Assembly (NCBI RefSeq): GCF_004010195.1
Contig: NC_057730.1
Span: forward strand, 41,327,034 to 41,391,033
Source: Chiloscyllium plagiosum
Taxonomy: Eukaryota
Reading direction: 5' to 3'
DNA length: 64,000 nucleotides
Part shown: one piece after another, positions 1 through 64,000 of the stretch
Layout: the number at the start of each line of letters is the position of its first letter
Position numbering within the stretch: the first letter of the stretch is position 1
The notes under the pieces: generated by a model
Told to the model about the DNA's origin: nothing
Databases searched by the model: none
Seen by the model: only the letters and a program-made list of their open reading frames with translations
Translations under genes and position numbers: made by a program

Positions 1-864
1 AACACTAACATTGAGAAACTTCTGCAGAGAACTTCTGAAGCTGATACAACTGAACACTCCAACAACTACAATCTTGATATGACTCCAACCTGTGAAGACA
101 TTCTCCCCTCCACCCAATACCCATCAATTCTAGTTTTTTTGTCACGCTCCTTGATGCCCACCTCAGTCATATATACAAATATATGATGTCAAAGTTAGTT
201 ATTCTTACCTCATGTTACATAATGATACATATTTTCACAATGCTTTCAATAATATTTTATTTTTCCGAGTATAAACTCACTGCCAGTTAATAACTGAAAG
301 ACAGCCTTTATTATATTCACCATGGAGTGATATCAGTATTAAAGAACAATGATTATGGAAACAACAGAGGGCTAAAAAGGTTTCTGTTTTAAATTCCGAC
401 ATATTAGATTCCCTGTCACATTAAAAGTACCATACTTAGAGGGAAAGTTGAGAGACATGATCAGTTTATATTTCTCCATTGGTGGTTTTGCTGCACAAAC
501 AGTGTTGCCATGATCAGGATAAATGTGCCATTCTAAATGCCTCTACAGTTGCCTCAGCAGCTAATCCATACTAGAAAACAATAGAGTTTTCACATTTGCT
601 GTCTTTGTGTCAATACCCATGCACCAGGTGCTACAGAACAAATGACAATCAGGGTTATGAAATGTACTTTTCCAAAAACTCCAGAGGTCTGCCACAGGAC
701 GTGTTGATTAATTTGCAGTTTGTAAGCATGACAATTATAGATGAAGAGAATGTCACGGCAAAAAACAAGGGTGTTCACTGTATCAAAGCTGTCCATTGTG
801 TTTTCCTATAAATGTCATCTAGTCTTCTGTCAAGCTTCTGCTGCCCTGTGCCTTTTACTATTCG

Positions 865-2935
865 AATCGTAGAGATGTACAGCACGAAATAGACCCTTCA
901 GTCCAACTCGCCCATGCTGACCAGATTATCCTAACCTAATCTTGTCCCATTTGCCAGCACTTGGCCCATATCCCTCTAAACACTTCCTATTCATATGCCC
1001 ATCCAGATGTCTTTTAAATATTGCAATTGTACCAGTCTCCACCACTTCCTCTGGCAGCTCATTCCATACATGCACCACCCTCTGTGTGAAAAACTTGCTC
1101 CTTAGAATCCTTTTAAATTTTTCCCCTCTCATGCTAAGCCTACGTCCTCTAGTTCTGGACTCCCCCATTCCAGGGAAAAGGCCTTGTCTATCTACCTTAT
1201 CCATGCACCTTATGATTTTATGAACCTTTATAAGGTCTACCTCTCAGCCTACAATAATCCAGGGAAAACAGCCCCAGCCTCTCCCTTTAGCTCAAAATCT
1301 CCAATGCTGGCAACACTCTTGGAAATCTTTTCTGAACCCTTTCAAGTTTCACAACATCATTCCAATAGAAGGGAGACCAGAACTGCACACAATATTCTAA
1401 AAGTGTCCTAAGCAATATCCTGTACAGCTGCAATATGACCTCCCAACTCCTATATTCAATGCTCTGACCAATAAAAGAAAGCAAACCAAATGCCTTGTTC
1501 ATTATCCTATCTACCTGTAACTCCACTTTTAAGGGACTATGAACCTGCACTCCAAGGTTTCTTTGTTCAGCAATACACAGCAAGACCTTACCATTAAGTG
1601 TATAAGTCCTGCTCTGATTTGCTTTTCCAAAATGCAGCACCTCCCATTTATCTAAATTAAACTCCATCAGCCTTCTCAGCCCATTGACCCATCTGATCAA
1701 GATCCCATTGTACTGAGGTAACCTTCTTCGCTGTCCACTACACCTCCAGTTTTGGTGTCATCTGCAAACTTACGAACTGTACTTCCAATGTTCACATCCA
1801 AATCATTTATATAAATGACAAAATGCAGTGGACCCAGCACCAATTCTTGTGGCACGTCAGTGGCCACAGACCTCCAGTCTGAAAGGGAGCCCTGCACCAC
1901 CATCTTCTATTTTCAACCTTTGAGGGAGTTCGGTATCCAAATGGCTAGTTCTCCCTGTATTCCATGAGATCTAACCTTACTAACCAGTATCCCATGAGGA
2001 ACCTTGTCGAAGCCTTACTGAAGTTCATACAGATCACATCTACCACTCTGCCCTTATCAATCCTCTTTGTTACTTTTTCAAAAAACTCAATCAAGTTCAT
2101 GAAACATGACTTCCGACACATAAAACCATGGTGACTCTCCAGAATCAGTCCTTGCCTTTCCAAATACACTTAAACCCTGTCCCTCAGGATTCTGTCCAAC
2201 AACTTGCCCACCACCGATGTCAAACTCACCAGTCTATAGTTCCCTGACTTGTCCTTACCACCTTTCTTAATAGTGGCACCACGTTAGCCAACCTCCAGTC
2301 ATCCGACACCACACCTGTGACTATCAATGATGCAAATATCTCAGCAAAGGGCCCAGGAATCACTTCCCTAGCTTCCCACAGACTTCTAGGATACACCTGA
2401 TCAGGTACTAGGGATTTATCCACCCTTATGCATTTAAGATATCCAGCACCACCTCCTCTGTAATCTGGGCATTTTTCAAGATATCACATTTATTTCCCCA
2501 CATTCTATATCTTATATGTCCTTCTCCACAGTAAACACTGTGCATAATACTCATTTAGTATCTCCCCCATCTCCTGAGGTTCCACACATAGGCTGCCTTG
2601 CTGATTTTGAGGTGCCCTATTCTCTCCCTAGGTACCCTTTTGTCCTTAATGCATTTGTGGAATCCCTTTGGATTCTCCTTAATTCTATTTGCCAAAGCTA
2701 ACTCATGTCCCCATTTTGCCCTCCTGATTTCCCTCTTAAATATACTCCTCCTGCCTTTATACTCTTCTAAGGATTCACTCAATCTCTGCTGTCAATATCT
2801 GACATGTGCTTCCTTCTTTTTCTTAACAAAACCTCAATTTCTCCAGTCATCCAGCATTCCCTATATCTACCAGCCTTGCTCTTCACCCTAAAAGGAACAT
2901 ATTGTGTCTGGACTCTTGTTACCTCATTTTTGAAT
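865..2935 (-). mobile_element. CR1/HER1-like LINE, 5'-truncated and degraded (RT domain plus 3' tail)
   Basis: Minus-strand ORF fragments with CR1 RT motifs (VPQELVLGP, KFADDTK, LEYCVQFWSP, FFTQRVVHVWNELP, FKRHLD); many frameshifts. Confidence 0.92.
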
Positions 2936-3199
2936 CTTCCTTGAAAATCACTTTCTAAAGGACAACCAGGATGGGCAGTAAAATATTGGTCTTACTAGCA
3001 AAACATACATCCCATAAACACATTAAATAAATAAAGTACCGAATTTGAGAGACTTTTGTAGGAAAAATGCAGGAATTCTTTCTTAAAAGCTGAAGTTTTA
3101 CTTTCAAAAATGTGTTCATAGGTACATGTGTTGTTGGAAAAGCCAACATTTCTTTCCATCTAGGACTGCCCTTAAAATGTTGATGCCGCGACACCTTAA

Positions 3200-3520
3200 C
3201 AACTCAGTGGCTTCTTAGGCCATTTCAGAGGGCAGTTAAGAGCTAATCTCATTACTACAGTGCTCAAGTTGCACAGAGATCAGGATAAGGACAGAAGATT
3301 TGCTTCATGGAAAGAATGTTGGGTAACCAGATGTGTTTTACAACAATTTGGTGGTTTCATGACCATCATGGTATGGTTTGGTGCTGGCTTTTTATTCTGA
3401 ATGTTTAGTTAATTATCTTAAAGTAACATCTCTAGCTTCCATGGTGTGATGTGAATTCAGATCTTCAGATCATTAGTCAGCATTATTAACTCAACGATAC
3501 AAACATGGCCTACTATTCCC
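3200..3520 (-). mobile_element. Old shark SINE-like interspersed repeat; related copy at ~61440-61720
   Basis: Shared sequence (ggccatttcagagggcagttaagag.. vs ggtcatttcacagggaattttaaagagtcaatcacattgct..) between the two loci. Confidence 0.55.
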
Positions 3521-5494
3521 AAAACCCGGTTCAGTGACTGAGACCTCCACATTTAATCACCTCCATGCAAAAATAATTAGTTCAGAGTTACAAGTTTATG
3601 GGCCATTATGACTTACCTTGAACAAACATATTATGAATGAACTGCATTCACTCGAAGTTCCTGAATCCAATAACACTTGGATCTGATTATTGTAAAAAAT
3701 ATGACAGACTGGAGAGCCTTTTGTCTTTACTTAACCAAATCTAAGCATTTTCTCTTGATGTATGAGATGTTAGCTAGACTAAAACTGGAAAATTCAGACC
3801 AATTTCTATTAACTTCTGTCACTTAAGAGTGGATATGTGCTTTTGTAAAGCAAATCAACAACCTAATCGAAGAGTGTTACATGTTAAATTCCAACAAATG
3901 TCCTCCCCTAGGAAAAAGATTTGGAAGGTCCAAAGGATTTTCAAACTGTAACTCAACTACTTATACATCCTTTGAGGGCAATGGTTATGTTATTTCAACA
4001 TTGCAGCTGGAAATTTCTGGCATGTGAAATTGAATTATAGAGTCATGTCAGTGCATAAATGGAATCATTATCATCACATTGGGCTAATTTATTTCAAGTG
4101 TTGATGTTACAATTTAAGCACTTTCCTTGGAAGCTCAATGATTAAAACCTCATTTCCACACTTGGTGAGAATAGGTGGCCAAAGGGACACCAAAATCAAG
4201 AACAGACTCTTTGATTTGCAGCGTTGAATTCACTTAAACAGCTAAAAAGATATGTACGGCAGCCCGAAAGCTTTCAGATCACTTGGAAGCCATTGCTAAA
4301 AGTCACTGCAGTCGGAATTGGAGACTATGGCACAATAAGGTTGTAAGTGTAATTAAGTCCTTATATTAGTTCTTGGAAACCATAGGATTTCCTGTGAAAG
4401 TTGTCCATTACTTGAAACTTGACTAACATTTTATTAAAGTTTTACAACTTTGTTGATTGCATTGTTATTTTCATTGCTGGCCCAAATTTCTCACTGATTG
4501 ACTTAGGAATTAAACCCTGAGCTACTCCAACATGTGAACCTATCACATGGATCTGACAATACCTGAAGGCATATCCCAACTGTGGAGCGATACATGACTT
4601 ACCAACAACATAACATCAAACTTCTAAATTATAGGAAGCAAAAGCTTGGTAGAGGCTGAATTTTTCAATGAGCATGCATAAGAGTGACATCAACAGAAAC
4701 ACAACATATATTTAGTTTTTCCATCAACCAGGTGGCCAACCTGAATATAAACCTAATTTGATAATAAAATCTATCTGGACCTGTCCATGAAAACTGGGAT
4801 TCCATTTGGCCACTATGAAGTGTGTAATTTATCATAAATGAGGATAGCCTATTTATTTACACAAGCAAAGAAAACAAGTTGTCAAAAGTTGGGTATCGAT
4901 GTCCTTCCTAAGGATTGGGGTTACTGATGGAATTTAATACACTATACCAGGTAATTTACCAGTTTTGAGTGTTCTGGTAAGTGTCCTGGTAAGTGTCCTC
5001 TGCTTACACAAGAATCATCCAACCCATTAAATTCTTATTTAGTGGCAATGACCTAATCTAAATAGTGCTTCTCTAAATATCAGCAACGGTGGTCAATCAT
5101 GACCAACTGTCTGGAGTATGACGCACTTGCCTGGTTTATGCATTGGATTACTCAACCTACCACACAGCAAAGTGATTTTAAAAATATTCCATTTCACTAA
5201 AGATTCACACCACTGTAAAATCAAGCCTTACTCCTGGGCTTAAGCACATAACTTAGATGGGTAATTCAGTGAGGGAGACCTGTCTCATCAGAAATGTCTT
5301 TTAGCTGATATACCAAAACAATCTGTTCCAGTAATGCCGCCAAAACAAAATGGCACTATCCAAACTAAGTGGACAGTGGGAACACATGTATGTTGTCACT
5401 ATACTTCCCATAAATATTGTTACTGCATTTCACACTCGTGAATTACATATTCCACAAGCTCAAAGTACAAGTACCTTTTACAGAAAAACTTTAC

Positions 5495-5670
5495 CTTCTA
5501 TGGATCAAATTTGATCTTATCCACAAAACGGACTTGGACAAAGTGCCATCAGATGAATGATGAATCTCTTCTCTTTTGAGAAAGGCACTAGAAACAATGC
5601 ACAGTGAATCAAGTGCTTCTAGACTCTGAACAGGTTGGAAACATTCTGCCAACAAGCTAAAGAGTGCAGG
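5495..5670 (-). CDS. Candidate coding exon 2 of the unidentified minus-strand gene (PALFSLLAECFQPVQSLEALDSLCIVSSAFLKREEIHHSSDGTLSKSVLWIRSNLIHR)
   Basis: Acceptor catactttttag, donor AG|gtaaag; 176 nt, open only in the frame that continues the phase-0 exon at 6597-6713. No homology recognised. Confidence 0.4.
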
Positions 5671-6509
5671 CTAAAAAGTATGAATCAAATTTATTAAAGA
5701 ATAAAGTTATTTAAGATCTGCAGAATTGGGGGCAAACCAAATTGTAACATATCACAACTTACACCACCTGCTATAAAATAACTCAGTATTTTTCAGTGAC
5801 AATGGTCAAGTAAAGGACAGATTTAAAAGTCACTTAATGGATCATATGCTCCCTCCAAAAGGCAGGGAATGGAATTTCGCTACAAACTGATATAAGTACA
5901 GTATGCAATAGTGACCATTATATAAAATTGATCCTGGCAGTTCTACATTTACAGAATTGTGGTTTGACTTCAGCATTCTTTTCACTCTTCAAGCCAGGAA
6001 AAGGCATTCAGAAAGTTTGTGGCTCATCTAGATCATGGAGAAATTAGCCTCAGAGAAAATCAGGCAGTAATCTTAATATGGTCACCGTTGTGAGAATAAA
6101 AAATGTTACTGTTACTGTTATTTGTATCAAGGTATAGTGAAAAGTGTTGTCTTAAGTCCTTTAAGGTAGGTTGTACTATACAAGTAGATCAGGGTAACAG
6201 AGCAGCGTGCAGGATACGATGTTACAGCTGCCAAGAAGGTGCAGAGCAATCATCATCAACATTAAAGAGGACAAATCAAAGGTCTGGTAACAGCGGGGAA
6301 AAAAGCTGTTGTCGAATCTGTTCGAATGTGCATACAAACTTTTATATCTTCTGCTGGACGGAATAAAGTGGGAGTATAAACTGAAGTATGCACGAAATAG
6401 AGGGTGGAAATACAGCAAAAATATAAAATCCTTCTGATGCGTGACATCTCCCCACCCTCAAAGGCCAACATAAAGATACCAAAAATAATGACCCTGCTAC
6501 TGAGCAGCA

Positions 6510-7030
6510 GGGCTTTCACTGACAGAAGGACCCGCGTTCATGGGGACCCCAGAGGCTCGAGGCCGCCTCGGCTTGGGCTGGCCTTCTACCACTCACCTGG
6601 TCTCTGCTCCTTTTCTTTCTTTTCGCCTTGGCTGCATCCGGCTGCATCTCAGAAGTTGGCTCCTCTCCTTGTGAGTCCTGGGTGTCCGACCTACTTCTCT
6701 TCCCTTTAGCCATGGCACGGAATGGGTGTTGGTGTTTCTTTTCTCCACTGCCGTCCCCCTCTCACACGGAGATGCACGCGGTTGAGCGTTTGAACCCAAC
6801 TGAAATTCTGCAGCTGACAGCTCCGGCACGAACACACGTGGGCTCTCAGATCAACCGAACGCGACTGCCGCGGCTCGCCCACCTCCTGCGCGACAGCATT
6901 GGCCCAATCTCTTCATCTCGCCTCTCTACTGGCTCTGGGTGCCGTCCGTCAAATGGCCGCCCCAGCAGCAACAGCACGTTTGGTTGACGTTCCAAGCACC
7001 TGCGCATGCGCTTCCCCGATGCTCTGGCTG
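6510..7030. promoter_or_regulatory. CpG island / housekeeping-type promoter
   Basis: GC/CpG-rich against an AT-rich background; ATTGG 6898-6902 and CCAAT 6904-6908; YY1-like AAATGGCCGC 6951-6960; NRF1-like TGCGCATGCGC 7001-7011. Confidence 0.8.
6597..6713 (-). CDS. First coding exon of an unidentified gene (MAKGKRSRSDTQDSQGEEPTSEMQPDAAKAKRKKRSRDQ), basic and NLS-like
   Basis: Strong Kozak (gccATGG), consensus donor CAG|gtgagt after exactly 39 codons, inside a CpG island with promoter motifs upstream. Confidence 0.7.
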
Positions 7031-7201
7031 GAAATCTCAGTGCATATAAATCTCTGTGCTCAGGGTGAATTAAAGTTGCTTTAAATGTTCCTCTCCCCCA
7101 GCCCAAGATCCAGGATATCTGAAAGATGGCTAGAGTGGCTACGTTTTCTGAACCGAATCTAAGGGCAGGTGGAAGCAGAAGTGGCTACTCAGAAAATACA
7201 G

Positions 7202-7345
7202 GGAGAAAGTGAGGACTGCAGATGCTGGAGATCAGAGCTGAAAATGTGTTGCTGGAAAAGCGCAGCAGGTCAGGCAGCATCCAAGGAACAGGAGAATCGA
7301 CGTTTCGGGCAAGGGCTTATGTGCTTTTCCAGCAACACATTTTCA
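7202..7345. mobile_element. Short palindromic Penelope-derived element (family A), internally deleted
   Basis: Same sequence as 42829-43025; flanked by actcag/aaaaatacag duplication (7187-7201, 7346-7359); partial hammerhead (cccgaaacgtcga on minus). Confidence 0.75.
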
Positions 7346-7541
7346 ACTCAAAAATACAGCAGAGTATGCTTTAACATAAAGTCACGAAGATGTATAGCAC
7401 GGAAATAGACCCTTCGGTCCAACTCATCCATTCCGAACAGATATCCAAAATCAATCTACTGTAATTCCATTTGCCAGCACTTAGTCCATGTCCCTGTAAA
7501 CCCCTCCTATTCATATAACCATCCAGATGCCTTTTAAATGT

Positions 7542-7654
7542 TGAGTGTGTGGTGCTGGAAAAGCACAGCAGATCATGAGACAAAACGTTGAGTGTGGTGT
7601 TTTTCCAGCACCAAACTCTCCACTCTAATTTCCAGCATCTGCAGTCCTCACTTT
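7542..7654. mobile_element. Family A mini-element nested in CR1
   Basis: Perfect 14-bp TSD tgccttttaaatgt (7528-7541, 7655-7668); inverted arms gtgctggaaaagcac / gtgtttttccagcac. Confidence 0.75.
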
Positions 7655-8018
7655 TGCCTTTTAAATGTCATTGTACCAGTCTCCTCCACTTCTTCTGGCA
7701 GCTCATTCCATACATGCACCACCTCTGTGTGAAGAAGTCTCCCCTTAGGTTCCTTTACATCTTTCCTTTCTCACCTTAAACCTATGCCCTCAGGTTCTGG
7801 ACTCCCCCACCCCAGGGAAAAGTCCTTGTCTATTTACTCTATCCATGTCCCTTATGATTTTATAAACCTTTGTAAGGTCACTCCTCAGCCCCCAATGCTC
7901 CAGGGAAAACAGCCCCACCCTATTTAGCCTCTCAATATAGCTCAAAACTTCCAACTCTGGCAACATTCTTGTAAATCTTTTCTGGACCCTTTCAAGTTTC
8001 AGAACATCTTTTTGATAC

Positions 8019-8410
8019 GAGTTAAAAATCACACTACACTAGGTTATAGTCCAACAGGTTTATTTGCAAGTACAAGCTTTCGGAGCATTGCTCCCTCATC
8101 AGGCAGCTCGTGGAGTAGGATGATAGAACACAGATTTATAGCAAAAGATAATGGTGTCATACACTGATGCGATATATTGAATAAACCTAGATTGTTGTTA
8201 AGTCTTCGAAAAGATGAAAGACTTAACAGCAATCTAGGTTTGTTCAATATATTGAATCAGTGAATGAAACCATTATGATCTTCTGCTGTGTCCTATGAAC
8301 CTACTCCATTAGCTACTTGACGAAAGAGCAGCACTCCAAAAGCTTGTACTTCCAAATAAACCTGTTGGAGTATAACCTGGTGTTGGGTGATTTTTAAATT
8401 TGTCCACATC
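8019..8410. mobile_element. Palindromic Penelope-derived element (family B), ~190-bp arms
   Basis: Inverted arms centred near 8212 (ttaagtctt..aagacttaa); hammerhead-like core in each arm. Confidence 0.78.
8071..8105 (-). ncRNA. Minimal hammerhead ribozyme motif (family B)
   Basis: Minus strand ugc-CUGAUGA-G-GGAGC-AAU-GCUCC-GAAA-G-CUU-gua; palindromic AGCU at helix III. Confidence 0.6.
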
Positions 8411-8934
8411 ATGGTTTCCGATAGGAGGGAGACCAGAATTGCACACAATTTTCCAAAAGTGACCTAATCAATGTCCTTTTGGAACATAACCTTCCAACTC
8501 CTATACTCAATGCTCTGACCAATAAAGGAAAGCATACATATTCTACAAACTGCTAATATTGCCAGGAATATTTAATTTCAGAGATGGGCAACTTTCCCAG
8601 CCTGTAAATCTGTATTTAATTTTAAACATTTTTCCTTCCTCACCAGGAATTTTAATCTGTACTCACAGATCCTGCGTGAACCCTGATTTGGGACCACTCT
8701 TGCAGATCATCACGATGTAATGCAATTGTTAACTGTCTTGGAATGACTCACACCAAAGAAGCTCATGAGGTGGAACAGGCTACAATAGAAGAAAAGCCGA
8801 ATTAAGATATTCCTAAAGGAAATAGGTAATACAAGAAGATATTTACATCTATGTGCATTTCACTAATTTTAAGCTTAATAGTGTCACAACATGATCAATG
8901 TGTGTGATGGATGAAAAAACCCTGTTAACAACTG

Positions 8935-9456
8935 TATAAAAGAGGCTTTCAACCTATTAAGTTGGTACTGCCAAAAATATACGACAATCTACTCTAGTCC
9001 CATTTTCCCGTACTGGCCCTTGAATCTTTTGACACTTCAAGTACTTATCCAAGTTCTTTTGATATGTTGTGAGGTTTCTTGCCTCAATTACCCTCCCAGA
9101 CAACCCATTCCAGATTCCTATACCTTCTGGATGAAAACATTTTTCCTCATGTCCCCTCTAAACCTCCTGCCTTCTACTTCAAAATTATGCCGCTTGTATT
9201 GACCCCTCAACTAAGGGCAACAGCTATTTTCTATTAATTAAGTTCACATCCCTTCACCTTATACAGTACTATCAGGGCAGCTGCTCCAAACAAAACAACC
9301 CAGGCTTGTTTAGCCTAAAATGTTCCATCCCAGGCAACATCCCCGTGAATTTCCATTGCACACCCTCCAGTACAATCACTTCCTTCTTATAGTGTGGTGA
9401 CTAGAACTGCACACAGTACTCCAGTTGTAGCCTAACCAAAGTTCTGTACAACTCCA
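8935..9456 (-). mobile_element. Older CR1 3' fragment
   Basis: Degenerate CR1 3' end (agaactgcacacagtactcc, caggcaacatcc). Confidence 0.75.
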
Positions 9457-9884
9457 GGTTCAACACTTAAGATAAAAGGTGTGCTACAAGCAAGTCTTCA
9501 ACACAAGTGATGTCAGATGGCAAGAACCCAAATGTACTTCACAGCCAAGAATTGTTATTCTTAAGTATGAATGCGTGTCATCACCTGAATCTTCTTCAAA
9601 TGGTGGAAGGAGTCAAGTTAGTTAAACTCAAGGAACATCTGGTTCAGGAACAGCCAGGCATGGAACAACTGATAGAAGATTTCATAGTTCTCCTAGACTC
9701 AAGGTGGAACCCAAGTAGAAGAGAGGATCCATTGAGATTAGTTATGTTGCATAAGAAATTTGTGCTATATTGTCAGCAAGATGGAAATCTGTAATTATAC
9801 TGGATTGGCAGAAATGTTTTACGCGAAAATAAGACTGAAAGAATCAGCAAAATTTATGAAAAAAGCACAAACAATCAATGATGT

Positions 9885-10198
9885 GGGTAGCACAGTGGCA
9901 CAGTGGTTAGCACTGCTGCCTCACAGTGCCAGAGACCCGGGTTCAATTCCCGCCTCAGGCAACTGACTGTGTGGAATTTGCACACTCTCCCTGTGTGTGT
10001 GTGGGTTTCCTCTGGGTGCTCCGGTTTCCTCCCACAGTCCAAAAATGTGCAGGTTAGGCAAATTGGCCATGCTAAATCACCCATAGTGTTAGGTGAAGGG
10101 ATAAATGTAGGGGAATGGTTCTGGGTGGATTGCGCTTCAGCGGATCGGTGTGGAGCTGAAGGGCCTGTTTCCACACTGTAAGTAATCTAATCTAAAAA
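9885..10198 (+). mobile_element. HE1-like tRNA-derived V-SINE, near full length
   Basis: A box (gtggcacagtggttagc), B box (gggttcaattccc), V-domain (gtttcctc..gtgctccggtttcctcccacagtcc), CR1-like tail ending in (tctaa)n. Confidence 0.9.
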
Positions 10199-10583
10199 AA
10201 GATACAGTAAGCCATATTCTTTTATTTGAGCTACATCTATTTTCAGATGTTGAGTGATTCAGAAGATGCAAGTTCCTAGGAAGAATCCTCAGTATTAATG
10301 AAAGAGATCATGCCAAGCAATAAGTAATTTTCAATTACGCTAGTATGAATAAAGAAGTGAGTATTATTTGTCTCTTCAAACTACATTTGCCAACGGTGAA
10401 TGAAAGCAACAAGCCGAAGAAAACTTCAACACAGGTTTACCAGTACTCTGAAAATTAAAATATCTATTCACACAGATTGAAGACATGGTGCCTACAACTC
10501 AATGGAAGCCATTACTGAGAAGGGATGATCAACATCTAAAGACTCAGAATATAGTCAAGAAGTAATTGCCTGGTTCAGAAATA

Positions 10584-10671
10584 TCACCTGATGAAGGAGC
10601 GTCACTCCAAAAGCTGGTGTGCTTCCAATTAAACCTGTTGGACTATAACCTAGTGTTGTGTGATTTTTAAC
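10584..10671 (+). mobile_element. Family B Penelope-derived terminal fragment with decayed hammerhead
   Basis: cCTGATGAaggagcgtcactccAAAAgctgg..aaacctgttggactataacctagtgttgtgtgatttttaac. Confidence 0.72.
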
Positions 10672-11010
10672 CATGTCTGCATGGTTTTAGGCCGAATGCT
10701 TCAGTTTCCTCCCACAGGCCAAAGTTGTGCAAGTTAGGTGGATTGGCCATGCTAAATAGTCTGTTGTGTCTGGGGATGTACAGACCATGTGGATTAGCCT
10801 TGATAATCTTCTGGTGCGGTGATGTTGTCTCTACTCCTGGACTGAAAGGCCCAGGTTCACATCCCACCTGCCTCTGACATCTCTGAACAGATTGATTCGA
10901 AATACAAGATAAATTAAAAATGGGTTTACGGGGAAAAAAAAAGAGTAGGAGTTGGGATGGAATGTCCTTCGGAGGGTCAGTGCGAACCCGATAAACCGAA
11001 TGGTCTTTCC
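10672..11010 (+). mobile_element. Degraded V-SINE fragment(s)
   Basis: gtttcctcccacag..gtgcaagttaggtggattggccatgctaaat; tail remnant cttcggagggtcagtgcg. Confidence 0.6.
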
Positions 11011-11219
11011 GCAATTTGATCAGGACAACTATTCGGTACTTCCTGGAAATTTTATTCAACATTCCAGAGATGTGTGGATCGCGTTTAATTTTGCGATTAC
11101 CTAATAGGAAAAAAAATACGTTTACATTCTAAACTTTATTGCATTTGACAGAAGAACGGATACTACACAAGGCACAGAAATGCCTGACTTAGCGCAATTG
11201 GAATTGCAAGCAGCAGAGC

Positions 11220-11545
11220 AAGATACATGCGCACGCTCTGTGAGGAAAGGGAATTCTATTGGTCACATTTGGGACCTGGTGCATTCTGGGTGTTGTAGTT
11301 TCAGTTTCCGTTGACACCAGATTAAATATCAATTGGAGAACTACGACCCCCAGAGTGCAATAAAACAAATCTTTTTAAAAATTAAACGTGAACGTTAATG
11401 CCGTCTACATCGTTTGATTGATACAATTTTAAACTGCTCAAACAAAAGAGATATTGGTTTATAGAAAAGAGTTGTTTGTTGAAAAGAATGTATGACGCTT
11501 GCTTCCGGTGAGGTGCTGCAGGTCAGATGGAAACAAAATGGTGGT
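11220..11545 (+). promoter_or_regulatory. SMCR8 promoter
   Basis: NRF1-like TGCGCACGC 11228-11236; ATTGG 11258 and 11332; two ZNF143/SBS motifs (11280-11300 minus, 11339-11359 plus); ETS CTTCCGG 11502-11508; YY1-like CAAAATGGTGG ~11534. Confidence 0.75.
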
Positions 11546-11627
11546 GTGTGTGGAGGTGGTGGCGTTGCTAAGGGGGCTGCTCTTTCTGTATGCTTTACAT
11601 GCTCGATTTGGGAAAGTGGAAATATGA
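11538..11627 (+). other. Candidate uORF, 29 aa (MVVCVEVVALLRGLLFLYALHARFGKVEI); its stop overlaps the SMCR8 start (ATGA)
   Basis: Translated by hand; aaaATGG Kozak; TGA 11625-11627 overlaps ATG 11624-11626. Requires a TSS upstream of 11538. Confidence 0.4.
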
Positions 11628-13992
11628 TCACTGCTCCTGATGTTGTGGCTCTTACCCATGAAGATGAGTACGGGGAACAGTATAATGATGATTCGATGCC
11701 CCCTTTCCAATTTCAATCTGAAAATCCCTGGTCCAAGACGGCCACGGCTAAATTCGAGAAGGATTTCATTCTGATTTCCGAGTTTTCCGAGCAGGTAGGC
11801 CCTCAGCCTTTGTTAACCATCCCAGACAATGCCCGCGGTAACTTTGATCTCAACTATTTCTCTCTCAGGATCATGTCTGTGGATTATCAAGCCTCCTTTG
11901 TCGGTCACCCCCCTGGTACCAGCTATCCCAAGCTCAATTTTGTCGAGGACTCCAAGGTGGTTCTCGGGGACTCCAAGGAAGGGGCTTTCGCCTACGTCCA
12001 TCATTTGACTCTGTATGATTTGGAGGCTAGAGGGTTTGTAAGGCCATTCTGTGTGGCTTACATTTCTGCTGATGAAAACAAGATTATGCAGCAGTTCCAG
12101 GAGCTATCAGATGATTTTTCTAAAGCCTCGGAGTGTTTGAAAACTGGAAATAGGAAGGCGTTTGCCAGTGAACTGGAAAAGAAACTTCAGGATTTAGAGT
12201 ACACACGAAATGTGCTACACAATGAAACAGAAATCCAGAAACGATCTAATGATAAAGGATATTACTCGTCTGTAGCAATTGAAAAAGCCAATGAATTAGC
12301 CAATGTGGAAAAGTGTATAATCGAACATCAAGATCTCTTAATGCAAATAAGAACTTACTCTCACAAAAAAACACAAGATGCAGACTATTTTTCCTATGAA
12401 CCTGAATATGGCATGGAACAATCTGATGTTGGTTTGGAACAACTGTCAAACACTGATGAATTGTGTGAAAAAAATAGCTTTTCTGATAGAAGATCTTACA
12501 CACCCAAGTTCACAAGAGCTAAATCGGCAAAATGTTTTGAAAAAAAGTTGAAAACCTTAGAAGAACTTTGTGATAGTTACTTTTTTAATCAGACTCTGGA
12601 ACAGCTTAAGCAGGTAGAGAAATTCTTCAGAGGTGATGTATGCTATTTGATTACCAGTCAGATTGAAAAAAAGCTGCTTCAACATCAGCGGTTAACCTCC
12701 TTTCTATTTGAAGACCCACTACTCTTCACTGATGTAGAACAAACTGAAAAGCAACAACGCAGTGATAAACTGCTTCCAGCTTTTAACATTCTCAGTCCCA
12801 AGCTTTTAGTACACCCCTGCTTATCAAATGAAGCCACAAGCTTTGAATCATACAAGTCTTGTGTGGAGTCTGTGCCTATTAAATTGGATCAGCAAGTCAA
12901 TGCAGAGAGTTACCATGGGACAATTGCAGAATCTATACCATGTAAAAATCCTCTAGCATCTTCAGACTATCTTGAATTGGAAGGGAAAGAAAAAGGAAGT
13001 ATTAGTAGTGGTGAAAGCATTGAAGTGCTCGGTACAGAAAAATCCTGCCCAGCCCCAGTATTTTCTAAGTCTGAGAGCCAAACAAACCTGCAATGCCAAC
13101 ATCCAGAAACTGGAAGGAGGAAATTTGTAGTCACCAAGCGTACAAACAGTGAGGACAGCATTGAAGTCCTCAGTACTACTGAAGCCCTGATACCTGAAGA
13201 TTTCAAGGCCACCTACCCGAGTGCAATATATGAAGAACCAGCTTTAGACAATGAAGAAGAGAAACAGCTGAGCACTGATCTTATGCAGCCTGATGCAAAC
13301 CTGGACCACGGTAATAGCTTCAGCAAGGCAGATTTTGAAAATACTATAACTCTGCCTGTTTTACCTGAGGCTGTAGACTCTACTTGTTGTATTGGGAAAG
13401 AGAGCCCCAGTTTTACTAAATCAGTACCTACATTTGTAACAGAAGAATATAATGGAGTAGTCAATGTTCCACCACAACGCAGTAAAACCATGGATCAAAT
13501 ATTCCACAGTGATTTATCACAGCAAGTTGAGGGAAATGGATTATATTGTGCTGATGATAGAGTATTATCTAACTGTGAAAAGCAGTACAATGATGTACCT
13601 GGCTTTGGAGAAACAGCTCAAATTCCAGCTGATGAGTATTTGGATAACATGAGTTATATGAGTGCATCATTATATTCTGACAGGACTCCATCTCCAGCCT
13701 TATCAAACTGTCCAACAAAGAGACTTTCTGGAAAGCACAAGAAGCAGTCTGGGAAGAATTCGCTGTGGTTTATAAGACAATATTCTTTTGCACAACAGGC
13801 AATTTTTTCTTTATTGTCTGGCCGGACTCTTGTAATAGTGGGTGAGCAAGAAGGAAAAGTCAAAAAGCTTGTCAATGCTTTGTCAACATTTGTCCCCCAT
13901 TGTGGCAGGGATTCAGACTCTATAAAGCAATGGGTAACATTTCCTTTGCAGATCAACCATTTACAGACCTGGAAACTCATAGGACTTCAGAG
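11624..13992 (+). CDS. SMCR8: SMCR8 (C9orf72 complex subunit, DENN/longin) coding exon 1
   Basis: MITAPDVVA.., DFILISEFSEQVGPQPLLTIP, FDLNYFSLRIMSVDYQASFVGHPPG and HHLTLYDLEARGFVRPF match vertebrate SMCR8 as recalled. The arginine-finger equivalent of human R147 is at 12029-12031. Phase-2 donor AG|gtgtgt after WKLIGLQ. Confidence 0.97.
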
Positions 13993-15699
13993 GTGTGTAT
14001 TTAAATATAGTTACAATGAAACTATTTAAGGTCAAGTTTACTTTGTAATTGATTCAGGTCAAACAAGATCAAAGCAGTAAATCAGCTTACCACTGTGGAT
14101 GCTTTTCAGAATGAAAGAATTGGTAAATTAATAAATTTTCGTGAAATTGTACGATCAAACTTGTCAATATCACTGACAACAATGATTCCAAATATGGATC
14201 TAAGGGATAAATCTCTCAAAGCTCCTTTTGATAACCTTTCTATTTTACCATATATTGGCAAATCATCAAGTGTTTATTTTTTTAAATTAAAAACTAATTA
14301 ACATTCTAAAATGTTGGTACTATTGATAATGCTTGAAATTATAAATATACTGGATGATTTCTTGCTTAAAACTTTCATCTTATTTGCAAAAGACTAACTT
14401 GCTGCTCCACTGCTTGTAAGTACTCCGGTAGTGAGCACTATCTCGTCACCTTATAACCTAAAAAATCCATTTGATAAGATAAATTTCAAACTGTTGGCTC
14501 CTTGTATAATGTCTCAAAATTTTATAGTATTTGCTTATGTCTCTACAAAGATTGATTTGTGACATCAGTACAGATTTACTGTAGATTTCTCTTAAGACAA
14601 ACTTGGAGCTATCTGACAGATCCGCTCCGAGCAGGACGGTAAAATCCCATTCAAACCACAAATATAAAATGGGCCTTACCACTAACAATCTTTGAGAGAA
14701 CTTTTTTTTAAAGTTTGTCGTCACTTACAATAATGCTTGACCATTGTAAAATTTCTTGTTTAATTTTGTAGTCCCATCTCTCAACTTTTTACATGAAGTT
14801 TATGTGTAGTTGTTGAAATTAACATGAAAGTAGACACTGAATGAATTTGGTAGCCATTGTTAGTTAGCAGCAAACATTTTGCATTTTATATAGTACATCC
14901 AGAACCAACTGCAGGATCAAATTCAAAATCACAAAAACTGTAAACCTGTAGGTCCTGATTGTTTCTCTGCACCTGCCAGACTATAATTATTTCTTATATT
15001 AAAAGTAGGTTTGATGTATTCCTTACTGAAATCATACAAATTGCAGTCTGAGACCACTTGTTTTGATTCTGGTTACCAAAAGAAGCTGAGTTGATACATT
15101 CTTAATGAACTGAATGCTCTTTACATAAATGCCATTGTTTATACTCATTTCCATTCACGTTAGACATGAAAATTAATCATGTCTGGGGAGGTTCACCAGT
15201 TTGGTGCTATCCTCCTCAGTATGTCTAAATTGCAGGAAGGTATGAAGGGTAGATACCAGATCAATAGTTGAACTACAAAAATCAAGATGAACATAACCAA
15301 CTGCAAGTTGTAATCTGTAACTGTTGGGCTTCGCACTGGACAAGTTCTGGTATAATTCGTGTAGTGTGAAAATGCATTTTTAATTTAATGGCAATTGCTG
15401 CTTTTACCTACTGTTTTATGCTGGGTGGAAGCCATTCAGAATGTGAGCATGTTACTTTGTCACATGATGGTACTTTACTTTTCTTTACTCTGGTCTACTA
15501 CTGAACGTGGTGTTAAATAATATCTGTAAGAAATGCCATGCAACAGTGCCCCTGAGGGTCTGCAGTCATTCCACCTTAAAGCAACATTGCAGCAACTTGT
15601 CTGGCTTAAAAAGGTTCCTTTAAAAATGCAAGGCTGAGTCCAGAGAGGGGGATATGGTGGTGAGATTTGTGATGTTTCCTTGTGTCCGAAACTCTGTAA

Positions 15700-17527
15700 A
15701 TTGAACAGAAAATGTGCCTGTGTGGTTGAAGGAATCAATAGCTTCTGCTTTCATACTTGAAATGGTTGATATTCTGGAAAAGCCTGATTGCAGTCTATTT
15801 TCTGTACAGCTATACTGAGAGCTGGATCAGTGTCAAGGACTCTCCACGTGTAGATAAAGGGTGACTTGGTGACGGAATACTGGCCTCTGTGGAGTTATTT
15901 CAGAGGTATATGTCAGATATAGACAGCTGGGATCAAGTAAATCTCTTGAGGTGTAAAGGAGGTGGAGGAGTACCCTTAAGAGGAAATCAGGAGGTCAGAA
16001 AGGGAACATGAGATAGCTTTAGCGGATAAGATTAAGGAGCATCCAAAGAGATTCTATGGTATACTAAGGGCAAAAGCGCAATTAGGGAGAGAATGGGACT
16101 CCTTTTAAAGGCCAAAGAGGCCAATTATGTGTCGAGATGGGTGAGATCTTAAACAAATATTTCGTACCAGTATTTACTGTGGAAAAAGACGTGGAAGCTA
16201 GGGAACTCGGAAGTAAAAAGCTGTCTTGAAAAGAGCTCATACTACAGAAGAGGTGGTGTTGGAGGTCTTAAAACGCATAAAGTTAGATAAATTCCCCAGG
16301 ACATAATCGAAGACTTTGGCATGGTAGACTGTTTAGTAAGGTTAGATCACATGGGATCTAGGAGGAGCTTGTCAATTTGATACAAAATTGGCTTGAAGGT
16401 ATGAAATAGAAAGTGGTGGTAACGCGTTGCTTTTCGGACAGGAGGCCTGTGACAGTGGTGTGCCACAAGGATCAATGTTGGGTCCACTGCTTTTCATCAT
16501 TTATATAAAAAATATGGATGGGAATATAGGAGGCACGGTTAGTAAGCTTTCGGATGACATCAAAATAAATGGTGTAGTGGACAGTGAAGAAGATTATCTC
16601 AGAGTACAATGGGACCTTGATCAGATGGAGTTTAATTTAGATGTTGAGGCGTTGCAATTTGGTAAGACAAACCAGGGTAGGACTTAGACAGTTAATGTAG
16701 GGCCCTTGGGAGTGCTGCCTAACAAAGAGACTGAGGGTTGCAGTGACTTTGCAGGTAGATAGGGTGGTGAAGAAGGCATGTGGCACATTTGCCTGTATTA
16801 GTCAGAACATTGAGTGTAGGAGTTGGCACATCATATTGTGCCTGTACGGGACATTGTTGATAGACAGGCAGGACACTAGAAGAACATAGCAAGCCAGGCA
16901 GCATCAGGAGGTGGAAAAGTTTGGCTTGCTGTGTTCTTCCAGCCTCCTGCCAATCTATTTTGGATTTCAGCATCTGCAGTTTTTTGTTTCTGTCTCTGGA
17001 AAGTGGTGAGGCCACGCTTAGAATACTGTGTATAGTTCTGGTTACCCTTCTGTAGGAAGGATGTTGTTATACTTGATACCATTTAGAAAAGATTTACAAG
17101 GATTTTGCTGGGGTTGGGGAGTTTGAGTTATAGGGAGAGGCTGAATAGACCGGGGCCTTTTTCCCTGGAGTGTTGGAAGCTGAGAGGTGACCTTGGAAAT
17201 TCATAAAATCATGAGCATAGGGTGAATAGCCAAAGTCTTTTTCAAAAGTGAGGAGTCCAAAACTAGAGGGCGTATCTTTACGGTGATTTGAAAGGGTCCT
17301 GAGGGGTAACGTTTTCAAGCGGAGGGTGGTATGTATATGGAATGAGCTGCCAGAGAAAGTGATGGAGGTTCGTACAATTGCAACATTTAAAAGGCATCTG
17401 GATGTGTATATGAATAGGAAGGGTTTAGAGGGATATGGGCCAAATGTTGGCAAATGACACTGAGTCATACTAGGATGTCTGGCTGATATGGACAAGTTGG
17501 AACTGAAGGATCTGTGTCCATCCTATA
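15700..17527 (+). mobile_element. CR1 LINE fragment in the SMCR8 intron, with a nested palindromic family-A-like element (~16860-17000)
   Basis: SGVPQGSMLGPLLFIIYI and KLSDDIK motifs; CR1 3' tail; insert gcaagccaggcagcatcagg..ttggcttgctgtgttcttccagc..cagcatctgcag. Confidence 0.88.
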
Positions 17528-18190
17528 TGAGTCTGTATTAGAAGAGACACCTTTTACTAGTAACTGTATTGGGCAATCCAAGCAAGTTGTTACTGTTCAT
17601 CAAATGTTCAAACTGCTTGTGGTGTTAAATTATGGTATGACTATTGTCACTGATATGACTAACGTACTGTTTTTTTTAAACCCTGCTGCACTTCCCGAGG
17701 ACATTTTGTTGAAATCTTTTAATTCAACCATCTTTGCTTCGGTTTTATTGCTGCAAATAATGGTTGTTATGACTTCTAATGCCAGTTGAATCTATACCGG
17801 ATGGTCAGTTCCCCCAAACATATGGGAACCAAGTAAATTGCATTATGAGGGGGCAATAAAATCCTTTTCCAGATCTAATTGTGATAGTCATGCCTGCTGT
17901 TTTAAAGTTCACTATCTGGAGTTTTGCAATGCATTATTTTATCATTTTGGTAATAACATTAAAGCAAACTGTTATTGATTTGAAATGTCCACTTGCTCAA
18001 GATTATCTTGAAGGATTCTATTATTCAGATTGAACATGAAAAGGCCAAAATGGCAATTTTGAAATTGACATTGTTACTAAGTATGTTTGAAATTGACATT
18101 GATATTAGTAATTATGTATATATTCCCATTATGCATGAGTAGCCCTTTTGTGAATGAAGTGGTAATGTTCTATTTCTTTGGCTTTTCTAG

Positions 18191-18644
18191 AACAGCTTCT
18201 CCTCTGGGTACCAGTATTTTGCACTCCTTGAATCGGTACAGTCGCTACATCAGCATACTAGACTGTGACAACAAAACTCTGCGTTGCCCACAATATAAAG
18301 GACAGCTAATCACCAGGCTGGCAGACCACAGGACTCAGATAAAGCGGGGCAGCACATATTACATGCATGTCCACAATATGTTGACCCAACTGTGTTCCCA
18401 AGCGTTTCTCTACGCTTTCTGTCATCATCTGCACCTTCCCATTGATGAAAGAGAAACCGAAGAATTAGTCACATATCGAAGGGTAAACTTTTTAAAGCAC
18501 CACCTGGGCTTGACGAATGATGATAGCAAGATTGTACAATACTTTGCAGAATTGATAAAGATGCACTACCTACATGAACCTGGAAAGGGCTTAAATCCAG
18601 TTCTACGATTTAACTACACCTCCAGTGGTGTGTTTAAGATCTAG
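18191..18644 (+). CDS. SMCR8: SMCR8 coding exon 2 (C-terminus); spliced protein 940 aa
   Basis: Acceptor ggcttttctag|A is phase-compatible; RYSRYISILDCDNKTLRCP, LADHRTQIKRGSTYY and FLYAFCHHLHLP match the SMCR8 C-terminus; TAG at 18642-18644. Confidence 0.96.
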
Positions 18645-21600
18645 TTCTGCCACATTCTCCATTCAATGCCGACATTTTAATTTGTACTTTGATTACAGAG
18701 AAGCATGATCTATTTCTGTTGGTTTTTCTTACATTGCTGTACTGTCATCTGCATTGTGAAAATTCATCAGTCTGGCTATGGCAGATAAAGAAAGGTTCAC
18801 CGTTTTCTATTTGGTGTTTTAGTGATGAGATTATATAGTGCATTTACAAATCTGGTAAGCTGAAGTTTTTTTCAACCCAGTGTCCCAAGCTGTATTTTTA
18901 AAACGTAGCAAGCTTGAGGAAGAAAATCTCAGATGATGTAATACACTGAGGGGAATGGCATGCTGCAGTTTCCTGAGTCCTAGATTAAATAAGAACCAAT
19001 AGTTTTGAAACTTGCTGTCTAAGTCTTTAGATGTATTCATCAACATATTGAGTGAACAGGAAAATTGAATTCCAGGTCAAGGTGTTACTAACTGTAGTTC
19101 AGATAAAGCACTACACCAAATGGAGCTCTGAAACTGAATATCACTCTGTCAGAGGCCTCTGAGATGTACTGGCTTGAGATTGACAGAGCTGCTGGGTGAA
19201 TTTTAGGAGTCAAGCACATGACAAATAGTGGCTAAACTTTCAGAACAATATTCAACCTGTCTATCAGATTGTGTTTTGAAGATTTTGCCGAGGAGGGGGG
19301 CTTGGAGGAGTATACTGCCAGTTTGCCAAGTCAGCTGTAACTGAACAACAGTGACTTTGAACTGCCAAATGTGACCTCTAGATTATAGTTGAGGTGTTGG
19401 TTGTGTTGAAGCAGTAGCATAATAACAAGATTGTCTGTTGTTCTCCAGTATAAAATGTGAAAAATAACTCTGTTATAGTCCTGGAAATAAATTTAGCTTT
19501 TTTAATAGGATGTGGTAGATTCCATGTCTGATACAAGGGTAAAGTGATAAGGTTAAATACCTCATAGTATTATGGCAGTAGATGCTTTTTCATGATGCAT
19601 GATTTTATGATTGTTCATTCATTGTTGTCAACAAATATGATCGAAATCTCCTAATCTTGTCTCCAGTAGCTTACACTGTGCCTGGATCTGTATGTAATCT
19701 GCATGCTGCCAGTATGTGAGCAGATCTCATTCTGGATTTGCAATGCCAGCACCTGGCCAAGTTTCGCCAATGGTAAATGCTTATTTATTAGCAGCCCATT
19801 CTTAGGAATGGCAAGGAGATAGAATAGAAATAAACTTATTAACATGTAAATGTAAAGTTAGCCCAGCCACTTGATTCAATCCAGAGTGTTGCAATACCCA
19901 TTTTTCTCCATCAGCACTTTGATTAGTTTCAGAGGGAAATGAAATGCTGCATTGGGTTTGCAAAAGATTTGCATTTAAAATGAAAAATAGCTGTTTGTTT
20001 AGTTTTGTCAATGGTTTCATTCAACATTTCAATTGGGGGTGAAAAGTGCTCCATTTCAAGATGTGGTCACATTGTATAAATGGAGGTTTTCACTTTGTTC
20101 ATTTGAATACGCTAAGTGGATGCCTCTATATACGGTGTTATAATGTTGGCTAATTAGAGAAAAAGTTCTGGTTTGCTCTTCTATTCCTTCAAGTAGAATG
20201 ATTGAGGGCTGTGTACAGATATTTTTGCCCTCATACTCGGGAATGGCATGCAACAAATATGGTCCTGAAAAGAAAAGAAGGAAAATAATGCTGCATCGTT
20301 TTGCATTCCAAAAAATAAAGAAAAACCCTAATCACATTGACAGTATGACTGACTAATACAAATCCCAAGTCTTTGATCTGACTAGGCTGCCACAAACTGA
20401 AATAATACAACCCCCCCCCCCCCATTATTCCTTTTTATGTAGATCCAACAACCAAGAAAAGAGAATTTTAGTATCTACTTGGATTTCAAAAGCATTTTTG
20501 GATCGTGTCCAAATTTTGACTACTCAGCAGTTTCACATTTTCAGATCCTGTTTTGTTTGCTTGTTGCTCAGATAATACAGCACTTTAAGAAAGCTTGCAT
20601 GCAAAGCGTCCCTCAAAAGGGTTTCAGCAGAATGCAAGCTGTTGTGAAATATAATGTCATGAAACTTAGCACCTTAACTTGGTTATCATGGTTAAAAATG
20701 AACAGCCTACTCCATTTTCCTTTTCCAGATTCAACCAGAAGAATGCTAGCTTTATTATTAATTATCTTCTGTCTCTGAAGTATTTCAATTGACTGTTTAA
20801 ATATAAAAGTTTCAAACCTAATAGGACAATTATTGCATTGTTTTTATTAATTCTGTTCACAGGAAACATAACTGAAATATCAGGTGCATTTTGGACATGT
20901 AGACTTTTTTTATCACAGTTAACTATAGACAATCTCCTTTTCACTTTCACAATGCCAGTCTTGCAGTCAAATATTATTGCACACTATATGGGTGGTTAAA
21001 TATGAACAATTCCAACCAAAGAATTTTCATTTATTATCATTTAGAAAACCTTGTGTTTTTTGTCTTATTTTTCCCCTATAGCTTCATTTTGTTTCTCTCA
21101 AAGGCAGTTCAGGTCATGCTTGACTGTTTGCTTAATGATCTTCCTTTTCATCCTTTTTGTAGCCCACTCTTCAGTTGTGAAAATAAGTAATACGCACTGT
21201 CAGTCAAGAATTGAGAATATGACAGCCATGTCTGAACCTATTCACACAATATGTATTTGCCAGAATAGTAATTTAAAGGAATCTCAACTGGTAACTTCCC
21301 TCCCAATTCCAGTAGTATTCATGTCACTGCTGCCCTGGCTCAGATTTATTAACTTGGCACATTCACAGGATTGAATCAAAGACCTTGTGAACCATCTCAA
21401 TTGTTAGTGTATTTTAAAGTTTTTAGTTCTGGCATCCCGTAATGCAAGTACAAAATTGAGTTTTGTAAACTGGGTGACATTGAGGAAAGGCAAGGATTAC
21501 AATCCACTTCAAGACTCCCTGTCCAATTAAAAAAATTAGACTTTTTGATGCATTCAAAGTGTCAAGTTCTTTAATTTCTGCAGCTTTTATGTATCTTTGT

Positions 21601-23326
21601 CTTAATGTGGTGGCTGTACAAGTTTAAACCCCAATCCAGAGGTGTCTAATCTAAACTTCATTACTATAGTAGGTGCTGTGACATGATTGACATGATCATG
21701 AAATGATGTCTGCCTTTCCAGCTGGAGAGCAGTTTTACTACCCTAGCCAACATTTTATCTTTCCAATTAACATCAATAAAAGAGATTACATTCTCATTGG
21801 TGTTTTCAGAACCTTGCTGTGCAGAGTCTGTTTTTCTGTAAGTGACTACACTTGATAAGATTGAACTGACTGTTGAACATTGACACATCCTGAGCTTGTA
21901 AAAGATTCTGTAAATATAAATTCTTCCTGTCACTGAGCATTGAGTAATGTCCCTCGGTATCTGCAACATTTGGGTAATTCTAACAGTGTGCTGCAGGTGA
22001 GCATTCTTTTCTGGAGGTCGATATCCTTAAGCTCTACTTTTACACTCTCTTCCTATTTCCCTCCACCACCCAACCCAAAAATACTCAAGCCTCTGAATAA
22101 TATATTTTACCTACAATGTTTCCTTTATGAAAATGTTCAAAAAAGTTGACCTTGCTTACTCACCTCTCCACTGAAACTATTTTCTAAAAGAAAATTGAGG
22201 TTTTTATTAATTTATTGATCCATATTTTAATTCCCTTTCTCGTTATATTTAAGGATGCACACTTGTTGGTTGCAGCCCTGTTTTGAGGATTTGCCTGAGT
22301 ATTCAGACATTGTTGTTCTGGCAAGATGTTCATTGAGGAAAAATACTTCTGGAGTTTGGAGATGTGCAACTGTTTCAAGCAATTTATGTAGGATTGTCAA
22401 GAGTCAGAATCCAGTTTTCCTAATCACAACATAGTTCTGAGATGACATCATAATAGTCCCTTAGTTTACACTCCATGTACTTCGGAATTACCTAGAATAA
22501 TGTGCTCTAACATTTTCATAGTGCAACATTAACTTGCACACAACATTTTAGAAAGAGAATTTGAAGATGAAATGGAACCTATGTTTGAGATCTCTCTGTC
22601 ATCTTGTCCTGGAGGCATTTATTTTTTATTGGTTTAGGAGCTATTGGTGCTTTCTGCAACTTCTCAGCTGTATGTGAGCAAACTGAGAGTTGAAGCATGA
22701 TACCTAGGTATTATCTGCCTCTGGTTTAGCATATCTCCCAGTCAGGATCATTAATATGCAGTTGGAAATAGGAGTTCTCACCAGCACAGGAATGTTAGTT
22801 CTGTTACTTTGTCAATTCTCTCAAGTGGTGTGGAAATATGAGATTATTAAAAATTGATATTATTTAATTAGACATCTTCCTTTGTTTTGAGAATTTATTT
22901 TGTGTTCTGGAGCTGTGCATTCTTTTTTTGTTGTTCCAATGTCTGGAATCTTCCATTGCTGCTGAATCCTTTCTATACTACAATATATAATTTATTACTT
23001 TGTCTTATTTTCTTGTTTCCTAGTTCACCTTTTTAAAAAGTGATAGAAATTAATAAATTGCATTTGAGCGAGCAGACCATGCACCACCTGATAAATCATG
23101 TAACTGTATAATCTGGCTGAGTACAAACCCTTTTGAGATTCATTAAATTTATTTGAAGTGCTGCATTTTTGATGCTGGTTAATTCATTTGAATCTAAATT
23201 TAAAAGCCCAATGAATGCATTGAACATTTCTATATCCAATTTCTGTCAAATCTGTTGGCTTACTGAGGATTTGCTCTAAATGTCTGGCAACAGCTATAAT
23301 GCAAAATGTGTAACTGCTCTGAAAGG

Positions 23327-23408
23327 AAGGGCTCATGCCCGAAACGTCGATTCTCCTGTTCCTTGGATGCTGCCTGACCTGCTGTGCTTTTCCAGCAACA
23401 CATTTTCA
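23327..23408 (+). mobile_element. 82-bp family A insertion in the probable SMCR8 3'UTR
   Basis: Perfect 17-bp TSD gtaactgctctgaaagg (23310-23326, 23409-23425). Confidence 0.85.
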
Positions 23409-24761
23409 GTAACTGCTCTGAAAGGCTGGCATATGAGTGAATAGAAAGCATCTATTTGCTGAGCACATTAACATCCTACTAAACAATGCATGTTAACCAG
23501 CATGGTGTAACAGAACTGACAGTTAAACTTGGCTCAGCACTATACAATTTTGCATTGCTACAGTCTGAAAACAAAGTGTATAATTTTAAAAAGTACATTT
23601 AAAGATACCATGGGTTTCTGTCAAAACTTATTTTAGAAAGAAAAATGTTTTTTTAGAAACATTGTAAATACAGTTGTTTGCACTAATGCATTGATTGCCT
23701 TCTTAGCCCAACTCAGAACAACTTAATGTAACTACCATACAAAAAGCTCATGTGTGACATAATCAGTCACTTAAGTAGTTAATTACAACTTTTATTTTAG
23801 TACAGGGGGTGATTTGTTGATTGAATTGCGTTTTATGTTTATTTTTCTAATACTTACCACCAGAAATATCAATTTTCCTGGACACAAAGATCAGTAAGTG
23901 GGAGCAGAAACCTTTTGGGTATATACAAATCCATGGTACTGATGCAACTGAGCCAGGAGAAACTTGCCTACTGCATTTTCCTGGGACAATACTTAAGTGA
24001 GCAGCATTCCAGAACAGAAAACTCATGGTCATGAAAAAGAGCAACTCAGTGTGAGTGCACTGATCCAGCCTGTGGCAAAGAGATATAGAAAATATCCCAT
24101 TTCTTTTTAAATAGCCTTTAGAGATCTTTTGTCTTAGCAAGCCTTGGGAATAGTCCATTCAATCTGCTAACGGTCAAAAGCAATATTAGACAATGGAAGT
24201 AATGTCTAATGTGTAAGTCTGTGAGATGCCCAAATTGTGTCCAAAGCTGAGGTAGTACTAGATTATTTTCCATTCTTTGAATTTATGTGGTGTAGTCCAA
24301 CATCAGTCGGCATTGAAAGGTAACTTCTCCTGAAACACAAGTTCTCAGCCAGCTTAGACGTGTCTGGATGCTATTACTTACAGTAATCATTGCATGCAGA
24401 AGCATGATATTTTCATTTGTTGAACAATGTGAATGTAATTTGAATTTTACCTTGTGTCCAGTAGCTGGTCAAAGATGGCTGAAATCTGTTTACATATGGG
24501 CATAAACACCTCTGTAACTGTATGAATAGTAGTCAATGTGCATGAAGAATCACTAGCTAATATGGGTTCCTTTTCCAGGGATAGAATGTAACAGTCTGAT
24601 TTTATTTTATTTCTGAATTTTTTTCTAATTGGCAATTTGAGGAGACCATCAGTCATATATTTGAAACTGTAATTATGTTGTATCAAACTGGACTCTGTTC
24701 CTTTTAACCCCATCCTTTAATTCCTTATATATTTAAAAGGTACTTAGTATTGTAAATAAAA

Positions 24762-24860
24762 GTTAAAACAGAAAATGCTGGAAATACTCAGCAGGTCAGG
24801 GAACATCTGTGAAGAAAGGAACAGTTGTAATTTCAGTTTTACCTTTCATCTGAACCTACT
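24762..24860 (-). mobile_element. Older family-A-related fragment
   Basis: aaaacagaaaatgctggaaatactcagcaggtcagg..catctgtg..ttcatctgaac. Confidence 0.55.
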
Positions 24861-25933
24861 TATAGATATGAAATATAAAGATGATTTGATTTTTGCTATT
24901 TGAATTACTATGTGGTTATCACTGCAATGTATATTTCAATTTTAGATTTGTATTCAGCTGCTTGCATTTTTATTTTATTTCTGGCCTCATCTGTCATACA
25001 TCTAGCTCTGGCTTCGATTCTACACTCTTTCTCTCCTTAACTTGTAATGTTACTCACTCTAAATGAGTTGCATTTTCCCCAGGCCCAAAAGTTCAACAAA
25101 CCTTGCCAGCTGTCCAACACAACTGCTAGCCACTGATTATAGACCTCCCTCATCAATTTCTGAATTCCAGCTGTCGTGACTTTGCTTTGCTGTCTAATCA
25201 AGTGGGAGTTTATGACTAGTGAAAACTCACCTATTTAAAGGGAGAAATAAGTCCCTCAGTATCTGTATTAAACAAATCCTTCCCTCATAAAAATCTGATT
25301 AAGCCAAAAAGAAACTGTCCACTTAAAAAGGATATATTCGTCAGCTTCTAAATGTGACCACATAGCAGTTCCACACTTTAATGTTTAGACGAGGTGGCCC
25401 CGAAGACATGCTGTCCTCCCTTCAATTACATTGTCTCCCTGAAACATCTAATTCGTAAAGATGTCTCCAAGCCTGTAGGGTTCAAACCCACTTCTCCTAG
25501 TTTCGGGAGCATACCTATAATTGCAAAGTAACTGGAATTCCCTGGAGGTATGGAGTATAGTTCAGATGTAACTTTTTTTGTTTCCAAGACAGAGATGGAA
25601 CATGTTAGATCCTGAAACTTTACCCTGTTGACAAAACTTTAGTTTGCAAGGCTGTTGTGATTGCAATAATGTTCATTCATCAGAATATGTGACTATAATA
25701 AATTCATGCAGTTACTGGAAGCATTTGTTTTTAATAATGTTACAATTTGCACTTTCTCGCTTATTAATTTTGCACAAAATGAATTGTTTTGAAATGCCAA
25801 GTGTTGTCTCTTTTATAATTATTTATGTAACTGTCCTGGTTTCAGTTTGAAAGTTATATGTCTATTTGATTATTGTTGTCTTAAAATGTTGTGCCTTCCA
25901 CTTGTAATCAATCACTCAAACATTGTGTACCTT

Positions 25934-25939
25934 AATAAA
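25934..25939 (+). terminator. Probable distal polyadenylation signal of SMCR8
   Basis: AATAAA after a U-rich UTR-like tract, followed by a U/GU-rich downstream element; other AATAAA near 19486, 19830 and 24755. Confidence 0.5.
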
Positions 25940-27084
25940 ACGTTTTTGCAGCTCGTCTGTATTGAAGTTTTCCATTTGTGTAATTGAATTACCCTCTGGT
26001 TGTCCAACCAATGTATTCATTATACCTAATTAAGGGAGCAGCTGGAGATCTATTGGTATAAATTTTAAAAATCTTAGTTACTCCTTCAAAGGAGAGGCCA
26101 AACCAGGTGATGGTAGTTGCCAGGTCTTTGTGTGCCAATAAACAGTCCAATGGTCTTAAAGCCAAGTTAGCACAGTTTTTGGAGTTCAAGACATTTTTGT
26201 CAGCCAATATCTATCTTGACCATTTAGACTAACCAATGTGGAGGGGAGCAGGTCAAGAATATCCATGCAAGTTACACATTCTTTTGGTGTGGCCAAGGGA
26301 AACGAAACAGTATGAAGCAGGAGTAGGTTTTGTGTAATGAATCATAAGTTGATTTGTTTTCCCAAGGGTGCTAATGTATTTTGATTGCTGGCCCCTGCTC
26401 CAGAGAAGGAACTCTGTAAAGCATAAGCTCTTAATCAATTGAAATACTGTCAATGTTAGTGACAAGGTATCTTGGATGTGCTTGTTCAGTGCAATGGCAC
26501 ACAATATATTAAGATGTCACCAAGTAGAGTGCCAAGCAGGATGGTTTATGGAACAAAAAATGTGGCCTTTGATGACTAAATTGACCAGCATCTTATTTCT
26601 TAATCATTGAACAGACAACACCTTGATTTCACATCTTATGTGAAGAATAGGAAAGCACCCATCTCATTGTTGTTTATCAACTAAAAAACCATGGCTGAGG
26701 CCAATGCTCCCCAAAGTTACTCCCACTGTGGTCCTACTTAAAGTTTGGAAATTGTCACTACCACTCAGTAAGAGTGTGGTGTGGGGGAGAAAAGGGTATT
26801 AGAGTAAAAAGTATGGGAGGATGAGGCATAAAGATCCACAGCAATCTGCTATCTTGTAAATCTCAGTTTGCAACCCAACATGGGAAATCTTTTTGGGGTT
26901 AAACGTACAACTTTGATTTTCCTCTTTTTTTTTTGCTAGAGTAAAATCCTCAACATAGTCACTATAATCATCCTACTAACATTTCGATATAGTCCATAAT
27001 CATCATCCAGTTCTCTTTCAATTGTGATAAAATACTGGAGAAACTCAACAGATCTTGCATGACTGTACAGAGAGATAATTTGGA

Positions 27085-27375
27085 GATTCTGGTGTTGGAC
27101 TGGAGTGTACAAAGTTAAAAATCGCACAATAGTAGGTTATAGTCCAACAGATTTATTTGGAAGCACTAGTTTTCAGAGCACTGTTCCTTCAACCGTTGGT
27201 TGTGAGGTCGTAAGACACGGGATTTATAGCAAAGGTTTACGGTATGATGTAACTGAAATCAGATATTGAAAAAGACCTGGCTTGTTCAGTCTCTCATCTT
27301 TCAGAATGACCACGTAGGTTTCAGTTGTTAACAATGGGCGCCATGTCGGCCCAGATAATGCATTCAAGGTGTAAG
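27085..27375 (-). mobile_element. Family B Penelope-derived fragment just upstream of the TMEM11 promoter
   Basis: tggtgttggactggagtgtacaaagttaaaaatc..ggttatagtccaacag.. as in 8019-8200 and 31650-31930. Confidence 0.75.
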
Positions 27376-27559
27376 GAGAGAGAAACAGTTACCGTTTCGA
27401 GTCCGGTGTGACTTTTTTTTCTCTTCCAAGAAGTGTGCACACACTAACATCAAACTCGATAATGCAGCTTATATGAAAAGTCTCCACTGAACTCCTTAGT
27501 TCACAAATACAACGCAATGTCCATTCGAACCGCGAAATCTTTGTTCAAAAAGAAGACAA

Positions 27560-28330
27560 ACAGCGACCCGTCGTGGTGTCCTTGCCGCTGATTGGATTGT
27601 TAATGAAGTCCCGCCACGCGGCGTACGGGCACGCGCGAGGCATTATGGGATTTGTAGTCTCCATGTCCCCTTGGGCTCAGCACCTGCCGCCAGAAAGAAA
27701 CTACAAATCCCAGCAGGTCGTCTGTGGCAGCGAGGACGAGGAGAGAAGGAGAGAAAAATTCCTTCCCTGGATGCTGGTAAAAATGGCGGCTTGGGGAAGG
27801 AGGCGCGGTAACACCGGGATGAGGGAAAGGTCAGTACCCGCGTTCTTGCATTTTTTTCCCTTTCTGATCGGATTGAAGGTGCGAAGGCCTCGACACGGTT
27901 TATGACAAGTGTTGCCGCAGCCAACTGATGGCGGCTCGTGTGGTTAAATCGAGCGGAGTGAAGCTTCACATTGGCCGGCCTAACATACAAGCCAGGTGGG
28001 GGCGGTCTCCAAAACTCACTGGGCCTGGGTTTCAATGTAAAAACCAATGGTTTCCTAATGAAACGTGGATGATTTTATCGGTAAATTCCATCGTCCGTGT
28101 TGGGGGAGGGGAGGGTGCCGCTGTTTTGACCCCCAGCTCTTCTGGAAGCTTCCAAATTTGAATGTGCCTGTGGAGTTTGCAACCATGAAGGGATTTGTTT
28201 TTAGGAGTCACGGGGCTGGTGAAGAAGACTTCAAATTGCCTTTTTCTTGGCGGCCTGAGTCTAGATTGGTCGTGAAGTGATGAGATCCTGCACCGTTTGG
28301 TCGTGTGGTTTTAGGCGGAGTTCAGTAACA
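27560..28330 (+). promoter_or_regulatory. TMEM11 CpG-island promoter and first exon/intron region
   Basis: CpG-rich; ATTGG 27591-27595; GC box-like cccgcc ~27610; ZNF143/SBS 27640-27659 (minus) and 27699-27716 (plus); YY1 consensus AAAATGGCGGC overlapping the ATG. Confidence 0.85.
27783..27829 (+). CDS. TMEM11: TMEM11 coding exon 1 (MAAWGRRRGNTGMRE-R)
   Basis: MAAWGRRR..RER is the TMEM11 N-terminus; phase-2 donor AG|gtcagt. Confidence 0.93.
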
Positions 28331-28809
28331 CTTCTGCCCTTGTGGATCTAACAAGTGGAGAGGGAATTCAGTAAATAATTCAGTCACCGAGATTTGTAAT
28401 GTTGCTGACCTCTCTTTATTGCCTCGGGGAAATTGAAGCGAAGGAAAATAGACAAATCTGTAAGTTCTGTTTCGGCTTCCGGGGCTGTTATACAAATAAA
28501 TCTGAGAGATATGAAGAGGTGTAGATTCACATAGTGTAACTTCCATTTATATCATGAGTGTAAATTTAGTTTCTTTCTAATTACGTGGTTATTCTCAATT
28601 TGTCCTGGTTCTAAACTCCATTTTTATAGAAAAGTATTTGTAAAGTGCAGAGCAGAAAATTATTCTGCAAGTTTTGCTGTAGTTAGCAGTTAGTTTGTAG
28701 CAATGAGTGGATGCAACAACTTCATATTTCAAAATCATAATCTTCAGTTGCTGTCAAAGAAATGTCCAATTAATTTCATCCTTCCCCAAAAATGGGCTCA
28801 GTAATGTCA

Positions 28810-28917
28810 GCAGAAAGTGAGGACTGTAGATGCTGGAAATCAGAGTTGAGAGTGTAGTGCTGCAAAAGCGGAGCAGGAGAATTGATGTTTCAGGCATAAG
28901 CCCTTCATCAGGAATTC
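28810..28917 (-). mobile_element. Family A fragment in the TMEM11 intron with a near-intact antisense hammerhead
   Basis: Minus strand gaauuc-CUGAUGA-A-GGGC-UUAU-GCCU-GAAA-C-AUC-aauuc. Confidence 0.7.
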
Positions 28918-28924
28918 TGTTTGG

Positions 28925-29581
28925 GTCTTTGACATTTCCTCCACTTAAAAAAAATATTGACAATCACAATGACTGTAGTTTTAAAATGTTTTGATTATTT
29001 TCACGATAGATTAACAGACTTCCATGGAATAGAGAATATGTCATATGAAAATCTGTACAACCATAAATTTTCTATTTGTGTTTCTGTGTTATACTCACTG
29101 GTTTGCTCCTTTTGAGTTTGTGAAGCTGGAGATTTGGAAGGAGCTATTTTAGTGCTTTTATTTCATCATGGGATGATTCCTAAATCAAGTTTTGCTGTGG
29201 ACAACTTGAGATAAAACAAATAAATAGTAATGTTGCCATTGAACTTTAGGCCCTCACACCTCTATTGTATGCTGCCCAATGGCTAATGAAACATGAACAG
29301 TGATATTAAATTAGTTAAATCAGCATACCATCTCCTGAGGTTTATAAACTATGGGTGTAGAATTAACGACAAACAATCAGTGTCAGTATTCACTGGTTCA
29401 GACTTTGCAATAACGAACTCATGCATGATAGTGGAATTGCCTCCTGTGGAACCTGTGTCTCTCGCCTGTTTTCCACCCAGCTTCCCCCACCCAAAAAAAA
29501 AGGAAGCACCACTTACCCAGTTGTTGTACTCTAATCTCCACTTTCTTTTTGTCTGCGTCTTTGACATTTCCTCCACTTAAA
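28925..29581. repeat. 25-bp perfect direct repeat (28925-28949, 29557-29581) flanking ~600 bp
   Basis: gtctttgacatttcctccacttaaa occurs twice. Confidence 0.85.
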
Positions 29582-31649
29582 TGTTAAACCTTAATGCATT
29601 TAGCTGCATTTCTTTGTAATGAAGTTGTCTGTTTTGTTAACTTGTTGTATTTCAACATGTAAGGTCATACATCTGTAACTTGACATTCACGTGTATCACT
29701 ATTTTGGCAAGCAGCATGTTTGCAGAGTTGTTTTGATGTTGATGTTCAATGGATATGGTTCTGCTTATCTGCACATTACTGTAGTTAAATTTCAACCTTT
29801 CACAGTAAAGTGACTAGTTACTTGATATACCCCTCTATCAGTTGAATGCCAAATTGTTGTCCCAGAAGACATGGAACTTCCTGGAAAGTACCAAGCAACA
29901 CATGGGCTGAGCATGTAATGATCTTGAAACAGCTGGATGTTGAATTCAGACTTAATATTTTGGCCAACAACCTTATCTTTCAATTTATTTGTAAAATAAA
30001 ATATTCTTTATTTGAAATTTAATTGAAAGGGTTATACAAAGACATTAAAAAAACAACCTTTTTGAAAAGCTATCATTATTAGATGATGCATTGCATCTCA
30101 GTAGTTTGAACTAATGCTGTAGTTTGAACTGTATTAACTTTTGATTTGTAGACCTCCCTTCAATAGACTTGTACAGCAAAAATGTTTGTCTCTTTAATCC
30201 TATACACCCAAACAGCTGCTAACCCTAGTCTTTATTGAATATTGAAAATAATCAGTGTATCAGTTGTTACTCTAAAAGTTTTCATGTCCATTTTCATCAA
30301 TATAGTTAATGACATACCCTCTATGCATAAACTTGGAAAGACTTGTGAATTTATGCATAAAATTTCCTGACTGAGCTGAAAATTCTTTTGAAATTGAGGT
30401 TGCAAAAATTATTTATTTGACACAGTCTGATCTTTGCAGTAATGTTTCCATTTTTATCCAGCATTTGAAGACTTCTGTTTAAAATATGTTGCAACAAGCA
30501 GTGGCTTGAGATTTTATTGTTAACCTCTCTACACAACATAAAGTTCCTCTTGGTTATCTTGTTTTATAAGTGCAGGGGTGTCTTTAAGTGTGTCCTACTG
30601 ATTCTGCCCAGACCTTCTTTTGAGCTTTCATTTTTCCTTTCATGGAGCTGGTTGTATGGCCCAATGGTGGATTTCATGGTTAATGTAACTGTCAGCTCAT
30701 TTTCCAAGAATTATTTTCCAAATGAGGAAGCTTGATGATTGGCAGAGGTTGACTTTAGAAGTCATGATTAAGTGATTTAATTATTTTTGTGAGGGTGGTG
30801 AAGTACTTCCTTGGGGGCCAAAAAAGTAAATATAGTAAAAAAATTGGATGAAAAGCTAAAGAACAAAGGAGAAAGTAAGACCAGAATAATATAAATCTGT
30901 ATTGAGTGGGTGAGAAATGAGAGGGATGGCAAATTTAAGAAAAGGGTTTTGGAAATATGTAGACTTGAACATCTTTGAAGTGCTTGGCAATATTGTGTTG
31001 TGGCTGTTGTAATACTACAGGTAATGTTGCCAAATTGAAATTGATGGATTCTATTGATTCTGTAGTGGTGGTGCAATACAACAGTTATATTGTAAACTGT
31101 TCAAATTAGAATTTTAAATTGTATTCAACCTGCAGGAAAAATTTTCTTTTTGATCAGCTAGGCTACAAAGATTTCTCACTATTTCAAAAATAAGTTCTTG
31201 TTTAGAGTTTATCCTGTTTATGGAGAATGTTCACTCCTGCCTTGAAAATGTACCTCACTTAGCTACATGTAAAGTGTTTCACTGTTGCCAAAAGCTTTTT
31301 TTGTGGAGGGCAAAGGGCAGTGACAGAAGCTGATTCTGTTGGAGTTTAACCAATAAAAATGCTTAATACCATATCTATCTTGATAGCACAGAGCATTGGT
31401 AAGTTTCTTTTCTTCTTTTGGCCTATTATGGAATTGGCCTACAGTATTGTCTGGAGCAGAGAGAATGTCAATTCCAAATGACATACCTAATCTTCCACGT
31501 TCTACACATGGCTAAGTTGGTTCAGTCATGCATTAATGTACTGCAGATCCACCAGATAAGAAAATTAGATACCAAAAGGAGGATTGGATAGGATTATGTC
31601 TTTGCTAGACGGTATGTCAGAGCTGCTTGTGAATTACTTCATGTGGACG

Positions 31650-33610
31650 TGCTGGTGTTGGACTGGGGTGAACAAAGTAAAAAATCACATGACATTGGGT
31701 TATAGTCTAACAGGTTTATTTGAAACTGCAAACTTTTGGAGCCCCTATCCATCCTCTGGCAGCTAGTGAGAGAGAATCCATTGGAGACACAATTTATAAG
31801 TAAAACATCAAAGGGCTGTGCAACTTATGCAAATATATTGAACAAATCTCATGGCTTTTAAGTCTTTAATCAGTTAGAATGGGAAGTGCAGGTTTGATGG
31901 ATTAATATGTAAATCTTAGAATTTCTTTCACTGTGTCACTGTGTCATCCCGTTTTCCCCCTCACACTGAGCAAAACACTTAGACACAATATAGTTTTACT
32001 TCCTTCATCTTTATTCCGGGCCCTGGAGGGAGAGAGAATGACCGCCCATGTGCACGGAGATATAAGTTCTCGGTCTTATCTTGAAAAGCAGTTTCTTGTG
32101 GAAATATGTAGACCTTTTTACAGGGAGGAGCATCCAGATAAGGCAACATACATATTAATTGGGTGACCATTACAATCAGTGAGTGTCAATAGTAAAGATT
32201 AAGCTATCTGCTGTTACACAATGAATGTTCTTAACCTTAACTGGCTTCACATAATGAATACTTTTCACTTTGTTAAACTGACCTTACATACTGAATGCTT
32301 CCAATATTAAATGGCTCTCCATAATGAATGTTTTTCCAACTTGTTAACCATTACCCTTGCCTCCAGCACTCTATTGTTGTATTTGCAAATGTTCATTCTC
32401 CCCATAGATTTATATGTGCAGGTGTATGTACATAAAGAGGATGGAGAGAGAGTGTATGTACTGAGAGGGAATATGTTGGAGTGTGAGGGAGTGTATATAT
32501 GTGTGTATGAGAGAGGGTCTGTGTGTGTAATGTGGCAGGATTACCTGTAGCGTGACATGAACCCAAGATTCCAGTTGAGGCCATCCTCATGGGTACCAAA
32601 CATGGCTATCAGCCTCTGTTCAGCAATTCTGTGTTGTTGCATGTTCCGAAGTCCACCTTCAAGGACAGATCTTCAGGTAATTGTCCTCCAAGGTGAACTT
32701 TGGGGCACGCAACAATGCAGATTTGCTGAACAGAAACTGATAGCCATGTTTGGTACCCATGAAGATGGCGTCAACTGGAATCTTGCATTCATGTCACTGT
32801 ACAGGTGACCCAGTCACATTATGCACACTCATACATACGCTCTCTCACAAACATACATAGATCCTCTGTCATCCACTCACTCACTCTCTCATGGGCATAT
32901 ACAGAGGTACCTCGATTATCTGAATGATACAGGAGGGGAGTATTTTGTTCAGATAATCGAATGTTGGATAATACAGTTTAGCCAAGCATCGGGACCTTGC
33001 GATATTCTGATTATCAAGGTTCCTGTGCACTCCCTCGCACTTGCACGCATGCTCTCTCATATATACACTCCATCACAAACTCTCAATCCCTCTCAAGCAC
33101 GCTCTCGTGTGCTCCTCCATCTTCACACGCGCGCACAAATCTAAAGGATCAATTTGTATTTACATTTACCTTCTATTTTGTTCAAAAAACACACAATCTG
33201 TAGCCAGTCAGTGATGCATTTTATAAATTCCTACTTTGAAAATAAAACCAGTCTGACTCCAGTTTGAGATACAAACAGACTTGAAACAAAGCCTCGCACA
33301 TAAATGCATTGTCCAACCTGAGGTGTTACCATCATTCTCATAAAACTTCAAGGCTTATCATGGGTAGCAGTGACTTGAAAGAAATACTGGGATTTACCAA
33401 TTGATCACTCGAAACCTGCACCCCCATTCTAACTGATTAAAGACATAAAAGCCATCTAGCTTTGTTAAATATATCCACATGGGTTGTATGACCTTTGATC
33501 TTCGACTTATAAATTCTCTGTCTGCCTGAGGAAGGAGCAGGGACTCTGGAAGCTTGCGGTTTCAAATAAACCTGTTGGACTGTAACCTGGTGTTGTGTAT
33601 TTTGGCTTTG
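31650..33610. mobile_element. Head-to-head (fold-back) Penelope-like element, family B, with GIY-YIG C-terminal remnant
   Basis: Inverted termini 31650-31930 / 33370-33610; inner palindrome 32545-32810 centred ~32672; ORF 32557-32808 has VLQG..AEQKLIAMFGTHEDGVN, like a PLE endonuclease C-terminus. Confidence 0.8.
32902..33027. mobile_element. Tigger/pogo-like MITE nested in the Penelope-like element
   Basis: TIRs cagaggtacctcgattatctgaa / ttctgattatcaaggttcctgtg, preceded by TA. Confidence 0.7.
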
Positions 33611-33639
33611 AGTGTTCCTTGGTGAGCAGCATAGCTCAT

Positions 33640-33825
33640 AAAGTGCAGTTACATGGCCACCTTCATTCTAGGGCGGGAGTGAATGGAGTTGGGGGCAGGG
33701 TTTCATGAACAGGGAGTAAACTTTTTAAAAACTCCAAGCCTCAGAAGAAAAGCATTTAATCAATTAACCGAATAATCGATTATCTGAACGAAATAGTGCC
33801 CGCCTATCACGTTCGGATAATCGAA
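33640..33825. mobile_element. Related Tigger-like MITE end, cut by a CR1 insertion
   Basis: cgattatctgaacg..cgttcggataatcga matches the 32902-33027 TIR motif; CR1 begins inside it. Confidence 0.5.
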
Positions 33826-34750
33826 GTTTGCAGATGACACCAAAATTGGAGGTGTCGTGGAACTGCTAAAAAGGTTACCGCAAATTACAACAGGATCTTG
33901 ATCAGATGGGCCAGTGGGCTGAGGAGTGGCAGATGGAGTTTACTTTTGATAAATGTGAGGTACTGCATTTTGGGAAAACAAATCTTAGCAGGACTTATAC
34001 ACTTAATGGTAAGGTCCTGATGAGTGTTGCTGAACCAAGAGACCTTGGAGTGCAGGTTCATTGCCTCTTGAAAGTGGAATCTCAGGTAGATAGGATAGTG
34101 AAGAAGGTGTTTGGTATGCTTTACTTTCTTGGTCAGAGTATTGAGTACAGGAGTTGGGAGGTCACGTTGCAGCTGTACAGGAGATTGGTTAGGCTACTTT
34201 TGGAATATTGTCTGCAGTTCTGGTCTCCTTCCTATTTGAACGATTTTGTGAAACTTGAAAGGGTTCGGAAAAGATTTCCTAGGATGTTGCCAGGGTTGGA
34301 GGATCTGAGCTATAGGGAGAGGTTGAACAGGCTAGGACTGTTTTCCCTGGAGTGTCAAAGGCAGAGTGTTGACCTTTATAGAGGTTTATAAAATCATGAG
34401 GGGCATGGATAGGGTAAATGGACAAGGTCTTTTCCCTGGGATGGGGGAAGTCCCGAACTAGAGGGCATAGGTTTAGGTTGAGAGGGGCAAGATATCCAAG
34501 AGACCTAAGGGGCAACATTTTCATGCAGAGGGTGGTGCATATGTGGAATGGGCTGCCAGAGGAAGTGGTGGACACTAGTACAGTTGCAATATTTAAAAGG
34601 CATCTGGATGGGTATATGAATAGAAAGGGTTTGGAGGGGTATGGGCCGGGTACTGGCAGTTGGGACGAGATGGGGTTGGGTTATCTGGTCAGCATGGGTG
34701 AGTTGGTCCAAAGGGTCTGTTTCCATGCTGTATGTCTCTATGACTCTATA
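33824..34750 (+). mobile_element. CR1 LINE 3' fragment in the TMEM11 intron
   Basis: KFADDTK, WAEEWQMEF..KCEVLHFG, LEYCLQFWSP, WNGLPEEVV, FKRHLD; tail ..tctctatgactcta. Confidence 0.93.
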
Positions 34751-35802
34751 CAGGTGAATATATCCCATGAATTCTACTTGCCTATCAATTGCCGCATGCC
34801 TTGAATGCTATGGAAACTTTTACCATTGACAAAATTGAGACTTTTGAACAATATTAAAGTATATGACAAACTTTTAAAATGCAACTTTTAGTTTGGTATT
34901 CTTGCTTCAAGTAGCTTTTTTCCTGGACCCTTGGACTGTGTGGTGGTAATTCTTGCCTCTGCTTTAAAAGATCACAAGTTAGAATTTGATCCTAGGTGAC
35001 AAGCAATGCGTAATCGAGTGTCCTGTTGTCAGGGCTACCTTCTGAGCAAGGTCATATTACATGAAATAGAGATGTGAAATTCTTTAAAAGCAATTTAATG
35101 GATAGAGTGGGAAAAATATTTAAAATGGAGAACAAACATGCTGCCTGTGTCCTTAAAAATAGTTCACTTGTTGATTTAGATGTTCTTCACAGCCTTGGCT
35201 TGGGACACCTTTTAGAGGTTTGAACATCTTGTTAGTTATATCATGTATTTGGGGAATCAAAAGAGGTAGACTGGCTAATAGAGTTGAGGTCACAATCAGA
35301 CTAGCCAAGATCTTAACGATTGGCAGAGCAGGGTCAAGAGTCAGATACCCAACTAAGGCGTAAGGCATAGTGGCAGTGGTAAGCAGTTTTAAAGTGAAAG
35401 CAAACTGTTGTTGTCAGGTTCTGGTGGAGGATTGAAGTCAAGGACTTTTCCAGAAGTCCTAAATTTCACCACTACAGAGCAGCTAAAATTTTAAAAATAT
35501 TTCTTTTGAAACTCATTGTAACTTTTCTCTTCACTGCTCTGTATAGTTTGCAAATATCTTTGCTTGCTGTATTAACATTGAAAAGATCACCGTATCCTCC
35601 TCTACATCTTTGTCTGTGTCTTTCTTTCCTTTAGGCTTTTAGACTTGATGCTTGACATCACTGGTGTTGATTTGCTCTGCCTAAGTGGAAATTGTGTAAT
35701 TAATGACATAATTAGGGAAGGGAAACCTTTTTGAAATTCTTAGGTGTGTCTGTAGATATGAAGAGTTTTATTTTGTTTTGTTTTATCTTATAAACTTTCG
35801 CA

Positions 35803-36140
35803 TCATAGAATCCCTACAGTGTGGAAGGAGGCCATTTGGCCCATCGAGTCTGCAGAGCATCCCACCCAGACCCAGCCCCTCCCACCCTGTCTCTGTGATT
35901 CCACATTTACCATGGCTAGCCTGCTCACCCATGGACACTATGGGACACTTTTTAGCATGGTTAATCCACCTAACCTGCACCATCTTTGGACTGTGGGAAG
36001 AAACTGAAACATTCGGTGAAAATCTTATGTAGACACAGGGAAAACAAGCAAACTCCATATAGTCATTCAAGGGTGGAATTGAACCTGGGTCCCTGGCACT
36101 GAAGCAAAATTACTAACCACTGAGCAACTGTGCTACCTCA
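35803..36140 (-). mobile_element. HE1-like V-SINE
   Basis: Reverse complement of the 9885-10198 type. Confidence 0.82.
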
Positions 36141-36439
36141 TTTTATTTTACTTTTTGTATTGTACACAGCATATTTGTGTCATGTGTCTTTTTTTCTGCA
36201 AGTTTAAATATCTTATTGTGTTCAAATATTGAACCTTGTGATAGAGCATCAATAGTGGCAGTTTTCTAATACTGTTTTTTAGTGGTTGTCATTATGACTA
36301 GAAAATAAGATGCAGTTTGGATAATTTAAGGTTTCAAAATCAAATTTAATCTCTCAAACCTACCTTAAATCTCAAAGTAATTATGATTCTGTACCAGCAA
36401 ATCTCTGAGACACATTTTTTCTGTGTAAAAAGTATTTTC

Positions 36440-36600
36440 AATTTTGCAGTGATTTAAAAACCTTCAGGATGTTTCAAAGCACTTTACTGCAGTGGATTAC
36501 TTTTTGAAGAAAGTTATTGCTCCAGTGTAGGAAACATGGATATAATTTGGATACTGCGAAGCCCCACAAAAGATGTGTGATCAATGAATAGGTCTTATAA
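36440..36600 (-). mobile_element. Ancient Deu-domain-like SINE remnant (similar remnants ~5240-5400, ~34935-35110, ~55610-55835)
   Basis: caaagcactttac..ctttttgaag..tgtaggaaacatgg..aatttg..cccacaaa resembles the DeuSINE core as recalled; highly diverged. Confidence 0.45.
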
Positions 36601-36875
36601 ATCATTGCCCTTTTGTTTTTGAGTGCAAATGATTATAACTTTATTTTTTTTAAAAAAGGCATTGGACCTGAATTTAGGTTGTCAGAACTGCCATGTCATA
36701 TTTTACTGTCCTTTTTTAAGTTAAAGCTTGGAGGGAATGAAGAATTGATGTAAAATTGAAATGCAATTGCTTCTCTGATAATCCAGTCACCATAGAGATA
36801 TAAGGTTGTTGGAAGTCTTGCCTCACCATGTCCCAGTTTGCATATTTCTGATATTTTACCATCTGTCCTCTGCAG

Positions 36876-37392
36876 GGGGCCACTGAATTCAACAGACTGC
36901 TATATTGTCCGTGAAATCTACAATGGGGAGAATGCACAGGAACAATTTGAATATGAGCTGGAGCATGCCTTGGAGACCCAGTACAAGTATATTATTATCG
37001 AGCCAACTCGAATTGGAGATGAGACAGCACGTTGGATCACAGTTGGGAATTGCTTGCATAAAACATCCGTCATTGCAGGATCGGTGTGCCTGTTAGCTCC
37101 TTTAGCACTGGCTCCAGAATATGCTCGTTACATAACCCTTCCTATCGGGGCTGTCAGTGTGGCCTGTGCAGCTCTGTATGGTATTTCTTGGCAATTTGAT
37201 CCTTGCTGCAAATACCAAGTGGAATATGACACATGTAAACTCTCCCGGTTACCCCTGAACACACTCACTTCATCCACGCCCGTGGTTCTGATTAGAAAAG
37301 ATGATATTCACCGGAAAAGACTCCACAACACAATAGCATTGGCAGCCTTGATGTACTGTGTTAAGAAAATTTGTGAGATCTGTGCAGTATGA
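36876..37392 (+). CDS. TMEM11: TMEM11 coding exon 2 (mitochondrial transmembrane protein 11); spliced protein 187 aa
   Basis: Acceptor tgtcctctgcag|G; DCYIVREIYNGENAQEQFEYELE, IEPTRIGDETARWITVGNCLHKT, YGISWQFDPCCKYQVEYD and HRKRLHNTIALAAL match TMEM11. Confidence 0.97.
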
Positions 37393-38930
37393 TTGGGACA
37401 AATGGTGCTGTTATAATCTACCTATTAGTACTGTTAATATGACAAATGTGGTCAGTGAAGACTGCAGGAACAAGGTCCCAAATAGATTTTTAGAAGTATC
37501 TCCCCTTGTACACTGTGGTCTCCAGTCCACATTTTAGTTTTGCCAATCCCCATGACCTTGAATCGCTCTAAAAGACCGTAGTGTAGACCTGACATTTGAG
37601 AAATTCAATATATGCAGAGCTACTGAGTTGTTTCAGGTGATGAACAGGCAAATGACTCTGTTACCTTCATATTCTGCAAATTTCTACAAAAAAAGGTATT
37701 ATGTGGCTTTTGAGTTCTCCTATTTACAGTACAGAAAGAATTCCCACAAGGGTCCTAAGTATATATACAGAGTTGAACACTTATATTTTTAAAATTTAAG
37801 TGATAGCTTTGGTAGGTCTTGCCAAGTGATATTAATGTAATTCAGAAACATTGCTGCATGTGTATTATAAAATGTGATCTTCACATTTGTTTCCTGTGCT
37901 AGGCTGCAGCATTTGAGATGAATTAATTTAACCTGACATTCAGTTATTACTTTAATGGTGCAACTGTAGCAAGTTACTTCCAATTGAATTTGTTACATTA
38001 AAGACAGAAAATGAAATTCACTTGCAAAACATGAAATTAGTGTGTCTGGATTTAATGTGCGATGACTCCATCATTTGTTTCTTTTTAACATGTGGGTTGC
38101 CACAATGTAGTCATGAATGCTGAAGTTTTAAAGACTGGTGAGGGAGTTATAGCACCTAAATGCTCATCAGTAGGATTTAAATTTTGTCAATAGCTCAAGT
38201 TTGTCCCCAGTGGTTTATCATGAAGAAAAGTCTGAGCTTTGTTGCTACCACTTTTCCTCACTGCTGCTGTAAGAAATAAACAATTGAATTGGAGTTGGAA
38301 TCTGTGAAAATGTTTTGATGTGGTGAAACAGTTTGAATTCCAAACCAAATCTGAGAAAGTTTTGAAATTAGAATTTGTATTCTTATGCATTCGAATCTGG
38401 TTCTGGTTTCCCTGCAACCAAGCTGTTGCTGTAATATGAAGACATTTTTTTAAATTTGATAATAAAAGGGACCATTTTCGGATGCAGTCACAATGTCACC
38501 AAGGTGCCTCATTTTAATTTTGGTGACATTTCCATCCCAACACATGGGTCAATCCTTTTACTGCATGTTTTTTTTGAGTATTTTGTTTTCATTCCTCCTA
38601 GTAATATTTCATTGGAAGCGACATAAAGTTCTGAAAGGACAATATAGAGGATTGGACAGACCTAAATTGTGGGTTCCGGTTGTACTTTAGGATTACAATG
38701 CAATATAAGAAATAATTGCATTTATTTTCCTTAGCTTGTGTAATTGAACTGGTATTTATACAATGCATTGATGAACTTTGTGTGTACGATGGGATGATGG
38801 TATGTGTCTGATTAAATGTGACGCACTTCAGGCAGATAGTTTTGGGCATATTATGCAAATTATATTTTAAAGAAGTAACTTTTTTGAAAACTTTATAGAT
38901 TTGTGTATCTTGGATCTTCTTAGACAATCC

Positions 38931-38936
38931 AATAAA
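38931..38936 (+). terminator. Probable TMEM11 polyadenylation signal
   Basis: AATAAA ending a ~1.5-kb AU-rich, repeat-free tract; alternatives at 38461 and ~40495. Confidence 0.45.
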
Positions 38937-40554
38937 GATTAAGAAGAATTGGTACTGGAATTGCTAAATGACATTACAATGACTTAGTTAACTTTACCCA
39001 ACAAACGGTGACGTTTATGCTTTTGAATGTGAAATGATATGCAATTCCGTACCCTGAGCTATTGATATACTTGATGTTGGCTGACACTAAAATTTTTGAT
39101 AAATACTTCAAAGAATTATCTTACCTTTTTATACCGGAAATTAACAAATGCTGAGTAGTCACTCTACTTATTGCTTGGTGTGTGTTTTCCCAGCAAAGAA
39201 GTTAATATTTTCTTAAATGTTTGCCAAGTACAATCTGATATTGATGCCACTGAATCCATTGATATGACAAAATTAAAAGTGTTTTTCTCTATATTTAGAC
39301 ACATCGAGTGACATGAAAGAAAGGCATTCTGCAAAATTATCACTAAATTTTGGCTGTTGTATCTATATTGCTAATGGTCAGCCTCAGCATTTGTGACATT
39401 CATTCTCGTCCTATTTCCCCTCTTGCTCTCATTTTTGCTCCTCCCTTTTTTCATACCATTCTTACTTTCTACCCTCTCTCCAGGAAAGTTGATTGTATGG
39501 CATAGTTCAATATTGAAAGGATCACGTCCCATTCTTTACACACAACCCCAGGTGAGGTGAACAATAGTGCTTTTCCAAGACTGATTTTCATCACCAGTAC
39601 TAAAAGTAAAATGAAGGCAAGAGGTAACAGAAATTATCTTTATGCCAATCAGTGAATTTACTTCATTTACTTGAGTCATTGATGTCATTTGCTTGGTAAG
39701 TTCTTCTTTGCATATACCCCTTTACACCCTCACCTTTGAGTCATGGCAACTTATTCACCAGGAGCCAGTATTATTTCAATTACTGCCTTAAATAATATTT
39801 GAAATGTTCAACATTTTCTAAACAATACACCATTGTCGTCTTTTAGACTTAATATGTTAAGCAATATGCTAAGTACACATTCAATATTTGTAAGGCAGTG
39901 GAAGCAAATTATGCAGCTGCCAATGTAGTAATATATACACCTAACTGTAATATTCCAAGTTTAACAATTGTACTATTAAAATTTGGAACCGCGGGCTAAA
40001 GGACAATGTATGTTGAGGTTTTCTGTATCCTGTTGATTTCCCAGTGTTACCATCATTTTTCCCATAAATACTTTAATACACTGGTTCACTTCTTGACAAA
40101 ATAGTTTTCCAGAATACATTCTGTGAGCAAGACAGTATATTTTTAAAATTTGGTTGCTCATTCAAGGGGCCAGTGTCTTTTTCAAAAGACCTTTGACTAT
40201 GTCTGTTTTGTTACAAAAGGGCACAATGACATGAAATGCATTGAAGTAAAAAATTACATAATATCTGTGCCTTGTGGTGAAAATGATATGTGGTTGCTGT
40301 GACTGCACTACTCCCCAGCCAAGAAATTGAAGAGATGATTGTGCCCCCTAGACAGTTTCAGTATTCTTTCTTGTGTTTTGAAATGTTTCTACTTTGCTAT
40401 TCTGTTAAAGTCTCTGCATCTGCCAAATTAGATTACATAGGTTTGTTAAAGTATTGCATTTCTTAGTGTTAAATTGTTTGAACTGCATACTATAAATAAA
40501 CACATTAGTGAGCAAATCAAACCTGTTTCTCCTTAAAGAAGGTAAATTTGTTTT

Positions 40555-42180
40555 TGTAGAGATATACAGCACAGAAACAGACCCTTTGGTTCAACTCATC
40601 CATGCCGACCGGATATCCTAAATTAATCTAGTCCCGTTTGTCAGCAGTTGGCCCATATCCCTTCTGAACCCTTCCTATTCAGATACTCATCCAAATGCCT
40701 TTTAAATGCTGTAATTGTACCAGCCAATTCATTCCATACACTCACGACTCTCTGTGTGAAAAGGTTGCCCTTAGGTCCTTTTAAATGTTTCCCCTCTCAC
40801 TCTAAAACTATGCCATCTATTTCTGGACTCCCCCACACTAGGGAAAAGACCTTGATTATTTACCCTATCCATGCCCCTCATGACTTTATAAACTTCAGTA
40901 AGGTCACCCCTCAACCTCCAATGCTCCAGTGAAAACAGCCTCAGTCTATTCAGCTGCCCCCTTTAGCTCAAACCCTCCAATCCTGGCAACATCTTTCTAA
41001 ATCTTGTCTGATCCCTTTCAAGTTTCACATATTTCTGATAGGAGGGAGACCAGAGTTGCACGCAATATTCCAACAGTCTTGTTCAGCCGCAACATGACCT
41101 CCCAACTCCTATACTCGATGCCCTGACTAATAAAGGAAACCAATAAAGAAATGCCGCCTTTACTATCCTATCTACCTGTGACTCCACTGTCAAGGAGCTA
41201 AGAACTTGCACTCAAAGATCTCTTTGTTCATCGACACTCCCCAGGACCTAACCATTAACTGGAGAAGTCTGTTTTGGCTTTCCAAAATGCATCACATCAT
41301 GTTTATAAAAAATTAAACTCCATCTGCAACTCCTTGGCCCATCTCATCAACATCCCATTGTAATCTGAGGTAACCTCCTTTGCTGTCCACTACACCTCCA
41401 ACTTTGGTGTCATCTGCAAACTTACTAACTATACCTCCTATGTTCACATACAAATCATTTGTATAAATGACAACAAGTAGTGGACCCAGCACCGATCCTT
41501 ATGGCACACCACTGGTCACAGGCCTCCAGTCTGAAAGGCAGCCCTCCACCACCATCCTCTATCTTCTACCTTTGAGCCAGTTCTGTATCTAAATGGCTAG
41601 TTCTCCCTGTATTTCATGTGATCTAACCTTGCTAACCAGTCTACCATATCGAATGCCTTACTGAAGTCCATATAGATCACTTACACCACTCTGCCCTTGT
41701 CAGTCCTCCTTACTTCAAAAACTCAAAGTTTATGAGACATGATTTCCCACGCACAGTCATGTTGACTATTCTTAATCAGTCCTTGCCTTTACAAATAAGT
41801 CTAAATCTTGTTCCTCGGGATTCCCTCCAGTAACTTGCCCACCACAGATGTCAGGCTCACTGGTCTGTAGTTTCCTGGTTTTTCCTTACCATCCTTCTTA
41901 AATAGTGGCACCACGTTACTCAACCTCTAGTCATCCGGCACCTCACCTGGGACTATCATTGATACAAATATCTCAGCAAGGGGCCCAGCAACCACTTACC
42001 CAGATTCTCTCAGAGTTGTAGAGTACATCTGATCAGGTTCTGGGGATTTATCCACCTTCATGTGTTTTCAGACATCCAGCACCACTGCCTTCTATAATAT
42101 GTCACCATCTATTTCCCCACATTCTCTATCTTCCATGTTCTCCACAGTAAACACTGATGCAAAATACTCATTTAGTATAG
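40555..42180 (-). mobile_element. CR1 LINE fragment
   Basis: Colinear with the 865-2935 copy over the RT region and 3' tail. Confidence 0.92.
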
Positions 42181-42828
42181 GTGTATATAGCTGTGGCAGC
42201 AGGAAGTAAATGCAATGTTTCCATGTTCCATTAAGTTATTCACCAGTTCTTTAAATTAATAGCTTTTTCCCGAACACTAGGCCAACAGAAAGTCCATTCG
42301 TGCAGAGAACTGTTGGATGAACTTCAAGATTTTTGGGGAGAGGAGGGGTATGAAATCAGGAGATAACATGATGAAGATTGGACATCTGCAGTGATGTAGT
42401 TGGAATTCCCGTACGATCAGGGAGTTTGTTATACTGCAAGTGAAACAGTCTGTCAGGGATTTGTGAAAGTGAAAACTAAGTATTCTATAGAATTAGTGAT
42501 TGTTATCTTTTTGTCTATATAGGATGAATGAATATGCTAGAGTGCTACAAAATCCTTTTGAGAATTTATCAAGTATTCTTGAAGTTCCAAGTTTGTAGAT
42601 AATTATGGTTAAATGGTTGCGAGATGTGTGCATAGATTGAGATAGTTGAATTTTTCAGCAGTATACCATTAATCTGAGGGTTATCGATTTTTCTTCCCTC
42701 ATTAAGAATGAAGTGGATCAGATTTTCAACTCTTTTTTTTCTGTCTTTGTTTGGAATGTGAACATAAGTTGGCTTGCCCTGTGCCACTTTTATCGATATG
42801 CCTTAATGCTGACAACAATCTATAAATG

Positions 42829-43025
42829 TGTTACTGGAAAAGCACAGCAGGTCAGGCAGCATCCAGGGAACAGGAGAATCGACGTTTCGGGCATAAGCCC
42901 TTCTTCAGGATTCCTGAAGAAGGGCTTATGCACAAAACGTCGATTCTCCTGTTCCCTGGATGCTGCCTGACCTGCTGTGCATTTTCAGCTCTGATCTCCA
43001 GCATCTGCAGACCTCACTTTCTCCT
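42829..43025. mobile_element. Palindromic family A Penelope-derived mini-element with two opposed hammerhead motifs
   Basis: Palindrome centred at 42911 (tcagga t tcctga); 16-bp TSD caacaatct(a/c)taaatg at 42813-42828 and 43026-43041. Confidence 0.88.
42876..42913 (-). ncRNA. Intact minimal type I hammerhead ribozyme motif
   Basis: GAAUC-CUGAAGA-A-GGGC-UUAU-GCCC-GAAA-C-GUC/GAUUC: 5-bp stem I, 4-bp stem II, full core, palindromic ACGU helix III, GUC triplet. Confidence 0.75.
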
Positions 43026-44107
43026 CAACAATCTCTAAATGCCAAACCAACTGGGCTTGTGGCAAATCTGAGTAACATTGCCAATTTGCACTCTATTTAT
43101 ACTGAGAGTTCGCTTCCAAATGTGTTTAAATAGAGAATCAGCTTTTTGATAGAGACGCCTCTGACCAGTTTGGTTTGGAATTTACTCTCTGGTTATCAGT
43201 TGACAGATGAGTGTTCTGCTAGTTTTCAGCAATGTTTCTTTCTTGGGTCAAATAAACTTTTTTCTTGTATCTATCCCCTTGACATGGATAAATTTATAGC
43301 AGTACGTTACTGCAATGTCCTTCGGTGAAATCTTTGTGCGGATGACGGTCAGCTGGCATTTAGCAGTAACTCAGCTGGAAATGCCCACTTTAAGAGACAC
43401 ACACACACACAGTCACTTTTTGCTTGTTGAGCTTTGTAGTGCTTACTTAAAAAGCTTCACATTCTTGAGTGGACTGCACAAGTGGTATTCAGGAATGGTA
43501 AGTAAAGTCAGAACTACAGATTCGCTATTGCTGGAAAGTAATTTTACTTGTCTTGATCTGAGCATTCAAATAAGTAATTCCGTGGAATGCCTCTTGTATT
43601 GCCGGGAACTGATGCACCTTCCTTGTTATATTGCTTTCGTTTAAACCCCGGTATACTTTTTTAAAAATGGAGCAATTATCAATTTTTCTTTTTTTTTCAA
43701 AACCTGTCCACAAGGTGGAAAGTGGTTGTTGTTAGAATTGCTAATTTGACAAATGTGCTCTGGCTGAAACGAGACAGTAATGGCACTGGATAAGGGAGTA
43801 AATACATCAAACCAGCTTCTTATCATGTCATCCACATGCATATACTGAATTGCTATTATTCTTTATCAGGAGTGGGAGTATGAATGTACCACGTCTTCTC
43901 TCATCCACCACCATCACCCCACCATCACCCCAACTACAAAGGCTGCTACTGCTCTTCTGGTCAAAATAGGTCAGTTTCGTACAGGATTGGTACAAGGATA
44001 AAATAGAAACAATTCAGCAAATCACTGGGTTCGCTCATTGTGCCATTGAGGCCTTAATTCATGTAATACATGACAAAGCTCTTTTTGAGATGGAGATGTG
44101 TTATTTC

Positions 44108-44430
44108 ATAGAATCCCTACAGTGTGGAAACAGGCCCTTTGGCCCAACAAGTCCACACTGACCCTCTGAAGAGTATCTCACTCAACCCCTATTTTCCTGC
44201 ATTTACCCCTGACTAATACTCCTAACTATACCTGAACACTGGACAATTTAGCATTGCTAATTCACCTAACCTACACATCTTTGGATTGTGGGAGGAAACA
44301 GGAGCACCAGAGGAAACCCGCACAGATACTGGGAGAATGTGCAAACTCCACACAGTTGCTAGAATTTGGAATTGAACCTGGGTCCCTGATGTTGTGAGGC
44401 AGCAGTGCTAACCACTGAGCCACCATGCCA
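44108..44430 (-). mobile_element. HE1-like V-SINE
   Basis: Reverse complement of A/B boxes, V-domain and tail. Confidence 0.88.
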
Positions 44431-45074
44431 TTTTGGTTACCATAAAAACATTATGGAATTTCTTGAGTTTAAATGTAATTCATAACAGAAAAGAATGAAA
44501 ATATAATTTTTTGATAGCATTGCTTTAGTAGTAACTTCAATATGTGAAGAGAGGAAGCCCATTCTTCAGTGCAAGTGAGTTGTCTATTCAAGCATCTGAT
44601 GCTAGCTGGGCATATAATAAAACAGGAGTTGTCTTTCCACAGCAGTTCTTCTCTAATCAGTTTGATTCATTGCAGCCCTTTCTCTCACTTTTCCAAATGA
44701 TTGGTAAAACAGTACTTTCTAAACAGTGGGCACTCGAGTTTTTTGGGGAGGAGATATGCAATACTGAATTCTTGCAAGATTCTCAATGTTTTTGTTGTCA
44801 GATTCTGTATTTGAAGGCAAAGTTTTCCTTGTGTTGAACAATAGATACATGCTTGATTCAATCTTTTATCTGCTGGGTTTCTAAGGCATAAGAGGGGCAG
44901 TTAGCATAAATAATTGCTTGGCAGTACAGAACTAAACATTACTGAATAGAGACGAGAGTTTGAAGCTTCTGAATTCTATATAAAATGGTGTACCTTTGTT
45001 CAAATCTTTGCTCTGATGAGTGGCAGATTAAAAGCTTCACCTCTAATCTCTTTTTAACAAAGTTTACTGTTGCA

Positions 45075-45575
45075 TACAGTTCTGGTCACCGCATTATCGG
45101 AAGGATGTGGAAGCTTTGGAAAGGGTTCAGAGGAGATTTACTAAGATGTTGCCTGGTATGGAGAGAAGGTCTTATGAGGAAAGGCTGAGGGACTTGAGGC
45201 TGTTTTCGTTAGAAGAAGGTAGAGAGGTGACTTAACTGAGACATATAATCAGAGGGTTAGAAAGGGTGGACAGTGAGAGCCTTTGTCCTGGAATTGTGAT
45301 GGTTCTCACAAGGGAATATAACTTCGAACTGAGGACTGATAGATGTAGGACAGATGCCAGAGGTAGTTTCTTTACTTAGTAGTAGGGGCGTGGAATGCCC
45401 TGCCTGCAAGGTAATAGACTCGCCAACTTTAAGGGCATTTAAATGGTCATTGGATAAACTTATGAATGCAAATGGATAGTGTAGTTTAGAGGGGCTTCAG
45501 ATCTGTTTCATAGGTTGGGCCTGTGAACATCGAGGGCCAAAGGGCTTGTACTGCACTGTAATGTTCCATGTCTAA
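45075..45575 (+). mobile_element. CR1 3' fragment (second subfamily)
   Basis: cagttctggtcaccgcattatcggaaggatgtggaagctttggaaagggttcagaggagattt.. Confidence 0.88.
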
Positions 45576-45632
45576 CAGCTTTGAAAAAAGCATTTTAAGA
45601 CCGGCAGCCTTAAGCCAACCTTAAATAGTTTA

Positions 45633-45946
45633 AGCGGCACGGTGGCTCAGTGATTAGCACTGCTGCCTCACAGCACCAGGTTCCCAGGTTCGATTCCAGC
45701 CTCAGGCAACTATCTGTGTGGAGTTTGCACATTCTTCCTGTGTCTGCGTGGTTTCCTCCGGGTGCTCCGGTTTCCTCCCACAGTCCAAAGATCTGCAGGT
45801 TAGGTGAATTGGTCATGTTAAACTGCCCATAGAGTTAGGTGCATTAGTTAGGAGGAGTGGGTCTGGGTAGGTTGCTCTTCAGAAGGTCGGTGTAGACAGG
45901 TTGGGCTGAAGGGCTTGTTTCCACACTGTAGGAAATCTAATCTAAT
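45633..45946 (+). mobile_element. HE1-like V-SINE, full length
   Basis: gcggcacggtggctcagtg..ggttcgattcc..V-domain..tctaatctaat. Confidence 0.92.
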
Positions 45947-46384
45947 CGCATCCTGGGAGAAGTATTGTTACTTGTCCTCGTCCCACCCTCAAAAATGGAA
46001 TTTGGGCAGATACATTATATATATTAAAACCTCTAGAAGAGGGAGTTCTAATTCCATAGAGGTAAGATGTTAACAGTGATCTGTTCAAGAAAGATATTAA
46101 TGGTAAATACATGGAAATTATTTTAGCTGCTCTGGAAGACTAGGACGAGGAGGGTATAGTCTAAAAATTCCACCCAGATATCTTTGGAGTGAACTAAAGG
46201 AGCAGTTTTAAATGCAAAGGGGGAAAGGAGTTTGGAACGCTTTTCCACAAATGGCAATTGATGCTAACTGACAATGAGATTTTTAAAAAATCAAGTAGGT
46301 GCAGGGACAAATCTAGAATTAAATAAACTTTTCAGTCTTTAGCTCTCTATGGCAGAACATGCGAAAGGGTTTAAACAACCTACT

Positions 46385-46490
46385 ACTGACAAAGTCACAG
46401 GACTCTAAATGTAAACTCTGATTTCTTCCCTGAATGCTACCAGCACGTTTTTGTTTAAGATTTCCAGCATCTGCAGTTATTTGTTTTATT
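46385..46490 (+). mobile_element. Decayed hammerhead-bearing PLE-type terminal fragment
   Basis: ctgacaaagtcacaggactctaaatgtaaactctg..atttccagcatctgcag. Confidence 0.45.
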
Positions 46491-49272
46491 GTACAACTGT
46501 AGCTATATTCAGAATATAGTCATTTAACATGCTGGAAACGTAATTATTTTCTGTTAACCTTCACAATACAGATTTAATTTGCATTGTGACTTGAGCATAG
46601 TCTTACCAGTCTCTCTTTGAGCTATATCAATCACTTAGTGAATAAGCACACTATATAATGGGTCAGAATATGCTGGAGTGGAGCAACTCACTGTGTGACC
46701 CATAAAGTTGGACTTTACCTCACAGTCCTTGGGTTGTAAATGTTCTACCTTGTAAGTTCTTGAAGCATGAAATGATGATGGCACTAAGGGCAACAGGGTC
46801 AACAATTTACCCAAGGGATTTAGTTCAGAAAGAAATAGTAGAAATAATTAGGGAAACATCATGTCAAACTATGTTTCTGCCAATGTGTACCATCTGCAGG
46901 GTCTAGACTCCACAGTTTAAATTGCTCCCTTTCTTGGTGGGAGAGATTGAGAGACATTATATTAATCACTAATCTCCTTGTTGAAGAGATACACTGTTAG
47001 ACATTAGCCCTAACTTTCTGCAGTGCACTTAGACAATTAATGTGTAAATTCAGTACTTTTTCTGAAATTAAGCAGGTAAACTGGGGAAAATCTTTGTAGA
47101 TTTGTGCAAGTTGTAACTTGTAACTCTTGTGATGAGGAAGACGTGTAATTCACAGTTTACAAGTTGCTAGATGATTCACAATAATAGGATGCACCATTAA
47201 ACTGTTATTTCAATAGCAAATTCTGGGTCTAGTAATTGTGTGCTGAGCTATATAGACTAGCAGGTTTCATGTTTCTGCAACATTTGGTGCACTGGAACTG
47301 GCATCTGAGTGAGTGGCTTGGAAGTATGAAATGCCTTTTAACAGGAACTGTGAATGTGTCATAAGAACAGAGTCCAATGATTTTTAATTATGAACCAGCC
47401 AGAACCAGAAAACACTTGCAGTAATGTGGTATCTATTGCAACAGTACTTCAAATGCACAATTTTAGTTATTATTATTTTCTGCCTAAAGACATTAAACAG
47501 ACCAGTGTCCCACTGGAAAAAGTTACACAAAACTGGCCATGTGTGAAAATAGGCCTAGGAATGTAAATACAAATTTTGTCAAGAATCTGACCCTGTAATT
47601 TGTTTATAGTCCTAGAATTTTGCAAGTATAATTGGGAACTGTTCTCCTGAATTCAAAATTTACAACTTGTAGGCTTAAATGTTGTTCAAGGTATAAACAC
47701 CCTCTTTTCCTAATGTCAGTAATAATTTCAGCATCTATCAATGGAGAAAACAGCTTCTTAATGAACAACCTTTTCTATGATGCAGTACTTATTGAGGGTT
47801 TAAGTTCTGTAAAAATATTTAAACTGTTCGTTTCTCAAGCTTAGACTTGTGCAGTGATTGGCATATTGGAATTAATCTGAATTTCTGCATTGTTTATCAT
47901 CAATACAGAATCAATGTATTCTGTTAATTTATCTGACAGTTTTCTAAAATTTTCAAATTAATTAATTTTCAAATGAAATGCCAACAATAGCTTTTGAACT
48001 AATTGTACCAAATATTATCCCAAACATTTTATTGCATTTATTCAATTACACTGTTATGACTGTCCTTTCCATGCGATTTCTCACTTTTGTTTACTATTAT
48101 TTTCAACCTATGACAGTGGCATGCAGCAATGTGAAAGAGAGGTCTGAATATCTAAGCTTCTTTCAGTACTATCTGCCTCATCTGTGCCCTGTCATGCTGA
48201 CTCATGCTGTGAGAAACCCAATTTCCATAAGGCTAAAGCTTCAGAGGTGGTTTCCTGGCCCACTCCCAAGTGATTAAGCCTATGCCCTGGCATTCAAAAA
48301 CCAAACTCTGAGCTATAGGAAAACAGTTTGAGTGCCTTGTAGATATTTCAGCAAAGTTGAAATCTAAGAAACTCTGAGAAAAAAATGTAGAGTGGAGTCT
48401 GATGTTTAAATATATCTTTCTAGCATTCCTGTAATATAGTCAATGCCAATATGTATGCTTTGCATTCCTATAGATGGGCATCATGGGAAAGATTTTGACA
48501 AATGGGTACCCTGGCTTTTCCATTAATTTTGGCCAGATTTGCAAATGGGAGAGAACATGCTGATTTCACTGCAGAGACAGTAGTTATGAGAAATAAATCC
48601 AACTCACTTGGCACGTAGAACATGTGCTACAATAGTGGGAGACCATCTCCTATTGGCTAGTCCAAGTAATAATGTCTGACCCACCATAATCCACCTACTT
48701 CAACAGGTGCTTGGAGATTAGAGGTTCTGTTCAACAAGCAGACTGAAACTGTTCTTCTTGTCAACCAAATGAAAAGATGCCAACTTTTCAATTGGCACAC
48801 TGGAAAGTCTGGACCAAATGCCCATAATTGCCAGATAATGTCTAGCTGACTGATGATGTGCAAAAGACAGTTACATTTGACATGGTACTTGAAAGACTTA
48901 ACATTGAAATAATTTTCCTCAGGAAACAAGATTTGTTGAGTGTAGATAACTGAAAAGATAATACATTCCATATTCATCTAGCAGGTTAAGAACTCAGTGA
49001 GAGACAGGAACAAGGTATAGGTTTCATTGTAAAGAAAAACTAACTACTCTCAATAGAAACACTCAAATGTTTCTGAATGTGTTTTCTTTCACCTACCTAT
49101 ACACTCGATCAGGGCCAGTTTATCCCATGAGTTATCTATTCTGTAATACTTTGTGTTCCATGAGAGACAAAAGACTTGTCAACAGAATACTAGTCATAAC
49201 ATGTTAGCCTAGTGGATGGCTGCAATGTAACAGTGGACATACAGCAAGGAGTTGCCTCATAGGGCTTTTTGA

Positions 49273-49600
49273 GGTGGCACGGTGGCCCAATGGTTAGCAC
49301 TGCTACCTCAGTGCCAGGGACCCGGGTTTGATTCCAGCCTCGAGCAACTGTGTTGAGTTTGCACATTCTCTCTGTGTCTGTGTGGGTTTCCTCCGGGTTC
49401 TCCTGTTTCCTCTCACAGTCCAAAGATGTGCACATCAGGTGAATTGGCTATGCTAAATTGCCTGTAGTGTTAGGTGTATTAGTCAGGGGTAAAGATAGAG
49501 TAGGGGAATGGGTCTGGGTGGGTTACTCTTCAGAGGGTCAGTGTGGACTTGTTGGGCCAAAGGGCCTGTTTCCATACTGTAGAGATTCTAACTCTAAACT
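49273..49600 (+). mobile_element. HE1-like V-SINE
   Basis: Same structure as 45633-45946. Confidence 0.9.
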
Positions 49601-50453
49601 AATCCAGGGCAGTGAGACAGGGGCCAGGAGTGTGGTAATCACATCTGCTCTCTGCATTAGGCATTTTGTTAATTATGGGTGTCGTTGTCAAACATTTGCT
49701 GCAGTTTGTTGAAGACTGATCTGGAGCAGCGAAATGGGTGTTTGATCTTCTCGTTTATGGTAGCCTTTTAAGAGGTGATTGCCAAGGAATGGGCAGAAGT
49801 ATTCCAGAATGTGTGTTTCATTACATGGAAGTGGAATATTGACCTGAGTTTTGTTTTGGCAACCTTAAAGGATATATTGTTAATTATATGTAGAATTAAA
49901 GAGATTGAAAGTGATTGCAATGCTGTTGAACAATTGGCAACAGCATTGCAGTCATCAGCAACTGTAGATCATATTGCTGTGTTGGAGGGTGTAGTTTAGT
50001 CATGTTGACGTTGGAGTTTTACGTCTAGACTGTATTTAACACTCACGCCAGAAGGTAGTTGATCTTTGGGTGAATAACCACACTGGTAGACTAAATAGTA
50101 TGGGGACTATCACCCAGCCTTACTTAAAACCAGTCCAGATTCTGTGGATGTCTTTTTACAGATCTCCCACTCAAGACAATTACAGACATTACATCATGAA
50201 GCAGTTGTAGAATTGTGATATTCTTGGATATTCCAAATCTCGTGAGAAAGGGAATGTCCATTTGCAAAGTATTGTATTTGCCTTTGTCACACTCCAGATC
50301 TTTATTGAACACATCCAGCTCAAATCCTATTTGTTTTAGAACTGGCAGATCTATGCTTAAGATGATCACCTCAGCCTGGCAACTACAAGAGAAATGCTGT
50401 GAACAAAGACATATATCTGTCTTTGTTTTGTAATTCCCAGGATTATCCCTATG

Positions 50454-50602
50454 GCCAGGTGAATTGGCCATACTAAATTGCCCGTAGTGTTAGGTAAGGG
50501 GTAAATGTAGGGGTATGGGTGGGTTTCGCTTCGGCGGGTCGGTGTGGACTTGTTGGGCCGAAGGGCCTGTTTCCACACTGTAATGTAATCTAAAATCTAA
50601 AA
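50454..50602 (+). mobile_element. 5'-truncated, apparently young HE1-like SINE
   Basis: CpG-retaining tail (ttcggcgggtcggtgtggacttgttgggccgaagggcc). Confidence 0.85.
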
Positions 50603-50899
50603 ATATCATTTTCATGGATCATACTAAGGCATTAGAGAATGTGAGCAGAGGCAATCAATTTAAGATGCTGGAGAAAGTTTTCTGCCTCTCAAAACTGCTT
50701 GAAATTCTTTGTGATCCTCAATTGGTTGAAAACAGGCTTATGTTCTGGCACTGAAATCTTTGGCATATTCTTCTCTTTACTGATGTGATAAACCTTCGTC
50801 ATTCATATAGAGATGTACACTTGCATATCAGAATTGACAGAAAGCTGTTCATTTTTGTTGACCTGGGATACAAGTTAGTCTGAACAGACAATGGAGCAC

Positions 50900-53760
50900 T
50901 AACATAGAACACAACAGCACAGGCCCTTCAGCCCTTGATGTTGTGCTGACCTTTTATCCTACTCTAAGATCAAACTATCCTACATACCCTTTATTTTACT
51001 ATCATCCATTTTTCTATCCAAGAGTCGCTTAAATGTCCTTAGTGTATCTGACTTTACTACCACTGCTAGCAGTGCATTCCACGCACCCACCACTCTCTGC
51101 GTAAAGAACTGATCTCTGACATCTCCCCATAACCTTCCTCCAATCACCTTAAAATTATGTCACCTTGTGATAGCCATTTGTGCCTGGATCCATTTTTCTA
51201 TCCAAGAGTCGCTTAAATGTCCTTAGTGTATCTGACTTTACTACCACTGCTAGCAGTGCATTCCACGCACCCACCACTCCGCGTAAAGAACTGATCTCTG
51301 ACATCTCCCCATAACCTTCTGCCAATCACCTTAAAATTATGTCACCTTGTGATAGCCATTTGTGCCTGGGAAAATGTCTTTGATTATTCACTCTATCCAT
51401 ACCTCTCATCATCTTGTACACCTCTATCAAGTCGCCACTCACCCTTTTTCACTCCAATGAGAAAAGCCTTAGCTCACTCAACCTTCTTCATAAGTCATGC
51501 CCTCCAGTCCAGGCAGCATCCTGGTAAATCTCCTCTGCACCCTCTCTAAAGCTTCCAGATCCTTTCTATAATGAAGTGACCAGAACTGAACACAATAATC
51601 CAAGTGATATCTAACCAGGGCTCTGGAGAGCTGCAGCATAACATCATGGCTCTTAAACTCAACCCTCCTGCTAATGAAAACCAACACACTGTACACCTTC
51701 TTATCAACTTGAGTGGCAACTTTGAAAGGTCTGTGGACATGGCACCAAGATCGTCTGTTCCTCCACACTACCAAGAAACCTGCCTTTAACCCTGTATTCA
51801 AATTCGACCTCCCAAAGTGAATTACTTTTCACTTTTCCAGGTTGAACTCCATCTGCCACTTATCAGCACAGCTCTACATCCTGTGAATGTCCTGTTGCAA
51901 CCTGCAACAGTGGTCCACACTATCCACCACCAAACTTTCTGTCATCGGCAAAGTTATTAACCCACCCTTCCACTTCCTCATCTAAGTCAGTTATAAAAAT
52001 CACAGTGCAGAGTTCCCAGAACAGATCCCTGCGGAGCACACTAGTCACTGAGCTCCAGGCTGAATACCACCCTCTGTCTTCTATGGGCCAGCTCATTCTA
52101 TATCTAGACAGCCAAATTTCCCTGCATCCCATGCCTCCTTACTTTCTACAGCATACGATGGGGAACCCTATCAAACACCTAGCTAAAGTCCATATATATC
52201 ACACCACTGCTCTACCTTCATCAATGTGTTTTGTCACATCCTCAAAGAATTCAAAAGGCTAGTGAGGCATGACCTGCCCCTCTAAAAGCCATGCTGACTA
52301 TCTCTAATCAAGCTATGCTTTTCCAAATAATCATAAATCCTCTCTCTCAGAATCCCCTCCAATAATTTGCCCACCACAAATGTAAGATTGACTGTTTTGT
52401 AATTCCCAGGATTATCCCTATGCCCTTTCTTGAACAAGGGAATAACATTTGCCACCCTCCAAACATCTGGCACTAGTCTAGCAGACAGTGAGGATGCAAA
52501 GATCATCGCCAAAGGCGCAGCAATCTCTTCCCTCGCATCCTGTAGTAAACTTGGGTATATCCTGTCTGGTCCAGGGGACTTACCTATCCTTTAGCTTTTC
52601 AAAGTTTTCAGCACATTCTCAACCTATTAGAGCAGATCAGCCTGTTTCACACTGTCCTCACAAATGATAATGTCCCTCTCAGTATTGAATACTGAAGCAA
52701 AGTATTCATTTAAGGGCCTCCTCTACCTTCTCCTACTCCAGGCACAAGTTACCTCCACTATCCCTGATTGGCCCCACCCTCACACTGGCCATCCTCTTGT
52801 TCCTCACCTAAGCATAGAATGCCTTTGGGTTTTCCTTAATCCTACCCACTAAAGCTTTTTCATGCCCCCTTCTAGCTCTAAACCCATTGTTCAGTTCCTT
52901 CCTGGCTACCTTGTAACCCTCGAGCCCTGTCTGATCCTTGGCTCTTCAACTGTAAGTAAGCTTCCTTCTTCCTCTTAACTAGATGTTCCACATCCCTAGT
53001 CACCCAAGGTTCTTTCAACCTACCATCCCTTCCTTGCCTCAGTGGGACAAACATTTCCAGCACTATCAGCAAGTGCTCTCCAAACAACCTCCACATTTGT
53101 GTTGTGCATTTTCCTGTTCCTAATTTAGGCACCCAAGTTCCTGTGTAATAGCAATGTAGTTTCCCTTCCCCCAATCAAATAATTTCCCATACCATCTGCT
53201 CCTATCCCTCCATGACTATAGTAAAGATCAGGGAGTAGTAATCGCTATCACCAAAATGCTCTCCCACAGAGAGATTGGACACCAGGCCTGGTTCATTGCC
53301 AAGTCCAATATGGCCTCCCCTCCAGATAGCCTATCTACATATTGAGTCAGGAATCCTTCCTGGACTCACCTGACAAAAACTGCTCCATCCAAACTATTTG
53401 AACTATGGAGGTTCCAATCAATATTCGGCAAGTTAGTCACCCATAACAACAGCCCTGTTACTTCTGCACCTTTCCAAAATCATCTTCCCAATCTGCTGCT
53501 CCATGTCTCTGTTGCTATTTTTTAGATTACTTACAGTGTGGAAACAGGCCCTTCGGCCCAACAAGTCCACATCGACCCTCCGAGGAGCAACCCAACCAGA
53601 CCCATTCCCCTACATTTACCCCTTCACCTAAGGGAATCGGTTGAAAACTCCCAATAAAGTGACTGCTCCTTTCCTGTTTTTGACTTTCACCCATACTGAT
53701 TCTGTAGACAAACCCTTCTTGACGACCTCCCTTTTTGCAGTTGTGATAATGTCTCGATAA
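50900..53760 (-). mobile_element. Long CR1 LINE fragment with an internal tandem duplication and a nested SINE tail (53524-53632)
   Basis: WRVANVIPLFKKG, SQHGF, NFADD, YCVQFWS and ERVQRRFTRMLP motifs on minus. Confidence 0.92.
51004..51369. repeat. ~184-bp tandem duplication (51004-51187, 51188-51369)
   Basis: Two near-identical head-to-tail copies. Confidence 0.92.
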
Positions 53761-54066
53761 CATTCCAAACTGTGAATAAAAGTTTATAATTTATTTTTAT
53801 AATTTGGGAATTGGATTGTAGAAGTAAAGGGTTTCTGGTTTTAGTTCTATGAAGGTGGCTAATATTTTTGTGCAGAGTTCAAATATCATTTCCAAGAATG
53901 CACATGATTTAAGCTAAATTACTAAACAATATACATCAGTTAATTAATGAAATGTTTACCTTTTATGACAGAGTAGGTTTTACTTGGCAAGAACAGTTTC
54001 ATACCAGAACAGCAGTCTAGTTTGTAGCAGTACAGTACAAGCTTTCAGAGCTGAAAGAAATTGTGA

Positions 54067-54366
54067 AATTAGATTAGAAACAGGCCCTTCGGCCCAACAA
54101 GTCCAACCTGACCTTCCGAAGAGCAACCCACCTAGACCCATTCCCCTACATTCACCCCTGACTAATGCACCTAACACTACAGACAATTTAGCATAGCCAA
54201 TTCACCTAACCTGCACATCTTTGGACCGTGGGAGGAAACCGGAGCACCCGGAGGAAACCCACACAGAGAGAATGTGCAAACTCCACACAGACATTTGCCC
54301 GAGGTGGGAATTGAACCCGGATCCCTGGCTCTGTGAAACAGCAATGCTAACCACTGAGCCACCGTA
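54067..54366 (-). mobile_element. HE1-like V-SINE
   Basis: Reverse complement of the full SINE. Confidence 0.9.
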
Positions 54367-54699
54367 AAGCCCATAATTATTTTAGCAGTTTTAGTAGACT
54401 GAGCATTTCCTCAAGTTGAATTATTAGAAGTTGGTGAAATGATCAGTGTCTTGTGTATCTCTGGAAGAGACAGTAATGGAGAGAATCACATCTGGTAAAT
54501 GGATAGAAAATTGCCAAAGGAAATGCAATCTCGACAGTGAAGTAAGAAATTAAAGAGTTAAAACTGGGTTAAAAGTCTGTAAAGGATACTGCTAGAAAAA
54601 GGGTTGAATATTTCTTTTGATGTTTATGTTAAGATCTTTTATAAATGGTCCAAGATATAGCTGTTTTGTGTAATAAACTTGCGTTCTTTTATTAAAAAT

Positions 54700-55580
54700 A
54701 TGTTCAGTCACTGAAGACCATGGCAGCCAAACATGAAATGTAAAACTAATGACCTGTCAAGCCAGGTTTCACGCTGAGATCTGACTTGTTAGTCGTGTTA
54801 GCAGCTGGGATCATAACATTATAAATAATACCTGTGTTGGCAAATAATGTTTTAATGGTTGCAAACAATCTGGTATGATTGTCAGTATCAGGAAGATATT
54901 TGTCATAGTCCATATTGTTGGCACACCACCATCTATCAGTTTTGATAATATGCAAGTTCCTGACGGCTTCCCATGACTAAGCTCCACCTTATCACTTGAT
55001 GCTAAAATCAATACACATCATAAACTCTGCAGCTATGTCATGCCCAAGCTGAGTGAGTCTGAAACATCAGAATCCTGACTGAGAACACCAAACTGTGACC
55101 CTGTCAAGCATATCTCCCAAGTGCATTCCTCAACATTTGCGAGGAAGCAGAAAAACCTCAACAGCTTCCATCTTTGCTATGTTAAATGTATTTTCTTCAC
55201 ACCCACTAATCCCTTCATGCATTGCTTAATCAACATCGGCACTGGTTTAGCTATGTTGATCACACGAATAACTGCAATACACCTGAAGGTCTTCTGGACA
55301 ATGAACTGGTCACTGAGTCACAAATTCCTGGGGCATCCATATCTCTACCACAAAGACATCAGCATGAAGATGGCAGATGTTAGCAGTGACAACTGAGACA
55401 CCAGTTGATATCTATCACCACTAGAGGTTGAATGTTTGTAGAAAAAAAATAGTAGTACAACAGAAAACAGACCAACAAATACTACATCACCTCAATCTAA
55501 TGGCTTCCTCTGCAGCAAATGAGACTACTATGCCAGGGTATCTAAGCCATAAACAGGAAATGTTTCACAAAGAGTTGACC
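54700..55580 (+). mobile_element. RTE-clade LINE remnant
   Basis: Broken frames LTENTKL.., ARKQKNLNSFHLCY and GHPYLYHKD..MKMADV resemble the RTE RT C-terminal region. Confidence 0.62.
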
Positions 55581-55834
55581 ACTGTGGCACAAACCCCATC
55601 TTACACATAATAAAGAAATGTAGCTAATTTGCACAAAGCAATGTGATGACGACCAGATGAATTAATGATATTAAGGAATAAAGATTGACCATTCAACATA
55701 ACATCCTTATTGTTCTTCAAAACAGGGCCAAAGCATCACTCAAATCTAGCCAAGCCAGCAAATGGGTATCAGTTTATCATCTATGAAAGATTGTACCATT
55801 GACACTGTTGTACTGCTTCTATGTTGCACTAAAG

Positions 55835-56695
55835 TCATAGAGATGTGTAGCATGGAAACTGTCCAACTTGTCCATATTGACCAGATATCCTAGATAAATC
55901 CAGTCCCATTTGCCAGTATTTAGCCTGTAGCCCTCAAGCCTTCCTATTCATATACACATTCAGGTGCCTTTTAAATGTAGTAATTGTACCAGCATCTACC
56001 ACTTCCTCTGGAAGCTCATTTCATACATACACCACTGTCTGCATGAAAAAGTTGCCCTTTAGGTCCCTTTTAAATCTTTACCTTCTTACTTTAAACCTAT
56101 GCCATCTCGTTGTTGACTCTCCCATCCCAAGGAAAAGACCTTGTCTATTCACCCTATCCATGCCTCTCATGATTTTATAAATCTCTAAGGTCACCCCTCA
56201 GTCTCCAATGCTCCAGAGAAAACATCCTCAGCCTATCCAGCATCTACCAATAGCTCAAATCCTTCAACCCTAGCAACATGCTTGCAAATCTTTTCTGAAC
56301 CTCAAGTTTCGCAACATCCTTCCTATAACAGGTAAACCAGAATTGCACACAGCATTCCAGAAGCGGCCTAACCAATGTTCTGTATAGCTGCAACATGACC
56401 TCCCAACTCCTATACTCAATGCACGGACCAAAAAAGTCAAGCATATCAAACGCTGTCTTCACCATCCTGTCTACCTGTGACTCCACTTTCAAGGAACTAT
56501 GAACGCTATGCACTCCAAAGTCTCTTTGATCATCAACACTCCCCAGGACCTTACCATTAAGTATGTAAGTCCTATTCTGATTTGCCTTTCCAAAATGCAA
56601 CACCTCACATTTATCTAAATTCTACCATTCCATCTACCAGCTACCACTCCTCGCCCATGGGCCCATCTGATTAAGATCCTGTTGTACTCTGAGGA
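55835..56695 (-). mobile_element. CR1 3' fragment
   Basis: ORF 56244-56603 (LHFGKAN, LYRTLVRPLLECCVQFW). Confidence 0.9.
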
Positions 56696-56897
56696 ATGTC
56701 AGGCTCTATTTTTTCACTCAACCTTGGAGTGTTTTGGCAAGGAAGAGTGCAGGATTCCATTTGTTTAATGTGACAATTTATGGTGGATTGTCCACCACTA
56801 GTTACATACAGTGTCTTGTGAAAATAAATTTATACCCGGTGTAACAAACAACAATTCAGTAAATAGTCAGCTGATACAGGATCTTTATGGTTTTGGA

Positions 56898-57785
56898 TTA
56901 GAACATAGAACAATATAGCACAGAACAGGCCCTTCGGCCTTTGACGTTGCACTGACCTGTGAACTAATCTAAGCCTATCCCCCTACACTATCCCATCATC
57001 ATCCATATGCTTATCCAAGGATTGTTTAAATCTTCCTAATGTGACTGAATTAACTACATTGGCAGGCAGGTCATTCGACACCCTTACCACTGAGTAAACA
57101 ACCTGCTTCTGACATCTGTCTTAAATCTATCACCCCTCAATTTGTAGTTAGACCCCCTTGTACAAGCTGACATCATCAACCTAGGAAAAAGACTTTCACT
57201 GTCTACCCTATCTAATCCTCTGATCATCTTGTATGTCTCTATCAAATCCCCTCTTAGCCTTCTTCTTTCCAATGAGAACAGACCTAAGTCTCTCAGTCTT
57301 TCCTCATAAGACCTTCCCTCCCGTCCAGGCAACATCCTGGTAAATTTCCTCTGCACCTTTTCTAATGCTTCCATATCCTTCTTATAATGAGGCATCCAGA
57401 ACTGTAAACAATATTCCAAGTGCGGCCGCACTAGCGTTTTGTATAGTTGCAGCATGACATTACAGCTCCAGCACTCAATCCCTCTACCATTAAAACCTAA
57501 CATACTGTATGCGTTCTTAACAGCACCATCAACCTGGGTGGCAACTTTCAGGGATCTACGTACATGGACTCCAAGATCCCTCTTCACATCCACACTACCA
57601 TGAATTCTTTCATTGACCTAGTATTCTGCCGCCTTGTTATTCTTCCCAAAGTGACTCACCTCACATTTATCTTTATTGAACTCCATTTGCCACCTCTCAG
57701 CCCAATTCTGCAGATTATCCAAGTCTCTCTGCAACCTCCAACATTCTTCCACACTGTCCACCACTCCTCCGATTTTAGTGTCATA
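56898..57785 (-). mobile_element. CR1 3' fragment (second subfamily, well preserved)
   Basis: ORF 57084-57593 LYKTLVRPHLEYCLQFW..SLERRRLRGDLIETYK. Confidence 0.93.
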
Positions 57786-58357
57786 AGTTCTCAATTTACT
57801 ATTTGCTCATTCTAGACACTTTAATAATCTATGACATCAACCTGAATAAGAAAGTGGACTGGAACCTAAGCTTAACACTGAATGACAGATGAAACGTGTT
57901 TCTCTCCCTTTTTCCCCACTCTTTCTGTATAAATTCCTCACTTTAAACTGTCTGATAGCATTAGCAAGAAATGAACTTTCTGTGCCCCTGGAGCTGGAAT
58001 TATAGTCATACTGTAAAAAAAACTCATGAAGTCTTACACTATGATTTTAATAAGGAGGGGGAAATTGAAAATTTCACACCAAATTCCTTTAGCAATTGAT
58101 TCAAGGTAAAGAGATCACAAGGACAAGGCATGCAAGATTAAGAGTGGAACTACTCTACATTTTTCGGTCATGTTATCTGTTCTTCTCCAACCGAACCCCA
58201 CCCAACTAAAGATATCAACTGCCAGCACAGCAGGGATCTGCCTAGTTCAATGTTGCATTTCAAAGCTTTTTAGAACCAATTTCATTTGCACAAACATGCA
58301 TTCAAGCACAGTATCCAAAGTCACTGCTCCTTAAATATCAAACTTTTATCTAATATC

Positions 58358-58363
58358 TTTATT
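58358..58363 (-). terminator. Probable DHRS7B polyadenylation signal
   Basis: AATAAA on minus ~750 nt after the stop codon. Confidence 0.55.
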
Positions 58364-58646
58364 TGTTTTACAGAAACATAATATACTTAAAGTTTGTAAA
58401 CAAATTTACACATTTAAATACTTCAGATGCTGTAGTTGCAACACAAACTCAGTCTGGCTCTGCTTCCTGGGGCAGACAATGACAACGACAACAGAACAAA
58501 GTGGAGTAAGAATCTCTGAAGGATATAATTTCAGTCCACTCCGATTTTGACTAGATTTGGATGTTCATACCTGCTTGCAGTTCAAGTTCAACATCTGTGC
58601 AAAGCATTTTCAACTTCACACTGACATTAAAACTGAGATATGAATA

Positions 58647-58862
58647 CAGTCAGTTCTGCTATAATGCGTGTTTCTTCAACACGAATTGGCTTTATCGTGA
58701 CTGAAGAATTTAGACCGTTATTTGTAGATGTGAACTATACTTATCTCTATCGGCTATAATGTGATTCTGGCCCCATTAGTTTAAATGGCGTGGCTATTGC
58801 ATGATTTTCTTATAACGAGATTGCATGAGAATGGAACTATCGCGTTATATCAGAACCGACTG
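58647..58862. mobile_element. Tigger/pogo-like MITE in the probable DHRS7B 3'UTR
   Basis: ~22-bp TIRs cagtcagttctgctataatgcg / cgcgttatatcagaaccgactg, TA on both sides; second copy at 62295-62513. Confidence 0.88.
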
Positions 58863-59110
58863 TACAATGTTATATATTTGTTCTGCTCTTATTTACTCAC
58901 AATGTAGGTTTTGATTTTTTTCTTTAATCTCATGCTCAATATTAATTTATCCTGATTTCAAGAGTTTCAAAAACAAAATGAGTTCAGGAGATATATTTGG
59001 AAACAAATGTTCAGCAGTCAGTGTAGAACCGAGTTGCAAAGTAATGGCACCAAGAGGCCTTAACAGTAACGTTCATGGAGAAAAAGTGAGTTAGGGCACC
59101 CCAGACAAGG

Positions 59111-59316
59111 TTAATTATCCTTCATCTTGCGCTCTTTCTTAGCTCTGGCTGTCATAATAGGAAAGAAGAGACTCGGAATCAAAGTTCGCAAGTAAACTGC
59201 GACTGTCGGCAGAAATCCAGCTAGCAGAACATCCTTCTTCCTCCTGCACACAGCCGTTAGAACAGCTTCAGCAACAACACGAGGTTCATAGCCTTCTGCT
59301 GTATTCTTGTCCATCA
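59111..59316 (-). CDS. DHRS7B: DHRS7B last coding exon
   Basis: Acceptor ..gaaaccag|TG; VMDKNTAEG..VAEAVLTAV..KDVLLA..AVYLRTL.P.LFF.IM..RAKKERK matches the DHRS7B C-terminus; TAA at 59111-59113. Confidence 0.93.
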
Positions 59317-60170
59317 CTGGTTTCAAATGAAGAAAAACAAGTAAATGAAATGACCGGTCACCACCTCATTACATTTCTTATGCAATCTTAACCAAATGCT
59401 TTACTATCAAATTAAAAATCCAAGCCACTGGTCTGAGGCTCAAAGTGCAGAACGTTACAGAGGTCTAAATGGTGTACTGTTCTTCCTTATTCTTATGGTG
59501 AGAGTAGGAAAGACAAGGATATTGATCAAGTTGGAAAAGAACAAACACATTTATAACAAGCCAGATGATTCTTCTTTCCAGTATCTAAACAATGCTCTCA
59601 GTTGATCCAAATCTCTTCAGCCTGTCTGCAATTAAAATAAGTTCATTGATTCACGTTGCATCTCAGAGCAGCAATGCCTTTTTAACCTCCCCCAGGTTTG
59701 CAACCTTCCAAGATCTCTAGTCATCCAACTGTGTATCCTCACTTTACTTTGATTGACCACTGGTAACCATGCACTCTGGGATTCCTTCCCTAAATACCTC
59801 TGCCTCTCCATCTCCCCTACCACGTTTCTTAAAGGCCACCTCTTTGACCTTCATCAGATCAGTGTCAATTGTTTTCCTGGATAATGTTCCTTTGTTTTTT
59901 AAAATGACAAAATATTTCACTCTGTCAAAGGTGGCATATCAATGCAATTCATGGTTGCTTCACAAAGGATTTATGTATGTTTTTATGTATATACAGAAAG
60001 ATTTTTAATAGAGAATGAAGCTGCCATCTTCTACAATTTAAGTGACTCCTCGATCCCCATTTATCCCCTCAAATTCTTCCAAATAATGACATTACAGACA
60101 TTGGCAGTAACCTATCTGTAAATGAGATCCTCACACGATATAAAACAATTCAAAGTAATTAAAAGCATAC

Positions 60171-60323
60171 CACCATACTTGGATCCATTCCCAGTCACCG
60201 CATTCAGGGAAAGGTTGGTGCGGATATATCCTGGACTAATTATAGTCACCTTAACTCCGTACTGCTCTACCTCTGCTCGTAGACAGTCAAAGAAAGCTTG
60301 GGTAGCATGCTTAGATGCTGCAT
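60171..60323 (-). CDS. DHRS7B: DHRS7B penultimate coding exon (catalytic YxxxK)
   Basis: ttcttgttccag| [51 protein letters not shown] |gtatgc; 153 nt, phase 1/1. Confidence 0.95.
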
Positions 60324-60699
60324 CTGGAACAAGAAATTAGAAATTTGTCATTGGAATTTGTCCAGAAGAAGAAGGTATCTTAAAATTCTCTCTCTGAACT
60401 AAAGGCGACAATTAGAAAGCTTAAAGTCAGTGTAGTTTACTTAATATTTTGCCACAACATAAATATCAAGAGTTGAACAATCTACTAGCACAGGGTTTAT
60501 ATAATTACAGTATCTGAATAACACATGCTGTAATTAATTTACAAATTGGCCAGTAACTCTAGGGGAAGGTTAAACACGTGGTGATTCACTATTCACCACC
60601 AGTTGCTGAAAGGCTTCATGAAAGTTGCTGCCTGTCTTTACCCTGAGTTTCATGAAGTTGCTGCATTTTCATATTAATTGTCTTTTAAACATGCTTGAT

Positions 60700-61720
60700 A
60701 TCTCAAAGTGAAGACAGACTTTGTTTCCAAAGGAATTATGTAGTGGTCACTTCTAATGGTACTATCACAGGCAGATGCACCTACTACAAATAGATTGGTG
60801 ATGACATAGCTAAGTATATTTTTCCCTACCATTGGTTTCCTCAATTACCTGCCGCAGACCTAGTCTAGCAATTATGTCCTTTGGGACTTGACCAGCTTGG
60901 TTAGTAGTGGTGGGACCAAGTCAATCGTAGTGATGGAAAATTACTATACTCTGGGTGAGGAATTCAATGTCCTGCCACCCTCAGAAATTCTTCCAAGTGC
61001 TGTTCAAGATGAGTACTGATTCAACAGCTGAAGAGAGTCTGAGTGTGCTGCGAGGAGGTAATCGGCAGGATTGTCTGCGATTGACTTGATGCCATGAGAT
61101 ATCATGTGGTCTAGAGTCAATGTGGAGGACTTTTGCATCACTGTAGCACCAGTTGTGCTGGGTCTGTCTCATCAGTGGAACAGGATATGCAGAGGGATTG
61201 TGCTGTCTGGAACAGAGTCATTCACTTGGACTTACACTTGTAGACAATGTCGGACTATTGTTTAACTAAGCCATGGCACAATTCTCCCAATTTTGGCACA
61301 AGCCCCCAGATGTTAGCCAGGAAAACTTTGCAGTATTGACAGGGCTGAGTTTGCCATTGTCATTTCTGGTACTTTGGTTGATGCCGGGTTGTCCATCTGA
61401 TTTTATTCCTTTTAATCAGACTACATAGCAGCTGGAAAGAATTGAGTGACTTTCTAGGTCATTTCACAGGGAATTTTAAAGAGTCAATCACATTGCTGGG
61501 TCTGGAGTAATCTGTTGGCCAAGATCAGGTGTGGATGAGATTCTTAGCAAATGGCTTACGACAAGTGACAATATTTCGATCATGAGACCAATTATTTTTT
61601 AAATTCCTGATTTTTGTTAATCAAATTCCATCATTAGTGATGGTATTCAAACCCATTCCCCTTGAGAATTACCCTGGATCACTGGACTATTGATACCATA
61701 ATGCCATTGTCCTCCTTTAA
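60700..61720. mobile_element. Degraded LINE/SINE composite in a DHRS7B intron
   Basis: Endonuclease-like remnant (aattcaatgtcc..) joined to the repeat also seen at 3200-3520. Confidence 0.5.
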
Positions 61721-61796
61721 TGTGTTACTTAATCATACTGGTGGATGAAATACAGTACGTATAAACAAAAAGTGATGAATGCTTCACCATACTTAC

Positions 61797-61889
61797 AAGC
61801 AGATCGAAACGGAATTGCTATTTTCCCTTGGACACTACTAATCACTGCAACATGTCCACTTCTTCTTTGCACCATGGAAGGCAGGATGG
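61797..61889 (-). CDS. DHRS7B: DHRS7B internal coding exon (catalytic Ser); upstream exons lie outside the window
   Basis: ccttgcag| [30 protein letters not shown] |gtaagt; 93 nt, phase 1/1. Confidence 0.95.
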
Positions 61890-62294
61890 CTGCAAGGTTA
61901 AGTGATTGACATATAGTTAAGACATTGCATAGTGGTGCCTTGCACACCAACCAGCAGCTCTTAACAATGAATCTAACACTTCACTATGGGGATCATTATC
62001 CAGACAGAGCAGACCCTCAACAGCAGCTGTTACACAAGCTAGCATGAAGAAACAATGGTGCTCCATGGTCTGTGCTGTGAACTTCATCCCTTAGCAGCTT
62101 TCCAAATATTACAGTGATTTTGTTCTGTGTGCAGATGAGTCTTTAAAACCAGTTGCCCACCAAGCCATACATTTTTCTGAATTGAAACTAGCGTAGTTGT
62201 CGTTCCTTCACTGCCACAGTATAAAAATCCTGTAATTCCCTTCCTAAACATCACTGCGTGTTATTACAACACGTGGACCGCAGCGGTTCAAGTA

Positions 62295-62513
62295 CAGTCA
62301 GTTCTGCTATAATGCACATTTTTTCAACGTGAATTAGCTATAACGTGATTGAAGAATTTAGACTATTATTTGTAGAACACTAACTTTCCGTACCTTTATT
62401 GGCCTTAACACAATTCTGTTCCCATTAGTTTAAATGGTGCTCCTGTTATGCAATTTTCTTGTAACATGGGATTGCACAGGAAGGGATCTATTGCATTATA
62501 TTAGAACAGACTG
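62295..62513. mobile_element. Tigger/pogo-like MITE (copy 2) inserted at TA within a LINE 3' end (~62140-62560)
   Basis: TA flanks 62293-62294 and 62514-62515; host sequence cagcggttcaag|..|ggtagctcatcac..aagggcaattag is split. Confidence 0.85.
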
Positions 62514-63694
62514 TAGGTAGCTCATCACTATCTTCTTAAGGGCAATTAGAATGTATAATAATTAACTGTAAAACAGTGACCTATTAACTGAGCCCCTCAA
62601 AGAATCTGTACATAGACCATTCTATGGAAATCATTGTCGTTTAATCAAAGAAGAATGTCAAAACGTATTGATGCTTAGTTTTTCAGAGCTTCAAGTATTT
62701 TGCAGATATGACATTAAAGTGAACAACTTAATTCCATTTTACTAGAAGAAGACCTTTATTCTGTTTCTGGTGGTTGAGCACCATCTAGTGATCATCCAGA
62801 GTAAAACTGCAGAACTCCACTGATTCAGATGACCTCAATGGATTTTATTCATTCTGTGGCTTGGCCGTCACACTCAGATTGCCATACACTCCTGTTTTGT
62901 TCCTATCAAGAGCTCCACATTTCTAGCAGGAGATTCTAGTAGAAGACAGCAAGGGCACAGCTGTTGCATCTGGGTTGGGACTAATGCCAGGTGGGATTAG
63001 GGAAAGGAGGGCCTGTGGGGGAGGTGTTGTTGAGGGTGTGTGTGTTAGTTTGGAAGTTAGACTAAGTAACTACTAACTGCAGAGAACTCTCCAAATTTTC
63101 TGATTTAAATGGTCTCTTTGGGACAGTTCCAGTTGTAGGGGAATTGCCAATTGAAATCTTCAATTCTCTGGGCAATTCCTTCAGAGTTTGCTAAATCAGG
63201 GATTCCGCAGGGTCCTGAAGTTCACCTCCCATCTATACTGCAGAAATGACTATAAGGCCACCAGAAAATCTGGCCCAGTTTGTTATTAATTTATTTCTGC
63301 CCCTGCTCTCGAGAAGAGGTTAATCCATGTTCATCTGCAGTTTTCAGCTATTAGGAAGCTATTGATCCTTGTTCGATTGCTCACTTAAGTATGAACATGG
63401 ATACAGAGTCTTGGTAACTAATTGATCACAGACAGAATCCTAGCCCACTGCAATGTCAACTTCATTTGACACATACAAACTCCTGCATTTTGTAACAAGC
63501 ATCAATGGATAGCAATTGGCAGACTTCACCCCAAATGCACCCCTTTCCACCCTGCACACGTGAGCCATATAGCCAATTATAGCACCCCAAAGCAGTTTAG
63601 CAATATTGGTGGAGATAATTATCGGTCAGGAAACCACAAATAACTCCCTTGTTTGGATGCAGGTTTGCTCGCTGAGCTGGAAGGTTCATTTTCT

Positions 63695-63728
63695 GACGTT
63701 TCGTCACCATACTAGGTAACATCTTCAG
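63695..63728 (-). ncRNA. Minimal hammerhead core (family C), sense to DHRS7B
   Basis: CUGAAGA-U-GUUACC-UAGUAU-GGUGAC-GAAA-C-GUC; proximal stem I is mismatched. Confidence 0.6.
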
Positions 63729-63889
63729 TGAGCCTCGGGATGAAGCACTGGTGGTGTAACCTGCTTTCTATTTATATGTTTGGGTTTCCTTGGGTTGGGG
63801 ATGTCAGTTCCTGTGGTGACATCATTTCCTGTTGTTTTTCTCAGGGGGAGGTAAATGGGTTCCAATTTAATATGTTTGTTGATAGAGTT

Positions 63890-63973
63890 CCAGTCCCAGT
63901 GTTGTCCCAGTCGAAATGGTGTCCTTCCTCACCAGTCCCAGTGTTGTCCCAGTCGAAATGGTGTCCTTCCTCA
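63890..63973. repeat. Perfect 42-bp tandem duplication
   Basis: ccagtcccagtgttgtcccagtcgaaatggtgtccttcctca x2. Confidence 0.95.
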
Positions 63974-64000
63974 TCCGTATGTAAGGATACTAGTGAGAGT

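Follow-up and report, generated by a model that had tools for sequence, protein, structure and literature searches.

Is a small palindrome with two back-to-back hammerhead ribozyme motifs in the genome of Chiloscyllium plagiosum an independent mobile unit, or is it the end of a larger element? The question is raised by a 213-bp insert without coding sequence, located in a stretch of 64,000 nucleotides of contig NC_057730.1 (the window, to whose numbering all coordinates refer). The preliminary description had interpreted this insert as a tiny retrozyme-like element whose transcripts carry a ribozyme competing with a long hairpin.

Architecture of the locus

The insert comprises the features below. 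Arm positions are numbered such that position 0 is the A of the ATTCC immediately before the hammerhead core, and the predicted cut precedes +32.

42813..42828, plus strand: left copy of the target-site duplication (direct repeat; empty site in DNA run X17)
42824..42910, minus strand: tail-less arm, from pLTR position +2 to about +89, matching the natural copy L020
42876..42913, minus strand: minimal type I hammerhead motif with intact core, predicted cut 42881/42880
42909..42911, no strand: head-to-head junction (1,570 exact junctions of the same class genome-wide)
42910..43025, plus strand: tailed arm, extending from pLTR position 0 to about +130 and lacking 14 nt near 42980
42914..42941, plus strand: mutated hammerhead twin, C>A at 42932 (helix II) and G>A at 42934 (GAAA)
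42989..43025, plus strand: one-sided tail of about 36 nt, bounded by the two positions where 3' ends of the family cluster
43026..43041, plus strand: right copy of the target-site duplication (direct repeat; empty site)

The mirrored parts of the two arms (42834–42910 and 42912–42988; 77 nt each) are 95% complementary and separated by 1 nt. They are enclosed by a direct repeat (42813–42828 and 43026–43041) that is identical at 15 of 16 positions. A 1582-nt contig from DNA run X17, which derives from another organism (D), matches 42444–42805 and then 43026–43395; six letters separate the two flank matches, and the contig contains a single copy of the repeat and no 213-bp insert. The direct repeat is therefore a true target-site duplication, and the palindrome and the 16-bp duplication of the preliminary description are both confirmed.

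The element is asymmetric, because the tail and the 14-nt deletion both reside in the plus-strand arm. The 5 nt that close the left duplication copy (AAATG) are equally compatible with the end of the tail-less arm, which is a microhomology; this arm is 97.7% identical to L020 across 87 nt. The arms share 1 nt at the junction; if the G at 42909 represents a copied cap, as we infer, the shared stretch is 2 nt (GA).

The parent element of the arms

The arms almost certainly represent the last ~130 nt, or pLTR end, of a Neptune-type Penelope-like retrotransposon. The identification is based on (i) an RT/GIY-YIG ORF upstream of the arm, (ii) the linker and cysteines of its endonuclease, and (iii) an ORF start downstream of the tail. 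Upstream of the arm, a pyrimidine-rich stretch is preceded by the end of an ORF. A query with a piece of the linked RT yielded 150 scored matches, and the arm was present in 49 of 50 RT-selected loci, at least two of which are duplicates of others. Locus L242 repeats the layout of the palindrome at ~2.9 kb, with the duplication on both sides: a tailed antisense arm of ~600 nt is joined to a tail-less sense copy of ~2.1 kb that contains the RT and the endonuclease. Nine Pfam scans gave matches to RVT_1 (E 8e-07; 29.4 bits, curated cut-off 29.6) and GIY-YIG (E 2e-04; 21.9 bits, curated cut-off 22.6) in some cases and nothing in the rest. A C-terminal GIY-YIG domain following the RT and linked to the arm end was found in L242, L214, and L220, and the best Atlas matches (0.95–0.96) carry PF26215 and GIY-YIG. 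P0001 has a C-x4-C-x2-C linker and 2 cysteine residues within the GIY-YIG core; a CX2-5CxxC linker and paired cysteines mark the Neptune and Nematis clades (PMC8557442, available text). It is this linker motif that suggests the label Neptune-type.

Downstream of the tail, rare copies read into the ORF start (174 exact read-through matches), and the likely start codon is ~38 nt past the tail. Partial tandems, in which the pLTR and tail lead into the ORF start, occur in L241, L309, L358, and L360; L309 is an internally deleted pLTR-to-pLTR copy that begins at +1.

Genome copy counts were obtained from exact-pattern searches. The 3' 34-mer of the arm has 74,995 exact copies, that is to say, the genome contains at least 74,995 arms, and the 33-mer of the intact hammerhead has 29,848. 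The arm continues upstream in 10,299 copies, in which the parent letters CTC precede ATTCC. The expectation of a mobile and abundant sequence is thus borne out by the duplication, the empty site, and the arm count. Each of the 11 most frequent haplotypes is found in long as well as short copies (90 long and 241 short arms), and therefore the short stubs are not a separate lineage. Our literature search found no paper on a shark Neptune/Penelope retrotransposon and none on shark Penelope hammerhead ribozymes; the family may well be catalogued already.

Inverted ends, one-sided tails, and minimal hammerheads are already published for Penelope-like elements (PLEs). According to the available portions of PMC8557442 and PMC3846280, EN+ PLEs contain an inverted, 5'-truncated pLTR and a one-sided tail of 30–40 bp. 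The shark copies resemble these insertions in the head-to-head end, the tail on one side, the target-site duplication, the C-terminal GIY-YIG domain, and the CX2-5CxxC linker. By contrast, the locus described here is only 213 bp long and lacks coding sequence, and the duplications of the shark copies are mostly 13–17 bp, compared with 8–10 bp in the Adineta examples. The same texts state that the origin of the inverted ends and one-sided tails is unresolved. The importance of the locus therefore lies in the copy population rather than in the single copy: the stub is a footprint of the PLE insertion mechanism, and tens of thousands of short copies yield sharp predictions about it, namely one start site for each target strand, a capped start at a specified base, and a template RNA not cut by the ribozyme. 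Palindromes of this type are best annotated as truncated Penelope insertions rather than as MITEs, miRNA hairpins, or retrozymes.

Head-to-head pairs and the insertion mechanism

We catalogued 115 head-to-head pairs from pattern-selected rather than randomly sampled loci. Exactly one arm carries a tail in 111 pairs, both arms in 2, and neither in 2. An apparent duplication of at least 13 bp encloses 100 of the 115 pairs (maximum 10 in 300 random pairings); the duplications vary in length and are mostly 13–17 bp. A MITE (DNA transposon) was rejected as the origin of the palindromes on account of this variation and of the asymmetric ends.

Comparison between partner arms revealed that they agree at non-CpG subfamily sites (0.89–0.99, expected 0.52–0.84), whereas their agreement at three CpG sites is at chance (0.84/0.83, 0.78/0.79, and 0.85/0.85). 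Thus, both arms derive from the same template or from sister templates; their subsequent decay was independent, and no correction within the hairpin followed. The pairs fall into 81 junction classes, which, together with the shared subfamily letters, indicates that each palindrome was made anew at insertion. In 5 of 98 pairs, the arms differ at two diagnostic sites, which suggests, from the letters of the arms, that some events used two different RNA templates. The 3' ends of the family are bimodal, at ~+90–100 and at +128–135. In 88 pairs, the target bases after the tail were T first (69 of 88) and then C (48 of 88), matching the continuation of the RNA. Priming at the tail site may use 1–4 bases of such pairing.

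Twin priming probably made the palindrome. In the account that we consider likely, both cut target strands primed RT on an uncut, likely capped RNA in one event, which gave rise to the two head-to-head arms and the target-site duplication. The parent would be transcribed from the initiator-like TCA(+1)TTCC, 4 nt ahead of the hammerhead core, through into the ORF, and the GIY-YIG domain would make a staggered cut ~13–17 bp wide. RT would then start at two internal sites, ~+130 on one target end and ~+95 on the other. These sites would be near the 5' end of the RNA, so that both cDNAs would be short and would often reach that end; priming sites in the first pLTR would leave only 95–130 nt to copy. 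An extra C would be added opposite the cap, and the cDNA 3' ends would join through a microhomology of a few bases (GA/TC at this locus), with repair filling in; pairing of two full-length cDNAs through GA/TC would produce the junction at the locus. We lean slightly towards a more specific version, in which two RT subunits each handle one cut strand and one fixed start site, almost never the same, and the cap-derived C mediates joining. If true, the mechanism explains the head-to-head inversion and the one-sided tail without self-priming, and the hammerhead has a role other than template making.

The closest biochemical parallel is the Anolis Poseidon element PAc, which in vitro cuts and extends both target strands; two internal start sites bound its tail, a dimer is predicted, and the main template is unprocessed RNA (PMC11167929, available text). 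The shark copies are similar in that internal start points bound the tail, both strands are extended, and the template would be uncut RNA. PAc belongs to a different clade, however, and its ORF starts within stem II, whereas the likely start codon of the shark element follows the tail by ~38 nt. Frangieh et al. (PMC11167929) saw no strand difference in the start site, and the available text of that paper reports neither a start-site-per-strand rule nor a pile-up of capped ends. The Anolis data therefore do not explain the one-tail rule, which goes beyond them. In L1 twin priming (PMC11702581, available text), the second target strand likewise primes a second cDNA, the duplications are 12–18 bp, and an extra G occurs at full-length 5' ends; the L1 cDNAs, however, copy adjacent and mostly non-overlapping RNA segments, whereas the shark cDNAs would cover one and the same segment, beginning at two fixed points. 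Within the partial coverage of our literature search, no paper was found that states the one-tail rule or a cap signature for PLEs, and no relevant paper was found on twin priming or inversion in Penelope.

The 5' ends of the arms bear on the cap. In a sample anchored at the 3' end (102 arms from the first 3 Mb of contig C1; 91 after removal of 11 with N), 50 arms begin within −3 to +7, 20 further upstream, and 21 later. Besides the copies with the parent CTC, 3,230 copies have a G immediately ahead of ATTCC and 2,129 have an A or a T; T accounts for 35 of 100 among the A/T matches listed, which gives a G/(G+T) of ~0.81 at position 0. One base further in, this ratio is 13/50 among the matches listed. 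Palindrome centres, in which the letter is ambiguous, make up ~14 of 100 G matches and ~12 of 100 A/T matches. Arms starting at +1 number 5,707, about equal to those starting at 0, and therefore the 5' end of the arm is not sharp. None of 30 G loci continues into the parent sequence; the extra G is either untemplated or a microhomology with the partner arm. A second subfamily shows a weak excess of G (G 28, A 17, and C 55 among 100 matches listed). The sequence at position 0, TCA(+1)TTCC, fits the initiator consensus YYANWYY. An internal TATA-less promoter with an initiator is described for Drosophila Penelope (available text of PMC2377424), and in L1 insertions the cap is recognisable by an additional G (available text of PMC11702581). 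Judged from these sequence features, position 0 is rather likely to be a capped transcription start.

We rejected a splice acceptor as the origin of the fixed 5' end: ATTCC is not immediately preceded by AG in the parent. The strongest alternative to the capped start retains twin priming and ascribes the pile-up at position 0 to stalling or fall-off of RT or to a nuclease end, with the G being untemplated or a bias of microhomology. RT may add C at any template end, capped or uncapped. The spread of ends across −3 to +7, the weak G excess of the second subfamily, and the agreement between the G and the target, seen in 7 of 7 solo G copies whose duplication can be traced, are compatible with such ends, but the enrichment of G at 0 and not at +1, the fit to the initiator consensus, and the promoter of Drosophila Penelope argue against them. 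We regard this alternative as unlikely, although it is the one that retains the most weight beside the capped start.

RNA reads were compared with the element. Among 2,441 + 2,533 reads from one single-cell poly(A) run, of a library type unsuited to the purpose, there was no position at which many molecules start or stop, and hence no visible RNA 5' end. A search of sequencing runs listed none recorded as RNA that contains the sequence, which is uninformative as to expression. About 2% of run X20 was covered, from a library unsuited to circular RNA; that portion gave no depth on the flanks of the locus, which does not show silence, and run X21 gave 0 aligned reads. At two positions of L241, run X20 contained strand-biased A>G differences, 241/816 vs 27/308 at 4365 (contigs ~2–3%) and 77/664 vs 10/200 at 4358, which could reflect A-to-I editing of hairpins or a few highly expressed variant loci.

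Self-priming provides a second alternative to priming on both target strands. In this case, the molecule that folds back, primes itself, and is recopied would be the first cDNA or, following the explanation of the inversion given in PMC3846280 (available text), an antisense template. The shared subfamily letters of partner arms and the clustering of junctions at short self-complementary words near position 0 are as expected from folding back, and the tailed arm reaches equally, or nearly equally, far 5' in 63 of 103 tail/tail-less pairs. In the other 40, however, the tail-less arm extends beyond the 5' limit of the tailed arm by at least 5 nt, and thus neither arm was copied from the other; each arm has sequence absent from its partner, as is also the case in L242. 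These non-nested pairs favour priming on both target strands and argue against the published proposal as far as they themselves are concerned. In addition, the end point of the tail-less arm is also seen in solo copies with duplications, and five pairs combine arms of different subfamilies. Self-priming is therefore improbable as the general origin of the palindromes.

The hammerhead motif and the retrozyme-like alternative

On the minus strand, GAAUC (42913–42909) and CUGAAGA (42908–42902) are followed by an extra A, helix II (GGGC-UUAU-GCCC), GAAA (42888–42885), and CGUC; the predicted cut is between 42881 and 42880, followed by GAUUC (42880–42876). The locus has the conserved core, an extra nucleotide after A9, the G10.1–C11.1 pair, and a palindromic loop-less helix III. 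The minimal type I hammerhead of the Penelope kind that had been read on this strand is thus present with an intact core. Of its plus-strand twin, only the loss of GAAA by G>A at 42934 had been reported; this change is correct, and it is accompanied by a C>A at 42932 in helix II. An Rfam scan, named in the preliminary description as a check of the ribozyme, gave no hammerhead family at E ≤ 10 and only 4 weak miRNA-hairpin matches. Among these, mir-680 (37.1 bits vs a gathering score of 104) was rejected as reflecting the hairpin only. The Rfam hammerhead models likely expect a loop on helix III.

The predicted fold of 42840–42982 has a z of −23.5 compared with shuffles. In the predicted fold of the whole-element transcript (minus strand), the hammerhead helices have a pairing probability of 0.000, because a 140 kcal/mol hairpin contains the motif in its second half. 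The 5-bp helix I (GAAUC/GAUUC) is created by the junction, which supplies its 5' strand; the parent has AUUC vs GAUU, with a pairing probability of ≤0.07. The proposed competition between ribozyme and hairpin is accordingly not supported. The hammerhead appears to be part of the pLTR of the parent and is predicted to be hairpin-locked and idle in this copy, which is likely an ordinary, inert repeat.

The fetched DNA, which is enriched for the search patterns, contains 313 hammerhead motifs in 1.43 Mb, compared with 0 in 0.60 Mb of shuffled sequence. Families differ in helix II stems, in helix III (ACGU or AGCU), and in helix I pairs, with a constant core; these compensatory changes were judged by eye rather than by a formal covariation test. 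Within the family, non-CpG variation of the motif, as biased by the search patterns, affects N7, loop II, and one position of helix I. On this comparative evidence, the hammerhead is a genuine feature of the parent families. In the subfamily of L005, L008, and L309, GAAUC follows the cut and forms a fully paired 4-bp helix I with the AUUC of the parent, and this subfamily would be a better candidate for cleavage. Published hammerheads of relatives either lack activity as monomers, cleave weakly as dimers, or require protein (PMC4209133 and PMC11167929, available portions).

The shark motif shares the core, the extra nucleotide after A9, the G10.1–C11.1 pair, the palindromic 15.2–16.2 pairs, and the short helix I with the pLTR hammerheads of metazoan PLEs (PMC4209133). 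Hammerhead pairs on opposite strands are already reported in the available text of that paper, but at a spacing of 100–700 bp, whereas the two motifs abut in the shark palindrome. The same text proposes that cleavage and circularisation produce the template, with which the copy ends in the shark genome do not agree: starts at the cleavage site number 261, compared with 155 at a control site, and 18 of 30 are truncated in each. Any excess of starts at the cut would be small, and very low compared with the thousands at 0 and +1.

These observations bear on the independent non-coding retrozyme-like palindrome, which would be transcribed, processed by its hammerhead, and copied as a unit. A centre shared exactly by all 1,570 fixed-centre copies and the excess of short over long arms (50 vs 20 of 91) are what such a unit would produce, and non-LTR retrozymes do derive from pLTRs (bioRxiv 10.64898/2026.07.22.740005, available text). 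They are also non-coding and carry a type I hammerhead, as does the locus. In that text, however, they form head-to-tail tandems with a hammerhead in each unit, whereas the locus is head-to-head and does not belong to a separate lineage. Only 5 of 466 arms have a same-strand head-to-tail neighbour within 300 nt, the junctions of the read-through tandems differ, and copy ends are not set by cleavage. The same centre occurs with several subfamily loops, each matched between both arms, and the hammerhead helices are not predicted to form in the full hairpin. Together with the 81 junction classes, the haplotypes shared with long copies, and the upstream RT/GIY-YIG ORF, these findings largely refute the unit, and the tiny retrozyme-like family of the preliminary description is very improbable.

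An assembly artefact, or an inverted duplication arising after insertion, has a negligible probability: inverted repeats are prone to misassembly and many long copies contain N gaps, but the arms differ at several sites plus one deletion, the CpG sites of partner arms have decayed independently in the set of pairs, and the duplication encloses the whole structure, for which an empty site exists.

Related copies and neighbouring repeats

Short head-to-tail tandems restart near position 0, in four of nine among those listed via G+ATTCC; they are formed by template jumps. The read-through copies L346–L375 are mostly head-to-tail tandems of 190–210 nt whose ends fall 60–115 nt inside the ORF start, a pattern that hints at a third start site, rarely used, and at template jumping; such dimers could be seeds of true retrozymes. 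A small non-autonomous family of tandem dimers was dropped as an explanation, because the junctions of L348, L363, and L367 differ.

The window contains ten matches of the same family (E ≤ 0.05, including both arms of the locus) as well as hammerheads and inverted pairs of other families, so that the earlier estimate of about a dozen fragments from three families was roughly right. Further stubs of the same family or its relatives are located at 7202–7349, 7548–7654, 16863–16975, 23319–23409, and 28809–28915 and include short tail/tail-less pairs. A second hammerhead family, with a GGAGC/GCTCC helix II and an AGCU helix III, is present at 8022–8397 and 10586–10671; the former is an inverted pair whose centre is distant from the hammerhead motif. 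At 32494–32859, the arms of another inverted pair resemble, by eye, the coding 3' end of another Penelope endonuclease. Further families are represented by two additional hammerhead motifs, with longer stems in helix II, at 63699–63728 and 59825–59857. A long dispersed repeat family of a different kind, 74–83% alike, is found at 869–2561, 33824–34746, 40556–42178, and 55830–56694.
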